A stretch of DNA of 64,000 nt, taken from the IMG/VR virus record IMGVR_UViG_3300028025_000090. One strand, 5' to 3'. The notes beneath the pieces were generated by a model. That model was not told where the DNA came from, did not search any database, and saw nothing but the letters and a program-made list of their open reading frames with translations. Shown piece by piece: positions 1 to 64,000 of this stretch (within the stretch, counting starts at the first letter, position 1; each line of letters opens with the position of its first letter). Made by a program: the position numbers and the translations under genes. Origin of the DNA: a virus.

Positions 1-1
1 A

Positions 2-1003
2 GGTGATGCCAAGAAGAGATTCATGGAAGATGCTACAAGGATTCTTCGCGTTTTCCGATTCGCTGCCAAGATGGATTTTGAAATTGAAGACGATACTAAA
101 AAAGCAGCAATCGAATTGAAATATTTGCTTCAAGATCCGAAAGCTATTTCCAAAGAAAGTATCTCGAAAGAATTTTATAAGTCTGCCAAGACTGGTAGAA
201 CTCTTGCCAACTTCTTGAAAAAATTACAAGACACCAAAATTCTCCATGACATTCTTCCTGAATTTACAGAGATGGAAGGTTTCGATCACGATCCTCAACA
301 TCACCCTGAAGGAGATTCTCAAGTATTGGGACACATCTATGAGTGTCTGAATGCTTCTCCCTACAAAGATCCTATTATTAATCTTGCTGTATTATTCCAT
401 GACTTTGGGAAAGCTACGACTAGAGGGAAAAAAGATAATGGATTTAGTAGCTATCATGGTCACGAAGCTGCTGGTGTTCCCATTGTCGAAGGGATATTTG
501 AGAGACTAAGATTCAATGAATTGTCTCAACAAGATAAAAAGAATATCTTAGCGGCAGTGGATAAACACATGCTCGTTCATAATCTAGACAAACTCAATAT
601 TAAAACACTGACTAGACTGATCCAAAATCCTGCATGGGAAACCATCAAAGCAGTTGGTTATTGCGATGAAGCATCGAGAGGCTCTGGTCTTTTCAATGAA
701 AAAGAATTTTGGGATAAAGTTAAAAGAGCAGAAGAAAAAGTATCCAACATCGGTGGATCGGAAGATGAAACAAGAAAACGTCTCAAGCAATATTTCAGTG
801 GAAATAAATTGATGGAATGGTTTCCAGTTCTCATCAAAGACAAATCCAAGTTCAAAGATATTACAGCAGCACTGCAAGAATATACTCTTGAAGAGTTGAA
901 TGCTGGTAGGGAACCAGATGATTCGGAAATGAAGACAATCGTTGCTGGTATTCTAAAGAAGAATCAATTTAATGAATGGTATAATTATTACCAGAAAAAT
1001 TAA
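2..1003 (+). CDS. cca: CCA-adding tRNA nucleotidyltransferase (class II) with HD domain; 5'-truncated by window edge
   Basis: Frame is open from nt 2: GDAKKRFMEDATRILRVFRFAAK matches the RF.ED..R.LR..RF motif. HHPEG...GH and AVLFHDFGK form the HD domain. Confidence 0.9.
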   Translation, partial: GDAKKRFMEDATRILRVFRFAAKMDFEIEDDTKKAAIELKYLLQDPKAISKESISKEFYKSAKTGRTLANFLKKLQDTKILHDILPEFTEMEGFDHDPQHHPEGDSQVLGHIYECLNASPYKDPIINLAVLFHDFGKATTRGKKDNGFSSYHGHEAAGVPIVEGIFERLRFNELSQQDKKNILAAVDKHMLVHNLDKLNIKTLTRLIQNPAWETIKAVGYCDEASRGSGLFNEKEFWDKVKRAEEKVSNIGGSEDETRKRLKQYFSGNKLMEWFPVLIKDKSKFKDITAALQEYTLEELNAGREPDDSEMKTIVAGILKKNQFNEWYNYYQKN

Positions 1004-1224
1004 TCTTTGTGCCATTTCTCCATCTTGGAGTAATATTCTGGATCTTCTTCCACATGTTGTTTAGCAATCGTTTTTGCTAACTTCTTTCCTAACTTTGTTT
1101 TTCTCTTAGAAGGATTGATATGCTCTTGTTCTACTTCTTCCCCTTTGGAAACCTCTGGTTTAGGGAGATCTTTTTTCTTAACTTTTTTGAAGTAGTCATT
1201 AAAGAAATCTTGGAATTTTTTCAT
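1000..1224 (-). CDS. Small phage protein resembling DUF5661; CTS-like N-terminus
   Basis: KGEEVEQEH...AKTIAKQHVEEDPEYYSKM resembles the G..VE.EH...IA..HL.E.P.YY.KL family. Starts MKKFQDFF. Confidence 0.6.
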   Translation of the reverse strand: MKKFQDFFNDYFKKVKKKDLPKPEVSKGEEVEQEHINPSKRKTKLGKKLAKTIAKQHVEEDPEYYSKMEKWHKD

Positions 1225-1228
1225 ATTA

Positions 1229-2047
1229 TTAGTGTTCAGTGTTCTCGCTTAATTTTTTACGATATCCATATTCAGCAACAGATGGGTATCCACCTGTAAC
1301 GTGTTTAACTTCTAATGGATCAACTCCTCTAAATTCCCACACCACTTTTTTCTCAAATGGTGTCATGTTGAATCCAGTATGCGCTCTCATTAGAATATCA
1401 ACAATCTCATCATGTGACAATTCTGGATAGATTCTACTCTTCAATTCTTTAATTTCACCAGAAGAAGAATCTCTATAGGTGTCTCCATCATAATTAAATT
1501 TGGAAGAATCGGAAGCAACCCAAAAAAGATCAGTTGCTTTAAAACATTTTTTTAATTCTTGGATATATTCAGGGGTGATATCTTTTTCTCTACACCAGAA
1601 AGCAATGACTGAGACATTTTTTTTAAGTGTTTCACTTTCAATACTTTTCCAGATTCTCCCTGATTGACTTTTTATTCTCGTTTCTCCCATCGCTTGAGAA
1701 CGTTGGTTCTGATTGTAGAAATCTAAATCAGACTTATTCATTTTGCCACACACTTTAACATCATAAGACTTCAACACATTTTTAGTATTATCAGGATATT
1801 GAAGTGCTTCTTTCAACCCATTGAAAATGAATAAGTGAGTTGCTCCAGTGTGTAGGATAACATTTCCAATTTTAGAAAAGGCATAACCATCGGAATGATC
1901 ATAAACACCACCGTCAAATTTCAAAGAATCGGGATTGGATTTGTTCGATGGAATTGTGACATTTTCAAATAATACAACACCTCTGGTAGCTGCACGTTCC
2001 TCCAGAATTTTATTATAAAGTTCTCTGATGTTTAATTCGTCTCTCAT
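1229..2047 (-). CDS. Hypothetical protein, candidate internal head protein
   Basis: ATG at 2047 overlaps the upstream stop (ATGA). N-terminus IRELYNKILEE. Confidence 0.6.
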   Translation of the reverse strand: MRDELNIRELYNKILEERAATRGVVLFENVTIPSNKSNPDSLKFDGGVYDHSDGYAFSKIGNVILHTGATHLFIFNGLKEALQYPDNTKNVLKSYDVKVCGKMNKSDLDFYNQNQRSQAMGETRIKSQSGRIWKSIESETLKKNVSVIAFWCREKDITPEYIQELKKCFKATDLFWVASDSSKFNYDGDTYRDSSSGEIKELKSRIYPELSHDEIVDILMRAHTGFNMTPFEKKVVWEFRGVDPLEVKHVTGGYPSVAEYGYRKKLSENTEH

Positions 2048-2331
2048 GTCAACCAAATTTCTTCTGTTTGTTTAAATTTATCTATCAATAATTCCAAATT
2101 TTTAGATTGAAAATTACAATCAATCATGGTCTTTACAGTGTGCCTATTGTTGTTATTACAGAATGATAATTTGTAATTCAAATCAGCCATTTTAGGCTCG
2201 TGTTCAACGATCATCAGGAATGTATCATACATTCCTGATGGAAGGGGAATTGGATCGCCTGTAAAAATAACTTCCACTCCATCACTATTTGGAGCATTAC
2301 TCATATATTCTTTAGGATAAATTACTATCAT
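2044..2331 (-). CDS. Hypothetical protein
   Basis: ATGA-coupled to both neighbours. Confidence 0.6.
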   Translation of the reverse strand: MIVIYPKEYMSNAPNSDGVEVIFTGDPIPLPSGMYDTFLMIVEHEPKMADLNYKLSFCNNNNRHTVKTMIDCNFQSKNLELLIDKFKQTEEIWLT

Positions 2332-2942
2332 CGTGCTAATTTCATGTAAACAACCACTGTTTCAGCATTTCGGTCAATGTTGCCATCGTCGTCAAGAGAA
2401 TAGGAAATACCATTGAACACTGGATAAGGCATTGTATCATCGTTTTTATCTTTGTCAATAACAAAACCATTTCGACTGTAGAGTCTGAATAATTTTTTTG
2501 GTATGATATTGCCATCACCATCTTGTTCCGCAAAACAATCCAAACGTCTAGCACCATTTTTAATAGCACTTTTTACTGCCGCATCTCCCGAAGATTCTAT
2601 GCCAGAAAAAACCGAAACCAATTCATCACCCTTTTTGATGCAATATCCGCTGGTATTGTTTGGTCCGATAAAACATTTCATCTCTGCGTATTCTTCGGGA
2701 TCATAAATGGTGATGTTATTTTTAATATCTTTAAACCATTCATGTTCTTTATGTTCGGGGTCAGCACGTTTAGTATCCGATTCCATGTAAGCATTGATGA
2801 TTTTATAAAATGATCTCCAATCAACTTTTTTAAATTTTTCAGAATCTTCAGGTGTTAGTTTTCTACTGATTTTTAATTGTTCAGGAGATAATTTACCAAT
2901 GTCTGAGAATGCTTCCCAGAAAAAATTATAGAATGTCTTCAT
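2328..2942 (-). CDS. Divergent GNAT-like protein with capsid-targeting-like N-terminus
   Basis: Starts MKTFYNFFWE. ELVSVFS...GDAAVKSAIKNGARRLDCF...LYSRNGF resembles the GNAT C-terminal motifs. TAAATA box 5 nt upstream. Confidence 0.55.
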   Translation of the reverse strand: MKTFYNFFWEAFSDIGKLSPEQLKISRKLTPEDSEKFKKVDWRSFYKIINAYMESDTKRADPEHKEHEWFKDIKNNITIYDPEEYAEMKCFIGPNNTSGYCIKKGDELVSVFSGIESSGDAAVKSAIKNGARRLDCFAEQDGDGNIIPKKLFRLYSRNGFVIDKDKNDDTMPYPVFNGISYSLDDDGNIDRNAETVVVYMKLAR

Positions 2943-2963
2943 TTTATTATTTAATAAAAATTT

Positions 2964-3242
2964 TCAACTATCTAGGTATTTGTCAATCACCATGGTGAAA
3001 TAATCCGCAAACCAACAAATAGATGATGCGTAAAATCCCCAAAGAGGGATTAGGAAAGGTGTGCCTGACCAGAACATCCCGAAGAAACATCCTACCCAAA
3101 AACCGAGACACATGCAACACTTAAATAATTTTTCAAAGAAATCATTTTTAGATAAATGCTCACGAATAGGATTTAGAATTGATCCGTATTTCAGGATCAG
3201 ACAAGCACCAATTAATACAAAAGATTGAAACCAAAGACTCAT
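2964..3242 (-). CDS. Small membrane protein, DUF1360-like
   Basis: Hydrophobic helices around CCMCLGFWVG (C..C.G.W). Confidence 0.55.
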   Translation of the reverse strand: MSLWFQSFVLIGACLILKYGSILNPIREHLSKNDFFEKLFKCCMCLGFWVGCFFGMFWSGTPFLIPLWGFYASSICWFADYFTMVIDKYLDS

Positions 3243-3439
3243 CCTAGAATAAGTTTTTGGTCATCAATCGTTTTCACACCATCTGAAATCAGGAGTGCTT
3301 CTTCTTTTCTCACGATAATTTTGTTTCCAAAATCATCTGTGATTTCTACCATGCCGTCTGTAAGTTCAGTTACTACTGGGCAACCTTGCTTTTGTTTGCA
3401 GCACAACTTAACACTATTATTTGTTAATACTTTAATCAT
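3239..3439 (-). CDS. Small Cys-containing hypothetical protein
   Basis: 66 aa, coupled to the downstream gene; LCCKQKQGCP. Confidence 0.55.
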   Translation of the reverse strand: MIKVLTNNSVKLCCKQKQGCPVVTELTDGMVEITDDFGNKIIVRKEEALLISDGVKTIDDQKLILG

Positions 3440-3517
3440 AACAAAATTATTTATCCAAAGATTTGAGAAATCAATGATTTTTTATCTTTCAAATTATAAA
3501 CAAATACTTTTTTCATA

Positions 3518-4198
3518 TTAATAGCCCCATGCTTTCAGAGTATGTTCGAATGGATTACCGTCGATGTTTTTCACAAGCTGTAGCATTTCGTCAGCAATAT
3601 CGCGAATTTCTTTTTGAGCATGTTCGCTGCGACGAAGCTTGATGAAGTTGGCGAAAGAACGCATGTTGAACATAACGTCTCCTTCAATTTGACTGTTGTA
3701 AGTCTTGAAGAAACGAGCGGATTCTTTTGCGCGTTTGCGTCCAAGAACAGGCTCAAGGTCTTTTAGACAAGAATGATAGAGCTTATTACCTAATTCCGTA
3801 TACCCTTCGAGAATTTGCTTCCACGTTTCATAACCACCAATAAATTCTTCAACATCTTTAGGTTGAGATAGAGACGCATTGATACCAATCCAGTCATCAG
3901 GAAGATAAAATTTATCTTCTTTTAGTTCTTTGTATCGAGCGGACTCAGCATTGATGGATGCAATACGATGTTTAAGCAAATGAATGTGACTAGCGATTTC
4001 CGTATCAACTAGGAAGTGAACCACTCCCTTTTCAAACGGTGTCTCATGACCATTGTTCCATAGCATGTCAATTAGTTTTGGGATTCGAGATTTCTTATCC
4101 TCTGTCAAATCGCGACTCGTAGATGTCCATGCACTGCAAGCAATAATTTCGTCGCTTCCATAATGCCCTAGTAAGGTTACTTTATTTTTATTATTCAT
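3518..4198 (-). CDS. thyX: Flavin-dependent thymidylate synthase
   Basis: GHETPFE and HLLKHRIASINAESARY (RHRX7S motif, R replaced by K); NMRSFANFIKLR...AQKEIR. Confidence 0.93.
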   Translation of the reverse strand: MNNKNKVTLLGHYGSDEIIACSAWTSTSRDLTEDKKSRIPKLIDMLWNNGHETPFEKGVVHFLVDTEIASHIHLLKHRIASINAESARYKELKEDKFYLPDDWIGINASLSQPKDVEEFIGGYETWKQILEGYTELGNKLYHSCLKDLEPVLGRKRAKESARFFKTYNSQIEGDVMFNMRSFANFIKLRRSEHAQKEIRDIADEMLQLVKNIDGNPFEHTLKAWGY

Positions 4199-4201
4199 AT
4201 T

Positions 4202-4579
4202 TTATTTTTTCTCAACAATAACTTTCATAAACATTGGATAATTCTTGATCCGTTGTTGTGCGATTTTGAAATTAGCACAAAAAACATCGATTACAATATT
4301 ATTTTTACCTAATTTTTTAGAAGCAGATCTAGCTTTCACTGAACTACCAGTATCAATAGCAGTTGTAGTTAGACCCATTTGTGGTATTTTTACTTTACTA
4401 CCATATGAAATAATTCTAGGATCAACTGCCACTGTTTTACCACAGATCGGTTTTTTTCCAGTAGCGGTTTGATAACCAACTTGACCACCATTGTTTGGCC
4501 AATAGTATGTAATTCTCGCCATATATTCTTCTGAATAGCAGAATGTGGTTAATAATGATGCGATAATTATTTTCAACAT
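4202..4579 (-). CDS. 3D-domain protein with N-terminal signal peptide
   Basis: AVDPRII.YGS, AIDTG and VIDVF supply the three Asp. Hydrophobic leader MLKIIIASLLTTFCYS. Confidence 0.8.
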   Translation of the reverse strand: MLKIIIASLLTTFCYSEEYMARITYYWPNNGGQVGYQTATGKKPICGKTVAVDPRIISYGSKVKIPQMGLTTTAIDTGSSVKARSASKKLGKNNIVIDVFCANFKIAQQRIKNYPMFMKVIVEKK

Positions 4580-4585
4580 GTTTCC

Positions 4586-4613
4586 AACTTAACATATTTT
4601 TTTAATTTGTCAA
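4586..4613 (-). promoter_or_regulatory. Sigma70-type early promoter
   Basis: TTGACA-N16-TAAGTT with TG extension, 6 nt before ATG 4579. Confidence 0.7.
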
Positions 4614-4628
4614 GTACTAAATAATAAT

Positions 4629-5036
4629 ATGGGTGAATTAAATAAAAATGTTTTTCCAGATACCATTAAATTAGAAGATTTGGGCATCATTAAAGGAACG
4701 AGAAAATTTCGTCTTTTGGCAGATTTTCGTTGTTATTTTAAAGGTAAATTACTTACTATCCCTAAAGGATTTATCACAGATGGAATTTCCGCTCCTAAAT
4801 TTGCATGGCCTATTATCGGACCTTACGGACCTGCTTTCCCCGCTGCTTTGATTCACGATTGGTGTTTCTCTCCATTTAATAAAGAATATAATTGGAAAGA
4901 ATCGAATTGGCTCTTTTTAGAATTGATGAAGGAAGCTGGTGTCGGTTTTACTATGAGATGGACTATCTATTCTGCTGTTGTGGCAGGATCATATCCCATA
5001 TGGTTAAAACGGATTGAAAGTTACGGTGATAAGTAA
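4629..5036 (+). CDS. DUF1353 family protein
   Basis: IPKGFITDGISAP...AALIHDW; TAAATA box 5 nt upstream. Confidence 0.85.
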   Translation: MGELNKNVFPDTIKLEDLGIIKGTRKFRLLADFRCYFKGKLLTIPKGFITDGISAPKFAWPIIGPYGPAFPAALIHDWCFSPFNKEYNWKESNWLFLELMKEAGVGFTMRWTIYSAVVAGSYPIWLKRIESYGDK

Positions 5037-5040
5037 TAAT

Positions 5041-5616
5041 ATGAATAGCGAAGAAATTAAAAAAATGCAGAAAAAAATCGGTGTTGTTGCTGATGGATTC
5101 TGGGGTCCGAAATCGCAAGATGCTTGTAAAAAATATTTGCGTTCATTGATGCCTAAAAACAATCCATGGCCAAAAAGCGATCAAGCATCTCTAAGAAAAT
5201 TTTACGGAAATCCAGGAGATGAATCAAATCTTGTAACGGTCACTTTACCATATCCTATGTATTACGATGGCAAATTAGTCACCAAAACTCGCGTCAATAA
5301 AAAATGTGCTGATTCTTTATTGAGAATACTCACTAATATTAAAAATATAATCCCAAAATATCCTGATATTAAAAATGAAGCTGAAGATTATGGTGGCATT
5401 TACAATTTTCGTTTGAAGCGTGGTGGTTCTTCTTATTCCCTACATGCTTACGGTGCTGCCATCGATTTAGATGCTGATGAAAATACTTTCCGCGATAGTT
5501 GGCCGATGAAAGCGGATATGCCGCTGGAAATCATGGAAGAATTTGCAAAAGAAGGTTGGATATCTGCTGGTGCGTTTTGGGGATATGATGCTATGCATTT
5601 CCAGGGGACTCAATGA
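5041..5616 (+). CDS. M15-family Zn peptidase, probable endolysin
   Basis: SLHAYGAAID and DAMHFQ motifs. Start moved to ATG 5041, just after the DUF1353 stop. Confidence 0.85.
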   Translation: MNSEEIKKMQKKIGVVADGFWGPKSQDACKKYLRSLMPKNNPWPKSDQASLRKFYGNPGDESNLVTVTLPYPMYYDGKLVTKTRVNKKCADSLLRILTNIKNIIPKYPDIKNEAEDYGGIYNFRLKRGGSSYSLHAYGAAIDLDADENTFRDSWPMKADMPLEIMEEFAKEGWISAGAFWGYDAMHFQGTQ

Positions 5617-5619
5617 TAT

Positions 5620-6297
5620 TCATTTATCTTTGGGATACCAATTGATATCAGGACTTAACACACTATCAACTCGTAATCCTTCTGCGTATTCTTCATCCCA
5701 CGCTTCTCTATTCATACAAGAATCATCGTCATCATGATCCCAATGATGAGGTGGTTTAAATTTACCTTCAACTGGAACAATCCACATGTAGAAAGGATTC
5801 ACGCTCACTCTTTTAACTATTGCTGGTTCTCCATTGTATTCAATTTTTCTACCCTCGATTTCTTCTCGCCAAAATCTAGAATGAAAATTAATCGGTCCTT
5901 CTGTGAATTCGATTAGAGATGCTTTAGCTTTATGGTAAGCATAATCTTCCGATCCTCCAAATTCGAAAAAGGGGACACCGTTTCTACTAATCACAGTATT
6001 ACAAGTAAATCTAACACTGGTTTCATCCCATTTGGTTTTAGTCCACGCCTTTTTTGTTTGTGAAATTTCCCAATTTGGAGCATTCCCCCTTACACCATAA
6101 CAATTAATGACTTCGATATCTAAATCATCGGGAACGAAATAATCCTTTATTTTTTTGTAGCGTGGTTTAATTTCATAACAAGCATAATTCTCATTATTAT
6201 AACCATCATATCTTACGATTTGATACGGTTTGTCATACAATTCAAAATCCCAATCGATGTAGCTTGGATTTTTTTCCAATAGTTCTCTATAAGTCAT
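5620..6297 (-). CDS. Hypothetical early protein
   Basis: Long ORF. The track's TTG start is the -35 box; ATG 6297 lies 5 nt after the -10 box. Confidence 0.7.
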   Translation of the reverse strand: MTYRELLEKNPSYIDWDFELYDKPYQIVRYDGYNNENYACYEIKPRYKKIKDYFVPDDLDIEVINCYGVRGNAPNWEISQTKKAWTKTKWDETSVRFTCNTVISRNGVPFFEFGGSEDYAYHKAKASLIEFTEGPINFHSRFWREEIEGRKIEYNGEPAIVKRVSVNPFYMWIVPVEGKFKPPHHWDHDDDDSCMNREAWDEEYAEGLRVDSVLSPDINWYPKDK

Positions 6298-6302
6298 GAA
6301 TG

Positions 6303-6330
6303 AACTTACTACGGAAGTATCATTTGTCAA
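6303..6330 (-). promoter_or_regulatory. Sigma70-type early promoter
   Basis: TTGACA-N16-TAAGTT. Confidence 0.65.
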
Positions 6331-6372
6331 TTATTTATCATCAATCACCATTGGTGCTAAATTATAAAAAAT

Positions 6373-6411
6373 ACCCGCCAAAGTGTGCTTACAAGTAGAG
6401 GCATGGCGGGT
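6373..6411 (-). terminator. Intrinsic terminator
   Basis: Stem ACCCGCCA/TGGCGGGT followed by a T-tract on the minus strand. Confidence 0.6.
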
Positions 6412-6419
6412 CTGCTAAA

Positions 6420-6737
6420 TTATTTAGTTGGGTTTAATCTTTCCTTTAATTTTGCAAATGCGTTTCTTATGGCATTATCAATATTATCGGAATTTCCCGT
6501 GCATTCATCTTCAACATCTTGGATGATTTTTAAAATTCCTTCCAATTCTTCTTCTTGTTCACCATAAACGTGGGAAGTCACCATTGGAGGTGCTATTCCA
6601 ATTATTTGTTTATTATAAGATAATTTATTACCAGCTTCTTGGGGGACTTCTTGCTTCGGAACTCTTTGAGGTGGATTGAAACCACTTTGATATTCCAGAA
6701 TCAAATCAGCATAGACTTGTTGTAAAAATTTATCCAT
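6420..6737 (-). CDS. Hypothetical protein, candidate internal head protein
   Basis: TAAATA 5 nt before ATG 6737 gives MDKFLQQVYADLILE. Confidence 0.6.
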   Translation of the reverse strand: MDKFLQQVYADLILEYQSGFNPPQRVPKQEVPQEAGNKLSYNKQIIGIAPPMVTSHVYGEQEEELEGILKIIQDVEDECTGNSDNIDNAIRNAFAKLKERLNPTK

Positions 6738-6785
6738 GATATTATTTAATTTGATAACATAGATTTCCATGTTAAATAATGATAT

Positions 6786-7424
6786 ATGAAAAGATGGGGA
6801 TATCGAAACGAGGAGGAGAAAGAGGAAAACAACTCAAATATACCGAATATCATCATAACATCTGCGAATGAAGAGCAAACCGTTGTTAATAGTGGTATTC
6901 GAGTCATTAATAATAAAATTTTGTTTTATGCTGATATTGATGAAGGGTCTGTTTTGGAATTGAACCGTGTTTTGCTTGAACTGGATTGTAAATTACAGAG
7001 CATTAAAAGCTTTGATGATAATTATGAACCTATTATCCATCTCCACCTTAATACCTTTGGAGGTGTTATTTTTGCAGCATTTTCTACTGTCGATACAATC
7101 CGTAGATTGAAATCCAAAGTCTATACGTATGTTGATGGTAACACCGCATCTGCTGGAACTCTGATTAGTCTGAGTGGTTCTAAAAGATATATGGGACAAC
7201 ATGCTCATTTCCTCATTCACCAATTAAGTTCTGGTGTCTATGGTAAGTTTTCGGAAATGGAGGATGAAATCGCCACATGTACCAAATTGATGAAGGTTCT
7301 GAAAGATTTTTATAAAAAACACACCAAAGTTCCAATGAAAAAATTGGATGAGCTTATGAAGCGAGATATTTGGTTGGATGCTCAAGAATGTCTTGATTAT
7401 GGAATCATCGATGAAATTCTCTAA
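6786..7424 (+). CDS. clpP: ClpP-like serine protease
   Basis: Triad ASAG (Ser), LIHQ (His), RDIWL (Asp); ends YGIIDEIL. Confidence 0.88.
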   Translation: MKRWGYRNEEEKEENNSNIPNIIITSANEEQTVVNSGIRVINNKILFYADIDEGSVLELNRVLLELDCKLQSIKSFDDNYEPIIHLHLNTFGGVIFAAFSTVDTIRRLKSKVYTYVDGNTASAGTLISLSGSKRYMGQHAHFLIHQLSSGVYGKFSEMEDEIATCTKLMKVLKDFYKKHTKVPMKKLDELMKRDIWLDAQECLDYGIIDEIL

Positions 7425-7433
7425 AAAAGGGGG

Positions 7434-7483
7434 TTGATTTTTTATCGGCTCGTGGCATATTTAGCGAAACGAACGATAAAAAA
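7434..7483 (+). promoter_or_regulatory. Putative nrdB promoter inside an inverted repeat
   Basis: TTGATT-N16-CATATT, overlapped by TTTTTTATCG (7438-7447) / CGATAAAAAA (7474-7483). Confidence 0.45.
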
Positions 7484-7528
7484 ATAAAAGAAAAACGAGG
7501 AAAAGTAGAGGATAAGTAATAGACGATT

Positions 7529-8503
7529 ATGAGCATTTTTGACGAGCAAGTTAGTAGAAAACCGAACAAATATCCATGGACAACACAATTTATTGAGGCT
7601 ATGCATCAAGGATTTTGGACTGATAAGGAATTTAGTTTTAAAGCAGATTACCATCAATTCAAAACGATTTTGGATGATAAAGAACGAGAAATTATTGTCC
7701 GCACACTGTCGGCAATCGGACAGATTGAAGTAGCAGTGAAAACATTCTGGTCAAAGCTTGGGGAAAATCTTCCCCATCCATCTTTGTCTGATTTGGGATT
7801 TGTCATGGCAAATGTTGAAGTGATCCACAATAATGCCTATGAGCGTCTTTTGGATGAACTCAACATGGAAGATATTTTTGAAGAAAACCTTAAACTTGAA
7901 TGGATTCAAGGTCGTGTGAAGTATCTCAAGAAATATACGCATCGTTTTTATAAAGATTCCAAGAAACAATATCTTTATGCTTTGATTCTTTTCACTTTAT
8001 TTGTCGAGAATGTTTCCCTGTTTAGCCAATTTTATGTGATCAATTGGTTTGCTAAAAATAAAAATGTTCTCAAAGACACTGATCAACAAGTCCGTTATAC
8101 ACGGAATGAAGAAGCAATTCATGCAATGGTCGGTATGAAAATTATCGATACAATTCGCGAAGAGCATCCAGAATTATTTGACAAAGAGCTAGAAGAGCGT
8201 ATACTACACGAAGCAGAACAAGCTTTCATTGCTGAAAGTAAGATCATTGACTGGATGGTTAATGGTATTGAAGAAAAAGGTCTGTCAGCACCAATTTTGA
8301 AAGAATTTATCAAGAACAGAATAAATGAATCTTTGGTTGGAATTGGATTCCCTAAAGTATTTGAAATTGATACTGATCTTCTCGATGAGACATTTTGGTT
8401 CGATGAGCAAGTTCTCGCTCCAAACATGACAGACTTTTTCCACTCAAGACCTGTTGAATACGCTAAAAACACACAATCTTACGACGAAGACGATTTATTT
8501 TAA
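7529..8503 (+). CDS. nrdB: Ribonucleotide reductase class I beta subunit
   Basis: EVIHNNAY, LFVENVSLFSQF and RNEEAIH di-metal/tyrosine motifs. Confidence 0.95.
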   Translation: MSIFDEQVSRKPNKYPWTTQFIEAMHQGFWTDKEFSFKADYHQFKTILDDKEREIIVRTLSAIGQIEVAVKTFWSKLGENLPHPSLSDLGFVMANVEVIHNNAYERLLDELNMEDIFEENLKLEWIQGRVKYLKKYTHRFYKDSKKQYLYALILFTLFVENVSLFSQFYVINWFAKNKNVLKDTDQQVRYTRNEEAIHAMVGMKIIDTIREEHPELFDKELEERILHEAEQAFIAESKIIDWMVNGIEEKGLSAPILKEFIKNRINESLVGIGFPKVFEIDTDLLDETFWFDEQVLAPNMTDFFHSRPVEYAKNTQSYDEDDLF

Positions 8504-8506
8504 TAT

Positions 8507-10159
8507 ATGACAAGAGAAAAATACTACTGGTTAAACGAGGATTCCATTAAATTCTTGGAACAAGGTTATCTCCGCGAGGGACAATCTCCATTTGAGAGAA
8601 TTCAAGAAATTGCTAATACTGCACAAAAAATACTCGGTATTGACGGGTTCGCTGATAAATTTATTGATTACATGTCTCGTGGCTTTTATAGCCTTTCTAC
8701 CCCTGTATGGATGAATTTTGGTAACGAAAGAGGTAATCCTATTTCTTGTTTCAATTCTCATATTGGTGATAGTGTTGAAGATTTCCTAATTAAACAAGCT
8801 GAAGTGGGAATGATGACTAAAGTTGGCGGTGGAACGTCTGGATATTTTGGAGACATTCGCCCAAGAGGATCTAAAATTTCTACTGGTGGCGTTGCAGAGG
8901 GTTCAATTCGATGCATGGAACTATTTGATAATGTGGCTAAGATCATTAGCCAAGGGAGCGCACGTAGAGGCAGTTTTGCGGCATACTTGCCGATTGACCA
9001 TGGAGACTTCGATGAGTTGATGAAGATTCGCTCTGAGGGGCATTCTATTCAAGAGATGTCTATTGGTGTTACGATTCCAGAAGGATGGATGCAATCCATG
9101 GTTGATGGTGATAAAGAGAAAAGACGCAGATGGGCTTCAGTAATTAAGAAACGTTCTGAGACTGGTTATCCTTATGTGTTCTTCACTGATAATGCCAATA
9201 ATCAAGCTCCACAGGTTTACAAAGATAAAAAATATAAAATCAATGCAAGTAACCTTTGTTCAGAGATTTTTCTACCATCGACTAAAGACGAATCTTTTGT
9301 TTGTTGCCTTTCCTCTTTGAATTTGCTGTGGTGGGATGAAATTGAAAAGACAGATGCTGTTGAAACAATGGTGATGTTTTTGGATGCCGTTATGACGGAA
9401 TTCATCGAAAAAACAAAAGGCAATCGCTTGATGGAAGCTGCTCATAATTTCGCTAAGAATCATCGTGCATTGGGCATGGGTGTTTTGGGTTATCATAGCT
9501 ATCTTCAATCTAAAATGATTGCATGGGAAAGTATGGACGCTCATTTCGAGAATATCGACATCTTCCACAAAATCCGCTTACGTGCTGATGAAGCAACGAA
9601 AGAACTCGCTACGATGTTTGGTGAGCCTGAAGTATTGAAAGGTTATGGTCGTCGTAATACAACGACTATCGCTATTGCTCCTACTACAAGCTCCAGCTTT
9701 ATTCTTGGTCAAGTGAGTCCTAGCATTGAACCTCTTAACAGTAATTACTTCGTCAAGAATCTTGCCAAAGGTCAATTCACTTATCGCAATCCAAAACTCG
9801 AAGAATTATTGAAATCTAAAGGTAAAGATGATAAAGAAATTTGGAAGAGTATTTTGATTCATGGTGGTAGCGTTCAACATCTCGACTTCCTCACAGAACA
9901 TGAAAAGGATGTTTTCAAAACATTTGCAGAACTTTCCCAGAAAGAAGTTGTAACCCATGCTGCTCAAAGACAACCACATATCGATCAAGGGCAATCTCTC
10001 AATTTGATGATTCCTGCTGGCACAAAACCAAAAGAAATTAATGAATTGATGATCTTCGCATGGGAGCAAGGAATCAAATCTTTGTATTACCAACGTTCAT
10101 CAAATCCTTCACAGGAATTATCTAGATCGATTATGACATGTAAATCTTGCGAGGGTTAA
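8507..10159 (+). CDS. nrdA: Ribonucleotide reductase class I alpha subunit (short, no ATP cone)
   Basis: ISCF, NLCSE, CCLSSLN, TIAIAPT, SLYY and C-terminal CKSC. Confidence 0.95.
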   Translation: MTREKYYWLNEDSIKFLEQGYLREGQSPFERIQEIANTAQKILGIDGFADKFIDYMSRGFYSLSTPVWMNFGNERGNPISCFNSHIGDSVEDFLIKQAEVGMMTKVGGGTSGYFGDIRPRGSKISTGGVAEGSIRCMELFDNVAKIISQGSARRGSFAAYLPIDHGDFDELMKIRSEGHSIQEMSIGVTIPEGWMQSMVDGDKEKRRRWASVIKKRSETGYPYVFFTDNANNQAPQVYKDKKYKINASNLCSEIFLPSTKDESFVCCLSSLNLLWWDEIEKTDAVETMVMFLDAVMTEFIEKTKGNRLMEAAHNFAKNHRALGMGVLGYHSYLQSKMIAWESMDAHFENIDIFHKIRLRADEATKELATMFGEPEVLKGYGRRNTTTIAIAPTTSSSFILGQVSPSIEPLNSNYFVKNLAKGQFTYRNPKLEELLKSKGKDDKEIWKSILIHGGSVQHLDFLTEHEKDVFKTFAELSQKEVVTHAAQRQPHIDQGQSLNLMIPAGTKPKEINELMIFAWEQGIKSLYYQRSSNPSQELSRSIMTCKSCEG

Positions 10160-11749
10160 TTAACCCTTGACAGGTGTTTTCTTCTCATGTAATTGCGCAT
10201 AGGACTGAGCAACAGTGTTATGCGCATTTATTTTATTTTTATGAGCATCTTTACGAACGTCTTCGTTTGATTCCATGAGTTTAAGAGGAATATTATTGAA
10301 ATGGTGACTATGTGGATAAGTCACGATCAAATCATGAGTTGCTTTAGCATAGACTGGATAAAATTCTCCAGCGATGTTACATTCACCGATTACCAATTGT
10401 CTGTCTTGATCGATAGCAAATTTACCAAACACTACTGTATTTTCAGTTTGCTGCACTTCTAATGGCGCAGTAACGTGTTGAAGGTATGTTTCACCCTCTA
10501 CTGCCAACCCACCCCCTACAATTAAATTATTTTTAATTCCCATGGAAGATTCGACATACACTTGTCTATTTGTCCGAAGAATGATTGTCTTGAGGGATTG
10601 TATCTCGACATTACTCTCCGATGCAAGATGAACACCATGGGAAGCATTCAAATTAATTTGTTTGAAACCACCTCGTAAAACAGTTCCTCCCATTTCAAAA
10701 GAACCAGTGGTTTTCATAGAAATACCACCAGAACCCACGATTCTATTGAAAGAATTTCCGACAATTACGTGATCCTTACCACAAGGAAAATTAGAAGAAT
10801 TATCAACTTCTTCGACTAGAGGAACATAATCATGATTTTTATAAATCCCTTTATCGGATACTAACATTTCAAATGGTTGACTTCTACCCTTTTCATCAAT
10901 ACGAACTGATGGGAAATCATTGAAGACTGCTCCAATTGTTTCAAATTTATTTCTTTTGGTGATAAGATGTTCATCCCCACCATCACCCATTTTTTCTTCA
11001 ATCTTGGTTAATTGTTCCTGAGCATCTAAAAATTGTTTATCGATGTCCAATGCATCTTGATCTTTATCCCATTCGCCATTTTCCGTTGCAGCAGATTTGG
11101 AAGCACCAAATTCTAAAACACCTGGAGCTTGAGATCCAGCACCACCAGCACTCTTTTCGATATTTTCAAGAGTAATTGATTCTTCTTTTGCTGATTTTCC
11201 ACTTCGCTCAGTAACAGGAACATACGTAGCCACTTCATCAAATTTTGATGTTCTATAAGGTGTTTTGGTATATCCTTTGAATTTATTCTCTACTACAAAT
11301 ACCTTGGAACCGATGACAGGGTTATCATCGCGACTTCCCGATGGAGAATTGGACACACCATTAGGCAATGATAAACCACCTCTTTTTATTTTAAATTTTG
11401 AATTGTTATCAGCAATAGGTTTAACCAAATCTTTCCACTCTTGGAATGCTTGAATTTCTGATTCATCTATAAATCCTTTGTAATTATAAACCGTGCCACC
11501 AACTCTTTCATTTTTTCCACCTACTACGAATTCACTGGAATCTCCTTTTATGGTATCAAATTTATCATTCAATACTAAAGTTTGTTTATTATTTGTCGCA
11601 AATTCAGAATTCGATACATTGTTCAGCAGAATATTACTACCCGATCTTTGAGAAATATGTAGAGATTCATTATCAGTTGTATTGTTGATAACAATCGCTC
11701 CACCTCTTTGGTTTAATACTGTGCGGTTTCTATATTTCTTTTTAGACAT
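10160..11749 (-). CDS. Baseplate hub/spike gp5-like C-terminal beta-helix protein
   Basis: GGAIVINNT...HISQRSGSNI, short beta repeats, terminal HSHH; directly follows the gp5 OB-fold gene. Confidence 0.65.
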   Translation of the reverse strand: MSKKKYRNRTVLNQRGGAIVINNTTDNESLHISQRSGSNILLNNVSNSEFATNNKQTLVLNDKFDTIKGDSSEFVVGGKNERVGGTVYNYKGFIDESEIQAFQEWKDLVKPIADNNSKFKIKRGGLSLPNGVSNSPSGSRDDNPVIGSKVFVVENKFKGYTKTPYRTSKFDEVATYVPVTERSGKSAKEESITLENIEKSAGGAGSQAPGVLEFGASKSAATENGEWDKDQDALDIDKQFLDAQEQLTKIEEKMGDGGDEHLITKRNKFETIGAVFNDFPSVRIDEKGRSQPFEMLVSDKGIYKNHDYVPLVEEVDNSSNFPCGKDHVIVGNSFNRIVGSGGISMKTTGSFEMGGTVLRGGFKQINLNASHGVHLASESNVEIQSLKTIILRTNRQVYVESSMGIKNNLIVGGGLAVEGETYLQHVTAPLEVQQTENTVVFGKFAIDQDRQLVIGECNIAGEFYPVYAKATHDLIVTYPHSHHFNNIPLKLMESNEDVRKDAHKNKINAHNTVAQSYAQLHEKKTPVKG

Positions 11750-11751
11750 AA

Positions 11752-12477
11752 TTAATTTTCAAAATCGGAAGGGTAGTAAGGGGAGATGTTGGATTCGTTA
11801 TCGGTTCTATTGATAAGTGTAAGGCTTCTATAATCTTGAATAACTCCGAAATAAACGGGGAAATTCAAATCACCCATATAATGGAAAACCCATACTTTAG
11901 AACCAACTTCAGGAACGCCCATTAGTCCTTTTGTTTTATTACTAAATTTTTGTGATTTGTAACCAAATGAATATGTATTACACTTCACAGAAAATACATC
12001 AATTGGTTTGTTGAAAGCGTCTCCCATGATAGTATCTTTGTTTTCATAGATAAATGCTGGTGAGAATGATCCTGTTTGTAATGTTGGGGGTTCTTCATCA
12101 TTCACTTGAAATCCTTCTTCATAATTACAATCAGAAATAGTTGAAATACTATCTTCGTCGTTTTGGTAATATCGAGCATTTCCCGATTCACCGATTATTG
12201 GATAACATGGTTCTGCCCATGGGATAGTATTGGCTATTTCTTTGAATATTGCAATGTCATTCCAATTATCAGTTGGATTATTGACACCTGCAATTTTAAC
12301 ATTGATCTCATCGTATTCTTCAAACCAATTATCAAAAGGTTGGTTGGATAATTCGGGAATATAAATTTTTACTCTATTCAATTTCAAAGGGTCATCGTTC
12401 TTTACGACAATACCACTATAAAATGATTCATCAGTTCTTTTAGATTCTACACCAGAACCACTACCCCTATTAAACAT
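11752..12477 (-). CDS. gp5/VgrG-like N-terminal OB-fold protein
   Basis: GIVVKNDDPLKLNRVKIYIP, IPWAEP and VPEVGSKVWVF...FPVYFG. Confidence 0.8.
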   Translation of the reverse strand: MFNRGSGSGVESKRTDESFYSGIVVKNDDPLKLNRVKIYIPELSNQPFDNWFEEYDEINVKIAGVNNPTDNWNDIAIFKEIANTIPWAEPCYPIIGESGNARYYQNDEDSISTISDCNYEEGFQVNDEEPPTLQTGSFSPAFIYENKDTIMGDAFNKPIDVFSVKCNTYSFGYKSQKFSNKTKGLMGVPEVGSKVWVFHYMGDLNFPVYFGVIQDYRSLTLINRTDNESNISPYYPSDFEN

Positions 12478-12493
12478 ATTATTATTTAAGAGA

Positions 12494-12520
12494 AAAGCAC
12501 ACGAATCAACCGTGTGCTTT
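12494..12520 (-). terminator. Intrinsic terminator
   Basis: 10-bp stem AAAGCACACG/CGTGTGCTTT. Confidence 0.75.
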
Positions 12521-12552
12521 CATATATAAATAAAGAATAAGAGTGCTTATTA

Positions 12553-13005
12553 TTAATATCCTAACAATCTCTTTCTACGAGTATCAGGAGTAGATACAGA
12601 GAATGTTTCAGAGAATGATGCTGTTGGAACATTTGTAACGGTACTCAAGAACGTGAACACAGAATATGAATTATCAGTATTCACGATAGCCATTTGAGTA
12701 TTGTGAAGCGATGCTGGAATATTAAATCTCGAACCGAGAACATTCACTGTGACATTTGGATAAGCAGCAAGTGAGAATGCAGATGCAGTGTTAATGGTAG
12801 AACCTACTGAAAATTCAACAGGATCGAATGCAATACCCACATCAGTAGTGGACAGAGAAACCACACCTAATTGTCTAGTGGCGACGACCACATTAGCACC
12901 AGAGAGGAATGTAACACCTGTTGCAGAGAGTATTGTGTTGGTAAGATTAGGATTACCAGTTTTTGCAGCGGACAGAAGGTTTTGTTGGAACGTAAAAATG
13001 CTCAT
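12553..13005 (-). CDS. Probable small virion protein
   Basis: Ser/Thr/Val-rich beta composition. TAAATA 5 nt before ATG 13005. C-terminus TPDTRRKRLLGY. Confidence 0.55.
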   Translation of the reverse strand: MSIFTFQQNLLSAAKTGNPNLTNTILSATGVTFLSGANVVVATRQLGVVSLSTTDVGIAFDPVEFSVGSTINTASAFSLAAYPNVTVNVLGSRFNIPASLHNTQMAIVNTDNSYSVFTFLSTVTNVPTASFSETFSVSTPDTRRKRLLGY

Positions 13006-13033
13006 GTTATTATTTAGCAAAATTGATCAAATT

Positions 13034-13558
13034 TTAGAAATTACGTTGAAGATGGATTTCCGTTTCATCACCATTTTTCTGTTCATCAGATATTTCAAAA
13101 TTTTCAATTCGGGGAACTAGATATTTTTTATAAAGAGATGTTCGGTTATTACCTTTAGATGAAAAGGTTAAATTTTGAACTTCATAATTATCTCCATCAT
13201 ATTCCACGAAATAATTTGTAATTTCAATTACTGTAGCGAATACGCGAAATGCATTACCTGTTCCCGTTTTTTCAATATTTGTCTCGTAGCCACCATCTCC
13301 TTTATCTTTTTCAACAACCCCGAATGCAATTTCCCAGTATTTGTCATTGTATCTGTTTTGCTTTGCATACCAAATGTATGGAACACCTTCATCTGTTTTG
13401 AAATGTATTATTTGAGTTGGTGTAAGAACATCTTTGGGATATTCATCTCCACTATCATCCCAATCATCTACGACTTCTTCGGTTTTGAACGTATTCTTCC
13501 AAGGGTATGGATTATCAAGACTTTCGTGGATTTGGAAAAATTGATTGAATAATTGCAT
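13034..13558 (-). CDS. Hypothetical protein, candidate internal head protein
   Basis: Starts MQLFNQFFQIHES; late box 6 nt upstream. Confidence 0.6.
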   Translation of the reverse strand: MQLFNQFFQIHESLDNPYPWKNTFKTEEVVDDWDDSGDEYPKDVLTPTQIIHFKTDEGVPYIWYAKQNRYNDKYWEIAFGVVEKDKGDGGYETNIEKTGTGNAFRVFATVIEITNYFVEYDGDNYEVQNLTFSSKGNNRTSLYKKYLVPRIENFEISDEQKNGDETEIHLQRNF

Positions 13559-13583
13559 TGATATTATTTAACGTATAAACGAG

Positions 13584-13615
13584 GAAACCCGATGCTCTTC
13601 GGTGCATCGGGTTTC
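13584..13615 (-). terminator. Terminator after the major capsid gene
   Basis: 12-bp stem GAAACCCGATGC/GCATCGGGTTTC. Confidence 0.85.
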
Positions 13616-13650
13616 ATAAATTTGATTAGCGTGTCTGCTAAGAGTTAGAC

Positions 13651-15120
13651 TTACAGGTAAGTGCTAACAGAACCAGGAGTAAACGCAGTACCAAGACCTT
13701 TGACAATGATCAGGTGATAATAAAGATTAGCACCGAAGATATTGTTTACGATACCATAACGGGTCATGAGTCCAACGCGAGGAGCGAAATCATTCGGTCC
13801 AATTGTGCGTTGCACCATAATCGGGATGTATGGGCAGTAAATAATACCTGTGTCATAGTATTCAGAACCTTTGTAACCCAACAGAGCATACTCAACACCG
13901 CCACCACCGTTAGGAGGATTGGTGTAGTAGTTATTATCTCTATAGAGTGAAGTGTTCTGAACTTCAGTCCGAGTATCACGATAAACCGTCCAGCGGCTAC
14001 CAACCGTACCAACTTTAGCAATACCTACACCAGCCGTGGAAACAGTTCCATTAACTTCAAAAACTTTGAAGTCAGGAAGCATTTCGAGGATGCTGCAAAC
14101 ACGAGGAGTTGCGATAACAAAGTTAGCAGCACCTCTACGGTTACGAGCAGCCATACGACCACTTTCGATAAGCAAACGTTGATAGAAGGTAAGGTTTCTT
14201 TCAGCAGTCCAACGACCATCCGCACTAACAGGACTCCAGATGGAGAAACCTGCGCCAGCACCAGCATTGAAAGCAGTTTGGATCATACGCATCACAACTT
14301 CACGGTCGATCTCAGCTTGGATCTCATACGACATTGCATTCGTAAGTTCTCCATCGATATCGATACCGTTCATGTTTTTGATGTCTTGTTCCAACTCTAC
14401 ACTCCAACGAGTTGCAAGTCTACGTGTTCCAGCTTCAACAGCAGTTTTGTCAAACTTGAGTTCGATTTGAGGGATTTTACCCGTCAATTCGTAGTTGCTC
14501 AAGAGTTCAGCAATACCACGGTCTTGATCTGCGAATGTCCATTCGGCATGACCCGAAAGGAAACCAGCAGATGTGCCAGTGAAACGTGTGTCCAGAAGTT
14601 GATAACCAAGTTCGTCGTTCGGAAGACCAGTGCTACCTTCGTAGGCACTAGAACCGTTTGAACGGTAGTTAGTTCCGTTCGATCCTGCACTCTTACCGTC
14701 GATATCCATATTGCTAAGGGTATCGCCTTGATAAGCGTAACGAAGAGCGAAAGCAAGACCAACAGGACCGCCCATAGGCTGAACGCCTACGATCTCATTG
14801 GAAATCAATTCAGGGAAAGTGCGTCGAATCATAGGAATCAGAATCTTTGGAAGACGAGCATCACCAGTAGCATAGGAGTCGCTGTTAGCGATACCATTGC
14901 CAATGTTAGTCGTTGCACCAAACACACCACCGCTAGCGGCAGTATTGGATTCTTGAAAGCACCACTGTTCTTGGTTCTCAAGCAGCATAGCGGTAGTCTT
15001 GTAAACGTGTTCGTTCTGGATAGCAGGAATCGAGTTCGAGCTATAGTCCAGCACTTTACGCCATTTAGCGACTGCGCGTTGCATTTTTGAGCCATTTAAA
15101 TCAGTTTGTGGGATATTCAT
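13651..15120 (-). CDS. gp23: Major capsid protein (T4 gp23-like)
   Basis: LIPMIRRTFPELISNEIVGVQPMGGPVGLAFALR; YCPYIP...F.PRVGLMTRYG. Confidence 0.97.
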   Translation of the reverse strand: MNIPQTDLNGSKMQRAVAKWRKVLDYSSNSIPAIQNEHVYKTTAMLLENQEQWCFQESNTAASGGVFGATTNIGNGIANSDSYATGDARLPKILIPMIRRTFPELISNEIVGVQPMGGPVGLAFALRYAYQGDTLSNMDIDGKSAGSNGTNYRSNGSSAYEGSTGLPNDELGYQLLDTRFTGTSAGFLSGHAEWTFADQDRGIAELLSNYELTGKIPQIELKFDKTAVEAGTRRLATRWSVELEQDIKNMNGIDIDGELTNAMSYEIQAEIDREVVMRMIQTAFNAGAGAGFSIWSPVSADGRWTAERNLTFYQRLLIESGRMAARNRRGAANFVIATPRVCSILEMLPDFKVFEVNGTVSTAGVGIAKVGTVGSRWTVYRDTRTEVQNTSLYRDNNYYTNPPNGGGGVEYALLGYKGSEYYDTGIIYCPYIPIMVQRTIGPNDFAPRVGLMTRYGIVNNIFGANLYYHLIIVKGLGTAFTPGSVSTYL

Positions 15121-15182
15121 ATATATTTGACTTTCTATTCACATTTGTTCAGGAATTAATTCCTCATAGTGCGGGGTGGAAA

Positions 15183-16067
15183 TTATCTTCTGAATTCCAT
15201 CGTTTGAAGGATACTCAGATAAGGATCATTCTCCTCTACATCATTACTTACCTTTTCCGTGATAATTTTTTGATTTTTCACGAAATCTGGCTTATGTTTA
15301 CGGTTTTGGAGAGCTTCTTCCTTGATTACTTCAAGTTGTTTCTTCTCTTGTTTTTCAAAAAGACGCACTGTGTAATCGAAATTTTCTTTGATAAAGGTAA
15401 GAGACTTGTCACCAAGAGCTTTCTTAATGAAGTTCTTTTTAGATTCAGGATACTTGGAAGTCTTACCTTCGAGGAAGAGTTTAACTTGTGTGTTATTTTT
15501 CTCTTCAGTGATAACTTTGAGATTGCTCTTCAAAGAAGCGTTCTCATTACGAAGTTTGTCCAATTCAGTTTTACCTTGAAGAATTGCATCGGAAACGGAT
15601 TCTTTCATGACAGCAGAATCAATTGCAAACACTTTGCGAAGATTCTCCAACACATTCATAGCGGTTTTATTCTTAACTGCTTGCTCAATATCTTTAGCAG
15701 GAATGGATTCATTCAAAAATTCTTCCAAATATGCACTAACAGACTCAGTGAGTTGTTTTTTGAATCTAATCAAATCACCTTGTTGTTCTCTTTCGTATTT
15801 CTTAACAACTTTAACCAATTTGGTGGTCTTATCTCTGTCAAAAGCTTCCATCAATTTTTTCATTTTGATGGTGCGATCTTTATCAAGCGATTCCATGACC
15901 GATCCCAATTTAGCAGCATACACTTCATCCTGTTCAACCAATGCAGCTTCAACTGCAAGATCTACTTTAGCTTCCAATGCTTTTTGGATAGCACTAACGG
16001 ATTCGTCGGAAAGACCGAGACTTTTTTGAACGTCTTCAGAGAAAAGATTCTGTTTGTTTTTCTTCAT
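15183..16067 (-). CDS. gp22: Prohead core scaffold protein (gp22-like)
   Basis: Acidic coiled coil, LTESVSAYLEE, located between gp21 and gp23. Confidence 0.85.
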   Translation of the reverse strand: MKKNKQNLFSEDVQKSLGLSDESVSAIQKALEAKVDLAVEAALVEQDEVYAAKLGSVMESLDKDRTIKMKKLMEAFDRDKTTKLVKVVKKYEREQQGDLIRFKKQLTESVSAYLEEFLNESIPAKDIEQAVKNKTAMNVLENLRKVFAIDSAVMKESVSDAILQGKTELDKLRNENASLKSNLKVITEEKNNTQVKLFLEGKTSKYPESKKNFIKKALGDKSLTFIKENFDYTVRLFEKQEKKQLEVIKEEALQNRKHKPDFVKNQKIITEKVSNDVEENDPYLSILQTMEFRR

Positions 16068-16104
16068 AATATTATTTAGAGATTTGATATAACTTTTTTA
16101 TGTT

Positions 16105-16557
16105 TTAGAACAAAGGTTTTTCAATTTCTTGAGAAATTTTCTCTTGAATCTTGTTATTGATGGTATCTTTCAGATATTTATGAGCGTTTGCATGATCATC
16201 AGTCATGATAGCTTCGATAAATTTGATGATAGATGCGGACTCGTTGAGTCCTTCGGGTTTTTTACGATCATAAGAACCTTTACCTTTTTTGGGTTTCTCA
16301 ACTTTAGTTGCTGGTGCAAATCGTTTACGGTCTTCCACTTTAGGTCCTTCGAAAACAGTTTTGCCACCTCCCTGTTTCATTTTTTTAGTCACAGATTGTT
16401 CATCTTCTTCTTTTTCAGTCTTGAGGAATTTTTTAATTTCTTTTTTTGGCATTTCTTTGGCTACTTTTTTAGCTTCACCTGATACACCTTTTTGTCCTTT
16501 TTTGGCTCCCATTACAGCACCAAAAAATTTTTTTTGTTTTTCCGTTTTAGATGGCAT
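16105..16557 (-). CDS. Prohead-core-associated protein: DUF3008-like N-terminus, ArfA-like motif, C-terminal core helix
   Basis: MPSKTEKQKKFFGAVMGAKKG; VEKPKKGKGSYDRK; LNES; IIKFIEAIMTDDHANAHKYLKDTINNKI. Lies between gp21 and gp22. Confidence 0.65.
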   Translation of the reverse strand: MPSKTEKQKKFFGAVMGAKKGQKGVSGEAKKVAKEMPKKEIKKFLKTEKEEDEQSVTKKMKQGGGKTVFEGPKVEDRKRFAPATKVEKPKKGKGSYDRKKPEGLNESASIIKFIEAIMTDDHANAHKYLKDTINNKIQEKISQEIEKPLF

Positions 16558-16565
16558 ATTATTAT

Positions 16566-17231
16566 TTAGATACTATTGATAAATTTTATGATTTGTTGAC
16601 GGAGATACGACTCGATATCATGTTTCGGGAGAGTTTTAATGGTCTTTTCAAAATTTTCATATACTTCTTCAAAAGAACCGTCTTGTTCAACAACGTATGT
16701 TTTACTTTCCAAAATACCATTAACGAATGCTTTTGGATAAGATGGATCTGCAACAGCATCAATAGCTACCAAGTGCATATTTTGAACTAGATTGTAATCA
16801 TTATTTTCCATCAATTGTCCCAATGCACGAGTGGACATACCGACTTTAACGCCATCATTGATAAGCGCACGGAGGATCTGACCAGTAGGTGTTGACAAGA
16901 CTTTCGCTTTACCAACAAAATAATCATTAACTTCAGTCAATTCTGTTACCAAATGGCAAGCTCTCTCCAGATTAACATCAGCACTAGTAGGGTGATTCAA
17001 CTCACCCATCGCTCTACCTGGAAGAACCATCTCATTGATATATCTTTGAACTTCAGTTCTCGTATCATCAAGTTTATACATTCTTTTATTTTTATTCACG
17101 CTATTGCAACCGATGAACGGTCCTTTAACATAAAGATTGGATGTACTGTTTCGATTGGATTGTTCTTCGATAACTTCAAAGTTATCAAACACATCAGGAT
17201 TCTCAGCAATTAATTTAAGTTTCAACGCCAT
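16566..17231 (-). CDS. gp21: Prohead core protease (gp21-like)
   Basis: NKNKRMY, GELNHP, ACH, VGMSTRALG, IDAVADPS. Confidence 0.95.
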   Translation of the reverse strand: MALKLKLIAENPDVFDNFEVIEEQSNRNSTSNLYVKGPFIGCNSVNKNKRMYKLDDTRTEVQRYINEMVLPGRAMGELNHPTSADVNLERACHLVTELTEVNDYFVGKAKVLSTPTGQILRALINDGVKVGMSTRALGQLMENNDYNLVQNMHLVAIDAVADPSYPKAFVNGILESKTYVVEQDGSFEEVYENFEKTIKTLPKHDIESYLRQQIIKFINSI

Positions 17232-17264
17232 GATATTATTTATGTTTAGTGATTGTAAATTCTA

Positions 17265-17726
17265 TTAATTTAATTCTTTTTCTGTAATAATAATAAAATC
17301 CATGCCATGCTTCTTCGCGAATTCTTTGGCAAATGCCCATTTATCACAATTATTCTTCCATGCTACTTGTTCATAAAGCAGATTGGATTTCTTTTTATTT
17401 TTAGTAGCTTTTGGTTCTTGGGTCTGTTTCCAAGGTTTAACCTCTATGAGATATTTTTTAATTTTATCGCCTTCTTTTATTTTTACATAAGCATCAATAA
17501 AATACTTACGATTTTTCCTTTGAACACTATCGAAATAAGGAATAGTAATTTCTTCGCTATTCCATTCCAAAACATTCACATTATTATCTGCCCATCGAAA
17601 CAATTTCAATTCTAAACCAGATCGAAAAATTATATTATCTAATTTACCAATATACTTTTGAGGATTTTTAGGGGCAAAAAATCCTTGTTTAAATCTCGAA
17701 TCTTTTTTTAAAGGTAGATTACCCAT
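17265..17726 (-). CDS. gp4: Head completion protein (gp4-like, TnsA-type nuclease fold)
   Basis: QGFFAPKNPQKY.G, FRSGLE, WNSEEITIPY, LIEVKP, KW..A..FA. Confidence 0.9.
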   Translation of the reverse strand: MGNLPLKKDSRFKQGFFAPKNPQKYIGKLDNIIFRSGLELKLFRWADNNVNVLEWNSEEITIPYFDSVQRKNRKYFIDAYVKIKEGDKIKKYLIEVKPWKQTQEPKATKNKKKSNLLYEQVAWKNNCDKWAFAKEFAKKHGMDFIIITEKELN

Positions 17727-18076
17727 TATACCATATGATCAGGCTCCACAATCTGAGGCAACAAAGCAATAAGCTCTTCCTGTGTCAATTCTTGAACATC
17801 AGGAAATAATCCTTGTCCGATTGCCTCAAGTAGTCTTAATGACCATAGAGCGGTATATGCCTTTCTTCCGTCAGCGAGATCAGTAAGAGAAGCTGTTTCA
17901 GGAAATCTCAAAGCTCTTAATCTTGTATGCTCAGAGTCATCCCAACCACATGCTATAGTCGTTACTGTTAAAAGTCCATCTGTTGCTTGTTCACCATACT
18001 GCTCATTGAGTGTTGGTAATTGTGCTACTAGTGCTTCCTGAAAAGCGAATGTTTTGAATTCTGTTGAGTATTTCAT
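17726..18076 (-). CDS. Hypothetical protein, possibly fibre assembly chaperone
   Basis: Follows the adhesin array; no recognised motif. Confidence 0.45.
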   Translation of the reverse strand: MKYSTEFKTFAFQEALVAQLPTLNEQYGEQATDGLLTVTTIACGWDDSEHTRLRALRFPETASLTDLADGRKAYTALWSLRLLEAIGQGLFPDVQELTQEELIALLPQIVEPDHMV

Positions 18077-18106
18077 AATGTTATTTTAGCTTATTAATTG
18101 GATATG

Positions 18107-18895
18107 TCAATATACCCACTGAAACAATCTATCTTCGAATAGTGTATTTCTCAATAAAGTTTCTATCGTTTTATAATCAGATTGCTGAAAAATATTGTTA
18201 TTTATATGCATCAAAAATGAATTTATACCACCAGCCATATAAGAAGAACTGGAATTTGATGTTAGCCCTGTAAGTGTTTGTGTTGTTGTGCTATAATTTA
18301 ATCCGATTGTATTTGGGTTTGAAATGTAGGCTGTTGTAGCACCAGCAACGTTTCTGGAAAATCCAGTAAATGCTACGAAATCTCTGTTATTAAAAGTTCC
18401 TATGTTACCTCTAAAAGCGGTAGTACCCTTACCTACATCGAAATAATCAAACCAAGTAGTGTTAGTTGATACAGTTCCGATTAACCAGCCACCAGCATCG
18501 ACATTGTGACCAATTAAACGTTGATTTGATGTAGAAAATAAACCACCGACACAACACATAGTGCCAGAAAAATTATTAGGCACATAAGTCAAACTTGTAA
18601 AATCGACACGAGTGGTTATACCATTCTGTGTCCACCCTAAAGCATTTGAAACAGACCCATTATAAACACCTAAACCTCCAAGACCGTATATAACATTACC
18701 TTTACCAGCATTATGAATGCTTCTCATAGGATAACACACCATTGAATTCCATAGACCAATCTTTTTAATTTCAACGACAAACTTATTAATCTGCTTTAAA
18801 TTTTCAGGTAAAATAGTAACTCCACTACCTGCCTTAACTCTAGCAGCATAAGCAATAGTATCTTTATCTAATCCATATGTTCTTGTTTTTGGCAT
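18107..18895 (-). CDS. Adhesin paralogue 4 (lectin/ConA-like)
   Basis: Shares the N-terminal W..M.CY..RS.HN.G.G....LGG block with three neighbours. Confidence 0.6.
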   Translation of the reverse strand: MPKTRTYGLDKDTIAYAARVKAGSGVTILPENLKQINKFVVEIKKIGLWNSMVCYPMRSIHNAGKGNVIYGLGGLGVYNGSVSNALGWTQNGITTRVDFTSLTYVPNNFSGTMCCVGGLFSTSNQRLIGHNVDAGGWLIGTVSTNTTWFDYFDVGKGTTAFRGNIGTFNNRDFVAFTGFSRNVAGATTAYISNPNTIGLNYSTTTQTLTGLTSNSSSSYMAGGINSFLMHINNNIFQQSDYKTIETLLRNTLFEDRLFQWVY

Positions 18896-18896
18896 A

Positions 18897-19739
18897 TTAT
18901 GGCAATCCTAATCCTTTCCCAATTGTTGTTTTAATTAAACGATACAAGTTAGCATCCTGTATATCTGAAACTAGACTATTTGTTAAAAATGCAAAAGAAG
19001 CTGTTAAGTTTAGAGGTGTATTATATCCTCCAAATCTTACAAAACTTGGAGTGGAGGTATTCCAATCGTTGCTCGCTGATCCCTGACTTACTTGATTGGT
19101 ATTAAGCGTGAAACGACCTGTTGTACCCGAGGTAAGTCTTATAGAAAAGTAATGCCGCCCTGTTCTAGTAAATGGAGTAGATGCACCACCGCCAACATTT
19201 TGCACACTTACTGAAGCTTGAAACCATGTTCCTATATATGTGCTTATGTTTTGAGCAGACGGAACTGACGATGTGCCAATAGCAAACTGCCTTCCATTAA
19301 TAGAGGTTTGAGCAGTAGCCCAATACCCAGCATTATTACCTATATCGGTATCGAGTTTTAATACTGCTCCATGAGCAACAGGAGCTACACCAATATCTCT
19401 TATAGGGGTACTAAACAACGGATTACCTGCTGTTGATCTAACAATGCCGTCTACACTCCAAGTAGCAGCATTTAATAGGGTAGCATCAGCACCTACTTGC
19501 TGACCTCCACCTAAACTTAGAGCATTAGCTCCTGATCCTATATTATGAATGGATCTAAAAAGGTAGCATACCATAGTATGCCATAGCCCTAAATCTTTTA
19601 ATCCGATAATAAAATTATCAATATCTACAGCATCACTATTAGTTATTGGACTCAATCCAATAAGTGATCTATATGTATCAACTTTATTGAGATAACGTTT
19701 GGTATCTATATCAAATGTATATTTTCTTTCTGTTGGCAT
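18897..19739 (-). CDS. Adhesin paralogue 3 (lectin/ConA-like)
   Basis: Same N-terminal block; ends LIKTTIGKGLGLP. Confidence 0.6.
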   Translation of the reverse strand: MPTERKYTFDIDTKRYLNKVDTYRSLIGLSPITNSDAVDIDNFIIGLKDLGLWHTMVCYLFRSIHNIGSGANALSLGGGQQVGADATLLNAATWSVDGIVRSTAGNPLFSTPIRDIGVAPVAHGAVLKLDTDIGNNAGYWATAQTSINGRQFAIGTSSVPSAQNISTYIGTWFQASVSVQNVGGGASTPFTRTGRHYFSIRLTSGTTGRFTLNTNQVSQGSASNDWNTSTPSFVRFGGYNTPLNLTASFAFLTNSLVSDIQDANLYRLIKTTIGKGLGLP

Positions 19740-19740
19740 A

Positions 19741-20619
19741 TTATGGCAATCCTAATCCTTTCCCAATTGTCGTTTTAATTAAATTGTAGACACCTGAATA
19801 TTCTGTTGTAGTAATAGCTCTATTAGCTAAAATCATGAGACTCATAGTCCCTTGAAAATAGTCGCCTGAACCTGTCTGTCCGTTTCTAGCACCTATTCCC
19901 ATAGTAGGAAAAGTTGTATTATTAAAAAACGGTAAAGTCTTATTACTGATTGTAGTACTTGCATTAAGAGAAGTTGCTAATCCAGATGTTGTAGCTTGAC
20001 CAAATGCGAGGTAATTAACATGCATTTGTGCTGTATTGTAAGTTAAAAGTGTTCCAGCCGCTGCATCACCTGTAGCACTTGTAGGCGACGAATTAAAAGT
20101 AAAATAATACCTCTCAGCAACGCCAGTACCAGTCAAATAAGAATGGTTTTGTACATTAATGCGCAAACCTCTTGTAGACACAGTAGCTCCATCATTACCG
20201 AGTAACGCTCTACCTGTGGTTGTGAAATCTGGTTGGTGTAAGCAGATCATGCTAAATCCTGTAACTACAGGACTATTTAAAAAGTTGGGAATTCTTATAT
20301 ATTGAGAACTAGCAGCAGTGAAGCTTATACCAGATAGCCCCCATGTAGGGCTATTCTGCGCGATCCCATCAAACTTACCTATACCGCCTAAACTTAATAC
20401 ATTTGATGTGCTTCCTATATTATGCTGACTACGTAAGGGATAAGCAATAATGTTTTGCCATAAATTTAACTGCTTTAATCCCTTAACAAAATTGTCTACA
20501 TCTGCTACATCAGTAGGAGCTAATTCTCTACCATAGGTGTATAACTTTTGAAGGTATTGCTTTGTCTCATTTTGTAACCCATATGATCTTTTCTCTGTAT
20601 TATAATATCTTTTTGCCAT
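19741..20619 (-). CDS. Adhesin paralogue 2 (LamG/ConA-like)
   Basis: IGARNG...YFQGTMSLMILANRAIT; ends LIKTTIGKGLGLP. Confidence 0.65.
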   Translation of the reverse strand: MAKRYYNTEKRSYGLQNETKQYLQKLYTYGRELAPTDVADVDNFVKGLKQLNLWQNIIAYPLRSQHNIGSTSNVLSLGGIGKFDGIAQNSPTWGLSGISFTAASSQYIRIPNFLNSPVVTGFSMICLHQPDFTTTGRALLGNDGATVSTRGLRINVQNHSYLTGTGVAERYYFTFNSSPTSATGDAAAGTLLTYNTAQMHVNYLAFGQATTSGLATSLNASTTISNKTLPFFNNTTFPTMGIGARNGQTGSGDYFQGTMSLMILANRAITTTEYSGVYNLIKTTIGKGLGLP

Positions 20620-20622
20620 ATA

Positions 20623-21567
20623 TTAGGGTAGTCCGAGGTTTGAGCCGAGGGTTGATTTGTATAAGGAGAAAAATAAGATTTGATCTGAAATTGTTATTCT
20701 CTTAGTTATTAGACCATTAAATGATATGTTACCATAATAGGGTACAGTATTTGATCCTCTATTTCCAATTTTATATGCGCCTGTTGGGAATGGTCTAGGA
20801 CCAGCACCTGGTGTGACAGTCAAATTGACTCCGTTTAAATTGATAATGGTGTCAGTATTATCTGTAGATGTTCCAATATAATAATAATTGCTACTAGATA
20901 ATGTTGCTCCAGCAGTAGTATATCCAGTAACATAATTAGTAGCACCTCCGTCATCCCCTAGTGAAGTATACCACGTTATAATCTCATTTGTTAATCCTGC
21001 CGTACTCGATCCTAATGTTATTCCTGAGAACGACTTACACCCAACAACTGATTGAGCATTACTCGAAGCAGTTATTGTAGACAATGGAGAAATGATAGTC
21101 AATGTCGTGGCGATTGAAGGTAATGTACCAACATCAATAACACCTGTAGTAGAAGTATTTGGAAATGTTATACTATTTGCTCCCCATGTTGGACCATTAG
21201 CTATTGTACCATTATAAGTTCCCAATCCACCTAAACTATATACGGTTGATCCAGTTCCAATATTCTGGTAATTTCTCAGCGACCAGCAGACCATATCTTT
21301 CCATAGATTAAGAGATTTTACACCTCTTGTAAACCAAAGCACTTCACATCTTCCTAAAGGATCAGTTACTCCTGCTCTTGTAAGATAAGCATCACCATCA
21401 GTATCATTAAATCCTAGACTAAATCTTGACCAAACACCAGATCTCTTCAAGCTCTCTACTCTATCATTGATAGTTTTTATAGTAGAAGGAGATACATTGA
21501 TACCATTCTCAGCCTGAAGACGGTTGATATATGCTTTAACTTCATTTTGTATCCCGTAGTATTTCAT
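20623..21567 (-). CDS. Adhesin paralogue 1 (LamG/ConA-like)
   Basis: IGNRG...YYGNI; ends YKSTLGSNLGLP. Confidence 0.65.
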   Translation of the reverse strand: MKYYGIQNEVKAYINRLQAENGINVSPSTIKTINDRVESLKRSGVWSRFSLGFNDTDGDAYLTRAGVTDPLGRCEVLWFTRGVKSLNLWKDMVCWSLRNYQNIGTGSTVYSLGGLGTYNGTIANGPTWGANSITFPNTSTTGVIDVGTLPSIATTLTIISPLSTITASSNAQSVVGCKSFSGITLGSSTAGLTNEIITWYTSLGDDGGATNYVTGYTTAGATLSSSNYYYIGTSTDNTDTIINLNGVNLTVTPGAGPRPFPTGAYKIGNRGSNTVPYYGNISFNGLITKRITISDQILFFSLYKSTLGSNLGLP

Positions 21568-22103
21568 TAATTAATCTTATATACTTCGACTTTAGACCAA
21601 GCACCATCAGGTGTACCAACGATTACTTGCGCGGAATTAGACGAATACGCTTGAAAGGTGAGATAATCAGTGGAACCATTTAAGTATACAATAGCATTAG
21701 CGTTTAAAAATGTATTGACCGATGCCGTGCCATTGATTGGCTGTTGAGTCAAAGCAACCGCTGATCCCGTTCTTAAAATTTGTATATTATTTTGATTGCC
21801 GCTACCTGCTGTACCTGATTGCCAAGCTATTTGATAACTAATAAAATAATAACCTGGCACTGTCGGTGTTATTCTTGTTGCAGATAATCCAAACACTGAT
21901 ACCCATAAATTAGGGTCGTTTTTAATATAATCAAATAGTATAGGAGTATCTGAAGCGTTATTAGCAGTTTTATTAGCTGATAACGATGCTGTTACAACAT
22001 AGTCTGTATTTGATGCTATATCACCTGAAACATTAAGCGATCCATTGACACTTAAACTTGTAGTTCTAGTAATACTTGGTGAACCTGAAAAGTTAATAGG
22101 CAT
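21567..22103 (-). CDS. C1q/TNF-like domain fibre protein
   Basis: ITPTVPGYYFISYQI...AIVYLNGSTDYLTFQAY. Start moved to ATG 22103. Confidence 0.65.
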   Translation of the reverse strand: MPINFSGSPSITRTTSLSVNGSLNVSGDIASNTDYVVTASLSANKTANNASDTPILFDYIKNDPNLWVSVFGLSATRITPTVPGYYFISYQIAWQSGTAGSGNQNNIQILRTGSAVALTQQPINGTASVNTFLNANAIVYLNGSTDYLTFQAYSSNSAQVIVGTPDGAWSKVEVYKIN

Positions 22104-22105
22104 AA

Positions 22106-22846
22106 TTAAACTCCCTCCCAAAAAATGTATTGATTCGATAATCCAGATAATGTATTAACTGAAATATCCCCTTTGTATCTATCATCAGAAAACTTCTCTC
22201 CTCTACCATCAAATGCTGCTGATCCTGGATATAGTATAAAGTTAAATGAGTTTTGGTTACATCCTAGACCATATTTAACATATAGTGGTTGTGTTCCTAG
22301 ATTTTGTCCGAATAGTGTGATTCTATTTGAGTTTGCTGAAAGAACCTGAGTACCTACTCCTGTTAGAGCAGTCCCTAGAGTCGCACCACTAAGATAGTTG
22401 GAAACTGAACCATAGCCAATATCAAATGTAGTAACACTATCAATATCTTTATCTAAGTCTCCTTGTAGTGCCATTGCCCCACCTGTCTGCGCATCAATAG
22501 TAATAAATGCATTTGTGCCTGTTAATGCTGGTATAGCAGATACAGAAGTGACAGGTGAGTATGAAGTTGCATCAAAATATTTTGCATAGACTGGTGATGT
22601 TAAATCATCGATAAATATCTGAAGTCTATCAGTACTCAACATTGAGGTTGTTGTAGCACTGAGAGTGAGAACATTACCTGTTAGATATCCACCCTTGGTT
22701 GGATCTGCAAAATTATAAATTATAGTATTACGTGTTACATTGGTGATCAACAAAATTTGATCTAATGTAATATTTGGATAGCTAGTAATCTGCACTCTTC
22801 CTATTGGAGATGCTGAAAAGGCATATGTTGTTGTTAAGGTCTTCAT
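22106..22846 (-). CDS. Virion fibre-connector-like protein
   Basis: ILLITNVTRNTIIYNFAD motif, as seen in T4-like fibre-associated proteins. Confidence 0.55.
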   Translation of the reverse strand: MKTLTTTYAFSASPIGRVQITSYPNITLDQILLITNVTRNTIIYNFADPTKGGYLTGNVLTLSATTTSMLSTDRLQIFIDDLTSPVYAKYFDATSYSPVTSVSAIPALTGTNAFITIDAQTGGAMALQGDLDKDIDSVTTFDIGYGSVSNYLSGATLGTALTGVGTQVLSANSNRITLFGQNLGTQPLYVKYGLGCNQNSFNFILYPGSAAFDGRGEKFSDDRYKGDISVNTLSGLSNQYIFWEGV

Positions 22847-22870
22847 TATCTTTCGTTATTTAGTATGATA

Positions 22871-24859
22871 TTATCCAACTGCAATAGCCATTGCAATAGC
22901 AAATGTTTCAGCAGCAAGTTTCGCCCCATTCGAGTATACATTACCACTGGCACTAATATTTCCAGATACAGTAAATCTCTCATTAGGTGTAGATGTATGT
23001 ACTCCAACATTAGGAAAATTTGAATTGACCCCTCCTACATGTAAAACTTCTATGTTTTGGTCAATATCGTAAAACGATGCAATATCGCCTGTTCCGCTAT
23101 TACCTACCCACATAGCTGGACCAGCACCTATATGAACAACACTTAATGCGCTGGTTACAGAGAATATAGTATTGTTAAAGGTAGTTGTTCCAGTTGCAGT
23201 TAGATTACCTTGAATAGTAACGTTGTTGTTGAATATCGTAGAACCTGTTACAGTTCCGCCAGATAGAGGAAAGAACTTAGAATTTGTGAAATTTACAGTA
23301 GCGTAGTTTGCGCTGTTAGACTGATATATAACACTGGTGTTATAAGCATCATCCCAGTTAGCACTATTAGATCTTACTAAAGTATTAACATAAGTATCAT
23401 CACCACCACCGCCGCTTGAAAATATCGTTAAAAGATCTACACCAGCAGACAAATACTGACCAGTCACATTTAGATCACCATTTATCGTGCCGCCATCTTG
23501 GTATTGAGTAGCATTTGTTCCACCACCAGAAGCATAAACCGCTACATATTTTCTTAAATCGGTTTTATAATTTTCAAATTTATCGTGAATTTTTTTATTC
23601 CAATCCTTTTCAATAGAGTCCCAATCTTTAACAATTGGTTCACCTTTTTTGGATTCTAAAATATATTCAACTGGTTTTTCATTTTTGATTTTACGAATCT
23701 CAGAAAGCAATCCATTTCTACTTTCTTGAATAAGATCTTGAAAATATTTTCTCGCTTCATCTGTAATATCTAAAGTTTCTTCCTTTACTAAGGATAATTT
23801 TTCATTGAAATATTGTGTGATTTCTTGTTCTGTTTCTGAGATTTTATTATCAAATTTCTCAGAAATCTCTAAAATTTTCTTATCGACATTTCCTACACGA
23901 GAAAGAGCTTTTTGGACACCTTTGTTCAAGGAATTATTAAGTTCAATATTGGCATCACGAATTGCATCCAATTCCTTATTAACACCTTCAATTAAAGAAA
24001 CATCAGCTTTTTCATTCAATTTATTGTTGAGATTTTTATCAATTTCTGATACCTTTTCAACAATTTCTTCTGCAATATCTTTTAATTCTTTATCAACTTT
24101 CGGGTTGATATTACTTTCGTATAATTCTTTGACTAATTTTTTAACAGACTTATCGATCAGCTTGGAAGAATTTTGAAAGTTCTTGCCAAGAGATTCATTT
24201 AGATTGTCAGCAATATCTTGAATTTTAAGATCAATACTTTCACGAATCTCATCAAATTTATAATCATTATCTGAAATTAATTCATTTTTAATTTTTCCAG
24301 AAATGATAGTAAATTCATCTACAAGATTTTCTCTTGCCGATTCCAAATATTCCTTGAGAGCTTTTTCTTTTTTTCTACTCTCATTTTTAATATCTTGAAT
24401 ATTTTTCGCTTTATTATGTTCCAAAATTTCAAGAGATTTCTTTACAGCATTTCTCTTTACTCTTTTTATTTCTTCAAGAATTTCTTGTTTTTTATCTTCG
24501 ATAATTTCAGAATTATCAAAATTTTCTTCGATAAGCTCTTTGACATCTAAATCTTCATCTTCTTCATTCTCAATATTTGATTCAAAGATTTCAACTGGTT
24601 CGCTTTCTGAATTAAAATAAATTTCTTGTTTCCCTTTCAGAAGTAAGAAAGGATATTGTGCTTTTTCGTTTCCTTCCTCTACAAGAATAGATACGATTGG
24701 ATTTCCGTTTTCTTCGGAAATCTTTTCAGCCACATATTTATTTTCGTTTATCTGCACCTCAAAAACACCGAAAAAGACTTCTTGAAAATCTTTAACTTGA
24801 AGGATGTTCAGAGGAGAGTTAGACGAGGTAATTTTTACCTCTTCGCTAAACAGTCTCAT
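22871..24859 (-). CDS. Long coiled-coil fibre/whisker-like structural protein
   Basis: ~400 aa coiled coil, YASGGG hinge, beta-rich fibre repeats; ends FAIAMAIAVG. Confidence 0.6.
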   Translation of the reverse strand: MRLFSEEVKITSSNSPLNILQVKDFQEVFFGVFEVQINENKYVAEKISEENGNPIVSILVEEGNEKAQYPFLLLKGKQEIYFNSESEPVEIFESNIENEEDEDLDVKELIEENFDNSEIIEDKKQEILEEIKRVKRNAVKKSLEILEHNKAKNIQDIKNESRKKEKALKEYLESARENLVDEFTIISGKIKNELISDNDYKFDEIRESIDLKIQDIADNLNESLGKNFQNSSKLIDKSVKKLVKELYESNINPKVDKELKDIAEEIVEKVSEIDKNLNNKLNEKADVSLIEGVNKELDAIRDANIELNNSLNKGVQKALSRVGNVDKKILEISEKFDNKISETEQEITQYFNEKLSLVKEETLDITDEARKYFQDLIQESRNGLLSEIRKIKNEKPVEYILESKKGEPIVKDWDSIEKDWNKKIHDKFENYKTDLRKYVAVYASGGGTNATQYQDGGTINGDLNVTGQYLSAGVDLLTIFSSGGGGDDTYVNTLVRSNSANWDDAYNTSVIYQSNSANYATVNFTNSKFFPLSGGTVTGSTIFNNNVTIQGNLTATGTTTFNNTIFSVTSALSVVHIGAGPAMWVGNSGTGDIASFYDIDQNIEVLHVGGVNSNFPNVGVHTSTPNERFTVSGNISASGNVYSNGAKLAAETFAIAMAIAVG

Positions 24860-24901
24860 CTTTTATATTTAGTCAAATGATTATTATGTCAATTATAATT
24901 A

Positions 24902-26044
24902 TTAAAAAACTGAAAAACCAACAGGATCGAAATCTCCGTAACCACCTTCGATTAAGAACTGTTCCAATTCTTTCTTTTCTGCGACACCTTCTGACAAAAT
25001 GGAATCACCATTGATAGAACCACCACCAGGTAAATTCACACCATTAATTTTAGTGAGAATCCTTCCCCACATGACTTTACACAAAGCAGTGGAGTATTCC
25101 AATACCCATTTTTCTTTTACCAAATCTCGAAGCGGTTTTTCCACATAACATTCCAATAAACCATAGAATGTGGTGTTTTTCGGCTGTGGTATCAAGCGTA
25201 AATATTGTGTTCTAGGATCGAAATGAATATCTCTTCTTGTGGCAAACATTTTTTCTCTGGTATCGATCCAATCTTTGACAGTATGCCAAGAAAGAATATC
25301 GAAACCATAATTCCCAAGAGAATATGCGTGATATGATTGTTGTGCCATAGTTTGCTCCACGGAGAACAATGTATTCACACCAGTCGTAGAACCTTCTTCA
25401 AACGATACGACATCAACAACTTTTCGATAATCCATGATGTCATAATCGAACATATTGTTGTATGTGCGAACATCTGCTTGTGGTTCACATTGAATAGTGA
25501 AAGGTTTTTGATAAGATTGTTGAAACAAGGAACTTAAAGAAGGATTGAATCCAACGAATAAGTCATAGGTAGCTTTATCAATAATTTGCATGGATGTAAT
25601 ACCATCGGATGGAACTACAGCACTCAAAGACGATGAAGAAGCAAAATAAGAATTTGGTATGGTAGACAAGGAAACATACAACACATCAGGAATTTTCACT
25701 TCATAATCAGGATTAGGTCCGAGTTTCTTATCATTTAATTTTTCCGATGGTGTGTATCCAGAATTTGCCACGGTGAAGAGAGTGTCCAATCTGATTCCTT
25801 TACCACTTTCATACAAGTTACTATCAAAAATTATATATTCTTTTGAATATCCAGCGTATTTCGTATAAAAATCTGTTGCCATTGAAATCGCTTCATGAAG
25901 TTGGTCATAATGCAATTCAACATTGATCATCGGATGTCCTAATAATCTCAAGATTCTTTCTCCCAAACGTTGATAACACTCGATCTTTGAATTAAGATTA
26001 GTGGACATGAAAGCTGAAATCGGTTCTATTTGACAGAGACTCAT
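24902..26044 (-). CDS. gp13: Neck protein (gp13-like)
   Basis: LGHPMINVELHYDQL; LPGGGSING...EKKELE. TAAATA 5 nt before ATG 26044. Confidence 0.85.
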   Translation of the reverse strand: MSLCQIEPISAFMSTNLNSKIECYQRLGERILRLLGHPMINVELHYDQLHEAISMATDFYTKYAGYSKEYIIFDSNLYESGKGIRLDTLFTVANSGYTPSEKLNDKKLGPNPDYEVKIPDVLYVSLSTIPNSYFASSSSLSAVVPSDGITSMQIIDKATYDLFVGFNPSLSSLFQQSYQKPFTIQCEPQADVRTYNNMFDYDIMDYRKVVDVVSFEEGSTTGVNTLFSVEQTMAQQSYHAYSLGNYGFDILSWHTVKDWIDTREKMFATRRDIHFDPRTQYLRLIPQPKNTTFYGLLECYVEKPLRDLVKEKWVLEYSTALCKVMWGRILTKINGVNLPGGGSINGDSILSEGVAEKKELEQFLIEGGYGDFDPVGFSVF

Positions 26045-26049
26045 ATTAT

Positions 26050-26067
26050 TATTTAATAAGCTAAATA
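26050..26067. promoter_or_regulatory. Back-to-back late promoters
   Basis: TAAATA on minus (26055-26050) and plus (26062-26067), each 5 nt from an ATG. Confidence 0.75.
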
Positions 26068-26072
26068 ATATT

Positions 26073-26369
26073 ATGTCATTTGAATCCAATAATGGTTCTA
26101 TTTATTATCAACTTTCTTGCGGTGTCCCCACTGTTTCAGGGTGGAACGCTAATACTAATGATGGTTCCAAATATTATTACCTATCTTCCAACGATTTCAT
26201 ACTTTGGGGTCAAAGCACTGTTTTCACTCATCCATCAGCTAATAATGGTAGTCAATATTATTTTTATGTGTGTAATAAATCGACTGATACTGGTTGGTCT
26301 GCATTGTCTAACAATGGGACTAAATTTTATTATAATTCAGCATTTAATTGTGTCAGCTTTTGCGAATAA
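26073..26369 (+). CDS. Small NNGS-YY repeat protein
   Basis: Four N(N/D)G(S/T).(Y/F)Y motifs; has its own late box. Confidence 0.7.
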   Translation: MSFESNNGSIYYQLSCGVPTVSGWNANTNDGSKYYYLSSNDFILWGQSTVFTHPSANNGSQYYFYVCNKSTDTGWSALSNNGTKFYYNSAFNCVSFCE

Positions 26370-26377
26370 ATAATATC

Positions 26378-27052
26378 ATGGATTTATGGATTTTCCTAAT
26401 GCAGAACGCGCAAACTATTTCAATTGTTATTGGATTGGTAAGCACCTTTTTGGTTTTTTTCAAAAAAATTAAAAAATTTATTATTAAAAAATATGAACAA
26501 CATAAAATTTATAGTAAATCTAAACATGAAATACCAGAAATTTTACAAGAAATTAAATTAGGAATCGGTAATTTAGATACTCGAATGAAGAATGTTGAAT
26601 ATGAAATCTCCCCTAATGGTGGTGGTTCCATGAAAGATTCTCTGAAAATTATCAAAGCAGAAATAGAAGCAATGTTTTGGTTGAACCCAAAACCATCTTT
26701 CCGAACTACTTCCAAAGCAATGAATATTCAAGTTAATGAAGCATATTGTCATTTGTGTGCGACATCATCGGAAGAATTACTTCGTTTGAATTGGAAAAAT
26801 TTCATAGAAGATGAAAGTCAATTGGACGATTACATGCGTAGATGGGAAGAATCTACCGATGCCTTTTCACAATTTGCTGGTAAATTAAAATTTAAAAATT
26901 CTCGTGGAGAATCTATGGGGGAATGGCTAGTAAAAGTTCGCCCTCTCGGATCAATAGAAGAAGGACGGGATTATTTGTGGAACGGTTCAATTTATCCGTT
27001 TGATCAGAAATCAAAAGAATGTGCTAGGAATTTTAATATTCCTCTGAATTAA
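26378..27052 (+). CDS. Membrane-anchored PAS-domain protein
   Basis: One TM helix, basic flank, coiled coil, PNGGGSMKD, then VNEAYCHLCATSSEELLRLNWKNFI (PAS core). Start moved to 26378. Confidence 0.7.
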   Translation: MDLWIFLMQNAQTISIVIGLVSTFLVFFKKIKKFIIKKYEQHKIYSKSKHEIPEILQEIKLGIGNLDTRMKNVEYEISPNGGGSMKDSLKIIKAEIEAMFWLNPKPSFRTTSKAMNIQVNEAYCHLCATSSEELLRLNWKNFIEDESQLDDYMRRWEESTDAFSQFAGKLKFKNSRGESMGEWLVKVRPLGSIEEGRDYLWNGSIYPFDQKSKECARNFNIPLN

Positions 27053-28872
27053 ACTGGTGGTGCTTCTTCTGCTGGAGGTGCTTCTTCTGCTGGAGGTGCT
27101 TCTCCACCGCCCAAATCAGCTTCTTCGCCACCTCCTATAGCGGCTCCACCACCTCCGAAGTCTGGAGGCATACCGCCTCCACCGCCTCCACCGCCACCTA
27201 AGTCGCCGCCTTCTCCTCCCGCAGCACCTTCAGCTTGTTGCGCTGCAAGTTCTTTCCAGTTAGGCCCGTTAGCTTTAATTTGTTCAATTTCGTATAGGAA
27301 CTCTGCTTCGTTTCTCAAGAAGTGACGATTAGCAAGAATATCTGAATCTTTCCAATCCAAATATTTTTTCATGGCAAAGGTTTTGGAAACGAATTCACTG
27401 TTTGTAATACTGGTAAAGGTGTTAATTTTTAGTTCAAGCTTTTGACTTTCTCTCATGTCATAGAAATTCGTCGGAACATTAAATTCCACTTGAATATTAT
27501 CTTCGAAAAGATCGTATTCTTCGAACATTTCTTTAAATTTGAGATGAGTGACAAATGCTCTTTTGATACCTTGAGCAAATCTTTGTTGTTGACGAATGAT
27601 CATCTTCGCAAATTTGAGTTCTTCACGAAGCATTTCTGTTCCATCATTATATCCTGTTTCACTATTCAAACGAGAAGTAGGAGTCTTCAGAGAACGATAA
27701 AGTTTCTTGATGAACCAATCTAGAGGCTCCATATTACCATCTGATTGTTGACCACCAAATGTTTCAACAGTTGTTGCTTCTTGTCCTTGTCTTTTAGCAA
27801 ACCAGAAAGAATCCAAAGTAGATTGTGGTGCATATTTTTTAACGACATCACTTTGATCCAAATCGAAAGTCTTAGTAGACCAATATTGAGATTGTAATTT
27901 TCTCAGATATGCTTCAGCTTGAGGAACTGGCAATCTACCAACATCAACATTGAAAAGGAAACGAAGAGGGGCATGAACCATTCTATGGATAACCACAGAA
28001 TCTTCGATCATCGAAAGCTGTCTGTAAGCTCTACGGCAATTCTCAATGAAAGGAATAATAAAATCTTTTGTTTCATTATATTGTCCACTATTCACATAAA
28101 GAACTTGGTTCTGTTCAAATGGAATATATTCATACCGTTCAACTTTTTTATTATCGATGCTAGAAAAAATAGGCTTCTTGTAAATAAATGCTTTGACTAA
28201 CATCGTCTGGATGTTGTCATAAACAGGATCGAATTGATCAGCAGGAAGATTTTTAATGGCAACGACACCTTGTTTGATGTAATCATCTTTTAGAATAAGT
28301 TCAAAAAAGAGTTCACCTTCAACGAGAAATTGTCGGAAATAATGCCATCCATTATCATCCAAATCCAACATGGAACAGAATTTAGAAAATTCTTTTTGTA
28401 ATTCTTCTTTTTTCTCTGATTCCAAATCAGCATTACGGAAATTAAGAGTTACGATCTCTCCATCTTCATCGACGTTAATAGTTTCGTCACAAATTTCATC
28501 CAAAGCATCTGCCACTTCGGAGTAAGCAGCAATCATACGGTAGTCTCTAAGACGACCTGGTTTTTCCTCTGATGCTTGGGAATACATCAAATCCGTAAAG
28601 GATTTGTCTTGGTAAATAGCAGAAAACGCTGTGTTATTCCAGTCGTTATTAAGAGCTACAGAGTTCTTAGCAATCGCTTCAGGTCTGCGTAACCCGATTT
28701 TTTGGAAATATTTATATTTTGTATTCTTTGCTTCATCAGGAGTTTGCTGAAGAAAATTCCCACGATTCTTCAAATAGGATTGCATATTCCTATCGAAAGT
28801 GGAACCCTTGCCGTCACTTCCTTGGTATTGATTATTTGATGATGGGGTTGTTGAACTTCCGACTCCTGCCAT
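27049..28872 (-). CDS. gp20: Portal protein (gp20-like)
   Basis: QLSMIEDSVVIHRMVHAP..F.VDVG.LP...AE.YL; REELKF; Gly/Pro/Glu-rich tail. Confidence 0.95.
   Translation of the reverse strand: MAGVGSSTTPSSNNQYQGSDGKGSTFDRNMQSYLKNRGNFLQQTPDEAKNTKYKYFQKIGLRRPEAIAKNSVALNNDWNNTAFSAIYQDKSFTDLMYSQASEEKPGRLRDYRMIAAYSEVADALDEICDETINVDEDGEIVTLNFRNADLESEKKEELQKEFSKFCSMLDLDDNGWHYFRQFLVEGELFFELILKDDYIKQGVVAIKNLPADQFDPVYDNIQTMLVKAFIYKKPIFSSIDNKKVERYEYIPFEQNQVLYVNSGQYNETKDFIIPFIENCRRAYRQLSMIEDSVVIHRMVHAPLRFLFNVDVGRLPVPQAEAYLRKLQSQYWSTKTFDLDQSDVVKKYAPQSTLDSFWFAKRQGQEATTVETFGGQQSDGNMEPLDWFIKKLYRSLKTPTSRLNSETGYNDGTEMLREELKFAKMIIRQQQRFAQGIKRAFVTHLKFKEMFEEYDLFEDNIQVEFNVPTNFYDMRESQKLELKINTFTSITNSEFVSKTFAMKKYLDWKDSDILANRHFLRNEAEFLYEIEQIKANGPNWKELAAQQAEGAAGGEGGDLGGGGGGGGGMPPDFGGGGAAIGGGEEADLGGGEAPPAEEAPPAEEAPPV
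27059..27103. repeat. 18-bp coding tandem repeat (2.5 copies) in the portal tail
   Basis: GGTGCTTCTTCTGCTGGA repeats encode EAPPAE. Confidence 0.8.
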
Positions 28873-28902
28873 ACTTATTATTTAGGGGGATTTGTCAATT
28901 AT

Positions 28903-29982
28903 TCAATGAGAACTTACCCATCCTGCATCATTAGCAGTGATAAATATCGCATTTCCATTAAAATTATTAAAATAATCAGAACTTAAAGAAATTGTAGCGA
29001 TATTATCATTCACCACCGTAATCACATTCTCTGGTAATTGATAAGCAGAAATCGTGGGAAACTTGGCAGTATCGATCTCCTTATAAATCAATTCAGGAAT
29101 ATTTGTGTTTGCTGACAGATACCAAGTGTTATTGTAACCGAATCGCTTCCCATAGAATTGGAAATTTCTTTCATTCAACTCAGTTACAATCAAAGAATCT
29201 TCTTGATGGATACCATTGATGAAATAATTGGTGAATTCTGGATACGCACTAATCGATACGCTTTCTGTTTGAACACCTTCTGCACTGATAGCATCGAAGA
29301 GATTGTAATCACAAAATCTATTACTGACAGCTAGAGCATGGAAATCTGCATTAACCACATAGATCGGTGCTTGAGTTTGGTTATAATCTTTGAACAACCA
29401 ACCTTTGACTGTGAATGATGTGGATGCAGAAATTCTCCATTTTGTATCAGGTGACAAATCTTTGGGATTTTCATAGGAAATATCACCTGACCATTGAATT
29501 TCCGAACGAATCTCATCAATAAATGGTAGATTAAATTTCTCAGGAATTTTCCAAGAAACGATAATATATGGATTGCAATTTACGACGAAATTCTGGATGA
29601 TCTGATCCAGATCTTCTTTGAAGTAACAAATGATGTTCACATCCAGAGTGAGATTTACTGGAATTGGTGTTGGAATTTTAGCAAGTCTATTGCTAGAATC
29701 CAACTGTTTTCTATACAGAAATTGATCTTTATTTGAAATCCTAGAAGGATCACGAGCTAAACTTGTCTGCTCAATCGTTACTACTGGCAGTGTCAGTGTC
29801 TTAGCTCTATCAGAAAGATCATGAAGGACACGGTGTTTAGGTCCGTTTACATACCGAACTTCAATTTTCTCCTTCGATTGTCTGGTTTTCGCATCGTAAC
29901 GATACACGAAAGCATCGTCAAATGCTGCAACAAACATATTGAGGAGTTGGGAATTTTCGAAAAAGTAATTATAGTCCTTCAC
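28903..29982 (-). CDS. gp15: Tail terminator / sheath stabiliser (gp15-like) with C-terminal extension
   Basis: IEVRYVNGPK, LPVVT, P.PVNL, DLDQI.QN, FTVKGWLF. GTG start. Confidence 0.8.
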   Translation of the reverse strand: MKDYNYFFENSQLLNMFVAAFDDAFVYRYDAKTRQSKEKIEVRYVNGPKHRVLHDLSDRAKTLTLPVVTIEQTSLARDPSRISNKDQFLYRKQLDSSNRLAKIPTPIPVNLTLDVNIICYFKEDLDQIIQNFVVNCNPYIIVSWKIPEKFNLPFIDEIRSEIQWSGDISYENPKDLSPDTKWRISASTSFTVKGWLFKDYNQTQAPIYVVNADFHALAVSNRFCDYNLFDAISAEGVQTESVSISAYPEFTNYFINGIHQEDSLIVTELNERNFQFYGKRFGYNNTWYLSANTNIPELIYKEIDTAKFPTISAYQLPENVITVVNDNIATISLSSDYFNNFNGNAIFITANDAGWVSSH

Positions 29983-29991
29983 TCATAATAC

Positions 29992-30216
29992 TTAATCAAC
30001 ATCAATGTATTTAGCTTTAATCACATTATCGGCAATATCAGATAAAAGTTCAGATGCATAGATTTGGGGGTCGTCTGATTGACAAATAATCTCTCCACTG
30101 AAACAATTATATTCTTTGAAAAAATCTATTACTTTATCAAAAACGATATTGCGAATTTCTTCGGAATCTTCATATTCCACGATAGTATCTGTATATAGGT
30201 TGTATTGTTTTCTCAT
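29992..30216 (-). CDS. Hypothetical protein
   Basis: ATG 30216 just after the AAA stop. Confidence 0.55.
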   Translation of the reverse strand: MRKQYNLYTDTIVEYEDSEEIRNIVFDKVIDFFKEYNCFSGEIICQSDDPQIYASELLSDIADNVIKAKYIDVD

Positions 30217-30220
30217 ATTA

Positions 30221-31363
30221 TTAAAAATTTCCAAATCCAATCGCTCTTTCTTGTTGCTTCAAAGGTGAGTCAAATTCTTCAACATTGAAGACATCACACA
30301 GAGCAATTTCATCATCAAAAATATGGCTGATACCGCAATGTTCTCCCAAACGATTGGCATCTTTTACTGAAAGTTTACCAAAATGGTGAGAGATGTGGAG
30401 TCTTCCTTTTCTCAATAAAGCTGAATCAATTGCTTTGATATCAGCATTCATCGTGGCAACCACTTTGATTTTCAGTGAGTCCTTGAGGAAACCATCAGTC
30501 AAGTTCAACAAATTTGTTGTTGCTGAATTTCTATCACCACAAAGAATTTGTTCTGCGTCTTCCACGATCAAAGTGCATCCTTGATTCTGTAACATGAAAG
30601 AAACGAAGCTTGGTTCTGATATAATACTAACCATCGAAGGTGGAACATAGATAACATCATTCTCACATTTCGTGATCATGTTCTTGATGAAGTTCGTCTT
30701 ACCACATCCAGGAGGTCCGTAAAATACCATGAGATTATTTGATTTATCGTCAAAGAATTTCATGATCTTTTCATATGGAAATTCGTCTCCATAATACAAA
30801 GGATACTCCCCGTCTTTAATTTCAATATTATTGAAAGTGGTCTTTTGTTTATACAAACCTTGAGCATTCTGAGCGATCATGTAAAAGTTCTTCTCCGAAT
30901 CGGGAACGAAAAGAACGTTCATATCAATTAACTCCCCTAACAATTGTTCGATAGCATTTTTATTTTTAAGAAGAGGGCAAAATGATATGGAAACAACTCC
31001 GCTTTCCAAGCCAACAAATTCCACATCTTCATCATCCTCTTTATCAATTTTGTTTTCAGGTAAACCGAAATTACAACGAACCATCAAATATAAAAATTCG
31101 TTGAAATAATATCCAGCTTTGAAATCATTGATTTTATATTGATGGGTGACATCAAATTTCCATTTTCTGAAAAGATCATGGATATCATTAAGTCTTCGAG
31201 CATCTACTAGATAATCATCGAGAATAATAGTGTTCAGAGAAATATTTCCAAACTTCTGTTCAAATTCTTGAGGATAGTCAGAAGGATTCTTAAATTCACC
31301 AACTGAATTCACCCAATAGGTTCTCTCCAGTGCTTTTTTGATTGTTTCTTTTAATTTGCTCAT
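30221..31363 (-). CDS. AAA+ ATPase
   Basis: GPPGCGKT, LIVEDAE, LLNLTDG, ALLRKGR. Confidence 0.9.
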   Translation of the reverse strand: MSKLKETIKKALERTYWVNSVGEFKNPSDYPQEFEQKFGNISLNTIILDDYLVDARRLNDIHDLFRKWKFDVTHQYKINDFKAGYYFNEFLYLMVRCNFGLPENKIDKEDDEDVEFVGLESGVVSISFCPLLKNKNAIEQLLGELIDMNVLFVPDSEKNFYMIAQNAQGLYKQKTTFNNIEIKDGEYPLYYGDEFPYEKIMKFFDDKSNNLMVFYGPPGCGKTNFIKNMITKCENDVIYVPPSMVSIISEPSFVSFMLQNQGCTLIVEDAEQILCGDRNSATTNLLNLTDGFLKDSLKIKVVATMNADIKAIDSALLRKGRLHISHHFGKLSVKDANRLGEHCGISHIFDDEIALCDVFNVEEFDSPLKQQERAIGFGNF

Positions 31364-31364
31364 A

Positions 31365-32990
31365 TCAGTTAAATCTGTCTAGGAAGAACTTGGGAAGCTT
31401 CTTCTTGTTTCTATTAATAGCATCAAAAATGCTCCCGTCAAGTATATATGTTTCACACCAGTCATCATGGGCGCGAACACTACGACCACAAGCCTGAAGC
31501 AGAGTCTTGAGCATAGCATTACCATACCAATCCTTATCAATTTTCATCAGCTTCTCTACTCGAACATCTTTTGTAGGGAGCCATGGTGCTTTCAGAATGA
31601 TTTGGAAGCGAGACAAATCACCTTTCAAATCCACGCCATATGTCATTGACGGAGATACCAAAATGGTCGGTTCGCTGGACGATTCATGGATTTCCAAAAG
31701 CTGTTCATTATTCACTCCCGCTTCTCTACAAAGCAAACGATCTGATTTTATATTTTCTCGAATATAATCTGCCAAATATTGGGTGTGTGTATGAATGATA
31801 CCCTTTTCATCTTTATGATGTTCCATAATACCTTTGATCTGTTTCACCAAAGTTGGAAGCATGGATTTTAGATTTTGGAAATTTAATTTCTGTTTCGCCA
31901 TGATGTGAATTGGTGACTTCTCTGGATTGAAGTCTGTTCCAATATGGATATATTCATGATCTTTAATACCAAGAGCTTTACAATAAGCATCAGGATCAAT
32001 AATCGTTGCAGAAAGAATGACTACCTTTTCAGCATAATCAAACAAATATTTTGAAAGAACATCAACTTTCAAAGGAATAAATCGAATGGCATTTTCCAAT
32101 CGTTCTACGATGTAGTCGCTATCATAGAAAGTATCGACCAACAATTGCAAGGAATTTTGAAGATTGGTGAGTTTGGTGTATTCCTGTTTCTTTTTATTGA
32201 AAGTGATGATATCCTTTTTATTACTATTCTCACCAAACCAACTTTTGTATTCTTCTACGGAATTTATTACACTGTCTGCAACCTTGCTAATCCATGCCAA
32301 CACCTTGGTTTTGTTATTATCATCATTAGGGAATGGCGTGACGAGTGTTTGAGTCTTCATGAGAAATGGGATATCCACTTCACATGTAAATTGACCGACT
32401 AACTGCTCTTCCAATTCCGAACCCTCATCACATACAATGATTTGTCTTTTCTTGAGATGGTTGGGGAGAGAGAAAAACATACTGTAATTCAAAGCAGAAA
32501 ACTTTGATGTTAGCATGTTATTACGAGAATTGTAATATGGACAACGATTAGCTTTCCAACACTCATTCTTTTGATTTGCCACGTAAATACATGGTGCGAT
32601 ATCAACAGATAATGTATCATCCACATCACACTGGTAATTACTTTTACCTTTTAGGACTCCTGTATCATCGAAAGTATTCTGGTATTGGTCTTGAAGGGAT
32701 TTGGTGATCGTCAAAGAATAACATCCAAATGGATCGATATCTTTCATCAATTCTGCACCATTCTCAGCGAATACGCTATAATTCTTCACGAGTCGTTCAA
32801 ATTCAACGGGAACATCTTTGGATACGTTCCCAAGGGTTTTAGCTAAGTGTGTTTTACCTACACCTGTGTCTGCATGAACGATTACGAATTTTTTACCATT
32901 CTCAAACGCCTTTTCAATAGCATTAAGAGCTTTGGCTTGTTTATCACGAGGGTTAAATCCCTCTGGAAAGTTTAATATTAAGTTACGCAT
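31365..32990 (-). CDS. DinG/Rad3-like SF2 helicase
   Basis: ADTGVGKT, DEGSE, Cys cluster, SATI, GVDL, QACGRSVR..DD...YILD. Confidence 0.9.
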   Translation of the reverse strand: MRNLILNFPEGFNPRDKQAKALNAIEKAFENGKKFVIVHADTGVGKTHLAKTLGNVSKDVPVEFERLVKNYSVFAENGAELMKDIDPFGCYSLTITKSLQDQYQNTFDDTGVLKGKSNYQCDVDDTLSVDIAPCIYVANQKNECWKANRCPYYNSRNNMLTSKFSALNYSMFFSLPNHLKKRQIIVCDEGSELEEQLVGQFTCEVDIPFLMKTQTLVTPFPNDDNNKTKVLAWISKVADSVINSVEEYKSWFGENSNKKDIITFNKKKQEYTKLTNLQNSLQLLVDTFYDSDYIVERLENAIRFIPLKVDVLSKYLFDYAEKVVILSATIIDPDAYCKALGIKDHEYIHIGTDFNPEKSPIHIMAKQKLNFQNLKSMLPTLVKQIKGIMEHHKDEKGIIHTHTQYLADYIRENIKSDRLLCREAGVNNEQLLEIHESSSEPTILVSPSMTYGVDLKGDLSRFQIILKAPWLPTKDVRVEKLMKIDKDWYGNAMLKTLLQACGRSVRAHDDWCETYILDGSIFDAINRNKKKLPKFFLDRFN

Positions 32991-33051
32991 TTTCTAAGAT
33001 TTCAATTTTAACATCAAAAGACATTTGATGTGGAAATCCTACCACGTAATT

Positions 33052-33381
33052 TTAGGATGTCAAGACGTAAAGATAATTATCGAAAAATTTAGACGCATCT
33101 GATTTGTTGATCGCTTTCATCTTCCAATAAACTTCTTCAGTTCTTGGACAGAATGCGCTCAGAGCATAATCAAAAATAAATCCATTTTCAATTTTTTTAA
33201 TATCATAAGGATAAGAGATTTCCCATTCTTTGATCTCCCCATCTTCCTCAATTTTAAATCTTACGAAATTTTGTTTCGTGTTAAACATTTGTATTTTACC
33301 CCCTTTTATTGTTCGGGAATTCAAAACAAATTTTACATCACGGAAAATTAATTTTTTTAAATGTTCTTCGATTCTATTCAT
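33052..33381 (-). CDS. Hypothetical protein
   Basis: Coupled ORF within an operon. Confidence 0.6.
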   Translation of the reverse strand: MNRIEEHLKKLIFRDVKFVLNSRTIKGGKIQMFNTKQNFVRFKIEEDGEIKEWEISYPYDIKKIENGFIFDYALSAFCPRTEEVYWKMKAINKSDASKFFDNYLYVLTS

Positions 33382-33791
33382 GGGTAAGGGTCGAGATTGA
33401 GTTCGTTGTCCATGTATCGCAATTTCTCGTTTGGACTCATGGGGAATATATTTTCATTGAAAAACTTCCAAAAGTTATCATCTGCTGGGATTTTTTGGAC
33501 GAGGTAGCACATGTCCATTGAGACATTTCTAAAGTCCTGCATGAAGATATCCCATGTGACAACCAGATCATGTCTACGCTCATCAACTTTTTTGGGGTCA
33601 AAAGAACCTGAAAAGTTCAAAGTTGTTTTACCATTATAAGAATTAAGAATCTCCATACTGTTCGTACATAACATCTGACGAATATAAGGTCGTCCTGGTG
33701 AGCGTTCAGGTCGCCTACGAACAATTAATAAATCACAAATATTACTTTTCAGTAATCTTTGCAATTCACTTCGTCTTAACTTTTTCAGCAT
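33378..33791 (-). CDS. WYL_2/DUF2693-like SH3-fold protein
   Basis: RQMLCT...LVVTWDIFMQDFRNV. Confidence 0.55.
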   Translation of the reverse strand: MLKKLRRSELQRLLKSNICDLLIVRRRPERSPGRPYIRQMLCTNSMEILNSYNGKTTLNFSGSFDPKKVDERRHDLVVTWDIFMQDFRNVSMDMCYLVQKIPADDNFWKFFNENIFPMSPNEKLRYMDNELNLDPYP

Positions 33792-34194
33792 TTACTTCAC
33801 AAACGCCAAACATGCGCTGCTCATTCAAGAACAAACCGTTCTTCACTTTACCATGACCTGTTACTTCCAAGTTGGTGATTGGAATACCCATATTATTAGG
33901 GAACACTACGATATCACCAACTTCAGTGTATCGCACGTTTGGTCCTTTGAGGATGACTTTACCTTTTCTCCAAGCATTATGAACTTGAGCAACAGGAATT
34001 GCAATTCCTCCACGTAGAATATAGTCACCTGTTTCTTCTCCTGTGACCAAATCACAATATTCAAGAAGCATCACATCGTCAAAAAGTTTGGATAGACTAT
34101 AATCATCCAAACCAAAATCACTTGGTAGTGCTTTATCACTGAGATCAATGTGGGATTTTTGAGGGGCTAAAACATCAATAGATACGTTCGACAT
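33766..34194 (-). CDS. groES: GroES/gp31-like co-chaperonin
   Basis: GGIAIP, GKVILKGP...VGDIVVF, LNEQRMFGV. Confidence 0.75.
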   Translation of the reverse strand: MSNVSIDVLAPQKSHIDLSDKALPSDFGLDDYSLSKLFDDVMLLEYCDLVTGEETGDYILRGGIAIPVAQVHNAWRKGKVILKGPNVRYTEVGDIVVFPNNMGIPITNLEVTGHGKVKNGLFLNEQRMFGVCEVNAEKVKTK

Positions 34195-34215
34195 GAATAT
34201 ATTTATTGGTATTAT

Positions 34216-34983
34216 TTATTTGTCAATCGATATTTGACAATTTCCACCGTGCTTAACCTTAAACGGTGTGTTAATATGTTTGTAGTGTTGCACTAAATCG
34301 TGGATCATATTCAATTTATCATAATCTGGTTCTATCCAGTAGTGACCACCTTCCAATTTCATATCTACTAATTGTTGATATGCTATTTTATCTATGGTAT
34401 CATGTGAGACACATGACAAATGATAATTGACACCACCAAAATGATAAACAAAATCAATATTGCTATTATCATTTTCCTCTAATAAAATATTCCGATCATT
34501 CAAATCATTACAAATTTTAATATCTTCTGCGGGTGCAGACGTGGCATCTTCTGGAATTTTATATCCACCAACATTATACCATTCTTCTTTTTTGAAAGAA
34601 ATTGAATTAGGTGATGAATTACCTATCAAAAATTCATCCCCATATATAAGATAACATGGAATATTTCTATAAGCTTTATTCTCATCATATTTTGAAATGT
34701 GATTACTAATTCGGTTTGGTAGAAAAACATCATCGTCGTCCAATGGAAATATTAAATCGTAATTTCCAACGGAAATGCCGATATTTCTTTTCTCTGCAAC
34801 TGTCATTTTCCTGTTACAATTTATAACAGTCACGTTTGAATAATCACAATGCAGTGTCACATTTTTATCATCATTGATGATAACTAAATGTTTATCATCC
34901 CAATCCTGTGATAAGAAAGATGCTAACATCCTTCCCAAATAAGGTATTCTACCGTATGTAGGGCATACAACAAGACTTTTCAT
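34216..34983 (-). CDS. Glycosyltransferase family 2
   Basis: CPTYGR, VIIND, KRNIG, DDDD. Confidence 0.85.
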   Translation of the reverse strand: MKSLVVCPTYGRIPYLGRMLASFLSQDWDDKHLVIINDDKNVTLHCDYSNVTVINCNRKMTVAEKRNIGISVGNYDLIFPLDDDDVFLPNRISNHISKYDENKAYRNIPCYLIYGDEFLIGNSSPNSISFKKEEWYNVGGYKIPEDATSAPAEDIKICNDLNDRNILLEENDNSNIDFVYHFGGVNYHLSCVSHDTIDKIAYQQLVDMKLEGGHYWIEPDYDKLNMIHDLVQHYKHINTPFKVKHGGNCQISIDK

Positions 34984-35240
34984 TTTTCTCTTTTTTTAGA
35001 TATATATTTAATATTTTTTCTTTTCAATTTGGGAATCACATTTTCAAAGAATCGAAATGCTTCTTCGTCCGTATCGAATATCTGTGAGTATCTATTCACT
35101 GTCTCATTAGCATAATTCAACAGATCTTTATCATAGAAACTCAAGTAACGAGTGACCATGTATGGAGAAAATTCTTCCAACAATTCATTTGTCATCTCCC
35201 CTTTCTTATCAAAAAGAATATGATTTATTGCGTTAAACAT
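34980..35240 (-). CDS. gp62: Clamp loader small subunit (gp62-like)
   Basis: SPYMVTRYLS...NYANE.VN.Y...F...IPK.KR pattern. Confidence 0.6.
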   Translation of the reverse strand: MFNAINHILFDKKGEMTNELLEEFSPYMVTRYLSFYDKDLLNYANETVNRYSQIFDTDEEAFRFFENVIPKLKRKNIKYISKKREK

Positions 35241-36004
35241 AAGCGATTATTGATGATGTTTATATATTCCCCACTGATCTCACTGCCTACAAAATTTCTA
35301 TTATTTTTTATAGCCATTTTAGCAGTAGTTCCACTTCCCATGAACGGATCATATACCAAATCACCTTCATTTGACCAACTTAAAATATGATCTTCTGCCA
35401 ATTTTTCAGGAAAGATTGCGGGATGTTTGTATGCAATTTTATCATCAGACCCATAACCACCTCCTTGCGTATACTTCCAGATATTACGTCGAATACCGAA
35501 TTCAGGAGCGATTTTACTTTCATATTTCTCACCCATAGTCCCGTCTGCTTTTCGACGTTGGCGAGTTTTACCCCAACGCTCTCTCCATTTATTTGGTCTA
35601 TCGCAAATAGGATTGAATGTTTTGATTTTATCTTTGGATAAAACAAACATATATTCAAATGCAGGGTAATATCTATTTTTCACTGGTGAGACACCACTCT
35701 TCTCATAAATGATGACATCATGTAATTTGAAGCCAATTTCTTTGAAGTAAAGAGCTTGACGGAAACTCGTTCCAGATTTATCACCATCTTTAGTCTGATC
35801 ACCGACCACCCAAACAACAACTCCACCTTTCTTAGTGACTTTGAAAAGCCCCTTGGCTACATTTTCAAAGTCGAAAGAATAACCATTATAAGTTCGCAAA
35901 TCATCATATGGAGGACTGGTAACAGTTAAATCAATGGATTCTTCTGACATACTATTCATAGTATCCAGACAATTTTCATTATATATTTTATTAATTTCAA
36001 ACAT
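35225..36004 (-). CDS. DNA N4-C/N6-A methyltransferase (beta class)
   Basis: TSPPY, HPAIFP, DPFMGSGTT. Confidence 0.92.
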   Translation of the reverse strand: MFEINKIYNENCLDTMNSMSEESIDLTVTSPPYDDLRTYNGYSFDFENVAKGLFKVTKKGGVVVWVVGDQTKDGDKSGTSFRQALYFKEIGFKLHDVIIYEKSGVSPVKNRYYPAFEYMFVLSKDKIKTFNPICDRPNKWRERWGKTRQRRKADGTMGEKYESKIAPEFGIRRNIWKYTQGGGYGSDDKIAYKHPAIFPEKLAEDHILSWSNEGDLVYDPFMGSGTTAKMAIKNNRNFVGSEISGEYINIINNRLCLTQ

Positions 36005-36731
36005 CACATTTAATCATTTTATCGTAGTAAATATCAGTTGCTTCTCCACCATCGCTAAACCACTTGGAAGGGAAATAAGATGTCTTATCACCAATCAAAG
36101 CTGCCCACCAAGAAAAGGTAGAGTTGCTCCCCACTACGATATCACAATTTGACATATATGCAAGATCTTTAATATCAGAATCGGAATGTAATATTTCAAA
36201 TTTATAATTCGGAAATTCGTTGATTACATGATTTGGATCATCAGTGAATACTTTAATATTTTGCCCTTTGTATTTTTCAAAGAACTTTTCAAAGTATTCT
36301 GTATGACAAACATGATGAATTGTAGCATGTTTGAGATAATCCCCTCTTCTAATATGAAATGCTATATCAATTTCTGAATCAACTTCTGGCAAGTTCAATA
36401 AAGAAATAAATTCATCTTTATATTCTTCGAAATATTTCAAAGATTGAAAATACCCATTCAATGATACAGACCCTACATGGAATGGTAACTCATCATAATT
36501 AAATCTTTTTTCATGGATACCAATCACATCTCTAGTGAAACAATTACCATATTCAAAATTCTTGAAAATTGTATCCTTATACACTAAAGGATTGGTTCCT
36601 TGACCAGCAAACCAATTATAAGGGTTGACGATCAATTTCTTACCATGTTTCTTGGCATAAGCATAGCCAGCAGCTATTTGAAATAACTGATTGCCCACGC
36701 CACCAATAACATTTACGTAGCAACTATTCAT
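35997..36731 (-). CDS. GT11 alpha-1,2-fucosyltransferase-like
   Basis: GGVGNQLFQ, GYFQS, HIRRGDY, NSTFSWW. Confidence 0.9.
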   Translation of the reverse strand: MNSCYVNVIGGVGNQLFQIAAGYAYAKKHGKKLIVNPYNWFAGQGTNPLVYKDTIFKNFEYGNCFTRDVIGIHEKRFNYDELPFHVGSVSLNGYFQSLKYFEEYKDEFISLLNLPEVDSEIDIAFHIRRGDYLKHATIHHVCHTEYFEKFFEKYKGQNIKVFTDDPNHVINEFPNYKFEILHSDSDIKDLAYMSNCDIVVGSNSTFSWWAALIGDKTSYFPSKWFSDGGEATDIYYDKMIKCDV

Positions 36732-36733
36732 AT

Positions 36734-37330
36734 TTAAAATTGAAATAATATAATTTTGTTATCGTAGTATGTTCCGAAATCGAAATATGAAAATTCTGCA
36801 TTTGGAGTTTTTTTCAAAATGTTGAGTAATCCGTTCGGATCATAACCAACATCTTCTATTATAATGACACCTCCCTTTTCTATTTTATCAGAATATAATT
36901 CTAACAATCTGACATGAGAATCTGGAGAATGGGGACCATCATCGATAAGAATCGTTATATTTTCAAATTTATTTGCTATTTCCTCGGTGTATGCGTCTCC
37001 TACTATATATTCAACATTTTTCCCAGAAATCCATTCATTATTTATTGGCACAGAATGTTCATTTTTATCATATAGATTATCTAAACCATATATTTTACTA
37101 TCTTCTGAAAAATATTCCCTCCATAATTTTAAAGATGCTCCGCTTCTAACTCCAATTTCAACTATAGTGTTATTATTGTCTCTAAATTTTTTAAAGAAAT
37201 CTTCATAAAATTTATCTATATAAGATTTTGGATGACCTTTATCTGTCCCGTAATTAGGATTAATTCTCATATTTTCTTCATCGAAAATATTCAGTTTATA
37301 TTCATTTAAAATTTGTTTCAATGTTTTCAT
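36734..37330 (-). CDS. Class I SAM-dependent methyltransferase (sugar O-MTase-like)
   Basis: VEIGVRSGASL, IDDGPH, GGVIIIED. Confidence 0.85.
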   Translation of the reverse strand: MKTLKQILNEYKLNIFDEENMRINPNYGTDKGHPKSYIDKFYEDFFKKFRDNNNTIVEIGVRSGASLKLWREYFSEDSKIYGLDNLYDKNEHSVPINNEWISGKNVEYIVGDAYTEEIANKFENITILIDDGPHSPDSHVRLLELYSDKIEKGGVIIIEDVGYDPNGLLNILKKTPNAEFSYFDFGTYYDNKIILFQF

Positions 37331-38142
37331 AATAATTTATTTATAATTTCATTTATATTATTTTTTGTGTGAAATCCCATATCATTTATTTTCGATGTAT
37401 CCAAATACATTGATTCAACTTGTACTATTTTATGGAAATCCGATGGTTCCATGTTTCCTATTTTGCTGGAAGAATCCAGTGCTTGATATGCATAATCTAT
37501 GATATCTCTGAATAAAATTGGCTTTCCACCTGATAAGTTATACGTTTCACCATTTTGCCCTTTGTCCATTAAAAATTCAATACCAGACACGACATCATCT
37601 ATGTGAATATAATCTCTATAAAAATTACCATTATTATAAAGATTGATTGGGTTGTTTTCCCTCATCTCATTTATCAAATATTGAAGAGCGTTTTTCTTTT
37701 TTGAAATTTTGGAATCAGAATTTCCAACCACATTACCCAATCTGATTATTTTATAATCAATATTGAATGTTTTACAGTAAGAATGAATTAACAATTCAGC
37801 CGCATATTTAGTTATAGAATAAAATCCTCTTGGATTGCAAATCGAATCCTCTCTAGCTGGAAGGGTGGTGTCCCCATATACAAACCAAGAACTTATAAAG
37901 GTAAATTCCATACCTTTTATTTTTCTACATTCATCCAATACGTTCATAAGATGAATCAGATTTGTATTTATATCTAACTTAGAATCCGTTAAAACGTTGT
38001 AATTATCAACAGTGCTTATCAAATACAAAACTTTATCACTAATAGGAGTGAAAGAATTTCTATCTATAATTGCTACATCAGACTTCTTTTTATCACAAAA
38101 AGCCTGTCCTATAAAACCACTACCACCAAATACAGATATCAT
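37327..38142 (-). CDS. NAD-dependent epimerase/dehydratase
   Basis: GGSGFIG, SSWFVYG, YSITK. Confidence 0.9.
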   Translation of the reverse strand: MISVFGGSGFIGQAFCDKKKSDVAIIDRNSFTPISDKVLYLISTVDNYNVLTDSKLDINTNLIHLMNVLDECRKIKGMEFTFISSWFVYGDTTLPAREDSICNPRGFYSITKYAAELLIHSYCKTFNIDYKIIRLGNVVGNSDSKISKKKNALQYLINEMRENNPINLYNNGNFYRDYIHIDDVVSGIEFLMDKGQNGETYNLSGGKPILFRDIIDYAYQALDSSSKIGNMEPSDFHKIVQVESMYLDTSKINDMGFHTKNNINEIINKLL

Positions 38143-39425
38143 TGGAATTTTGAAATTACGTCTTCGATATAATCAAATACTGGCTGCGTGTAATGCGGTG
38201 CAGCCCCGACAAAAAATACAGAATTCAACACTTTGTTAGCTTCAGGATATTTTCTATAATCATCCAAGTCTTTATATCCAGGATGTAAGAGAATATTTCC
38301 AGCAAAATAATTTCTTGTTTGAATTTTATTATCTTCTAAATGCTTGACGATTCTATGCTTAACACCAATATCTTCGCAGATGAATGGTGTCCCGAACCAA
38401 CAAGGATCTGCTTTTTCTAAAACTTTCGGGCTTCTAATATTGGAGATGTGTTTATTGAAAATTTCTGATATTTTACGATTAGAATTTCTTCTATTGGATT
38501 CCATTTCATCCAATTTTTCAAGCTGAACCAAACCAATAGCACCTTGTAAATCTAAAGGTTTTAAATTATACCCCATTTCAGAAAAAACATATTTATGATC
38601 TATAACACCGTCAAAATTCTCCAGCCAATTATCAAATCTGTTACCACATGTTCCACAAGGGAGCAAATTTGCAGCCCCCACACAGTAACAATCTCTACCC
38701 CACCAACTCAAACTCACGAATAATTTTTTAAGTTCAATGTCGTTTGAACACACCATACCACCCTCTCCTGTCGAGATGTGATGAGCAGGATAAAAAGAAT
38801 TGGAATACGCTACATAGTATTCATTGAGATATTTCCCATCCCACTTACTTCCCAAACTATCGCAATTATCACCTACCAAAAGAATCCCATGTTTTTCGCT
38901 AATAGCGATTAACTTATCCATATCTGGCGGATTTCCTAAAACTGGAGAAACAAAAATAGCTTTTGTTTTATTTGTTATTTTGGATTCTATTTGTTCTAGA
39001 TCGAAGTTTAAAGTATCCCATTCAATATCAACAAATACAGGAGTTAATTTATTTTGATAAATAACAGAAACGGTAGTGGCGAATCCAACAGGAGATACAA
39101 TCACTTCATCTCCGTCTTGCCAATTAAATCGTCGTTTCAATGCTGAAATTAAAACAAGATTCGCAGAACTTCCAGAATTCACCATATGCCCATATTTGGT
39201 ATTAAACCTTTTAGAAAATTGACTTTCAAATTTATGAACCTTTTCTCCAGCAGTGATCCACTTACCATTTAAAAATGAATCTAATGCTGCTTCAGTTTCT
39301 CGATTATCCCAGTATGGACCAGAATAATATATTGGAGTTTTTCCATGTTTAAATTCTTTAGCATTATAGATATAAGGCGATACATGATTGCCTACCAGTG
39401 TTTTAATATCTTCTTTTAAGATCAT
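38139..39425 (-). CDS. rfbH: CDP-4-keto-6-deoxyglucose 3-dehydrase (RfbH/DdhC, E1)
   Basis: SFYPAHHISTGEGG (His in place of Lys), GRDCYC...CG.RF Fe-S motif, NSGSSANL. Confidence 0.88.
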   Translation of the reverse strand: MILKEDIKTLVGNHVSPYIYNAKEFKHGKTPIYYSGPYWDNRETEAALDSFLNGKWITAGEKVHKFESQFSKRFNTKYGHMVNSGSSANLVLISALKRRFNWQDGDEVIVSPVGFATTVSVIYQNKLTPVFVDIEWDTLNFDLEQIESKITNKTKAIFVSPVLGNPPDMDKLIAISEKHGILLVGDNCDSLGSKWDGKYLNEYYVAYSNSFYPAHHISTGEGGMVCSNDIELKKLFVSLSWWGRDCYCVGAANLLPCGTCGNRFDNWLENFDGVIDHKYVFSEMGYNLKPLDLQGAIGLVQLEKLDEMESNRRNSNRKISEIFNKHISNIRSPKVLEKADPCWFGTPFICEDIGVKHRIVKHLEDNKIQTRNYFAGNILLHPGYKDLDDYRKYPEANKVLNSVFFVGAAPHYTQPVFDYIEDVISKFQ

Positions 39426-39427
39426 AA

Positions 39428-40075
39428 TTATTTTATAGTTGAATTAAAAATATAAGGTTCGAATCTCTCAATTACATAAGGAGCATCTTCCACATTTTCC
39501 AAGAATTCTAATACCTTCTTGTAAAATGTCAAGGGTCTTAATTTTATTTGATTTTTGGAAATTCCAAAATGTGCGCCTGGAGTGAATTCAAAAAATTCAG
39601 GACATTTACATTCGAAAAACAATTTCCAAGAATCCTCTAAATTAAGAGGTCTTACCCACATTCCACTTCCTGTTTTATCACATGTTAATATCTTTCCACC
39701 AAATTGATTAGATGGCTGTAAAGCCCACATTGTTCCTATGCTATTCCAATGATACCCCCAATATTCTTCGAAATGTTGACTAGCTTTCTCATTCCAAAAT
39801 TCTATGTCTCCATTTATAATATCTGTATAATTTTCAATATGATCGAATGGATAATCTTGTGAAAAAAATGTATAATCTGCTAAATTTTCATATTGGGATA
39901 CTATGTGGTAAAAAAACGTGTGAACATCTCTACCTATATTGTTTTCCAAAAATATCTCATTTGAATGACTTATCAAATTCCCTTTTCTATATATTTTAAC
40001 AGATACATCTGGATTTATTTTACTGATCCAACTTATATCTCTATCATATAACGATATCACTAATTCTTTGTTCAT
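39428..40075 (-). CDS. DUF3431-like protein
   Basis: NIGRDVHTFFYHI...Y...F.Q..P.DH; FTPGAHF. Confidence 0.7.
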   Translation of the reverse strand: MNKELVISLYDRDISWISKINPDVSVKIYRKGNLISHSNEIFLENNIGRDVHTFFYHIVSQYENLADYTFFSQDYPFDHIENYTDIINGDIEFWNEKASQHFEEYWGYHWNSIGTMWALQPSNQFGGKILTCDKTGSGMWVRPLNLEDSWKLFFECKCPEFFEFTPGAHFGISKNQIKLRPLTFYKKVLEFLENVEDAPYVIERFEPYIFNSTIK

Positions 40076-40076
40076 A

Positions 40077-40721
40077 TTAATCAAAAATTCCTTTTTTACC
40101 ATGAAAAGCAAGTGGTTTAATCCCTATAGTTTCTGGTAATTGAGTTTCATGTGAAAAATATTTAGCAACATCAATATCAGCAAATTTCATCCCATGCTCT
40201 TTGTATACGTGACGATAATTGACACATATAAATCCATCTTCGTTAGTAAATCCATGGAAAGGTTTCCACTCTAATTTTAATTCTGATGCTAAATCTGTCA
40301 ATCTTTTACTTCTCAAAGAAACACTATTCCCGACTCGTATTAACTCACCATTTATGTCTCTGAATGAGAAATCATCATTAGGAAGCGGCCATGGTGCGCC
40401 GATGTAATCATATTTTAAAAATTCATCTCTCCACATTTCAGGATTAATTATAAACCCATCATCATGAATCAAAATTAAAAATTCTGTATTCACATGTTTC
40501 CCTAATTTATAAATTATATCATGATTCCACTCGTCTATATTTGACATTTTTTCAGTGAATTCATGAGTGATTTCATCAGGAAGATTTTCGGGTATAATGT
40601 CAGAAACAATTTTAACAGCCCCAAAATTTATACCACGCATACTATACTGCAAAGCTTTTATAGTCTGTGGAATTTTCACAGATGTCATGGCAATTAATGT
40701 AACATTTGGAAGATTGATCAT
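40077..40721 (-). CDS. DUF5672-like glycosyltransferase-related protein
   Basis: HDDGF, YDYIGAPW, GN..SLRS, NEDGF, FHG. Confidence 0.75.
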   Translation of the reverse strand: MINLPNVTLIAMTSVKIPQTIKALQYSMRGINFGAVKIVSDIIPENLPDEITHEFTEKMSNIDEWNHDIIYKLGKHVNTEFLILIHDDGFIINPEMWRDEFLKYDYIGAPWPLPNDDFSFRDINGELIRVGNSVSLRSKRLTDLASELKLEWKPFHGFTNEDGFICVNYRHVYKEHGMKFADIDVAKYFSHETQLPETIGIKPLAFHGKKGIFD

Positions 40722-40724
40722 ATT

Positions 40725-41591
40725 TTATTGTTTAATCATGTGGTGATATTTTTCAATATTATCTAACAAATATTTTGGATAAGATTCATCTACTGCGACT
40801 AATTCAAGTTTACTTCTTGAAAACGGATCGATATTATTCTCAATATTGAAATTAATTTTATCGAGAATATCTTGATTATTGAGTTCTTGGTGTGAATAAG
40901 CCTTTATTTTATTTTTAACGTGATCTTGATCACCCATAAAACTAAAGTGCCACCCGCCATTTGATAGCTCACAATTTTTTTGCGCTCGTAGTTCATTAAA
41001 TGAATAGTGTTTAATATTTTTAAATCTACTGATCCGAGAACCTCTCCAATTGTATTCTTTCAATAAATTTATATAGTAATAATAAGTAGTTTGCTGGAGG
41101 GTGAAGAACGGCTCCATATCAATAAACTTATCAACTTTTGATAAAATTTCAGGGTTCGGGATCTCATCACAATCGGACAATATGATTATATCATCGTCTG
41201 AACAATTCACTAATCCCCTTCTTACAGATTCTTTTTGAAAGAAATCCCGCCCATAATGGGGGTGTATTTCAGGTATAAATAATTCAGTGTCATTTATAAA
41301 TTTGTATATATCCTTTAAACATTCTTCATCGAATGATTTGGGAGTATCTATTGTTGGCAGGTTTGTGAAATCTGTTGGAATATCATCAATTTTAATGTGA
41401 ATTATTTTATGGAGAAATTTGGAAAATCTCTCTTTATTATCTTCAAAAATATAAGATTTTGGAAGACCACTATGGGTAACATCTGCTTCACACAACACGA
41501 AATAATCGACATATTCATCTAGTATATTGAAGCGAAGTTCTAATAAATCTAATTCATTAAAAAATATAAAGCAGTCGTAGATTTTTCTCAT
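40725..41591 (-). CDS. GT17-like beta-1,4-GlcNAc transferase
   Basis: YDCFIFFNELDLLELR, SDCDEIP, GGWHFSF. Confidence 0.88.
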   Translation of the reverse strand: MRKIYDCFIFFNELDLLELRFNILDEYVDYFVLCEADVTHSGLPKSYIFEDNKERFSKFLHKIIHIKIDDIPTDFTNLPTIDTPKSFDEECLKDIYKFINDTELFIPEIHPHYGRDFFQKESVRRGLVNCSDDDIIILSDCDEIPNPEILSKVDKFIDMEPFFTLQQTTYYYYINLLKEYNWRGSRISRFKNIKHYSFNELRAQKNCELSNGGWHFSFMGDQDHVKNKIKAYSHQELNNQDILDKINFNIENNIDPFSRSKLELVAVDESYPKYLLDNIEKYHHMIKQ

Positions 41592-42499
41592 AATATATTG
41601 TGTTGTTTGTAAAATTGTTGAGCTTCTTCTCTACACTCATCATAACTAAACATATTTCCATCACGATCAATATAATTAAAAAATCTAGAATATACATCTC
41701 CAGTTGCCCAGTAACCATTGCTTACATTGTGTCTAGCCCAATATTTTGGAGCTATGATCTCTTTACATTTTGTATTCAACCACGCTGCCCACCATCCAAA
41801 AGATGAATTGGATATAATCAACCATTTAGCTTGATTCACTACATAAAAATCAAATCCAACATCAATATGAACAGTTGGGATATCAAACGGCATGAATGTT
41901 TTACTAAGATTTATATCATCAGTAATAACCAAGAATTTCATATTTGAATTGTTTTTCAACATATGATTTATTGAATCCCTCCAATATTCTCTCCTCAACA
42001 AAACATTATATAGTCCTGTATATTCCCCCCCTCTAAAATTAATTACACATAAGTCATCATCCAAAGAAATACCCATATCCAATAATTGATCGTCGTATTT
42101 TTTCCTATAATCATCATTAATCGAGAACCATCGTTCGACATCAAACTTTCTATCTATAATATAATCTTCTGATTGGAATAATCCCCCAAACGCACCATTA
42201 TCACCCAACATTATAGTATTATCTTCAATATCGTAAAGACGCTTATCCAAGACGGTAATATTGACTTGATCAACGTGATGAATATTTAACCATCTCTCGT
42301 GAAACTCTTTGGTTATACCCTCAACTGGTTTACCGAAATCAATATTCATGAATTTCATCTGATTATCCCCATTGAAATAATCATGAGTGGGGGAAGAATT
42401 GATACCCCACTCATAACCTTTATGTTCTGCAATAGTTCTACATACGGCATATTGCCACATGTGATTCCCTAAATTTCCTGTTAAATTTGTTGTAATCAT
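41588..42499 (-). CDS. Second GT11 fucosyltransferase-like protein
   Basis: GNLGNHMWQY, INFRGGEY, SNSSFGWWAAWL. Confidence 0.85.
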   Translation of the reverse strand: MITTNLTGNLGNHMWQYAVCRTIAEHKGYEWGINSSPTHDYFNGDNQMKFMNIDFGKPVEGITKEFHERWLNIHHVDQVNITVLDKRLYDIEDNTIMLGDNGAFGGLFQSEDYIIDRKFDVERWFSINDDYRKKYDDQLLDMGISLDDDLCVINFRGGEYTGLYNVLLRREYWRDSINHMLKNNSNMKFLVITDDINLSKTFMPFDIPTVHIDVGFDFYVVNQAKWLIISNSSFGWWAAWLNTKCKEIIAPKYWARHNVSNGYWATGDVYSRFFNYIDRDGNMFSYDECREEAQQFYKQHNIL

Positions 42500-43197
42500 T
42501 TATTATATTTCGATTTAATGTAAATATGTTCCTTGTCAATCATATTACTAGTGGTTGCTTGAGTTGTTTGACCAGCCCAAGTTCTTACTACTCCCAAAGG
42601 AATGCCACTTTTCAAAATAGTCGGTTGTCCATATTTTGTGATCATTCTGTGATAGAATTCTGTATCCATCATATATGAAAGTTTCTCATCGAAGAAATTA
42701 TCATCATTGATAAAATATATTACACTTGGTGGTCCTAATGAATTAACACCATCGATAAAATTATTATTACTATACGGAGTTCTTTGATTGTAGTATGTAT
42801 TTAAATCACCATTTAAATGTGTATATTCGTGAGCATACCAAGGATCACTCAAATTACTCAAAATATGTTTCAATGATTTTGAGTAATAAAAAAGATCATC
42901 TTGAAACAGCGGTTTTATATATTTTCCAGAGCTATGTTTGATGCAGCTATTTAAATTTGCCGACATCGATCCACGCCCATAAGAATTTTTAAAATATTTA
43001 ATATTCAAATCTTTAAAATTATCACAACACTTCTCAATTTCATTATCAAGAGAATGGTCAGAAACGATAATTTCAACATTCGATAGATCGCATTCCTGTG
43101 TTCTTATAATTGATAATGACTCGCTCAAATACTTCGCCCCAACCCCACTCATTTCGTAGCAAGGAACACATAATGATAATTGTGGTTTATCCGCCAT
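42496..43197 (-). CDS. Glycosyltransferase family 2
   Basis: CVPCYE, VSDHS, NLN, FQDD. Confidence 0.8.
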   Translation of the reverse strand: MADKPQLSLCVPCYEMSGVGAKYLSESLSIIRTQECDLSNVEIIVSDHSLDNEIEKCCDNFKDLNIKYFKNSYGRGSMSANLNSCIKHSSGKYIKPLFQDDLFYYSKSLKHILSNLSDPWYAHEYTHLNGDLNTYYNQRTPYSNNNFIDGVNSLGPPSVIYFINDDNFFDEKLSYMMDTEFYHRMITKYGQPTILKSGIPLGVVRTWAGQTTQATTSNMIDKEHIYIKSKYNK

Positions 43198-43198
43198 A

Positions 43199-43816
43199 TT
43201 ACTTCAACCAAGTATAATCACATTTAGAATCATCAACATCACTATAATCATCATCCTGCCATGCTACGGACTTTTCACCGTTTTTCAAAACGTAAGATGG
43301 AAATGCTCTATGAAAAGCTGCATAATAAACATCTACAGGTGCATTCGCTTCAGCGATCAAGTGTAGTATTTGAGGTATAATATCACATTTGATAGCATAT
43401 GCATGTGTTGTCAGAGATGACACCATTCTAAATACATTATTTTTAACATGTGTCAAACCATTCAAATGATTACCACCCAAGTATAAAAATTTCCAATCAT
43501 CGGGAACATCCACTAAGTTATTCTCGAAAAAAGAATTTAATCCTTCATCAAATGATATATCATCTTCAAATATTAGTATTTTTTCATATCCTTCTTTTAG
43601 AGCTTTATTCAAAATATTCCAATGGCTAGATAAGCAAGCTAGAGGTCCATTTGCTATTTTCGATTCATTTTTAATATTATTTTTATCGATAGCAGAAAAT
43701 CTGTCAACAATTATACCATCTCTTTCAAAGAGATTGGAGCATTTCTCCCATCTATCTGGTCGTCTATCCAAATTTATACAATAAATTTTATCAAAATATT
43801 CGTTTAATTTTTTCAT
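43199..43816 (-). CDS. Glycosyltransferase family 25
   Basis: CINLDRRPDRW, CLSSH, IFEDD, THAYAI. Confidence 0.88.
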   Translation of the reverse strand: MKKLNEYFDKIYCINLDRRPDRWEKCSNLFERDGIIVDRFSAIDKNNIKNESKIANGPLACLSSHWNILNKALKEGYEKILIFEDDISFDEGLNSFFENNLVDVPDDWKFLYLGGNHLNGLTHVKNNVFRMVSSLTTHAYAIKCDIIPQILHLIAEANAPVDVYYAAFHRAFPSYVLKNGEKSVAWQDDDYSDVDDSKCDYTWLK

Positions 43817-44502
43817 AAATCAGCAACATCTTTGTTATATCGTTCTCTCACTTGTAAACCCAATTTGTAGAGTTGAACACTATCATGAGTCCCTCCGATA
43901 TCAATATCAGTGTCTCCATTGTTAGGGTTATATTTCTGAACTCTCCAAGACATACCTTCGTAATGTTTGAAATATTTATTCTCCATTTTAGCATTTGCAA
44001 CTGTTAAATCCGCTTTGATAACATCTTCGAACATCGTAGATCCAATATCATATATTCTTTCGGATTTTATTTCTTTGGTTCTATGATGATCATAAAAATT
44101 AATGTCATGCTCTTTTAATTGTTCTAAATCTATAAAACAAAACCACGGATTGACTCTTGGGTATAATGACTTCCCACCACGATCACCGACAACTTCTCCC
44201 ATCAATACAAATCCACCTTCTTTGAATTTCTCATATGGTTTTTTTATATCTTTCAAAAATAAAACATCGGAATCAACGAGTAACACGTATTTTGTTTTCA
44301 CTAAATCAAACGCTGCATTGACAGCATTTCCATGTGAAGTATTCAACATTTTAACGTTTTGAAAATCCATCATTGGATGTTCACCAGTATCTATTATCAG
44401 TATTTTCGGTAATACTGGACAATGTTTTTCTATAGATCTTTTAAGATTTATAATAAGATCAGGTGTATTATAATTACACGTTACAATCGTCAAATCGTCC
44501 AT
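43813..44502 (-). CDS. GT2-like glycosyltransferase
   Basis: VTCNYNT, IIDTG, LVDSD. Confidence 0.7.
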   Translation of the reverse strand: MDDLTIVTCNYNTPDLIINLKRSIEKHCPVLPKILIIDTGEHPMMDFQNVKMLNTSHGNAVNAAFDLVKTKYVLLVDSDVLFLKDIKKPYEKFKEGGFVLMGEVVGDRGGKSLYPRVNPWFCFIDLEQLKEHDINFYDHHRTKEIKSERIYDIGSTMFEDVIKADLTVANAKMENKYFKHYEGMSWRVQKYNPNNGDTDIDIGGTHDSVQLYKLGLQVRERYNKDVADL

Positions 44503-45335
44503 TTTTTCTTAATTTCTTTTAAAGATTTTCCAAAATCATCCATTTCAACTAGATGTGTTTGTATTGGTAAGTGACCATGTTTTTCGACGAAAACATCATC
44601 AGCTTTTTTAACATTTTCCATGAAAGACTGGTCGGAACAAATCGAAGATGTTTCAATCGACCAACCATCATCACCGATATATTCCCAAGAATTTTCAATA
44701 TCAGCAAACCACCAAAAAGGAGGATGATATCCTTTTTTAATAATCTCATACGTGTGATCAACATGTTCACAAGCATTATAATATCTTTCATCCATCAACC
44801 CAACATCATCTAAACATTCCCTTGAATAATATGAAAATGCCCCCACACAATGTTGATAAAATGATATTCCAGTATCATCATACTTGATAGTTATTTTGGG
44901 ATTAGCAATAATCTCTCCCATATCATTGCCAATTTTATTAGCAAAACCATGTTGTGAGAAATTGAAGTGTTGAATACCACTTTTCTTAGAAGCGTCGATA
45001 TATGCTTGGAAGATGTTTGGATTTTTAATAAACATATCATCTTCAATCAGAAAGATATGATCACATCCTGCATCAAGAAGATGCGCCAATGCGCTATTCT
45101 TAGCTTTGGCGACACCTAAATTTGCAGTTGGGGTGAACACTGCGATGTGTTCACCCTTCCAAGATCTTGCAATATCGACAGCGTAATTATCATCATAACT
45201 GCGATTGGTTTTAGTATCCTCAACCACATATAAATAATCAATTTGATCACCACAATCCAAAAGAGAATTGAAAAGCTTCTCAAACATGGATTTTCTTCCA
45301 CATGTGATAATACCAACTCCGATTTTTTCACTCAT
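44490..45335 (-). CDS. GT2-like glycosyltransferase
   Basis: GIITCGR, GVAKAKN, LIEDD, VGLMDERY. ATG 45335 follows the NAMPT stop. Confidence 0.75.
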   Translation of the reverse strand: MSEKIGVGIITCGRKSMFEKLFNSLLDCGDQIDYLYVVEDTKTNRSYDDNYAVDIARSWKGEHIAVFTPTANLGVAKAKNSALAHLLDAGCDHIFLIEDDMFIKNPNIFQAYIDASKKSGIQHFNFSQHGFANKIGNDMGEIIANPKITIKYDDTGISFYQHCVGAFSYYSRECLDDVGLMDERYYNACEHVDHTYEIIKKGYHPPFWWFADIENSWEYIGDDGWSIETSSICSDQSFMENVKKADDVFVEKHGHLPIQTHLVEMDDFGKSLKEIKKKWTI

Positions 45336-45336
45336 A

Positions 45337-46929
45337 TCAAAAATTCTTTGCAACTCGTTCACGGATTTCAGCAAGAGTCCAATCCTTCATAAGCTTTCCA
45401 TCAGAGAAGACGTTCACGAAAGCACAGTTCTTGACATCATCCCAAGTTGCTTGGTCTTTCATAGTAAATCCATCTTCGGTTTCATAAACCGCAATCAGAC
45501 CTTTAGCGGATTTTTTGAGTCCATCATCAGTCTTAGGGTCTTTGAAAATTTCAATACCTCGACGTTCACCATTAACTAGAACTTCTCCATAGGTGGATTT
45601 GACAGCAAACCCGTGAGTATCTCTAGTAATAATAGCATCAGGAGTTACAGCACCTTGATAGGTGAAGCTACCGATACCATATACAATGTTGGTAGAAGCA
45701 AATCCCTTAGTGGCAAGACGTTCACAAATTTGAGTAGCACGTTCAAGCGTAATGGAGTCTCCGTAGATTGCTCCGATGTGGCTGTCAAGCTGCTTATATC
45801 CAGTGCTGGTTTCGGTACCACCGAAGATTTCCCAAAGGCACACAACCATACCCTTGACTTCAAGCTCAGTGATTTCTTTGGTGTAAGGTGTTGGCGAGCC
45901 ATTTTTATGCGATACAATATCAAAGATGTAATATTTTCCATCGCGAACTTCATATTCATCAGGCAAATAGCCAGTCACAATCTTAACTGGATCACCAGAG
46001 TCAGGACGAATCACAACCTTGCCATCACGAGCCATAATCTTATCCTTCAGTTGAGCAGCAATGCCGCCATCAGGATTGACAACGTTCCAGAAGTCCCAAG
46101 TATCAGACACAATCGAGACAATACCACTTGGATAGAGTTTGCTAATAATACGATCGAATGTACCAATCTCATCTTCAACTCCACCCATACACATCACACT
46201 GTGTTCCGTAGCTGAGACGCTACCGCCAACAAGTTCCTTATCAGAATCTGCATTATAATACTCTTCGAGATAATCAATAGCAGGAACTGTATCTGTGCCA
46301 GTGAATGCGAGCAAATGAGCAGCACCGCTTTTAATAGCAGCATCAAATCCAAAGTGTCCACGGAAACTAAAGTCGTGTCCTTGCCATGGGACAAAATCGA
46401 TCATTTCAGGGTTAGTCTTATTAGCCCATTCATTGAGAATTTGACGATACATTACAGCAGTGGTAGCACTGGTACAACCACCCCAAAGATTAGCACTGAT
46501 AATGGTTTCAATAGCATTCGTTAGCCAGAAAAATTTATCGTCAGTATTCCACATGACAAACATGGGGACTCTAAGATCAACGGCAGAACCTTCTGGCAAC
46601 GCCCAAATTTGAAGAGGGAGATATCCAAGAGCATGAAGATCACGAATATGTTGCTCACCAATACCATTTGGTCCTAGATAATTTTTAAGACGACGATTGT
46701 AATCTGCAACGACTTCTTCAACATCCTTGGCAAAGAATTCATCACCCCATTCTTGGATTAGATGTTCCTTGATAAATGCCTGTAATGAGAAGAAAATAAC
46801 TTTATTCAATCCTTTAACGCGAGTGCCACGGGCAGTCATATTAGAAAAGACTAATAGACTATTTTCTGGATATTGACGACGATGATCACATTTGTATCCG
46901 TCGAAGCTGAGATGTGGTTTCTTTTTCAT
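45337..46929 (-). CDS. Nicotinamide phosphoribosyltransferase-like (Namat/NadV family)
   Basis: FDGYKCDH, HDFSFRG, SATEHS, SIVSDTWD, VIRPDSGDP, YGDSIT, KKSAKG. Confidence 0.92.
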   Translation of the reverse strand: MKKKPHLSFDGYKCDHRRQYPENSLLVFSNMTARGTRVKGLNKVIFFSLQAFIKEHLIQEWGDEFFAKDVEEVVADYNRRLKNYLGPNGIGEQHIRDLHALGYLPLQIWALPEGSAVDLRVPMFVMWNTDDKFFWLTNAIETIISANLWGGCTSATTAVMYRQILNEWANKTNPEMIDFVPWQGHDFSFRGHFGFDAAIKSGAAHLLAFTGTDTVPAIDYLEEYYNADSDKELVGGSVSATEHSVMCMGGVEDEIGTFDRIISKLYPSGIVSIVSDTWDFWNVVNPDGGIAAQLKDKIMARDGKVVIRPDSGDPVKIVTGYLPDEYEVRDGKYYIFDIVSHKNGSPTPYTKEITELEVKGMVVCLWEIFGGTETSTGYKQLDSHIGAIYGDSITLERATQICERLATKGFASTNIVYGIGSFTYQGAVTPDAIITRDTHGFAVKSTYGEVLVNGERRGIEIFKDPKTDDGLKKSAKGLIAVYETEDGFTMKDQATWDDVKNCAFVNVFSDGKLMKDWTLAEIRERVAKNF

Positions 46930-46931
46930 AT

Positions 46932-47342
46932 TTATTTTGTATTTTTGTTTATTTTTTCTAAAAGTATTTCTAAAGTTTCTAGAGCTTGTCCTAAACCCGC
47001 TCTATCACAAAGTAAAAGATTATAGTAAATCTTACCATCGTTTCCAATTTTGTCTAATAAATTTTTATTAATTCCTTGAATTTTAATGAGATTGTCTTCA
47101 AAAAATTGTTCAATTTTTTCAAATCTTTCTTTCTCCGAAGCAGTGAAAACAATCAATTTGAAATTATTTTCATTACATCTTTTCAAGATATTGATAACTT
47201 CTGAGGTATCATAATCGTCTTTATAAGGGCAAACTGTGTCATCAAAGTCTACTGCAATAATTAAAGAGTTATGTTCTTTCCATTGTTGAAATAATCTCTC
47301 TGCACAATTTTCAGATTTTGTAAAAGGATGATTATATCTCAT
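46932..47342 (-). CDS. HAD-like protein
   Basis: IAVDFDDT, FTA, and KIYYNLLLCDRAG (variant of the YIDD motif). Confidence 0.75.
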   Translation of the reverse strand: MRYNHPFTKSENCAERLFQQWKEHNSLIIAVDFDDTVCPYKDDYDTSEVINILKRCNENNFKLIVFTASEKERFEKIEQFFEDNLIKIQGINKNLLDKIGNDGKIYYNLLLCDRAGLGQALETLEILLEKINKNTK

Positions 47343-48268
47343 TGGTATTTGATTTTAAAAGTTGTCAAACCAGCGAATTTTAAGATATCTGACCAATTTT
47401 GCTTACTATTGGTCGTGAAAACGAAGTCAAATTTACGTGAAACATTTTCAACCCCTTCTTGGCAGTCACTGTGTGTGGTAAACAATCCCAAAGAACCACA
47501 ATTTTTCTCTTTCAATTTTTCAGCAAGACCCAAGAATGTCCCACCTTTACAATTGATATCATCGATTATCAATGTCGGTGCGCCCTCAACAAGTCCTTCA
47601 CCAACGTAAAATTCTTTCAAAGAACCGTCTTTAACGTCTCGAATTTTTTCACATCGGACGAGATGATAAAGATGAGTTCTATCTTGATTGGATAGATACT
47701 CAATGATTTTCTGAACTCTTTTACCAGCACCAGCATCAGGACATACGATATTAATATCCTTACCATTCGACATTTCCAAAACACTTTGCAACACCCATTC
47801 ACGTTCATCTAAAATATGAACATTATTGATCAACGCTGGTGTAACATCACTATGCGGACACAGAATAGATACCTTATCAAATCCACAAGAGTTGATCATA
47901 TCCGCGAAGATTTTCAAAGTAAAAGCCTCTCCTGTATTACAAATTCTATCTTGTCTTGCTGCTGGGAAATAGGGTATGAACAATTCAATATTTTTGATCC
48001 CCATACGGCGAACAGCATCATTGGCTATTACGATATCGATCAAATCCGACACCGAATTAATACGGTGCGTGATCACCATATTACCATTATATAACGATGA
48101 TTCGATTTTAAAATTTGGTTCTCCTGCTGGAAAAAGTCCTTTGGAAAACTTAACTTTGAAAATTCCGCCTTCATAATTTTCAAAAGGATCAAAATTCTGA
48201 TCCAGATTGAGAACATAAAGCTCTTCGCTTTCGTTTTTCCAAGTAATGTGATTTTTTTGTTTCATCAT
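47339..48268 (-). CDS. PRPP synthetase-like (Adps family candidate)
   Basis: FPAGE, PYFPAARQDR, PHS, PDAGA, KIRD, IIDDI..GGTF. Confidence 0.9.
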   Translation of the reverse strand: MMKQKNHITWKNESEELYVLNLDQNFDPFENYEGGIFKVKFSKGLFPAGEPNFKIESSLYNGNMVITHRINSVSDLIDIVIANDAVRRMGIKNIELFIPYFPAARQDRICNTGEAFTLKIFADMINSCGFDKVSILCPHSDVTPALINNVHILDEREWVLQSVLEMSNGKDINIVCPDAGAGKRVQKIIEYLSNQDRTHLYHLVRCEKIRDVKDGSLKEFYVGEGLVEGAPTLIIDDINCKGGTFLGLAEKLKEKNCGSLGLFTTHSDCQEGVENVSRKFDFVFTTNSKQNWSDILKFAGLTTFKIKYQ

Positions 48269-48289
48269 GTTGCGATTGTAACCTAGTTT

Positions 48290-49027
48290 TTAAATCTTGA
48301 AATTCTTGATTTGATTCGTGAGATTCTTGAATTGATTATCCTTTTCTATCCATTGACCCTGATCTTTCAGCATTTGTTCCATCATTTCCAGATTTTTAGG
48401 ATCAAGAACACTTTCTTGTGTTTCAATTAATTCACCTTTTTGATCGATAAATTCTCCAACCCAAGCAATTCGATCATCAAGATTCGGAATATTTTCAATA
48501 GGAATAATTGCTGGCATGTCATCAGCGATGAAGAATGGTGTGTTTTCCAGATGATCAGAATATTGTTCATAAAGACCAGCAAAGATATCATCAATCTCCT
48601 GAATATAATTCAAATTAGTATCGCGTAATCCATCTGCTACAACTTTGATAGTGGGATCGTATTTAATCCAAAAAATAATATCTAGATTTTTCAGAGAACG
48701 TCGAACAATATCTACAGTAATTCCGAGAACATCCTCCGATACCAAATCTTTTTCAGTAGCATGGAGGGTATATGCCAAATTATCCAAAGGACAGCGATCA
48801 TATACGACATATTTCTCATCCTTATTAACTTCTAAGGTCTGTGTCATCCAATCCAAGATAAGCAATTGTGTTTCTGCTGTGGTATTGGAAGAATGTTTCA
48901 AATCTTTTTCTTTGATAATATCTCTGTATGTTTTTAACGGTGTTTTATACATCTGCCATTTCTGCAAAAAAGACTTAATTAAGGTGCTTTTTCCGACATT
49001 ACCGCTACCACTAAACGCAATTTTCAT
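48290..49027 (-). CDS. P-loop nucleotide kinase (AAA_28 / NadR-type)
   Basis: GSGNVGKST, YDRCPLD. Confidence 0.7.
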   Translation of the reverse strand: MKIAFSGSGNVGKSTLIKSFLQKWQMYKTPLKTYRDIIKEKDLKHSSNTTAETQLLILDWMTQTLEVNKDEKYVVYDRCPLDNLAYTLHATEKDLVSEDVLGITVDIVRRSLKNLDIIFWIKYDPTIKVVADGLRDTNLNYIQEIDDIFAGLYEQYSDHLENTPFFIADDMPAIIPIENIPNLDDRIAWVGEFIDQKGELIETQESVLDPKNLEMMEQMLKDQGQWIEKDNQFKNLTNQIKNFKI

Positions 49028-49034
49028 ATTAATT

Positions 49035-49062
49035 AATTTACCACCATATTCTCATAAATCAA
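49035..49062 (-). promoter_or_regulatory. Sigma70-type early promoter heading the NAD/glycan operon
   Basis: TTGATT-N16-TAAATT with TG extension, 7 nt before ATG 49027. Confidence 0.6.
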
Positions 49063-49089
49063 GTGGTTTTTTGTTAAATAATAATACAT

Positions 49090-49830
49090 ATGTCAGTTAA
49101 AAAGACACCTCCTCGTAAGAGGAAAGAGCGGGATGTGACAGAAGAATATACTGAACACATCAAAAAGGGGTTTGATTTATCAAATTTATATTTGAAAAAT
49201 AATTATCCAATGACTGATAACCAACAGAAATTTTATTATATGTCGCAAAGTCCGAGGAATAATATGGTATTTGTCAACGGACCAGCAGGAAGCGCGAAGA
49301 CTCACTTAGCTGTATTTTCAGCCTTAGAACTTCTAAAGAACGGGCATGTTGATAAGATCATCTATATTCGTTCTGTAGTGGAGAGTTCTTCACGTTCAAT
49401 TGGATTTCTTAAAGGTGACGAGAATGAAAAATTCTTACCTTATATTATGCCAATGTTGGATAAATTGAATGAAATTTTGTCTAAAACAGATATCACTTAT
49501 TTGATGGAAAACGAATATATCAAAGCAATACCAGTAAATTTCGTAAGAGGTCTTACCTTCCATCGCTGTGCTGTGATCATTGATGAAGCTCAAAACATGA
49601 CAAAGGGAGAGCTAACAACCATCCTAACACGATTTGGTAGACATTCTCGATACTTCGTATTGGGCGATGCTGCTCAAGCAGATATCAAGGACTCTGGATT
49701 TACTTCCGTATATGAAGCATTTGACACTGATTTCTCAAGAAAAAATGAAATTCAATGTGTCGAATTCGACACAAGTGATATCGTGAGATCACAGATATTG
49801 AAACATATCACGCAAGTTCTCAAGGTATAA
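49090..49830 (+). CDS. phoH: PhoH-like ATPase
   Basis: GPAGSAKT, RGLTF, DEAQN, LTRFG, GD..Q.D, DIVRS. Confidence 0.92.
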   Translation: MSVKKTPPRKRKERDVTEEYTEHIKKGFDLSNLYLKNNYPMTDNQQKFYYMSQSPRNNMVFVNGPAGSAKTHLAVFSALELLKNGHVDKIIYIRSVVESSSRSIGFLKGDENEKFLPYIMPMLDKLNEILSKTDITYLMENEYIKAIPVNFVRGLTFHRCAVIIDEAQNMTKGELTTILTRFGRHSRYFVLGDAAQADIKDSGFTSVYEAFDTDFSRKNEIQCVEFDTSDIVRSQILKHITQVLKV

Positions 49831-49831
49831 T

Positions 49832-49845
49832 GCGTATTAATACGC
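49832..49845. terminator. Perfect 14-bp palindrome between convergent genes
   Basis: GCGTATTAATACGC. Confidence 0.45.
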
Positions 49846-49857
49846 TATAAATACTAA

Positions 49858-50037
49858 TCACTTCGCCCCCCAAGAAGTACCATCAAACCATGAATGACCT
49901 TTTGGATTTTCCAAGGTTGGTTGTGGTTTTTGTGGTGTTTCTACTTTGATTGGTTGCTCAACAGCTTTCGGTGTTTCTTCTTCACCGTTCACAATCTTAA
50001 AATTCTCATCCTCTTTCACTACGATTTCTACGTTCAT
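49858..50037 (-). CDS. 59-aa protein missing from the ORF track
   Basis: MNVEIVVKEDENFKIVNGEEETPK...GHSWFDGTSWGAK; TAAATA exactly 5 nt upstream. Confidence 0.7.
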   Translation of the reverse strand: MNVEIVVKEDENFKIVNGEEETPKAVEQPIKVETPQKPQPTLENPKGHSWFDGTSWGAK

Positions 50038-50073
50038 ATTGATATTTATGAATGATTTGTGAATGTCAATATC

Positions 50074-50619
50074 TTATGGCGTGGTAGATGTTGGAGGCGT
50101 AGTAGATGGTGGAGTATTTTTCTCTCCTTCGGGTCTAGCATCATCGTTCCAATATGCATCCTTCCTATCTTCATCTTTCATAAATTGATCCCATCTAGGT
50201 TTAATGACCCAATCAAAGGAATCTTTGTCTTTATCAAAAAGAACAATTGCTTGAGGATATCTGAATTTTTTACCAGCTACAGATTCACCTGTTGGGGTGA
50301 CACCTTTTTGCGCTACTTTGACCAGATAGTGCTGCCCCTTTGGAGTGTTTTTACCCACTTTAATTTTTTCATTTGGGATTGGCACTATGCCTTGTTCATC
50401 CATCCAATCCAAAATTCTTTCTTCTATTTTTTTGACGGATTGTTTTATTCTTTGTATAGCACCTCTACTTGCTTGTGCAATATTAGCCAATTTAGAACTA
50501 GTATTAGGCGCGACAACCTTACCAACTTCTTTACCTACTTGCTTTGCGAAATTAAGACCTCTTTTAAAAGCATCCCAAAGTCCCTCTTCCAATAATTCTC
50601 TCTGTGATAACTTATACAT
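50074..50619 (-). CDS. Hypothetical protein, candidate internal head protein
   Basis: Starts MYKLSQRELLEEG. Confidence 0.6.
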   Translation of the reverse strand: MYKLSQRELLEEGLWDAFKRGLNFAKQVGKEVGKVVAPNTSSKLANIAQASRGAIQRIKQSVKKIEERILDWMDEQGIVPIPNEKIKVGKNTPKGQHYLVKVAQKGVTPTGESVAGKKFRYPQAIVLFDKDKDSFDWVIKPRWDQFMKDEDRKDAYWNDDARPEGEKNTPPSTTPPTSTTP

Positions 50620-51070
50620 CGACTGATAATTTTTTGTCTGCTACATTGTTTAATGCCACATCGATCAGGGCATCCAATTCATTTTTGATAAAATCTTTTC
50701 CGATTAAAACCTTGTGGTCATTAGTAGATCGATTACTAATAGAAAAGGGGATACTTTTAAATTTTTTACCTCCTATAATACAATCGAAAAGACACACAGG
50801 TCTTTCAACAGTATTTCCTTCTCCGATATTAATTATGATTGTATCTTCTGTAGGTTTTTCTAATCTCATGGAATTGATGGTTGTGAATCTTACTATCTTC
50901 TCGCCTGTTTTCTTATCCTTACCAAATTCAACATCTTCTCCATGTAAAACATTGTAAGCACCGTTACCAGTATCCAATTTAGAGGAAATAGTCCCGACAC
51001 CATCAATAATAATATCTTCGATTAGACCGAATATATTTTTTTCCACAAAGAATTGTTTGAAACTTGTCAT
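50612..51070 (-). CDS. Retropepsin-like aspartic protease (RimK-associated Zn_protease family) with CTS-like N-terminus
   Basis: KLDTG, ERPV, VLIGKDF; starts MTSFKQFFVE. Confidence 0.8.
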   Translation of the reverse strand: MTSFKQFFVEKNIFGLIEDIIIDGVGTISSKLDTGNGAYNVLHGEDVEFGKDKKTGEKIVRFTTINSMRLEKPTEDTIIINIGEGNTVERPVCLFDCIIGGKKFKSIPFSISNRSTNDHKVLIGKDFIKNELDALIDVALNNVADKKLSVDV

Positions 51071-51086
51071 TCATTTATAAAAATTA

Positions 51087-51515
51087 TTAATAATCATCGG
51101 ATTGCTCGAATCCAGTGTTTGCAAAATCAGCTTTAGCATCAAGACGATGCCAAACATCGGAAACATATGTCGAAGAAATAGTAATCGCGGAAACCATCCA
51201 ATCTTCAAATTCACAATCGTTTCTCATTTCATACAAACGATCAGCATATTCAGCGAGTTTTTTCAACTCTGAAAGAAGAACTTCATTAACTTCGTGCTTC
51301 TCAACAGGACTAATTGGATCAAATTCCATGACCATTCCATGTGCTTCAGGTTGATCAAAATCACTTTCGTCACCAAAGTCATCGTCGTCACCGAAATCAT
51401 CATCCTCCATGGCATCACCGAAGTCATCATCCATCTCTTCATCAAATCTTTCGTTCATAACTTTACCACGGAAAGATTCCCAAATCACTTTATTTTCTTC
51501 GCCTTTGAATTTCAT
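51087..51515 (-). CDS. Acidic hypothetical protein, candidate internal head protein
   Basis: VIWES, D/E-rich tract; late box 5 nt upstream. Confidence 0.6.
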   Translation of the reverse strand: MKFKGEENKVIWESFRGKVMNERFDEEMDDDFGDAMEDDDFGDDDDFGDESDFDQPEAHGMVMEFDPISPVEKHEVNEVLLSELKKLAEYADRLYEMRNDCEFEDWMVSAITISSTYVSDVWHRLDAKADFANTGFEQSDDY

Positions 51516-51523
51516 AATATTAT

Positions 51524-51928
51524 TTAGCTAATTGAGTTTAAATTCTGAGTTTCCTCTTTCTCATTCTGGATTCCCATGATAATTGGTAGAATTTCTTCTT
51601 CATAAAATTCTTTACCAGTCTTTCCAGTCTGTTGTAACAATTCTTGAGCTTTATCATCATCCTGTAAAGCAACTTCAAGTTCCTTCAGATTTGATTTATC
51701 TGCTTCCGATACATTAGTTGTTGTTGCGTATAGCAATGCCATCACAACATGTTTGATGTAATTAATTTCTGCTATGGAAGTTAGAGGAACAGGATTAGCT
51801 TCTTCCGCTGATGGTGCTGGTTGCCCCTCTTGAGGTGGTGCTTGCTCCATACCAGCATTAGGGTCTTGTCCTTCTTGTTCAAGAAGGCGACTATATTTTT
51901 CAATTAGTTGTAATGTTTTTGATTTCAT
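51524..51928 (-). CDS. Hypothetical protein, candidate internal head protein
   Basis: LQLIEKYSRLLEQE. Confidence 0.6.
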   Translation of the reverse strand: MKSKTLQLIEKYSRLLEQEGQDPNAGMEQAPPQEGQPAPSAEEANPVPLTSIAEINYIKHVVMALLYATTTNVSEADKSNLKELEVALQDDDKAQELLQQTGKTGKEFYEEEILPIIMGIQNEKEETQNLNSIS

Positions 51929-51929
51929 G

Positions 51930-52394
51930 TTAATAAGTTCTTCCAGTTGCAGTTTGTTTTACTGCTTGCAATCCTTTTTTAATTCTTACTGAACCTTTTC
52001 TATAAGCATCAACCGCTTGATTAGCAAGATTTTGTCTTTCTTTCACTGCTGATTTTGCTTTTTGCGCGGAAGTGCCAAACAATTTACCTGCAAGACCTTT
52101 CAAACCACTAGAAGCTTTACCTGCCAAACCTTCGACTTCTTTATCGACTTCATATGCCCCTGTTCCCGCATCGATAAATTCATCCTCTTCGGCGTATTTT
52201 TTCTTCTTGAGACGTTTTTTCTTTTCATGAAGAAGCATTTTAGCTTTGAAAGCATCTTCCATTTTTTGTTCATTAGCTGGATCATATCCTTCTAAAATTT
52301 CTAAAAATTTGCTTTTTTTAGCTTTGGAAGAATTTTCCATTTCACGCTTAGTAGCTGGATCGTGTTCTTCAATAAGTTTCAAAAATTTACTCAT
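51930..52394 (-). CDS. Hypothetical protein with duplicated N-terminal unit
   Basis: SKFLKLIEEHDPA / SKFLEILEGYDPA; late box 5 nt upstream. Confidence 0.65.
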   Translation of the reverse strand: MSKFLKLIEEHDPATKREMENSSKAKKSKFLEILEGYDPANEQKMEDAFKAKMLLHEKKKRLKKKKYAEEDEFIDAGTGAYEVDKEVEGLAGKASSGLKGLAGKLFGTSAQKAKSAVKERQNLANQAVDAYRKGSVRIKKGLQAVKQTATGRTY

Positions 52395-52398
52395 AGCA

Positions 52399-52896
52399 TT
52401 ATTTAATCAAAATAGTCATCTTATTGATAACTTCTTGGAAATACTGCTCATTGAGAAAAGTCAGACCCTCTTTCTCCAAATATTTGGATATTTTTCGGAA
52501 TGATGGTGTTTTTCTATTTTGAAATGCCATTTCTAATTCAGAGATCATTTCAGCATTCAAAATTTTCAAAAGATATTCCAATTTTTCGAAATCAAAATTC
52601 TTTTCAATGATATTGATTTTGAAAATTCTACGAACTTTTTTCAAAAGCTGATTACGGAATTTATCCTTCGTCAGTGTATTGGAAAAAAATACAAAATCTT
52701 GTTGTGTATATTTCAAAAATTCAGTAAATGTCTTAATGAACTCATGAGTATACAATTTCTGATTATTTCTTTTAGAAAAATCAAAAGTTGCAGTCAGCCC
52801 TAGATTTTCTAAAAGAATTGCAAAGGTTTCATTTGTTTCTTTGAAAACCTCATCAATATCGATGATTTTCTTATTTCGAAATAAAATTCTAGTCAC
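52399..52896 (-). CDS. Hypothetical protein
   Basis: 165-aa ORF coupled to the GIY-YIG gene. Confidence 0.55.
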   Translation of the reverse strand: MTRILFRNKKIIDIDEVFKETNETFAILLENLGLTATFDFSKRNNQKLYTHEFIKTFTEFLKYTQQDFVFFSNTLTKDKFRNQLLKKVRRIFKINIIEKNFDFEKLEYLLKILNAEMISELEMAFQNRKTPSFRKISKYLEKEGLTFLNEQYFQEVINKMTILIK

Positions 52897-53357
52897 AACC
52901 CAAGAGTAGCAGGATTGCGTTCGATGTCAATATAATTTTTGGGAATGATACCTAAGCGGACATTTAGAATACCATTGTAATATTTTTGATCCATCAATGC
53001 ATTGCATTTAATTTGCCAAATCAACTCTCCGTAGGTCATATGGAATTTTGATTGGCAAACTTCTATCACTTCTCTGGAAAAATGCTCAATACCGTATTTC
53101 TCAATGTCAGCAAGCAATTCTTTGGACGATCCCCAATACTTTTCAACATCGTTGTCCACATAAGAAATCCTATTGCGTGTCTTACCTTTCAATGGTTTCC
53201 TTTTTACTTTCTTGAGCAATTTCTTTTGCCCAATGTAGTATTTTTTCTTGGAATCTGGATGATTATTGCGAATGAGGTAAACAAATCCTACAACACCTTC
53301 CGTATCGGTTGGGAAATTTTTCCATGAGCTTTGGGGTTGACTTTCTGATTTTTGCAT
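52893..53357 (-). CDS. Stand-alone GIY-YIG nuclease-domain protein
   Basis: FVYLI...YYIGQK, YWGSS, YYNG. Confidence 0.8.
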   Translation of the reverse strand: MQKSESQPQSSWKNFPTDTEGVVGFVYLIRNNHPDSKKKYYIGQKKLLKKVKRKPLKGKTRNRISYVDNDVEKYWGSSKELLADIEKYGIEHFSREVIEVCQSKFHMTYGELIWQIKCNALMDQKYYNGILNVRLGIIPKNYIDIERNPATLGL

Positions 53358-53696
53358 TTATATTTAATTATAATTGATTCTGATTTATTATATTTATTGT
53401 ACATTAATCTTAATCAATAGATAATGATAAGAAGATTGATTTTAATTAATTTTTTTTTCTTTTGTTTCTTTCTTTAGTTATCTTTAATCATAGTTAATAT
53501 ATAATCTATATCTAATAATAAGATAATTAATTATAATAATAAATTGACTATTGACAAATGAATATAGCGAGTATAATTAATGGGAGGGGGGTGGGAATAG
53601 ATGTACAATATAATAAAGAAATTTAGTTAAATTTAATCGCCAGAAAATTGAAAAACATCCGTTTGACATCCCAAAAATCTGTGCTACTGTCCAAAC
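53358..53696. other. Very AT-rich divergent intergenic region, candidate replication origin
   Basis: Largest non-coding gap and a strand switch. Contains TTGACA-N15-TATAAT (53551-53577), GGGAGGGGGGTGGG (53582-53595) and flanking inverted repeats. Confidence 0.5.
53663..53690 (+). promoter_or_regulatory. Sigma70-type early promoter
   Basis: TTGACA-N16-TACTGT with TG extension, 6 nt before ATG 53697. Confidence 0.65.
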
Positions 53697-54623
53697 ATGA
53701 ACGTAAATTACATCAAAAATATCGACGCAATGGCTGGATTGAAGGAATTACCTGACAAATCGATTCATTGTTGTCTCACATCACCTCCTTACTACAACCT
53801 TCGTCAATACACAGATGATGAAAATGAATTTGGATTGGCAGAGACACCTGAAGAGTTTGTCAATGGATTGTGTGATTACTACGATGAAGTCTATCGTGTT
53901 CTGCGAGATGATGGTGTTGTTTTTGTGAACTTAGGTGATACCTATCTTGGAAGTGGTAAAGGTGTTTGGAAAAACAAAGAAGAACCTCAAAAAGAGTCAT
54001 TCAAATTTCGAGAAAAACCCAAAGAGAAATTGGGTGGTTGGAGAAAACCCAAACAATTGGCATTAATTCCTTTTCGTTTTGCCATCGAGATGCAGAATAG
54101 AGGATGGATTTTGAGAAATAATATCGTATGGCATAAAGGAAATGCCCTTCCACAGAGCGTCACAGATCGTTTTGTGGTTGATTTTGAATCGGTATTCATG
54201 TTCGTGAAAAGCAAATCATATTATTTCAAACAACAAATTGAACCATTTGCCAATTCTTCTAATCCAATGGAAGTCTACACAGGAGAGGCTACAAAGGATT
54301 ATGAGACTCAGAAGGCTCAGAACCCAAGTGATACGAAGAGAAGGATTCTGGATGCAATGCGTAAGCGAGGAGGACGTTCCATGAGAGCAGTCTGGAAAAT
54401 TAATACCAAACCCAACAAGTCAGTCCACACAGCCACATTCCCCGAAGAATTGGTGGAACGTATGTTGAAGAGTGGATGCCCTGAAGGTGGTGTCGTATTG
54501 GACTTCTTTATGGGTTCAGGGACAACAGGAGCAGTTGCCAAACAATTAGGCATGAACTATATCGGATTTGATTTAAATTCCGAATATTGTGAAGTGGCGA
54601 GAAAGAGAATTAATTCTTTTTAA
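53697..54623 (+). CDS. DNA N4-C/N6-A methyltransferase (beta class)
   Basis: TSPPYY, HTATFPEEL, DFFMGSGTT. Confidence 0.93.
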   Translation: MNVNYIKNIDAMAGLKELPDKSIHCCLTSPPYYNLRQYTDDENEFGLAETPEEFVNGLCDYYDEVYRVLRDDGVVFVNLGDTYLGSGKGVWKNKEEPQKESFKFREKPKEKLGGWRKPKQLALIPFRFAIEMQNRGWILRNNIVWHKGNALPQSVTDRFVVDFESVFMFVKSKSYYFKQQIEPFANSSNPMEVYTGEATKDYETQKAQNPSDTKRRILDAMRKRGGRSMRAVWKINTKPNKSVHTATFPEELVERMLKSGCPEGGVVLDFFMGSGTTGAVAKQLGMNYIGFDLNSEYCEVARKRINSF

Positions 54624-54846
54624 TTTTCTTTCTGCGTTTTTTATTTTTTAATTTACCTCTCCTCGTGGTGATACCCATCCCATAAGGATTCCTAGCATCT
54701 CCTGAAGCAAACCAATCGGTGTTTTCAATACCAGCATGACCAGCGACATCGCCTCCATATACGTCTCCAGCAGTCATATCCTCGTTCAACATTTGTTGAT
54801 AAAGATTTGCGATGTTATTTTGATCATTGACAAAGGGTTTGCTCAT
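54610..54846 (-). CDS. Small protein, candidate internal head protein
   Basis: IANLYQQMLNED; basic tail; late box 5 nt upstream. Confidence 0.65.
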   Translation of the reverse strand: MSKPFVNDQNNIANLYQQMLNEDMTAGDVYGGDVAGHAGIENTDWFASGDARNPYGMGITTRRGKLKNKKRRKKIKKN

Positions 54847-54861
54847 GTTATTATTTAGTCA

Positions 54862-55173
54862 ATGGAGGAAGTAACAGTAAATGAAGAGCTTTTGGGACAA
54901 GTCATTAATAATTTGGTGAAGTCTTTTGATGACGAATTATTTAATCTAAAAGAGAATGAACTGGAGTCACACTGGTTTTGGAATTGGAATGATGAACATT
55001 CAGTGAATTACAATACATATAAATTTTTTGATTTGCTAGGTTTGTATCAAAGCTCTTGTAGAAAATGGGAAGAAAAACATAATGGTTACATTTGTGTGGT
55101 TGAAAGAGTTCGGGATAAGTATCTCATACCGAAAATTGAAGAATTTTTGAAAATTTTGAAAGAGAAACAATGA
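54862..55173 (+). CDS. Hypothetical protein
   Basis: First ORF of the plus-strand replication operon. Confidence 0.6.
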   Translation: MEEVTVNEELLGQVINNLVKSFDDELFNLKENELESHWFWNWNDEHSVNYNTYKFFDLLGLYQSSCRKWEEKHNGYICVVERVRDKYLIPKIEEFLKILKEKQ

Positions 55174-55523
55174 TCAAAGTGGTGAATAAGTCAAAACATA
55201 AGCCGACTCCCGATGATGTCTATATCGGGCGTGGCTCTGTTTTAGGTAATCCTTATCATTCCAAAGAATCCGATCATCCTCAAGCTCTGTATAAAGTGGA
55301 AACCACTGAAGAAGCTATTGAAGGATATGGAAAACACTTTGAGTATTCCTATTCCAATGATGCAGCTTTTCATAAATATGTTCGTGAATTAATTGAACGA
55401 GAGTTAGATGATAAGGATACAAATCTTGTTTGCTACTGCGCTCCCGATAAATGTCATGGTGACTTTATCAAAAAATCTGTAGAAGATGCAGCGAATCAAA
55501 TCCGATGGTCTTCTTTTATGTAA
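55170..55523 (+). CDS. DUF4326 family protein
   Basis: VYIGRGS..GNPY; LVCYCAP..CHGD. Confidence 0.85.
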   Translation: MIKVVNKSKHKPTPDDVYIGRGSVLGNPYHSKESDHPQALYKVETTEEAIEGYGKHFEYSYSNDAAFHKYVRELIERELDDKDTNLVCYCAPDKCHGDFIKKSVEDAANQIRWSSFM

Positions 55524-55528
55524 AAATT

Positions 55529-55927
55529 ATGAGTTACGAACTAATTAAAAAATATCAATCACAATATGAAGAATTTGCTAAGATCACAGACTTCAATCTT
55601 GAAGATGTGACTCGAAGAGTTCCCGCAGAGAAACACTTTTGGGTGTGTCGTCTCATTGATGCAAAAATCGAGAAAGACAAACTCTACAGATCGAAAGCAT
55701 CTACCAAACACACTCTCCAGAAGAAAATCATGGAAGAGTCTCCAGTGGCTCTAAATAAGCAGGTCTTGGACGATTTAGATAAGACACCTTCATTGGAAAA
55801 CATCAATCAAAAAATTAAAGAACAGGAATATTTGATTGAATATTTGGAAAAATTGGTAAGTCAGATTACCTTCATTGGTAATGATATTAAAAATATTTTG
55901 GAATTGCGGAAACTACAGGAATTATGA
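55529..55927 (+). CDS. uvsY: UvsY-like recombination mediator
   Basis: Helical, upstream of UvsW; YLEKLV.QI...GNDIKN..E..K pattern. Confidence 0.6.
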   Translation: MSYELIKKYQSQYEEFAKITDFNLEDVTRRVPAEKHFWVCRLIDAKIEKDKLYRSKASTKHTLQKKIMEESPVALNKQVLDDLDKTPSLENINQKIKEQEYLIEYLEKLVSQITFIGNDIKNILELRKLQEL

Positions 55928-56130
55928 GTGAATATAAATTAAACCCAGAAGAATCTTTTTACGAAAATATCATTCGCGTTTTTAGAATGAAAATGGAACA
56001 CCAAAAAATCAAATTCGATTATATTAATCCCAATATGATGGCAGAAGTTCTTGAAAAATTGGAGGCTTATGGTAGATTTGAGGCTGATGAAGAAATTTGG
56101 AAATGGATACAAGATATGTATGGAGCATGA
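55924..56130 (+). CDS. Hypothetical protein
   Basis: ATGA-coupled at both ends. Confidence 0.6.
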   Translation: MSEYKLNPEESFYENIIRVFRMKMEHQKIKFDYINPNMMAEVLEKLEAYGRFEADEEIWKWIQDMYGA

Positions 56131-57539
56131 TAACATTTGATTACAAAACAACCAAACGACAGGGGCAATTGATTACGGATTCCGAAACACTCGGTATGAT
56201 CCGTAATCATTTTTCTGTTAAGAATGATGGTGCTTCTTTTGCCAAGAAGAAAGGGCATCGTTTTGTGAAAGACCGTAAGTATGCGATTACTCCCACTGGT
56301 TTGTTTGACTTTGGATTTTATGGGGAGATTCTGAAATATCTAAGAGACAACCAAATTACTGATATCACATTCACTGATGAATTTCGTGATAGGTTGAAAT
56401 GTGGTATTGGAAAATTTGAGTTCAAAGATGAACTTAAATACGATGCTCGTTATTATCAGAAAGATTCTATCATAGCTGGTTTGGAGAAAGGTTATGGTGT
56501 TTTTCTATTAGCAACAGGTGCAGGTAAATCTTTAGCTCAAGCATTACTGATAGAAAATTATATGGAAAACGTATCAAATGATACATTCAAATGTCTTATC
56601 GTAGTTCCAGGTCTTTCTCTTGTAAATCAGTTACAAAAAGATTTCGAGGACTACCAAGTTACATTTTCATATTCAGGTTGGACTGGTGAAAGTCCCTTAC
56701 AAGATACTCAAGTTGTTATATGCAATACTCAGAATTTAGGTTCTAAATTTACTGATAATTCTTGGATACTTGATGTGAACTTATTGATAGTCGATGAGTG
56801 TCATGGTGTCAATAGTGATGCCAATTTGTCAAAAATTATTAATAAAATCAAAACACCAAATAAGTTCGGTTTCACAGGAACATTATCTGATAAACCATTG
56901 AATCAATGGAAAACGCTCGGTGTGTTCGGACCAGTGATTTATGAGAAGAAATCTAAAGAATTGAGAGATGAGAAATATCTATCAAATGTTAATATAAATG
57001 TTTTAAAATTGAAACATTCAAAAACATATAAATTAAATTATAAACAAGAATTAGAATACTTATATAAAAATGAAAAACGGAATGATTTTATTTGTAAATT
57101 GGCTGGTAAACTTAATGGCAACGTTCTCATTATGGTTAATCACTTGGAACATGGCGATTCTTTATTATCTGTTTTGTCTAATAAATTGGATAGACATATA
57201 TATTTTGTCAAAGGTGAAGTCGATGTTCAAGAAAGACAAAAAATAATTGACATGATGGAAAAGAATGATAATATCATCTGTATTGCGATGTCATCTATCT
57301 TTTCCACAGGTATCAACATTAAAAATCTTCCAAATATTATGTTTGTTGGATTGGGTAAGAGCTTTATTCGTGTTGTTCAGTCAATTGGTAGAGGACTTCG
57401 TTTACATGAAAGTAAAGACAAATTAAGAATATTTGACATTGTGGATAATACCAAATATTCATCTTCCCATGCTGAATACAGACAAGAAATTTATGATAAA
57501 GAAGATATCCAATGGACGGAAAGAACAATTGAAATATGA
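56127..57539 (+). CDS. uvsW: UvsW DNA helicase
   Basis: ATGAGKS, DECH, GFTGT, FSTGINIKNL, QSIGRGLR. Confidence 0.92.
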   Translation: MITFDYKTTKRQGQLITDSETLGMIRNHFSVKNDGASFAKKKGHRFVKDRKYAITPTGLFDFGFYGEILKYLRDNQITDITFTDEFRDRLKCGIGKFEFKDELKYDARYYQKDSIIAGLEKGYGVFLLATGAGKSLAQALLIENYMENVSNDTFKCLIVVPGLSLVNQLQKDFEDYQVTFSYSGWTGESPLQDTQVVICNTQNLGSKFTDNSWILDVNLLIVDECHGVNSDANLSKIINKIKTPNKFGFTGTLSDKPLNQWKTLGVFGPVIYEKKSKELRDEKYLSNVNINVLKLKHSKTYKLNYKQELEYLYKNEKRNDFICKLAGKLNGNVLIMVNHLEHGDSLLSVLSNKLDRHIYFVKGEVDVQERQKIIDMMEKNDNIICIAMSSIFSTGINIKNLPNIMFVGLGKSFIRVVQSIGRGLRLHESKDKLRIFDIVDNTKYSSSHAEYRQEIYDKEDIQWTERTIEI

Positions 57540-57976
57540 GTAATAAAAATGAGTATTATGTGAACTCCAAAGAGTTCCGACAGCTATTGATGAATTATTA
57601 TCAGTCTGATAATATGACTAATGATTTGGCATCAAACATTGTTAAAATAGCGGAGGGATTATCATATAATCATCGCTTTATTCGATATTCTCGAAGCTGG
57701 AAAGAAGAAATGGTGGGAGATGCGATTGTAAAAATGTATCATGCTTTGGAGAAAAAATTATATAACATTGAATCAGAATTTAACCCATTTTCTTATTTCA
57801 ATCGTATTGCATGGAACGCATTTACCAATCGTATTAATAAAGAAAAGGGACAGCATGAAGGTTTGAATGAATATAAAGAAATGGTTTATATGGAATCAAT
57901 GTCTGGTCCAGATGCGATGGGGCATGTATATGTAAAACCAGTTATGGAAGGAGATGAATATGACGATAATGAATAA
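57536..57976 (+). CDS. gp55: Late sigma factor (gp55-like)
   Basis: YYVNSKEF, KIAEGLS...F..Y...EEMVGD, NPFSYF..IAWNAF..RI.KEK. Confidence 0.9.
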   Translation: MSNKNEYYVNSKEFRQLLMNYYQSDNMTNDLASNIVKIAEGLSYNHRFIRYSRSWKEEMVGDAIVKMYHALEKKLYNIESEFNPFSYFNRIAWNAFTNRINKEKGQHEGLNEYKEMVYMESMSGPDAMGHVYVKPVMEGDEYDDNE

Positions 57977-58664
57977 ATTACTTAAATTAATTGGGTTCGA
58001 GCGGAAAGGCTATCAATCAGAAACCTACCATTTCAAATGGGGGGAAGTCTCATGGCATCCTAAAAAATGGGATCTTGGTCTGAAAGTGTGTAATTGGGGG
58101 TGTGAATCTCGAAATTTATTAATCATTAAACCTCTTTTTTGTTCGATATACATAAATTTATCAAAAGAATATGATAGGGATGATGAAGGATTTGATTATG
58201 GATTTTATATTTATGATTGGTATGCTTTAGCATTGAGTTGGGGTAGTAAAACAATACATTGGGACTTTCCTTATATAGCAAAAGAATGGGATAGGACAGA
58301 GATTTTTGATGTTGAGGGTAATTTAAAATTTGTTGATAAAGCGGGTATTAATACAGGAGATGAGCGGTACGATATAGTCGATAAAATCCAAGTTTCATAT
58401 CCTTATAAATATTATTTAAAAAATGGAGATATTCAAGAAAGAGAGGCTAAAGTCCATGTCACCAATATGGTTTGGACTCGTAAATGGTTTCCTTTTTTGA
58501 AGATAAATCGACGATATATTGATGTTAATTTTTCAGAAGAAGTTGGAGAAGGTGTTGACTCTTGGAAAGGTGGTTGTACAAGTTGTGGATATGAAATGAA
58601 GCAAGGAGAAACACCTGAGCAATGTTTGAGAAGAATGGAAAAAGAAAGAAAATTTGATAGATAA
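57969..58664 (+). CDS. Hypothetical protein inserted between gp55 and gp47
   Basis: Long Trp-rich ORF; no motif recognised. Confidence 0.65.
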   Translation: MNKLLKLIGFERKGYQSETYHFKWGEVSWHPKKWDLGLKVCNWGCESRNLLIIKPLFCSIYINLSKEYDRDDEGFDYGFYIYDWYALALSWGSKTIHWDFPYIAKEWDRTEIFDVEGNLKFVDKAGINTGDERYDIVDKIQVSYPYKYYLKNGDIQEREAKVHVTNMVWTRKWFPFLKINRRYIDVNFSEEVGEGVDSWKGGCTSCGYEMKQGETPEQCLRRMEKERKFDR

Positions 58665-58665
58665 T

Positions 58666-59685
58666 ATGATAAAAAAACCAAAAGTAGCAATATTTTCAGA
58701 CCTTCATTTGGGTCTATATGGAAATTCGACAGAGTGGCACGACATCGCTCTCAAGTGGGCAGATTGGATTACTGCTGATTTGAAGAAAAAGAAAATCACT
58801 GACATTTTTTTCCTTGGTGACTTTTTCCATAATCGTTCAGAAATCTCTGTGCAGACTATTCACGTTGCCTCTGAATTGATTGCGAAGTTCAAGGGCTTCA
58901 ACATGTTCATGGTAATTGGAAATCATGATGCTTTCTATAAAAATCGTAGTGATGTCCATAGCTTGGGATTCCTCAAGGGTCACGATAACATTACGATTAT
59001 CGATCAGAACTTGGAATTTGAGGCATTTGGTAAAAAAATATTATTTGTTCCTTGGAATCACGAATTACCAGACGGTAAATTTGACCATATTTTCGGACAC
59101 TTTGAAATTCAGACATTTCAAATGAACAATTATAAGGTTTGTGATCACGGATTCCAAGTCATGGATTTCTTAGCATCCCGAACCACCAATGTTTGGTCTG
59201 GTCACTTCCATACTAAGAGTATTAAGAAATACAACGAAGGAACGATTCGATACATTGGTAATACTTTCCATCATGATTTCAACGATTGTGGAGATGACAA
59301 GGGTTATCACATTCTGAATCTAGAAGATGATTCTGTCGAATTTGTAAAGAATACGGCATCTCCTGAATTTATTAAAATTCCTCTGACTAAGATCAAAAAT
59401 TACAAAGCGGAGGATATCGAAGGAAACATCATCAAGTTCATAGTTGACAAAGACATTGAAGATGATAAGGTTGAGAAGTTCAAAGTCTATCTGTCTAACT
59501 TCGCTCCTTTCCGTCTCACCACGGAATACAACGTGGCAACGAAGACAATTGGTGATGTTGAACAAGTGGATTCTGTTGATATCGTGGGAATGTTTGATGA
59601 GTTCTATGAACAACTCAAGCTGGATGATGAGCAATTGATGAGAGTGAAGAAAATTAACGATGAGTTATACGAAAAGTGTAAATGA
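58666..59685 (+). CDS. gp47: Recombination nuclease (gp47/SbcD/Mre11-like)
   Basis: SDLHLG, LGDFF, GNHD, GHFE, SGHFH. Confidence 0.93.
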   Translation: MIKKPKVAIFSDLHLGLYGNSTEWHDIALKWADWITADLKKKKITDIFFLGDFFHNRSEISVQTIHVASELIAKFKGFNMFMVIGNHDAFYKNRSDVHSLGFLKGHDNITIIDQNLEFEAFGKKILFVPWNHELPDGKFDHIFGHFEIQTFQMNNYKVCDHGFQVMDFLASRTTNVWSGHFHTKSIKKYNEGTIRYIGNTFHHDFNDCGDDKGYHILNLEDDSVEFVKNTASPEFIKIPLTKIKNYKAEDIEGNIIKFIVDKDIEDDKVEKFKVYLSNFAPFRLTTEYNVATKTIGDVEQVDSVDIVGMFDEFYEQLKLDDEQLMRVKKINDELYEKCK

Positions 59686-61472
59686 AAAAAATCTTATATA
59701 AAAATTTAAAGGGGCAGAACTTCCTGAGTATCGGAAATGACCAGATTGTGATTGATTTCCAATCTGGTTTTAACCTGATTACTGGAAAGAATTTGGATAA
59801 TCCTGATCGTGTGAACGGAATCGGGAAAAGTTGTATTGCAGAACTTTTCTACTATGCATTGTTTGGTAAAACCATCCGTGACATCAAGAAAGAATTCATC
59901 ATCAACAATATCACCAAAGGAAAGGGTGCTATTGAGCTTACGTTCGACGTAGAGACTGACAATGACACGCAGACATACACAATCAAGCGACAACTTAAAC
60001 CAAGCTCTGTGACGCTCCTGAGAGGCGAAGAAGACATCACCAAGGACTCCATTTCCAATACAGATAAATTCATCTGTGATTTGATCGGTTCCAATCCTGT
60101 GATTTGTCGTAGTTGTGATATTCTATCTCTTTCGGATAACATCCCATTCATGGCAAAGAAGCCTGAAGAGAAGCGCAAATTCATCAATGATATTTTCTCT
60201 CTGGAAGTCTTTGGTAAGATGAGCAACGAATTGAAGAATCTGATTCGTGAGAACAAATCAGATATGAATATTTCCTCTGCTAAATTGGAAGAAATTGACA
60301 ACACTTTGGAAACTCTGAATAGACAACAAGAAGATTACCAAAAGAAAGTCGAAGAAATGGAGGGTCGTCTTGAGGCGAGACGCATTGAAATTCAAGGGAA
60401 AATCTTTGATATTGAAAAAGAGATTGATAAAACATCCGTTATGGATGTTTCTACGATACAACAAGAGCAAGAAAAGTATCATGAAGCATGGAGAAAGCTG
60501 GATGGAAAGATCGGTCATGTGAATGATGCGATTTCATCCAAGGAGACTTTGAGAAAGCTGAAGGTGAAAGAAATTGATAAATTTTCCTCTGTTGAAGATG
60601 GTATTCAGTGTGATAAATGCCTCCAAGATATTCCCCATACCCATGTGGAGCATCTGGAGAAGATGAAGGAACAGTATCAATCTGAACTGAATAATATTGT
60701 AGAAGAAATTAATGGATTGAAAGAACAAAAATCTCAATTTCATTCTAAAAAAGAAAAAGTCCAAGCCAAAGTAGCTGAGTTTCAGGATCAAATCAATGAA
60801 GCAAAAGTCACCAAACAAAAATTGGAAGGTCTGGAAAACAGTCTCAAGCAATACAAAGAGTCTCTGGACAATTTGAAGCTGGAAGAATTACCTAAACCAA
60901 ATTTCGAGGTAAGTATTCAAAATACTTGGGCGAGACAAAACGCTGAAAACGACAATTTCCGAATGTTCAAACAGAAATCAGATGATTATGAAATCTGTAA
61001 ATTCGTGCTAGGAGAAGAAGGTGTTCGTAGCTTTGTGGTGAAGAGACTTCTTTCCATGATGAACGCAAGCATTCAGCAATATATCAACGATCTTGGTATG
61101 TCCATTCGTTGCAAATTCGATGAATACTTTGATGAGCAGCTTTCCAATGATAAAGGTAAGGAGATTTCTTACTGGAACTTGAGTGGTGGCGAACGTAGAA
61201 CGGTTGACCTCGCGTGTGCGTGGGCATTCAAGGATTTGAAGAGAAAGATTTCAGGCGTGTCATCTAATGTGGAATGGATTGATGAAGTTTTCGATTCCGC
61301 TTTTGATGAGAGAGGGTTTGACCTTCTTGTGGAACTCATGAAACAGAGAATTGATAAAAATTCTTTATCTGTCTATGCTATCTCTCATAGAAAGGAAATG
61401 GAGAAGCATGTTACTGGTGAAATAGTCTTCCTTGAAAAGGAAAATGGGGTCACTAGAAGACTAAATATATAA
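59682..61472 (+). CDS. gp46: Recombination ATPase (gp46/SbcC/Rad50-like)
   Basis: NGIGKS, CDKC hook, LSGGE, IDEVFD, ISHR. Confidence 0.95.
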   Translation: MKKILYKNLKGQNFLSIGNDQIVIDFQSGFNLITGKNLDNPDRVNGIGKSCIAELFYYALFGKTIRDIKKEFIINNITKGKGAIELTFDVETDNDTQTYTIKRQLKPSSVTLLRGEEDITKDSISNTDKFICDLIGSNPVICRSCDILSLSDNIPFMAKKPEEKRKFINDIFSLEVFGKMSNELKNLIRENKSDMNISSAKLEEIDNTLETLNRQQEDYQKKVEEMEGRLEARRIEIQGKIFDIEKEIDKTSVMDVSTIQQEQEKYHEAWRKLDGKIGHVNDAISSKETLRKLKVKEIDKFSSVEDGIQCDKCLQDIPHTHVEHLEKMKEQYQSELNNIVEEINGLKEQKSQFHSKKEKVQAKVAEFQDQINEAKVTKQKLEGLENSLKQYKESLDNLKLEELPKPNFEVSIQNTWARQNAENDNFRMFKQKSDDYEICKFVLGEEGVRSFVVKRLLSMMNASIQQYINDLGMSIRCKFDEYFDEQLSNDKGKEISYWNLSGGERRTVDLACAWAFKDLKRKISGVSSNVEWIDEVFDSAFDERGFDLLVELMKQRIDKNSLSVYAISHRKEMEKHVTGEIVFLEKENGVTRRLNI

Positions 61473-62120
61473 ATGAAAAGTGGGAATTATTTCTTAGACA
61501 TTGCAAATATTTATTCGAGGATTATAAAAGAATCCCCTGATAATATTACAGTTATTGACAATGAGGGTAAACGTAAATATTTTTCGTATGATGACACTCC
61601 AAATGCTTACACTGGTCTTATCGGTAGCGATGGTAAATATGCCATATCAAAAGATATTATAGGACATCACAATTTGATTGATGCGATTTTAAATAGCGGT
61701 GAAGATATTATTCAAAAATTAATAACCAATGCTGATGATATCGGAGATCTGAAAAGTTTAGTCAGAGACAGAATAAAAATAAGAATCTGGAAAAATCAAA
61801 AAGTTTATAGTATGTGGGATAAATACGATCCTTCATATGAAGATGCTATTAAAGATTCTCTGGAAGCAATAGGCGAAAATTATCAAGATTATAAATATGA
61901 TAATGACTATAAAGATTATGGAAATCTTCCTGATGCTGATACTTTCTTCGTAAAAAGCTTGTCAGATGCTGAAAAAGAAGAGAAAATGAAGGCTGAAATG
62001 GAAAAACGTCAAGCTGAAAGAGCTTTAGCAGACAGAATGGCTGGTATAAAAAGAAAAGCTTCGAGTGATTATGACGCTCCTTATAAAAAACCTTCTTGGA
62101 TGAATAGAGAAGGGGATTGA
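61473..62120 (+). CDS. Hypothetical protein, candidate internal head protein
   Basis: IANIYSRIIKES; TAAATA 5 nt upstream. Confidence 0.6.
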   Translation: MKSGNYFLDIANIYSRIIKESPDNITVIDNEGKRKYFSYDDTPNAYTGLIGSDGKYAISKDIIGHHNLIDAILNSGEDIIQKLITNADDIGDLKSLVRDRIKIRIWKNQKVYSMWDKYDPSYEDAIKDSLEAIGENYQDYKYDNDYKDYGNLPDADTFFVKSLSDAEKEEKMKAEMEKRQAERALADRMAGIKRKASSDYDAPYKKPSWMNREGD

Positions 62121-62148
62121 CATTTCAAATTAATACATAATTAATATT

Positions 62149-63336
62149 ATGTTTAATAGTCAACCATTTGCTTCTCCTTTCCCAACAAGTCCATTTCAAG
62201 GGCAAAATAAACATCAAGAGGAACCCAAAAAAGGTAATGTTTATTTAAATTTCGTGGCAGATCGTCAAGGATGTGGTCAATGGCGAGTAGGTTGGCCCGA
62301 ACATCACATCAATATGAATAATCTTGGTGAGTCTACATCGCTCACTAAGATGATTTTTGATAAAAATTGGTTTCGAGATATTAAAACCGTCAAATTACAA
62401 AGACAAGCATCTACCCCTCAAAAACAATATTTTGAATTTCTCAAGAGTATTCAAGCAGAAATGGGATTCAAGATTATCTATGAAGTAGATGATGTTGTAT
62501 TTCGTGAAGAAATTCCTGATTATAATTCAGGAAAACCATCGTTCGATAATGACGAAATCCGTCAAAATTGTGTTGACATGATGCGAATGGCAGATGAAGT
62601 CACAGTCACATGTAAGTTCATGCGTGATTTGTTCATTCAAAAAACGGGTCAAGAAAAAATCTCCGTGATTCCAAATTTCCCACCTGAATGGTGGATTGGG
62701 CATTATTACGATTCTTATAAAATTGCTAAAAATTACGATAAAAATCGTAAAAGACCGAGAATTTTATATTCTGGCTCAGGAGCGCACTTTGATGTGAAAA
62801 AAGGAGGGCAAGACGATTTTTCCCATGTGTTGAAATTTATTATCGATAATAGGTATAAATATCAATTCATTTTCATTGGTGCATTTCCTCCACAATTGCA
62901 TCCATACATTCAAAATGGAGAAATTGAATTTCATCATTGGCAGACATTGACAAATTATCCGAAATTTATTTCCGAACTAAATGTGCAATTAACTCTCGCA
63001 CCTTTGATGGATAATAATTTCAATAAATCGAAGTCAGATATCAAATATATTGAGGGTGCTGTGTTAGGTATCCCTTGTATGTGTCAGGATTTGGTGACTT
63101 ATTCCGATGTTCCTGATTTTCTGAAATTTAATAATTCAGAGGATTTAGCTGTAAAAGTAGAACAATTGTTGAATTACAAAAATCGTGATAGGTATCACAA
63201 TTTATCTAAAGAATTGAGAAAACTTGGTGAAACAAGATTCCTCGAAAGACCTGAAAACATTGGTGCTTTTCTTGAATCGATGAACACGCCTTGGGGTGAT
63301 CAGTCTCGTAGATTTATGAAATACTGGAACGATTAA
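62149..63336 (+). CDS. GT-B fold glycosyltransferase-like protein
   Basis: GCGQWR..WP, YEVDD, APLMDNNFNKSKSDIKYIE. Confidence 0.8.
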   Translation: MFNSQPFASPFPTSPFQGQNKHQEEPKKGNVYLNFVADRQGCGQWRVGWPEHHINMNNLGESTSLTKMIFDKNWFRDIKTVKLQRQASTPQKQYFEFLKSIQAEMGFKIIYEVDDVVFREEIPDYNSGKPSFDNDEIRQNCVDMMRMADEVTVTCKFMRDLFIQKTGQEKISVIPNFPPEWWIGHYYDSYKIAKNYDKNRKRPRILYSGSGAHFDVKKGGQDDFSHVLKFIIDNRYKYQFIFIGAFPPQLHPYIQNGEIEFHHWQTLTNYPKFISELNVQLTLAPLMDNNFNKSKSDIKYIEGAVLGIPCMCQDLVTYSDVPDFLKFNNSEDLAVKVEQLLNYKNRDRYHNLSKELRKLGETRFLERPENIGAFLESMNTPWGDQSRRFMKYWND

Positions 63337-63614
63337 TTTCTAGTAAATTCAGAATATTGAGCAAGAGTCGGTCGAAGACGCTCAAACATTCCTTTTAAAT
63401 TGTCATACGGTGTCTTATTCGAAGGATTTTTGAAAAACTCTTCTTTATTGTTTTGATAATAAGCTATTGTTCCTTTTAGATATTTTTCGATATATGAAGA
63501 AACTTCATTCACTTCAGCCTTCATCTTTTCGGTAAAAGCGTCATAATCATCATATGATGATTGAAAATCAAGATTTTCGTAAATCATACCTAAGTCTTTA
63601 AAATAATCATTCAT
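63333..63614 (-). CDS. Hypothetical protein, candidate internal head protein
   Basis: Starts MNDYFKDLGMIYEN; late box 5 nt upstream. Confidence 0.6.
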   Translation of the reverse strand: MNDYFKDLGMIYENLDFQSSYDDYDAFTEKMKAEVNEVSSYIEKYLKGTIAYYQNNKEEFFKNPSNKTPYDNLKGMFERLRPTLAQYSEFTRN

Positions 63615-63647
63615 ATCATTATTTAATAAAATGATATGAATTGTAAT

Positions 63648-64000
63648 TTATCGACTGACCTCTTCCCAGTCTACGGAGCCATGAACAAGTTCAGTATTTG
63701 TACTCGCAGTAATAGCTAGAGTTAATTCGTAAGGTGTATTTGTAAAGCTATTTCTCTCAAGTTGGAATCTAAATAGAGCCTCTTTAAGAATGTCTATCGA
63801 TGTTGATCCTTGAGCGTTAGATGTAAAATAGCCTGAAGCTAATATTCTACCTCCTGATACACTAGTTCCGTCTAACTTGTATTCTACTGAGGAATTAACT
63901 CCTGCATCAGTCCATGTACCGCCAGAAGTTGTACCTGAAGCAATTACTCGCCAATTATATATACCCGTATCGATCCCCATTACAGACAACGCAGTTAGAA
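63648..64000 (-). CDS. Virion structural protein, 5'-truncated by window edge
   Basis: Frame runs to the window end; GGRILASGY...DWEEVSR. Confidence 0.55.
   Translation of the reverse strand, partial: LTALSVMGIDTGIYNWRVIASGTTSGGTWTDAGVNSSVEYKLDGTSVSGGRILASGYFTSNAQGSTSIDILKEALFRFQLERNSFTNTPYELTLAITASTNTELVHGSVDWEEVSR

Follow-up and report, generated by a model that had tools for sequence, protein, structure and literature searches.

Between the prohead-protease and scaffold genes of a T4-like marine myophage lies a gene for a 150-aa protein, here called X, in which a homologue of the tail of the bacterial ribosome-rescue factor ArfA stands directly before a conserved predicted protease site. 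What would such a tail be doing in a head-core protein? ArfA-type rescue is a cellular back-up system of proteobacteria, and the phage genes called 'ArfA' have to our knowledge received that name in genome annotation without any further study. The arrangement in X suggests a ribosome-directed peptide that could be delivered with the phage DNA. The window analysed here, a stretch of 64,000 nucleotides (IMG/VR record IMGVR_UViG_3300028025_000090), is the part of the phage genome that carries this gene, with a G+C content of about 35%.

Gene X and the head gene block

X belongs to the head-morphogenesis block, which is laid out as follows, in minus-strand order from the TnsA-like endonuclease through the protease, X and the scaffold-like protein to the capsid protein.

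17265-17726, minus strand: TnsA-like endonuclease, preceding the protease
16566..17231, minus strand: gp21-type prohead serine protease (PF03420, E 1.5e-28; phrog_207, E 5e-53)
16105..16557, minus strand: gene X, 150-aa protein of the prohead-core region; the ORF includes the stop codon (TAA)
15183..16067, minus strand: scaffold-like protein of 294 aa in the gp22 position, assigned from its position and its conservation in all related loci that reach that far
13651..15120, minus strand: gp23-type major capsid protein (PF07068, E 3e-83)

The start codon of X lies 8 nt past the stop of the protease gene. The 294-aa scaffold-like protein had neither a Pfam nor a PHROG match, and the capsid protein is ~32% identical to cyanophage gp23. 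A portal gene (PF07230) is found at 27049-28872 with a tail-sheath stabiliser adjoining it; RNR, ThyX and ClpP-like genes are present at other places in the window.

An IMG/VR scan with the family alignment of X yielded 80 related loci, and the synteny gp21-X-gp22-gp23 is kept in every one, as far as each locus extends, so that the placement of this gene between gp21 and gp22, made in an earlier note on the DNA, holds for 80/80 loci. Homologues of X number 243 at E<=0.01. Searches of 50,697 phage records with X and its region (tblastn, megablast) gave no match, a blank that is likely due to the low-complexity filter and the lack of cultured relatives.

Domain anatomy of X

The earlier note had divided X into three parts, and an AlphaFold2 model built on a 40-sequence alignment reproduces the division: three short helices within residues 6-45 (pLDDT 83-88), a disordered middle (residues 46-103) inside which the ArfA-like module lies, and, at 104-146, a helical hairpin modelled with confidence (pLDDT about 90). 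We hold the following anatomy with high confidence.

16414..16557, minus strand: DUF3008-like basic three-helix N-terminal domain, residues 1-48 (predicted helices 6-19, 27-35, 38-45)
16375..16413, minus strand: acidic EEDEQS linker, residues 49-61, conserved in the alignment and predicted to be disordered (pLDDT 50-70)
16255..16374, minus strand: ArfA-like module, residues 62-101, delimited by a 16-sequence alignment (A2) and profile search
16258..16308, minus strand: homologue of the ArfA mRNA-tunnel tail, residues 84-100 (PF03889, BLASTP, PDB profile search, hhalign)
16237..16248, minus strand: predicted prohead-protease site L104-N105-E106/S107 (L-N-E/S), with E106 nearly invariant
16108..16239, minus strand: C-terminal helical hairpin, residues 107-150, the proposed core anchor, present in every orthologue

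The description of the N-terminus as 'DUF3008-like' is weak for X itself, where DUF3008 (PF11450) gives E 0.074 and 13.7 bits, below the gathering score of 24, but the match recurs among relatives, 11 of 40 reaching E<=0.01 (best 2.7e-4). The domain also matches phrog_30268 (E 4.5e-5), and Atlas searches by feature and by structure place it at the N-terminus of other phage proteins and in DUF3008-bearing phage clusters. A Foldseek comparison of the whole model with BFVD returned nothing at E<=0.001, its top rows being uncharacterised cyanophage and DUF3008 proteins. The module itself has the consensus GK.TF.GP.VK.RK.FAP.TK..K.KKGKGSY.RK. Everything before the predicted protease site (residues 1-106), called the arm below, contains 32 K+R and 16 D+E, for a net charge of +16.

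Homology to the ArfA tail

The earlier note had stated, without a database search, that 12 of 14 residues of the motif agree with E. coli ArfA. With the ArfA sequence taken from NC_000913, BLASTP recovers just this figure for the VEKxKKGKGSYxRK core of X against ArfA 29-42, and the nucleotides assigned to it, 16261-16302, encode exactly V86..K99. The full BLASTP alignment joins X 85-103 to ArfA 28-46 with 13/19 identical residues (E 2e-5). The KGKGS loop occupies residues 91-95 of X, and X 84-100 corresponds to ArfA 27-43.

The HMM search that had been proposed as a check comes out at the margin for X and above it for some relatives. Pfam ArfA (PF03889) matches residues 84-100 of X, equivalent to profile positions 25-41 of 44, with E 1e-5 and 25.4 bits, 0.1 under the gathering score of 25.5; several X orthologues exceed that score, at 26.1-28.7 bits, and 31 of the 40 aligned relatives match at E<=0.01. 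In the reverse direction, a 40-position profile of the module, made from A2, was run against 177,635 PDB sequences and matched six, all of them ArfA (E 0.003). The module profile was needed for this search, as phmmer with the whole of X gave only spurious casein kinase matches in the PDB. Comparison of the phage module with ArfA by hhalign gave 95.6% (P 1.2e-8), the alignment being confident only from ArfA R27 to G46.

Upstream of R27 the picture is different. No counterpart of the hydrophobic, RF2-activating N-terminus of ArfA (about residues 1-27) was found in X: profile positions 1-24 are unmatched, and hhalign has zero confidence before R27 and requires an 8-residue gap, so the impression that the RF2-contacting segment is not conserved was correct. 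A separate upstream block, proper to the phage module, is conserved in alignment A2. On the downstream side, X is without the K44-H45 motif and the distal basic residues of ArfA, and its tail becomes acidic beyond R98-K99-K100. Given the Pfam and BLASTP matches, the clean reverse search of the PDB and an hhalign alignment confident only over R27-G46, these sequence comparisons identify the motif as truly homologous to the mRNA-tunnel tail of ArfA, with a homology that spans the tail and not the whole factor.

Variation of X and spread of the module

In its relatives X ranges from 48 to 225 aa, and the only part common to all orthologues is the C-terminal hairpin of roughly 44 aa, of which the 48-aa forms consist entirely. 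Longer forms gain Lys-rich N-terminal modules in many combinations, among them the DUF3008-like and ArfA-like modules, CWKGY...NCV, GTVPLK repeats, DYDKDG and others. The nearest record found, G001, has a protease and a scaffold near-identical to those of the window, yet in its X the ArfA-like module stands at the very N-terminus and is followed by another second module; because the arm differs between such near-identical neighbours, we read it as swappable cargo on a constant handle.

The ArfA-like module is an accessory part of X. It is present at 27 of the 80 loci (17 of 52 distinct X sequences) and missing at the other 53, about two thirds of the clade, and close relatives such as P0004, P0006 and P0033 retain the upstream block with an eroded KGKGS loop; the expectation that orthologues keep the motif is thus borne out for a minority of loci only. 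In three near-complete genomes (197-212 kb) the module was found once each, in X. Five contigs in which X is module-less gave no match to a stand-alone copy, these contigs being at most 50% complete.

Where the module is present, its conservation is position-specific. Among 143 modules K91 is kept in 99% and R98 in 100%, both lying outside the motif used for picking the sequences; the selection motif itself fixes G92 and G94, and limits S95 (97%) and Y96 (94%) to its own alternatives. In A2, whose 16 sequences were picked by the near-identical motif G[KRA]G[SA][YF], the invariant positions are G92, G94, Y96 and R98, with only R98 outside the selection motif. As K91 and R98 are kept position by position, this pattern argues for a specific loop that would fold on binding, over bulk charge.

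The module also occurs outside X. With a profile of the module, an exhaustive search of 1.84 billion representative sequences detected it in 70 proteins at E<=1e-3. About thirty of them are stand-alone proteins of roughly 38-100 aa, forms of 38-62 aa included, which match Pfam ArfA at 17-31 bits. A homologue search with X residues 62-103 restricted to shorter proteins had returned none, which we attribute to search sensitivity because the profile search does find short forms. Three of the stand-alone forms were looked up, and all lie in unrelated phage contigs with early or replication-region genes nearby: one with YopX and ThyA, one between an upstream gene for an AAA_25 (primase-helicase-type) protein and downstream genes for terminase and portal, and one with an AAA_25 protein, a DNA methylase, HNH and ParB. 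Judged by its occurrence in these proteins, the module is an autonomous phage unit.

The predicted protease junction

The cleavage specificity of T4 gp21 is well established, and the L-N-E/S junction pointed out in the earlier note is indeed present, at L104-N105-E106/S107, with an E106 that hardly varies across the X family. In extended forms of X the arm nearly always joins the hairpin at [LIVFM]-x-E/[SN]. Of the 129 core-type proteins that carry the module, 96 have an [LIVFM]-x-E/[SN] motif no more than 14 residues past GSYxR, mostly 6-9 past the R, against a background of 15.5% of arbitrary 14-aa windows of those same arms; the sequences are related, so the comparison measures enrichment and not probability.

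The capsid gene of the window offers a second instance of the motif.

14947..14958, minus strand: predicted end of the delta domain of the capsid protein, F55-Q56-E57/S58, with the motif seen at the X junction

Most related capsid genes keep WC[FLIVM]xE at the end of this N-terminal domain, with S, A or G as the next residue, and a few depart from it. We take the position of F55-Q56-E57/S58 to correspond to that of the T4 gp23 cut, L-T-E/A. The substrates of T4 gp21 comprise gp22, gp67, gp68, the internal proteins, Alt, gp23 and gp24 (PMC9958956). The conserved junction, the capsid delta-domain motif and this substrate range make cleavage at E106 by the prohead protease a well-founded expectation, and we consider it probable.

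Upstream of the module there is no second conserved cut site with a hydrophobic P3: the VFE/G at 68-70 is lost in relatives. The EEDEQS linker was also considered as a cut site and does not fit [LIV]xE. The release of a short ArfA-like peptide, as first envisaged, is therefore not what a cut at E106 would yield; the product would be the 106-residue arm, comprising the DUF3008-like domain, the linker and the module.

Proposed mechanism and its alternatives

We propose that X belongs to the scaffolding core of the prohead and is held there by its hairpin (residues 107-150). On head maturation the gp21-type protease would cut after L104-N-E106 and free the 106-residue arm, bearing a complete phage 'mini-Arf' unit of roughly 40 residues (62-101), the back half of which is homologous to the ArfA tail. 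The new C-terminus would lie 11 residues past KGKGS, at the equivalent of ArfA position 49. On the ribosome, residues 21-30 of ArfA lie in the A site and residues 31-48 in the mRNA tunnel, and ArfA truncated at N47 is active while ArfA truncated after M40 is dead (PMC5378476); its KGKGS binds the empty channel, and no single tail residue is essential (PMC6299226). Since E106 aligns to ArfA position 49, the trimmed tail would end just beyond the shortest active ArfA length (N47), and its end would resemble those of the stand-alone phage proteins.

The fate of the freed arm may be judged by analogy with T4, in which gp21 cuts core proteins, and IPI and Alt are injected, while the pieces cut from gp67, gp68 and gp22 are believed to exit the prohead (PMC9958956). 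Retention of the arm is thus not a given. At 106 residues and a net charge of +16 it is, by this analogy, in the size range of the injected T4 internal proteins and not of escaping small peptides, which favours an arm that is retained and probably injected. It would most likely stay with the DNA in the head, as T4 internal proteins do, accompany the genome into the next host and bind there to ribosomes with a vacant mRNA tunnel. Once bound, it would either help to release the ribosomes or block host rescue and initiation; in the rescue version, the module's own conserved upstream block would replace the RF2-binding part of ArfA.

We infer core membership, cleavage, retention, injection, ribosome binding and the direction of the effect. 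Docking of the arm on ribosomes, as read from the sequence, is something that we would accept almost as readily as doubt. Our best explanation, offered tentatively, is a cargo arm that is anchored in the core, is released by the protease and would dock with its tail in the mRNA tunnel of the ribosome; that the whole chain, injection included, holds at every link is rather unlikely. The fullest version would have a clade of T4-like phages packing a ribosome-tunnel-binding 'mini-Arf' peptide in the capsid, perhaps in hundreds of copies if its number resembles the roughly 340 of T4 gp67. Trimming of its C-terminus by the prohead protease would activate it, much as C-terminal truncation activates ArfA. 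Injected with the DNA, it would reach host ribosomes ahead of all phage gene expression, and could then either release those stalled by mRNA- or tRNA-cutting defences or inhibit trans-translation or initiation in the host. X would in that case yield the earliest known translation or ribosome-rescue factor to be delivered by a virion. This version is speculative, and we think it distinctly unlikely as a whole.

Basic tails can bind any nucleic acid. The main rival explanation, unlikely in our view but one to be taken seriously, is that the arm works as an internal peptide that binds DNA or neutralises charge, or helps to assemble the core, and that its ArfA-like tail is a general nucleic-acid-binding loop without a ribosome role. 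The excess of basic residues in the arm would suit such a task, as would the interchange of the module with other cargo modules that are likewise Lys-rich, its dispensability in most of the clade and the comparable basic tail of T4 gp68. Bulk charge, however, would hardly account for the near-fixation of K91 and R98 outside the selection motif, the PDB profile search matches ArfA alone, and in the phages with stand-alone early forms the packing of capsid DNA is impossible as a role for the unit.

X might also act in the producing cell, as a late phage analogue of Arf that the prohead protease trims and activates, or as an uncut precursor before assembly, in either case freeing ribosomes that have stalled on decaying mRNA late in the infection. 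Such a role would agree with the supposed departure of T4 core fragments from the prohead (PMC9958956) and with the activation of bacterial ArfA when its C-terminal part is lost (PMC10107115, PMC5378476), and the stand-alone phage forms necessarily work within the infected cell; but a 106-residue fragment exceeds the small peptides thought to escape, and tying a cytoplasmic factor to the capsid seems wasteful given the stand-alone genes, and we regard this reading as improbable. Convergence or composition, with a short Lys/Gly-rich stretch that has neither ancestry nor target in common with ArfA, is very improbable: the alignment covers only about 17-19 residues of a Lys-rich query whose Pfam score falls just short of the cut-off, but several orthologues pass it, the reciprocal PDB search finds only ArfA, the hhalign P value is low, and G, G, S and Y are among the 12 identical residues of 14.

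Should a ribosome-directed peptide indeed be delivered with the phage DNA, translation would join the short list of host processes hit by pre-packed virion proteins, so far restriction (IPI) and transcription (Alt). The tail would then be a natural tunnel-binding peptide of the kind proposed as a ribosome-rescue inhibitor, and the hairpin a modular C-terminal capsid-targeting handle with swappable cargo, usable for packaging foreign cargo. If DNA binding is all that the arm does, X would be a variable core protein of the ordinary sort, interesting for the motif it has borrowed.

Comparison with known systems

By its predicted processing and its detected homology, X joins two known kinds of protein, the ArfA-tail homologue and the gp21-processed core protein. 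ArfA (YhdL; PF03889; PDB 5MGP, 5MDV, 5U4I, 5H5U, 7OJ0) is found in E. coli and other beta- and gammaproteobacteria. What ArfA 28-42 and X have in common is the tail R/K-V-E-K-x-K-K-G-K-G-S-Y-x-R-K, which in ArfA sits in the empty mRNA tunnel. ArfA is disordered off the ribosome, and the X module is likewise predicted to be disordered. In both the motif would come to lie near a C-terminus made by truncation, through mRNA cleavage in ArfA and through predicted proteolysis in X. ArfA, however, is free-standing, its active form arising from truncated stop-less mRNA, whereas the X module is phage-borne and embedded in an ORF of 150 aa that ends in a TAA stop, within a late structural protein of the head-gene block.

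Genes annotated as 'ArfA' in Citromicrobium phage RXM (g10, PMC8953757) and pelagiphage HTVC027P (gp30, PMC12753301) are known from annotation only. Our comparison of stand-alone forms covers the metagenomic proteins P0153-P0183, the RXM and HTVC027P genes being likened by annotation name only. P0153-P0183 and X have the whole 40-residue unit in common: a short hydrophobic strand, PKVKxRK, xAPPxQxHK and KKGKGSYxRK. The C-terminus of P0153-P0183 falls 3-12 residues past the motif, as it would in the predicted cleaved arm of X. The two differ in setting, the three stand-alone forms looked up being early or replication genes, whereas in X the unit is fused between the DUF3008-like domain and the hairpin, in a late head operon.

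As a head protein X recalls T4 gp67 (PIP; PF17634, phrog_1064) and gp68. Like them it is a small protein encoded in the head block beside gp21, with a charged extension, and it may resemble them in an amphipathic helix of ~40 residues that has an (I/L)-E-A-I start and borders an [LIM]-x-E site; the X hairpin starts I-I-K-F-I-E-A-I and the N-terminal helix of T4 gp67 M-E-G-L-I-E-A-I. The layout is mirrored, gp67 having an N-terminal helix and an acidic tail and X a C-terminal helix and a basic arm. Gene order differs as well, being 20-67-68-21 in T4 and 21-X-22 in the window, and the position between 21 and 22 that X occupies is empty in T4 and in cyanophage P-HM2. X and gp67 gave no significant BLASTP match and share no PHROG, Pfam GP67 does not match X at E<=10, and nothing was found with PF17634 in G001. 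An hhalign comparison of 138 hairpins with eight gp67 helices gave a weak P of 0.0013 over 36 columns at 25% identity. Of the earlier suggestion that X ends in a helix like those of small T4-type core proteins, the helical hairpin is thus confidently modelled, whereas its likeness to gp67 is suggestive only.

The proposed logic of X is that of T4 IPI-III and Alt, which are targeted to the capsid, processed by gp21 and injected with the DNA: for X, too, a basic product would be kept with the DNA after trimming and act in the next host. There is no sequence relation. T4 internal proteins carry an N-terminal targeting sequence, whereas X would use its 44-residue C-terminal hairpin. No N-terminal capsid-targeting sequence (10-19 residues ending in L/I-x-E) was found in X, which has the three-helix domain there instead, and the only conserved cut motif of X precedes the C-terminal hairpin.

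ArfT of Francisella and BrfA of Bacillus, compared with X by description, are release-factor-dependent proteins of about 40-70 residues. Their C-terminal part has a basic stretch that lies in the mRNA channel, their N-terminal part is lineage-specific, and they illustrate that 40 residues can suffice for complete rescue activity (PMC6299226, PMC8012679). ArfT and BrfA are cellular proteins that stand alone.

Modular arrangement of X

In many relatives, the product of the gene between gp21 and gp22 is only 48 aa long and consists of the helical hairpin alone, without the cut site. This hairpin form is probably the ancestral core protein, to which the cargo arms, the variable Lys-rich blocks at the N-terminus, were added later. 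Longer variants were also found.

about 3001-3126 in loci L040, L047, L064, L073 and others: hairpin-only X, 48 aa
2728-3405 in loci L013 and L014: longest X ORF
19-519 in locus L035: X variant with an insert

The longest X ORF of L013 and L014 starts within the end of the protease gene, adding ~80 non-basic residues N-terminal to the ArfA-like module; this addition, which a block at the N-terminus of protein P0133 resembles, may reflect another start codon or may be an additional cargo domain. In L035, the ArfA-like module is separated from the hairpin by an insert of roughly 70 non-basic residues; this insert is probably folded, and Pfam gave only weak matches to it (COMMD1_N, E 0.004). Pfam gave no match for the other cargo modules carried on the hairpin (P0003, P0008, P0098, P0120; L054, L063, L039; P0131, P0147), which include the following.

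Cys-containing CWKGY...K.VPNCV block
(A)KKDYDKDG..ES...EY.GV..KAIKKA block
GTVPL/GEVPLK repeats
EEDAEFKKGETSE..KK block

Window 16414-16557, - strand: DUF3008-like domain, X residues 1-48

An Atlas structure search placed this domain at the N-terminus in other phage protein clusters as well, some of whose members also have a SAM-lyase (22%), zeta-toxin (24%) or DUF6321 domain. As a lead, the DUF3008-like domain may serve as a general handle in proteins that are effectors or are associated with the virion; a literature search found no paper mentioning DUF3008.

Other genes in the window

Window 17265-17726, - strand: TnsA-like endonuclease gene (PF08722, E 2.9e-20)
Window 6786-7424, + strand: ClpP-family protease gene (PF00574, E 2.5e-32)

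The endonuclease gene lies immediately upstream of the gp21-type protease gene, whereas in the nearest record, G001, an unrelated 200-aa ORF takes the equivalent position (L002 2324-2926, - strand). Mobile endonuclease genes seem to have a hot spot here, beside gp21. The phage-encoded ClpP-family gene adjoins ribonucleotide reductase genes.

Stand-alone ArfA-like genes

L085 6001-6117: stand-alone ArfA-like gene
L086 6001-6186: stand-alone ArfA-like gene
L088 6001-6177: stand-alone ArfA-like gene

The ArfA-like module also occurs in these free-standing genes of 38-61 codons, found on three unrelated phage contigs in regions of early or replication genes. In one stand-alone form, P0161 (58 aa), the basic tail is followed by a hydrophobic C-terminal extension, as it is in full-length E. 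coli ArfA.

Follow-up and report, generated by a model that had tools for sequence, protein, structure and literature searches.

How the moment of lysis is decided has been worked out in a few model holin/antiholin pairs, whose timing comes mainly from holin concentration and membrane energisation. The described proteins closest in architecture to the one considered here are lysis proteins with a single transmembrane domain (TMD). LysF1b of the mycobacteriophages Girr and NormanBulbieJr (Waterfoul gp32) is a protein of 124 residues with one N-terminal TMD, an N-out/C-in topology and a charged helical cytoplasmic tail; deletion of lysF1b leads to a severe lysis defect, and phages keeping only lysF1b can be triggered by an energy poison, LysF1b being holin-like in this respect (Pollenz et al., PMC13056207). 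LysA2b of mycobacteriophage D29 (gp30, 88 residues), whose gene lies amid tail genes at a great distance from the lysins, works together with the two-TMD protein LysA2a (10.64898/2026.08.27.747656). Two further one-TMD proteins are the T4 holin T, which is N-in/C-out with a periplasmic domain, and the phage Mu releasin gp25 (DUF2730), which has a helical cytoplasmic part and acts in lysis (PMC13056207). The initial annotation of the present locus knew of no described system of its kind. One-TMD N-out/C-in lysis regulators have nevertheless been in the literature since 2026, when LysF1b and LysA2b were described (PMC13056207; 10.64898/2026.08.27.747656), and the statement has to be amended accordingly; no PAS-fused form was found in the literature searched, and it is this form that appears to be new.

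The protein is encoded by an ORF of 224 residues that starts with the ATG at 26378 and ends with the TAA at 27050–27052 of the window, the whole 64-kb stretch of viral DNA that was analysed (Table 1). An in-frame TTG at 26348, 5′ of this ATG, is unused in relatives, all of which begin at the same Met. One transmembrane (TM) helix, KKIKK, PNGGGSMKD and a PAS fold reaching to the C-terminus, the layout given in the initial annotation, were all seen in the ORF; for the stretch that it called a short coiled coil, the prediction shows helices only. A 12-residue tail precedes the hydrophobic helix, and across 138 family members the hydrophobic segment begins at about residue 11. In these 138 relatives the mean number of Lys and Arg residues is 0.8 on the N-terminal flank of the TM segment versus 3.5 on the C-terminal flank, a charge bias from which the positive-inside rule predicts an N-out/C-in topology with the PAS domain in the cytoplasm, in agreement with the inside-facing C-terminus suggested earlier from KKIKK. 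Among the tiled ORFs of the 64-kb window, it and one other are the only products that could plausibly be small membrane proteins, a scarcity that speaks for the lysis reading given below.

Table 1. Positions of the features discussed (window coordinates unless another locus is given)
Feature	Position	Strand	Remarks
M15/VanY-type endolysin, only recognisable lysis gene in the window	5014..5616	+	H..G.A.D motif; phrog_17001, E = 3e-24
gp13-type neck/adaptor gene, divergent from the cassette	24902..26044	-	phrog_211; PF26809 in relatives
98-residue protein gene, rich in Cys and aromatic repeats, upstream partner in the two-gene cassette	26073..26369	+	Adjoins the PAS gene on its 5′ side in about 30 of 39 related loci
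CDS of the 224-residue TM-linker-NGGGS-PAS protein (P0001)	26378..27052	+	Conserved ORF; relatives share the start
Single N-terminal TM helix, residues 13-29	26414..26464	+	Kyte-Doolittle 19-residue mean 1.86
KKIKK after the TM helix, residues 29-33	26462-26476	+	
Charged helical linker, residues 30-76	26465..26605	+	AF2 helices 3-50 and 54-76; pLDDT 59-85
PNGGGSMKD motif, residues 79-87	26612..26638	+	Hallmark of the PHROG 9869-type module; N80 and D87 nearly invariant family-wide
PAS domain, residues 88-218	26639..27031	+	AF2, Foldseek, VIA-align and family profile; relatives match Pfam PAS_3 and allied families
T4-type portal gene (gp20), convergent with the PAS gene	27049..28872	-	Stops overlap
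81-residue two-TMD protein with acidic/charged tail, 1 nt after a 194-residue PAS member	L189:7454-7699	+	

Relatives that carry the PAS domain are numerous. Those at 44–93% identity make up 44 clusters, and those at E < 1e-3 number 163, each representing a cluster at 50% identity; almost all of the latter have 200–250 residues and the same layout. In an alignment of 25 close sequences, 43 columns are invariant; conservation of this extent, far beyond chance, marks the ORF on comparative grounds as a real gene. In uncultured phages the family is widespread, forming about 160 clusters at 50% identity. It is missing from 50,697 deposited phage records, among which tblastn with the target and two distant members gave no match. 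A search of the ESM Atlas with the N-terminal part of the protein returned no usable match. Shorter homologues sought with the family profile amounted to one contig-end fragment, and a search for longer fused forms gave none, only generic multi-PAS kinases at weak E-values.

Conservation is distributed unevenly along the chain. Within the close clade, mean pairwise identity is lowest in the TM helix (0.30), followed by the linker (0.36), the PAS core (0.64) and the motif with the N-cap helix (residues 67–101; 0.77), the most conserved segment. N80 and D87 of the motif and W139 in the PAS domain are among the invariant or nearly invariant residues. Judged by this pattern, the TM helix behaves as an interchangeable tether and the motif is the most constrained part of the protein; the low identity of the helix suits a tether better than the pore-lining helix of a holin.

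Sequence searches of Pfam, PHROG and the PDB with the 224-residue target alone gave nothing significant. A search of the PDB with the family profile reaches PAS domains at E = 1e-4, and Pfam PAS_3 is matched by 23 of 60 relatives (best E-value 6e-17). An AF2 model with a mean pLDDT of 82, rising above 90 in the PAS core, in which PNGGGS is carried on a low-confidence loop (residues 77–82), displays an N-cap helix (83–101), a five-stranded sheet and a C-terminal helix (210–218). The top matches in a Foldseek search with this model were all PAS/LOV structures (3olo, TM-score 0.81), and VIA-align superposed the domain onto the PAS domain of NifL (Z of 14.3, r.m.s.d. of 2.6 over 119/119 residues) and onto 3olo (Z of 14.3, r.m.s.d. 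of 1.8 over 111/111). The full PAS fold that the initial annotation had proposed for structural verification is therefore confirmed at the level of the predicted model, and its statement that no kinase or cyclase is attached also holds: there is no further domain, and the protein ends six residues past the PAS fold. The stretch aligned by eye to the LOV motif GxNCRFLQ reads LNWKNFIED, so that the LOV motif is absent, and no cofactor or ligand signature was recognised in the domain on this reading by eye, a point against the lysis-timing reading favoured below. Many PAS_3 domains are without a cofactor.

On the evidence of profile comparisons, the TM helix and motif together form a module that is homologous to a much larger family of phage proteins of 64–130 residues (PHROG 9869). 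Members of the PAS family match phrog_9869, a profile of 98 positions, at E-values of 1e-6 to 1e-8, and the target itself matches it at E = 0.005 over residues 71–99. Comparison by hhalign of the close PAS clade (A1) with a family of short proteins bearing NGGSS (A7, L053–L132) gave 98.1% and E = 9.5e-14 over target residues 63–99, the short set having been chosen by the motif and the PAS clade not. An HMM of the short proteins finds only the PAS-protein ORF in the 64-kb window (E = 1.5e-7). As read from its residues, the target possesses each element of the module, namely the N-terminal TMD, the basic flank and the E..PNGG(G/S)S.(K/R)D helix-turn-helix. The module lies outside every Pfam family listed, both for the 60 PAS-fused members (all eight families) and for the short proteins (first 25 of 55 families).

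A degenerate DNA pattern for PNGG(G/S)S.(K/R)DA..R.E occurs in at least 120 IMG/VR stretches. Among the 80 loci listed of these at least 120, nearly all encode proteins of 64–130 residues composed of a TM segment, a linker, the motif and a short coil, and only two encode proteins of about 213 residues. Many of the short NGGSS proteins have a second conserved motif at the C-terminus, H-(L/I/V)-x-x-H (H-x3-H), which the PAS domain replaces in the fused family.

The genomic setting of these short proteins connects the module with lysis. Deposited examples were reached by tblastn with the short motif. Streptomyces phage mu1/6 gp52, which matches the whole phrog_9869 profile at E = 2e-32, is placed after the endolysin gp50 and the holin gp51; Arthrobacter phage Sonali gp22 overlaps the start of lysin A; and Thermobifida phage P1312_040 overlaps the start of an amidase/endolysin. 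These three proteins bear out the earlier statement that PNGGSS motifs occur in small phage membrane proteins near lysis genes. All three also match phrog_15431, in which `holin' is an annotation label only. Among 96 same-strand neighbours of the short-module IMG/VR loci were five holins, five endolysins and several tail proteins.

A remote kinship between the short NGGSS family and LysF1b/LysA2b is plausible from profile comparison. Against an alignment of nine LysA2b/F1b homologues (A8), the short family (A7) scored 83% in hhalign with E = 8.5e-6 over 61 columns, a kind of score that TM-containing segments can inflate; the TM helix and the motif are in register (Q..PNGGSS-RD versus QV.NTHDTN-RD). 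The PAS family compared with A8 by profile gave nothing, and D29 gp30 as a single sequence reached 6.7% in hhalign. In the LysA2b homologues (D29 gp30 corresponds to L176:22296-22562) the block E-Q-V-x-N-(T/S)-H-(D/E)-x-N-(L/M)-R-D is conserved, and it mirrors E-x-x-P-N-G-G-S-S-(L/M)-(R/K)-D of the NGGSS family while being one residue longer.

These results lead us to favour, at a confidence somewhat short of even, a reading in which the PAS protein is a membrane-tethered component of lysis timing that acts with or on the holin/endolysin system of the phage, the PAS domain replacing the charged C-terminal helix and conferring dependence on a signal. It is supported by the homology of the module and by the context of the relatives, not by the local context. 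The sensor-gated holin or antiholin inferred in the initial annotation is thereby supported in part. In this phage the gene is remote from lysis genes: the gp13-type neck gene and the portal gene are its neighbours, and the M15-type endolysin is 21 kb away. The endolysin is flanked by a gene resembling tail-assembly chaperones, and on the strand opposite to it lies an ORF (4202–4579, −) with weak likeness to L-Ala-D-Glu peptidases. An ORF of 92 residues (2964–3242, −), about 1.8 kb from the endolysin, has at least two hydrophobic segments, contains a CC.C cluster and matches no PHROG; its sequence makes it a holin candidate.

No holin is found beside the endolysin among the window ORFs, and this bears on the idea that the PAS protein forms the pore, as a one-TMD holin in which the PAS domain is a built-in gate. 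The short relatives are holin-like in size and charge, and LysF1b acts as a holin open to triggering by energy poisons (PMC13056207), both of which speak for such a role. We nonetheless judge it decidedly improbable, as the TM helix is the segment least conserved, unlike a pore-lining helix and in contrast to the motif, a separate canonical holin is often next door in relatives, the 92-residue ORF offers a multi-TM candidate in this phage, and the window covers 64 kb of a genome of probably 150–200 kb (contigs of relatives are up to 208 kb long). The variable TM helix and the frequent separate holin in relatives instead suggest a regulator or partner of the pore.

The PAS gene and the gene directly upstream form a two-gene cassette. 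The upstream product, of 98 residues, has repeated NNG(S/T)xYY motifs and four invariant Cys residues, with no TM helix and no PHROG match, and AF2 predicts no fold for it (pLDDT 36). The T4 late-promoter motif TATAAATA, which would have backed the label `late' of the initial annotation, is missing from the surroundings of the cassette, and the window as a whole shows no enrichment in it. The stops of the PAS gene (+) and the portal gene (−) share the palindrome TTAA at 27049–27052, leaving zero intergenic space and no predicted terminator, so that read-through would yield RNA antisense to the portal gene. In some relatives about 1.7 kb is inserted at this junction. The C-terminus of the portal protein (27049–27220, −) is a low-complexity tail of about 55 residues, with Gly runs followed by repeated EEAPPA units. 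The portal is only about 30% identical to the portals of cultured phages and, going by this comparison, the phage is a deep-branching uncultured T4-like phage.

The arrangement of gp13 (−), the 98-residue and PAS genes (+) and the portal gene (−) is kept in about 30 of 39 loci of the T4-like clade, down to 50% identity of the PAS protein. Outside this clade, a PAS member follows the endolysin with a 4-nt overlap in L043, and in L173 a tail-fibre gene, a 117-residue protein with a weak holin match (E = 7e-4) and an Amidase_2 endolysin are followed by an overlapping PAS member at the end of the late operon. In L174/L175 a Phage_holin_10 gene and an endolysin of phrog_17001, the same PHROG as that of the endolysin in the window, lie 3 kb upstream on the same strand and in the same operon. 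The gene order of L189 (Table 1) recalls the pairs formed by two-TMD LysF1a and one-TMD LysF1b. A PAS member is located between a portal gene (PF04860) and a head-morphogenesis gene resembling SPP1 gp7/Mu F in L044–L047, between an HNH gene and a head-closure Hc3 gene in L094, among tail or tail-fibre genes in L123 and L048 and among small genes in L004. Every position that allows interpretation falls within a late region of structural or lysis genes; about a third are linked to lysis and about a third to portal or connector genes, which the PAS-fused gene adjoins in three to four lineages. Several distant members are on contigs too short to show context, and a further locus search with alignment A10 returned mostly the same T4-like loci. 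For the link with lysis genes, this survey of neighbourhoods cuts both ways: members overlap endolysin genes in two lineages (L043 and L173), and portal, connector or tail genes adjoin them in others.

Because adjacency to the portal is repeated, the main rival reading is that of a head/portal assembly factor, in which a membrane tether starts or organises the prohead at the inner membrane and the PAS domain serves as a module for protein–protein interaction or dimerisation. T4 gp40 is said to help start prohead assembly at the inner membrane for the gp20 portal. In the T4-like clade the PAS gene borders directly on the portal gene (about 30 of 39 loci), the member in L044–L047 is directly 3′ of a portal gene of an unrelated type and 5′ of the gp7/MuF-like gene, and that in L094 is upstream of the head-closure gene and overlaps it. 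L044–L047 are one subfamily, however, and the portal adjacencies therefore amount to only two to three independent events; the homologous short module is found in lysis cassettes and not in head modules, and there are PAS-fused members whose genes overlap that of an endolysin. The protein showed homology to no assembly factor, and membrane-bound head initiation is to our knowledge confined to T4, so that we regard such a role as unlikely. If it were true, the protein would be a new membrane-linked factor of head assembly.

The PAS protein diverges faster than its structural neighbours, with identities of 52–67% where those of the portal are 75–92%; among L001–L041, for example, an identity of 66% to the PAS protein of the window goes with 92% for the portal and 81% for gp13. 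Such rapid evolution, a two-gene cassette inserted into the structural module on the opposite strand and a position that varies between lineages would also fit a host-directed accessory (`moron') protein outside lysis, active in superinfection exclusion or immunity, or as a PAS decoy that pairs with membrane sensor kinases of the host. PAS domains commonly heterodimerise, as a decoy would require. We consider this distinctly unlikely, given that no similarity to known exclusion proteins is present and that proteins of this kind would not be expected to overlap endolysin genes repeatedly, as members do in other lineages.

Under the favoured reading as a lysis-timing component, the protein would be a bitopic inner-membrane protein with a short N-terminus outside and one poorly conserved anchoring helix, and its cytoplasmic part would run from a charged helix through the conserved E-x-x-PNGG(G/S)S-x-(K/R)-D turn-helix to the PAS domain. 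The anchor and motif would make up the same module as in the stand-alone phage proteins in or beside lysis cassettes, which resemble LysF1b/LysA2b, with the PAS domain standing in place of the usual charged C-terminal helix. The domain might then set the activity or oligomeric state of the module according to a cytoplasmic ligand, the redox or energy state, or a partner protein, and in this way the protein may tie lysis time to the state of the cell. A ligand-type sensor in a membrane protein of the lysis cassette would give host physiology a direct route to lysis time, and the PAS-fused family would extend the one-TMD N-out/C-in lysis regulators beyond actinophages, through a kinship that is remote and plausible. 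A bolder version, which we hold to be doubtful, is that the protein represents the missing lysis clock of a large clade of uncultured T4-like aquatic phages: a one-TMD effector of holin type gated by its own PAS domain in response to a host metabolite, redox or energy state, for which the co-transcribed Cys-rich protein of 98 residues may be a partner or antagonist.

Comparison with known systems places the protein between several groups. The Mu releasin gp25 is likewise a one-TMD protein with a helical cytoplasmic part; it pairs with a SAR endolysin, whereas the endolysin ORF of the window is without a hydrophobic N-terminal segment, and identity with releasin is rejected because DUF2730 is listed neither among the Pfam matches of the PAS family (all eight) nor in the short-family list (first 25 of 55). 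The T4 holin T, a class III holin, shares a TMD near the N-terminus, a globular soluble domain, a length of about 220 residues and an origin in a T4-like phage. Its domain is periplasmic, whereas the PAS domain is predicted to be cytoplasmic; this reading is rejected because the predicted topology is opposite, and Phage_holin_T is absent from the eight Pfam families of the 60 members.

Stand-alone PAS proteins (the `short LOV' protein PpSB1-LOV and PYP) and the PAS modules of NifL, FixL and histidine kinases have the same fold, including the N-cap helix (Z of 13–14), and the short LOV proteins, like the phage protein, have no enzymatic output domain. Identity to these PAS domains is only 12–16%, and the phage protein differs from them in being membrane-tethered and phage-encoded. 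The short proteins of PHROG 9869/15431 share with it the N-terminal TM helix, the linker and E..PNGG(G/S)S.(K/R)D..R.E, but are 64–150 residues long, carry no PAS domain and are encoded in lysis cassettes, outside of which the PAS gene lies here.

LysF1b and LysA2b, which come from actinobacterial siphophages and are 88–124 residues long, terminate in a helix in which more than 50% of the residues are charged, whereas the PAS protein, of a T4-like myophage known from sequence alone, has 224 residues and ends in a globular PAS domain. Common to all three are a single N-terminal TMD, basic residues immediately after it, a predicted N-out/C-in topology and a charged helical cytoplasmic part. LysA2b is, moreover, encoded amid structural genes away from the lysins, as is the PAS gene here, and so provides a precedent for the position of a gene of this type far from the lysins.
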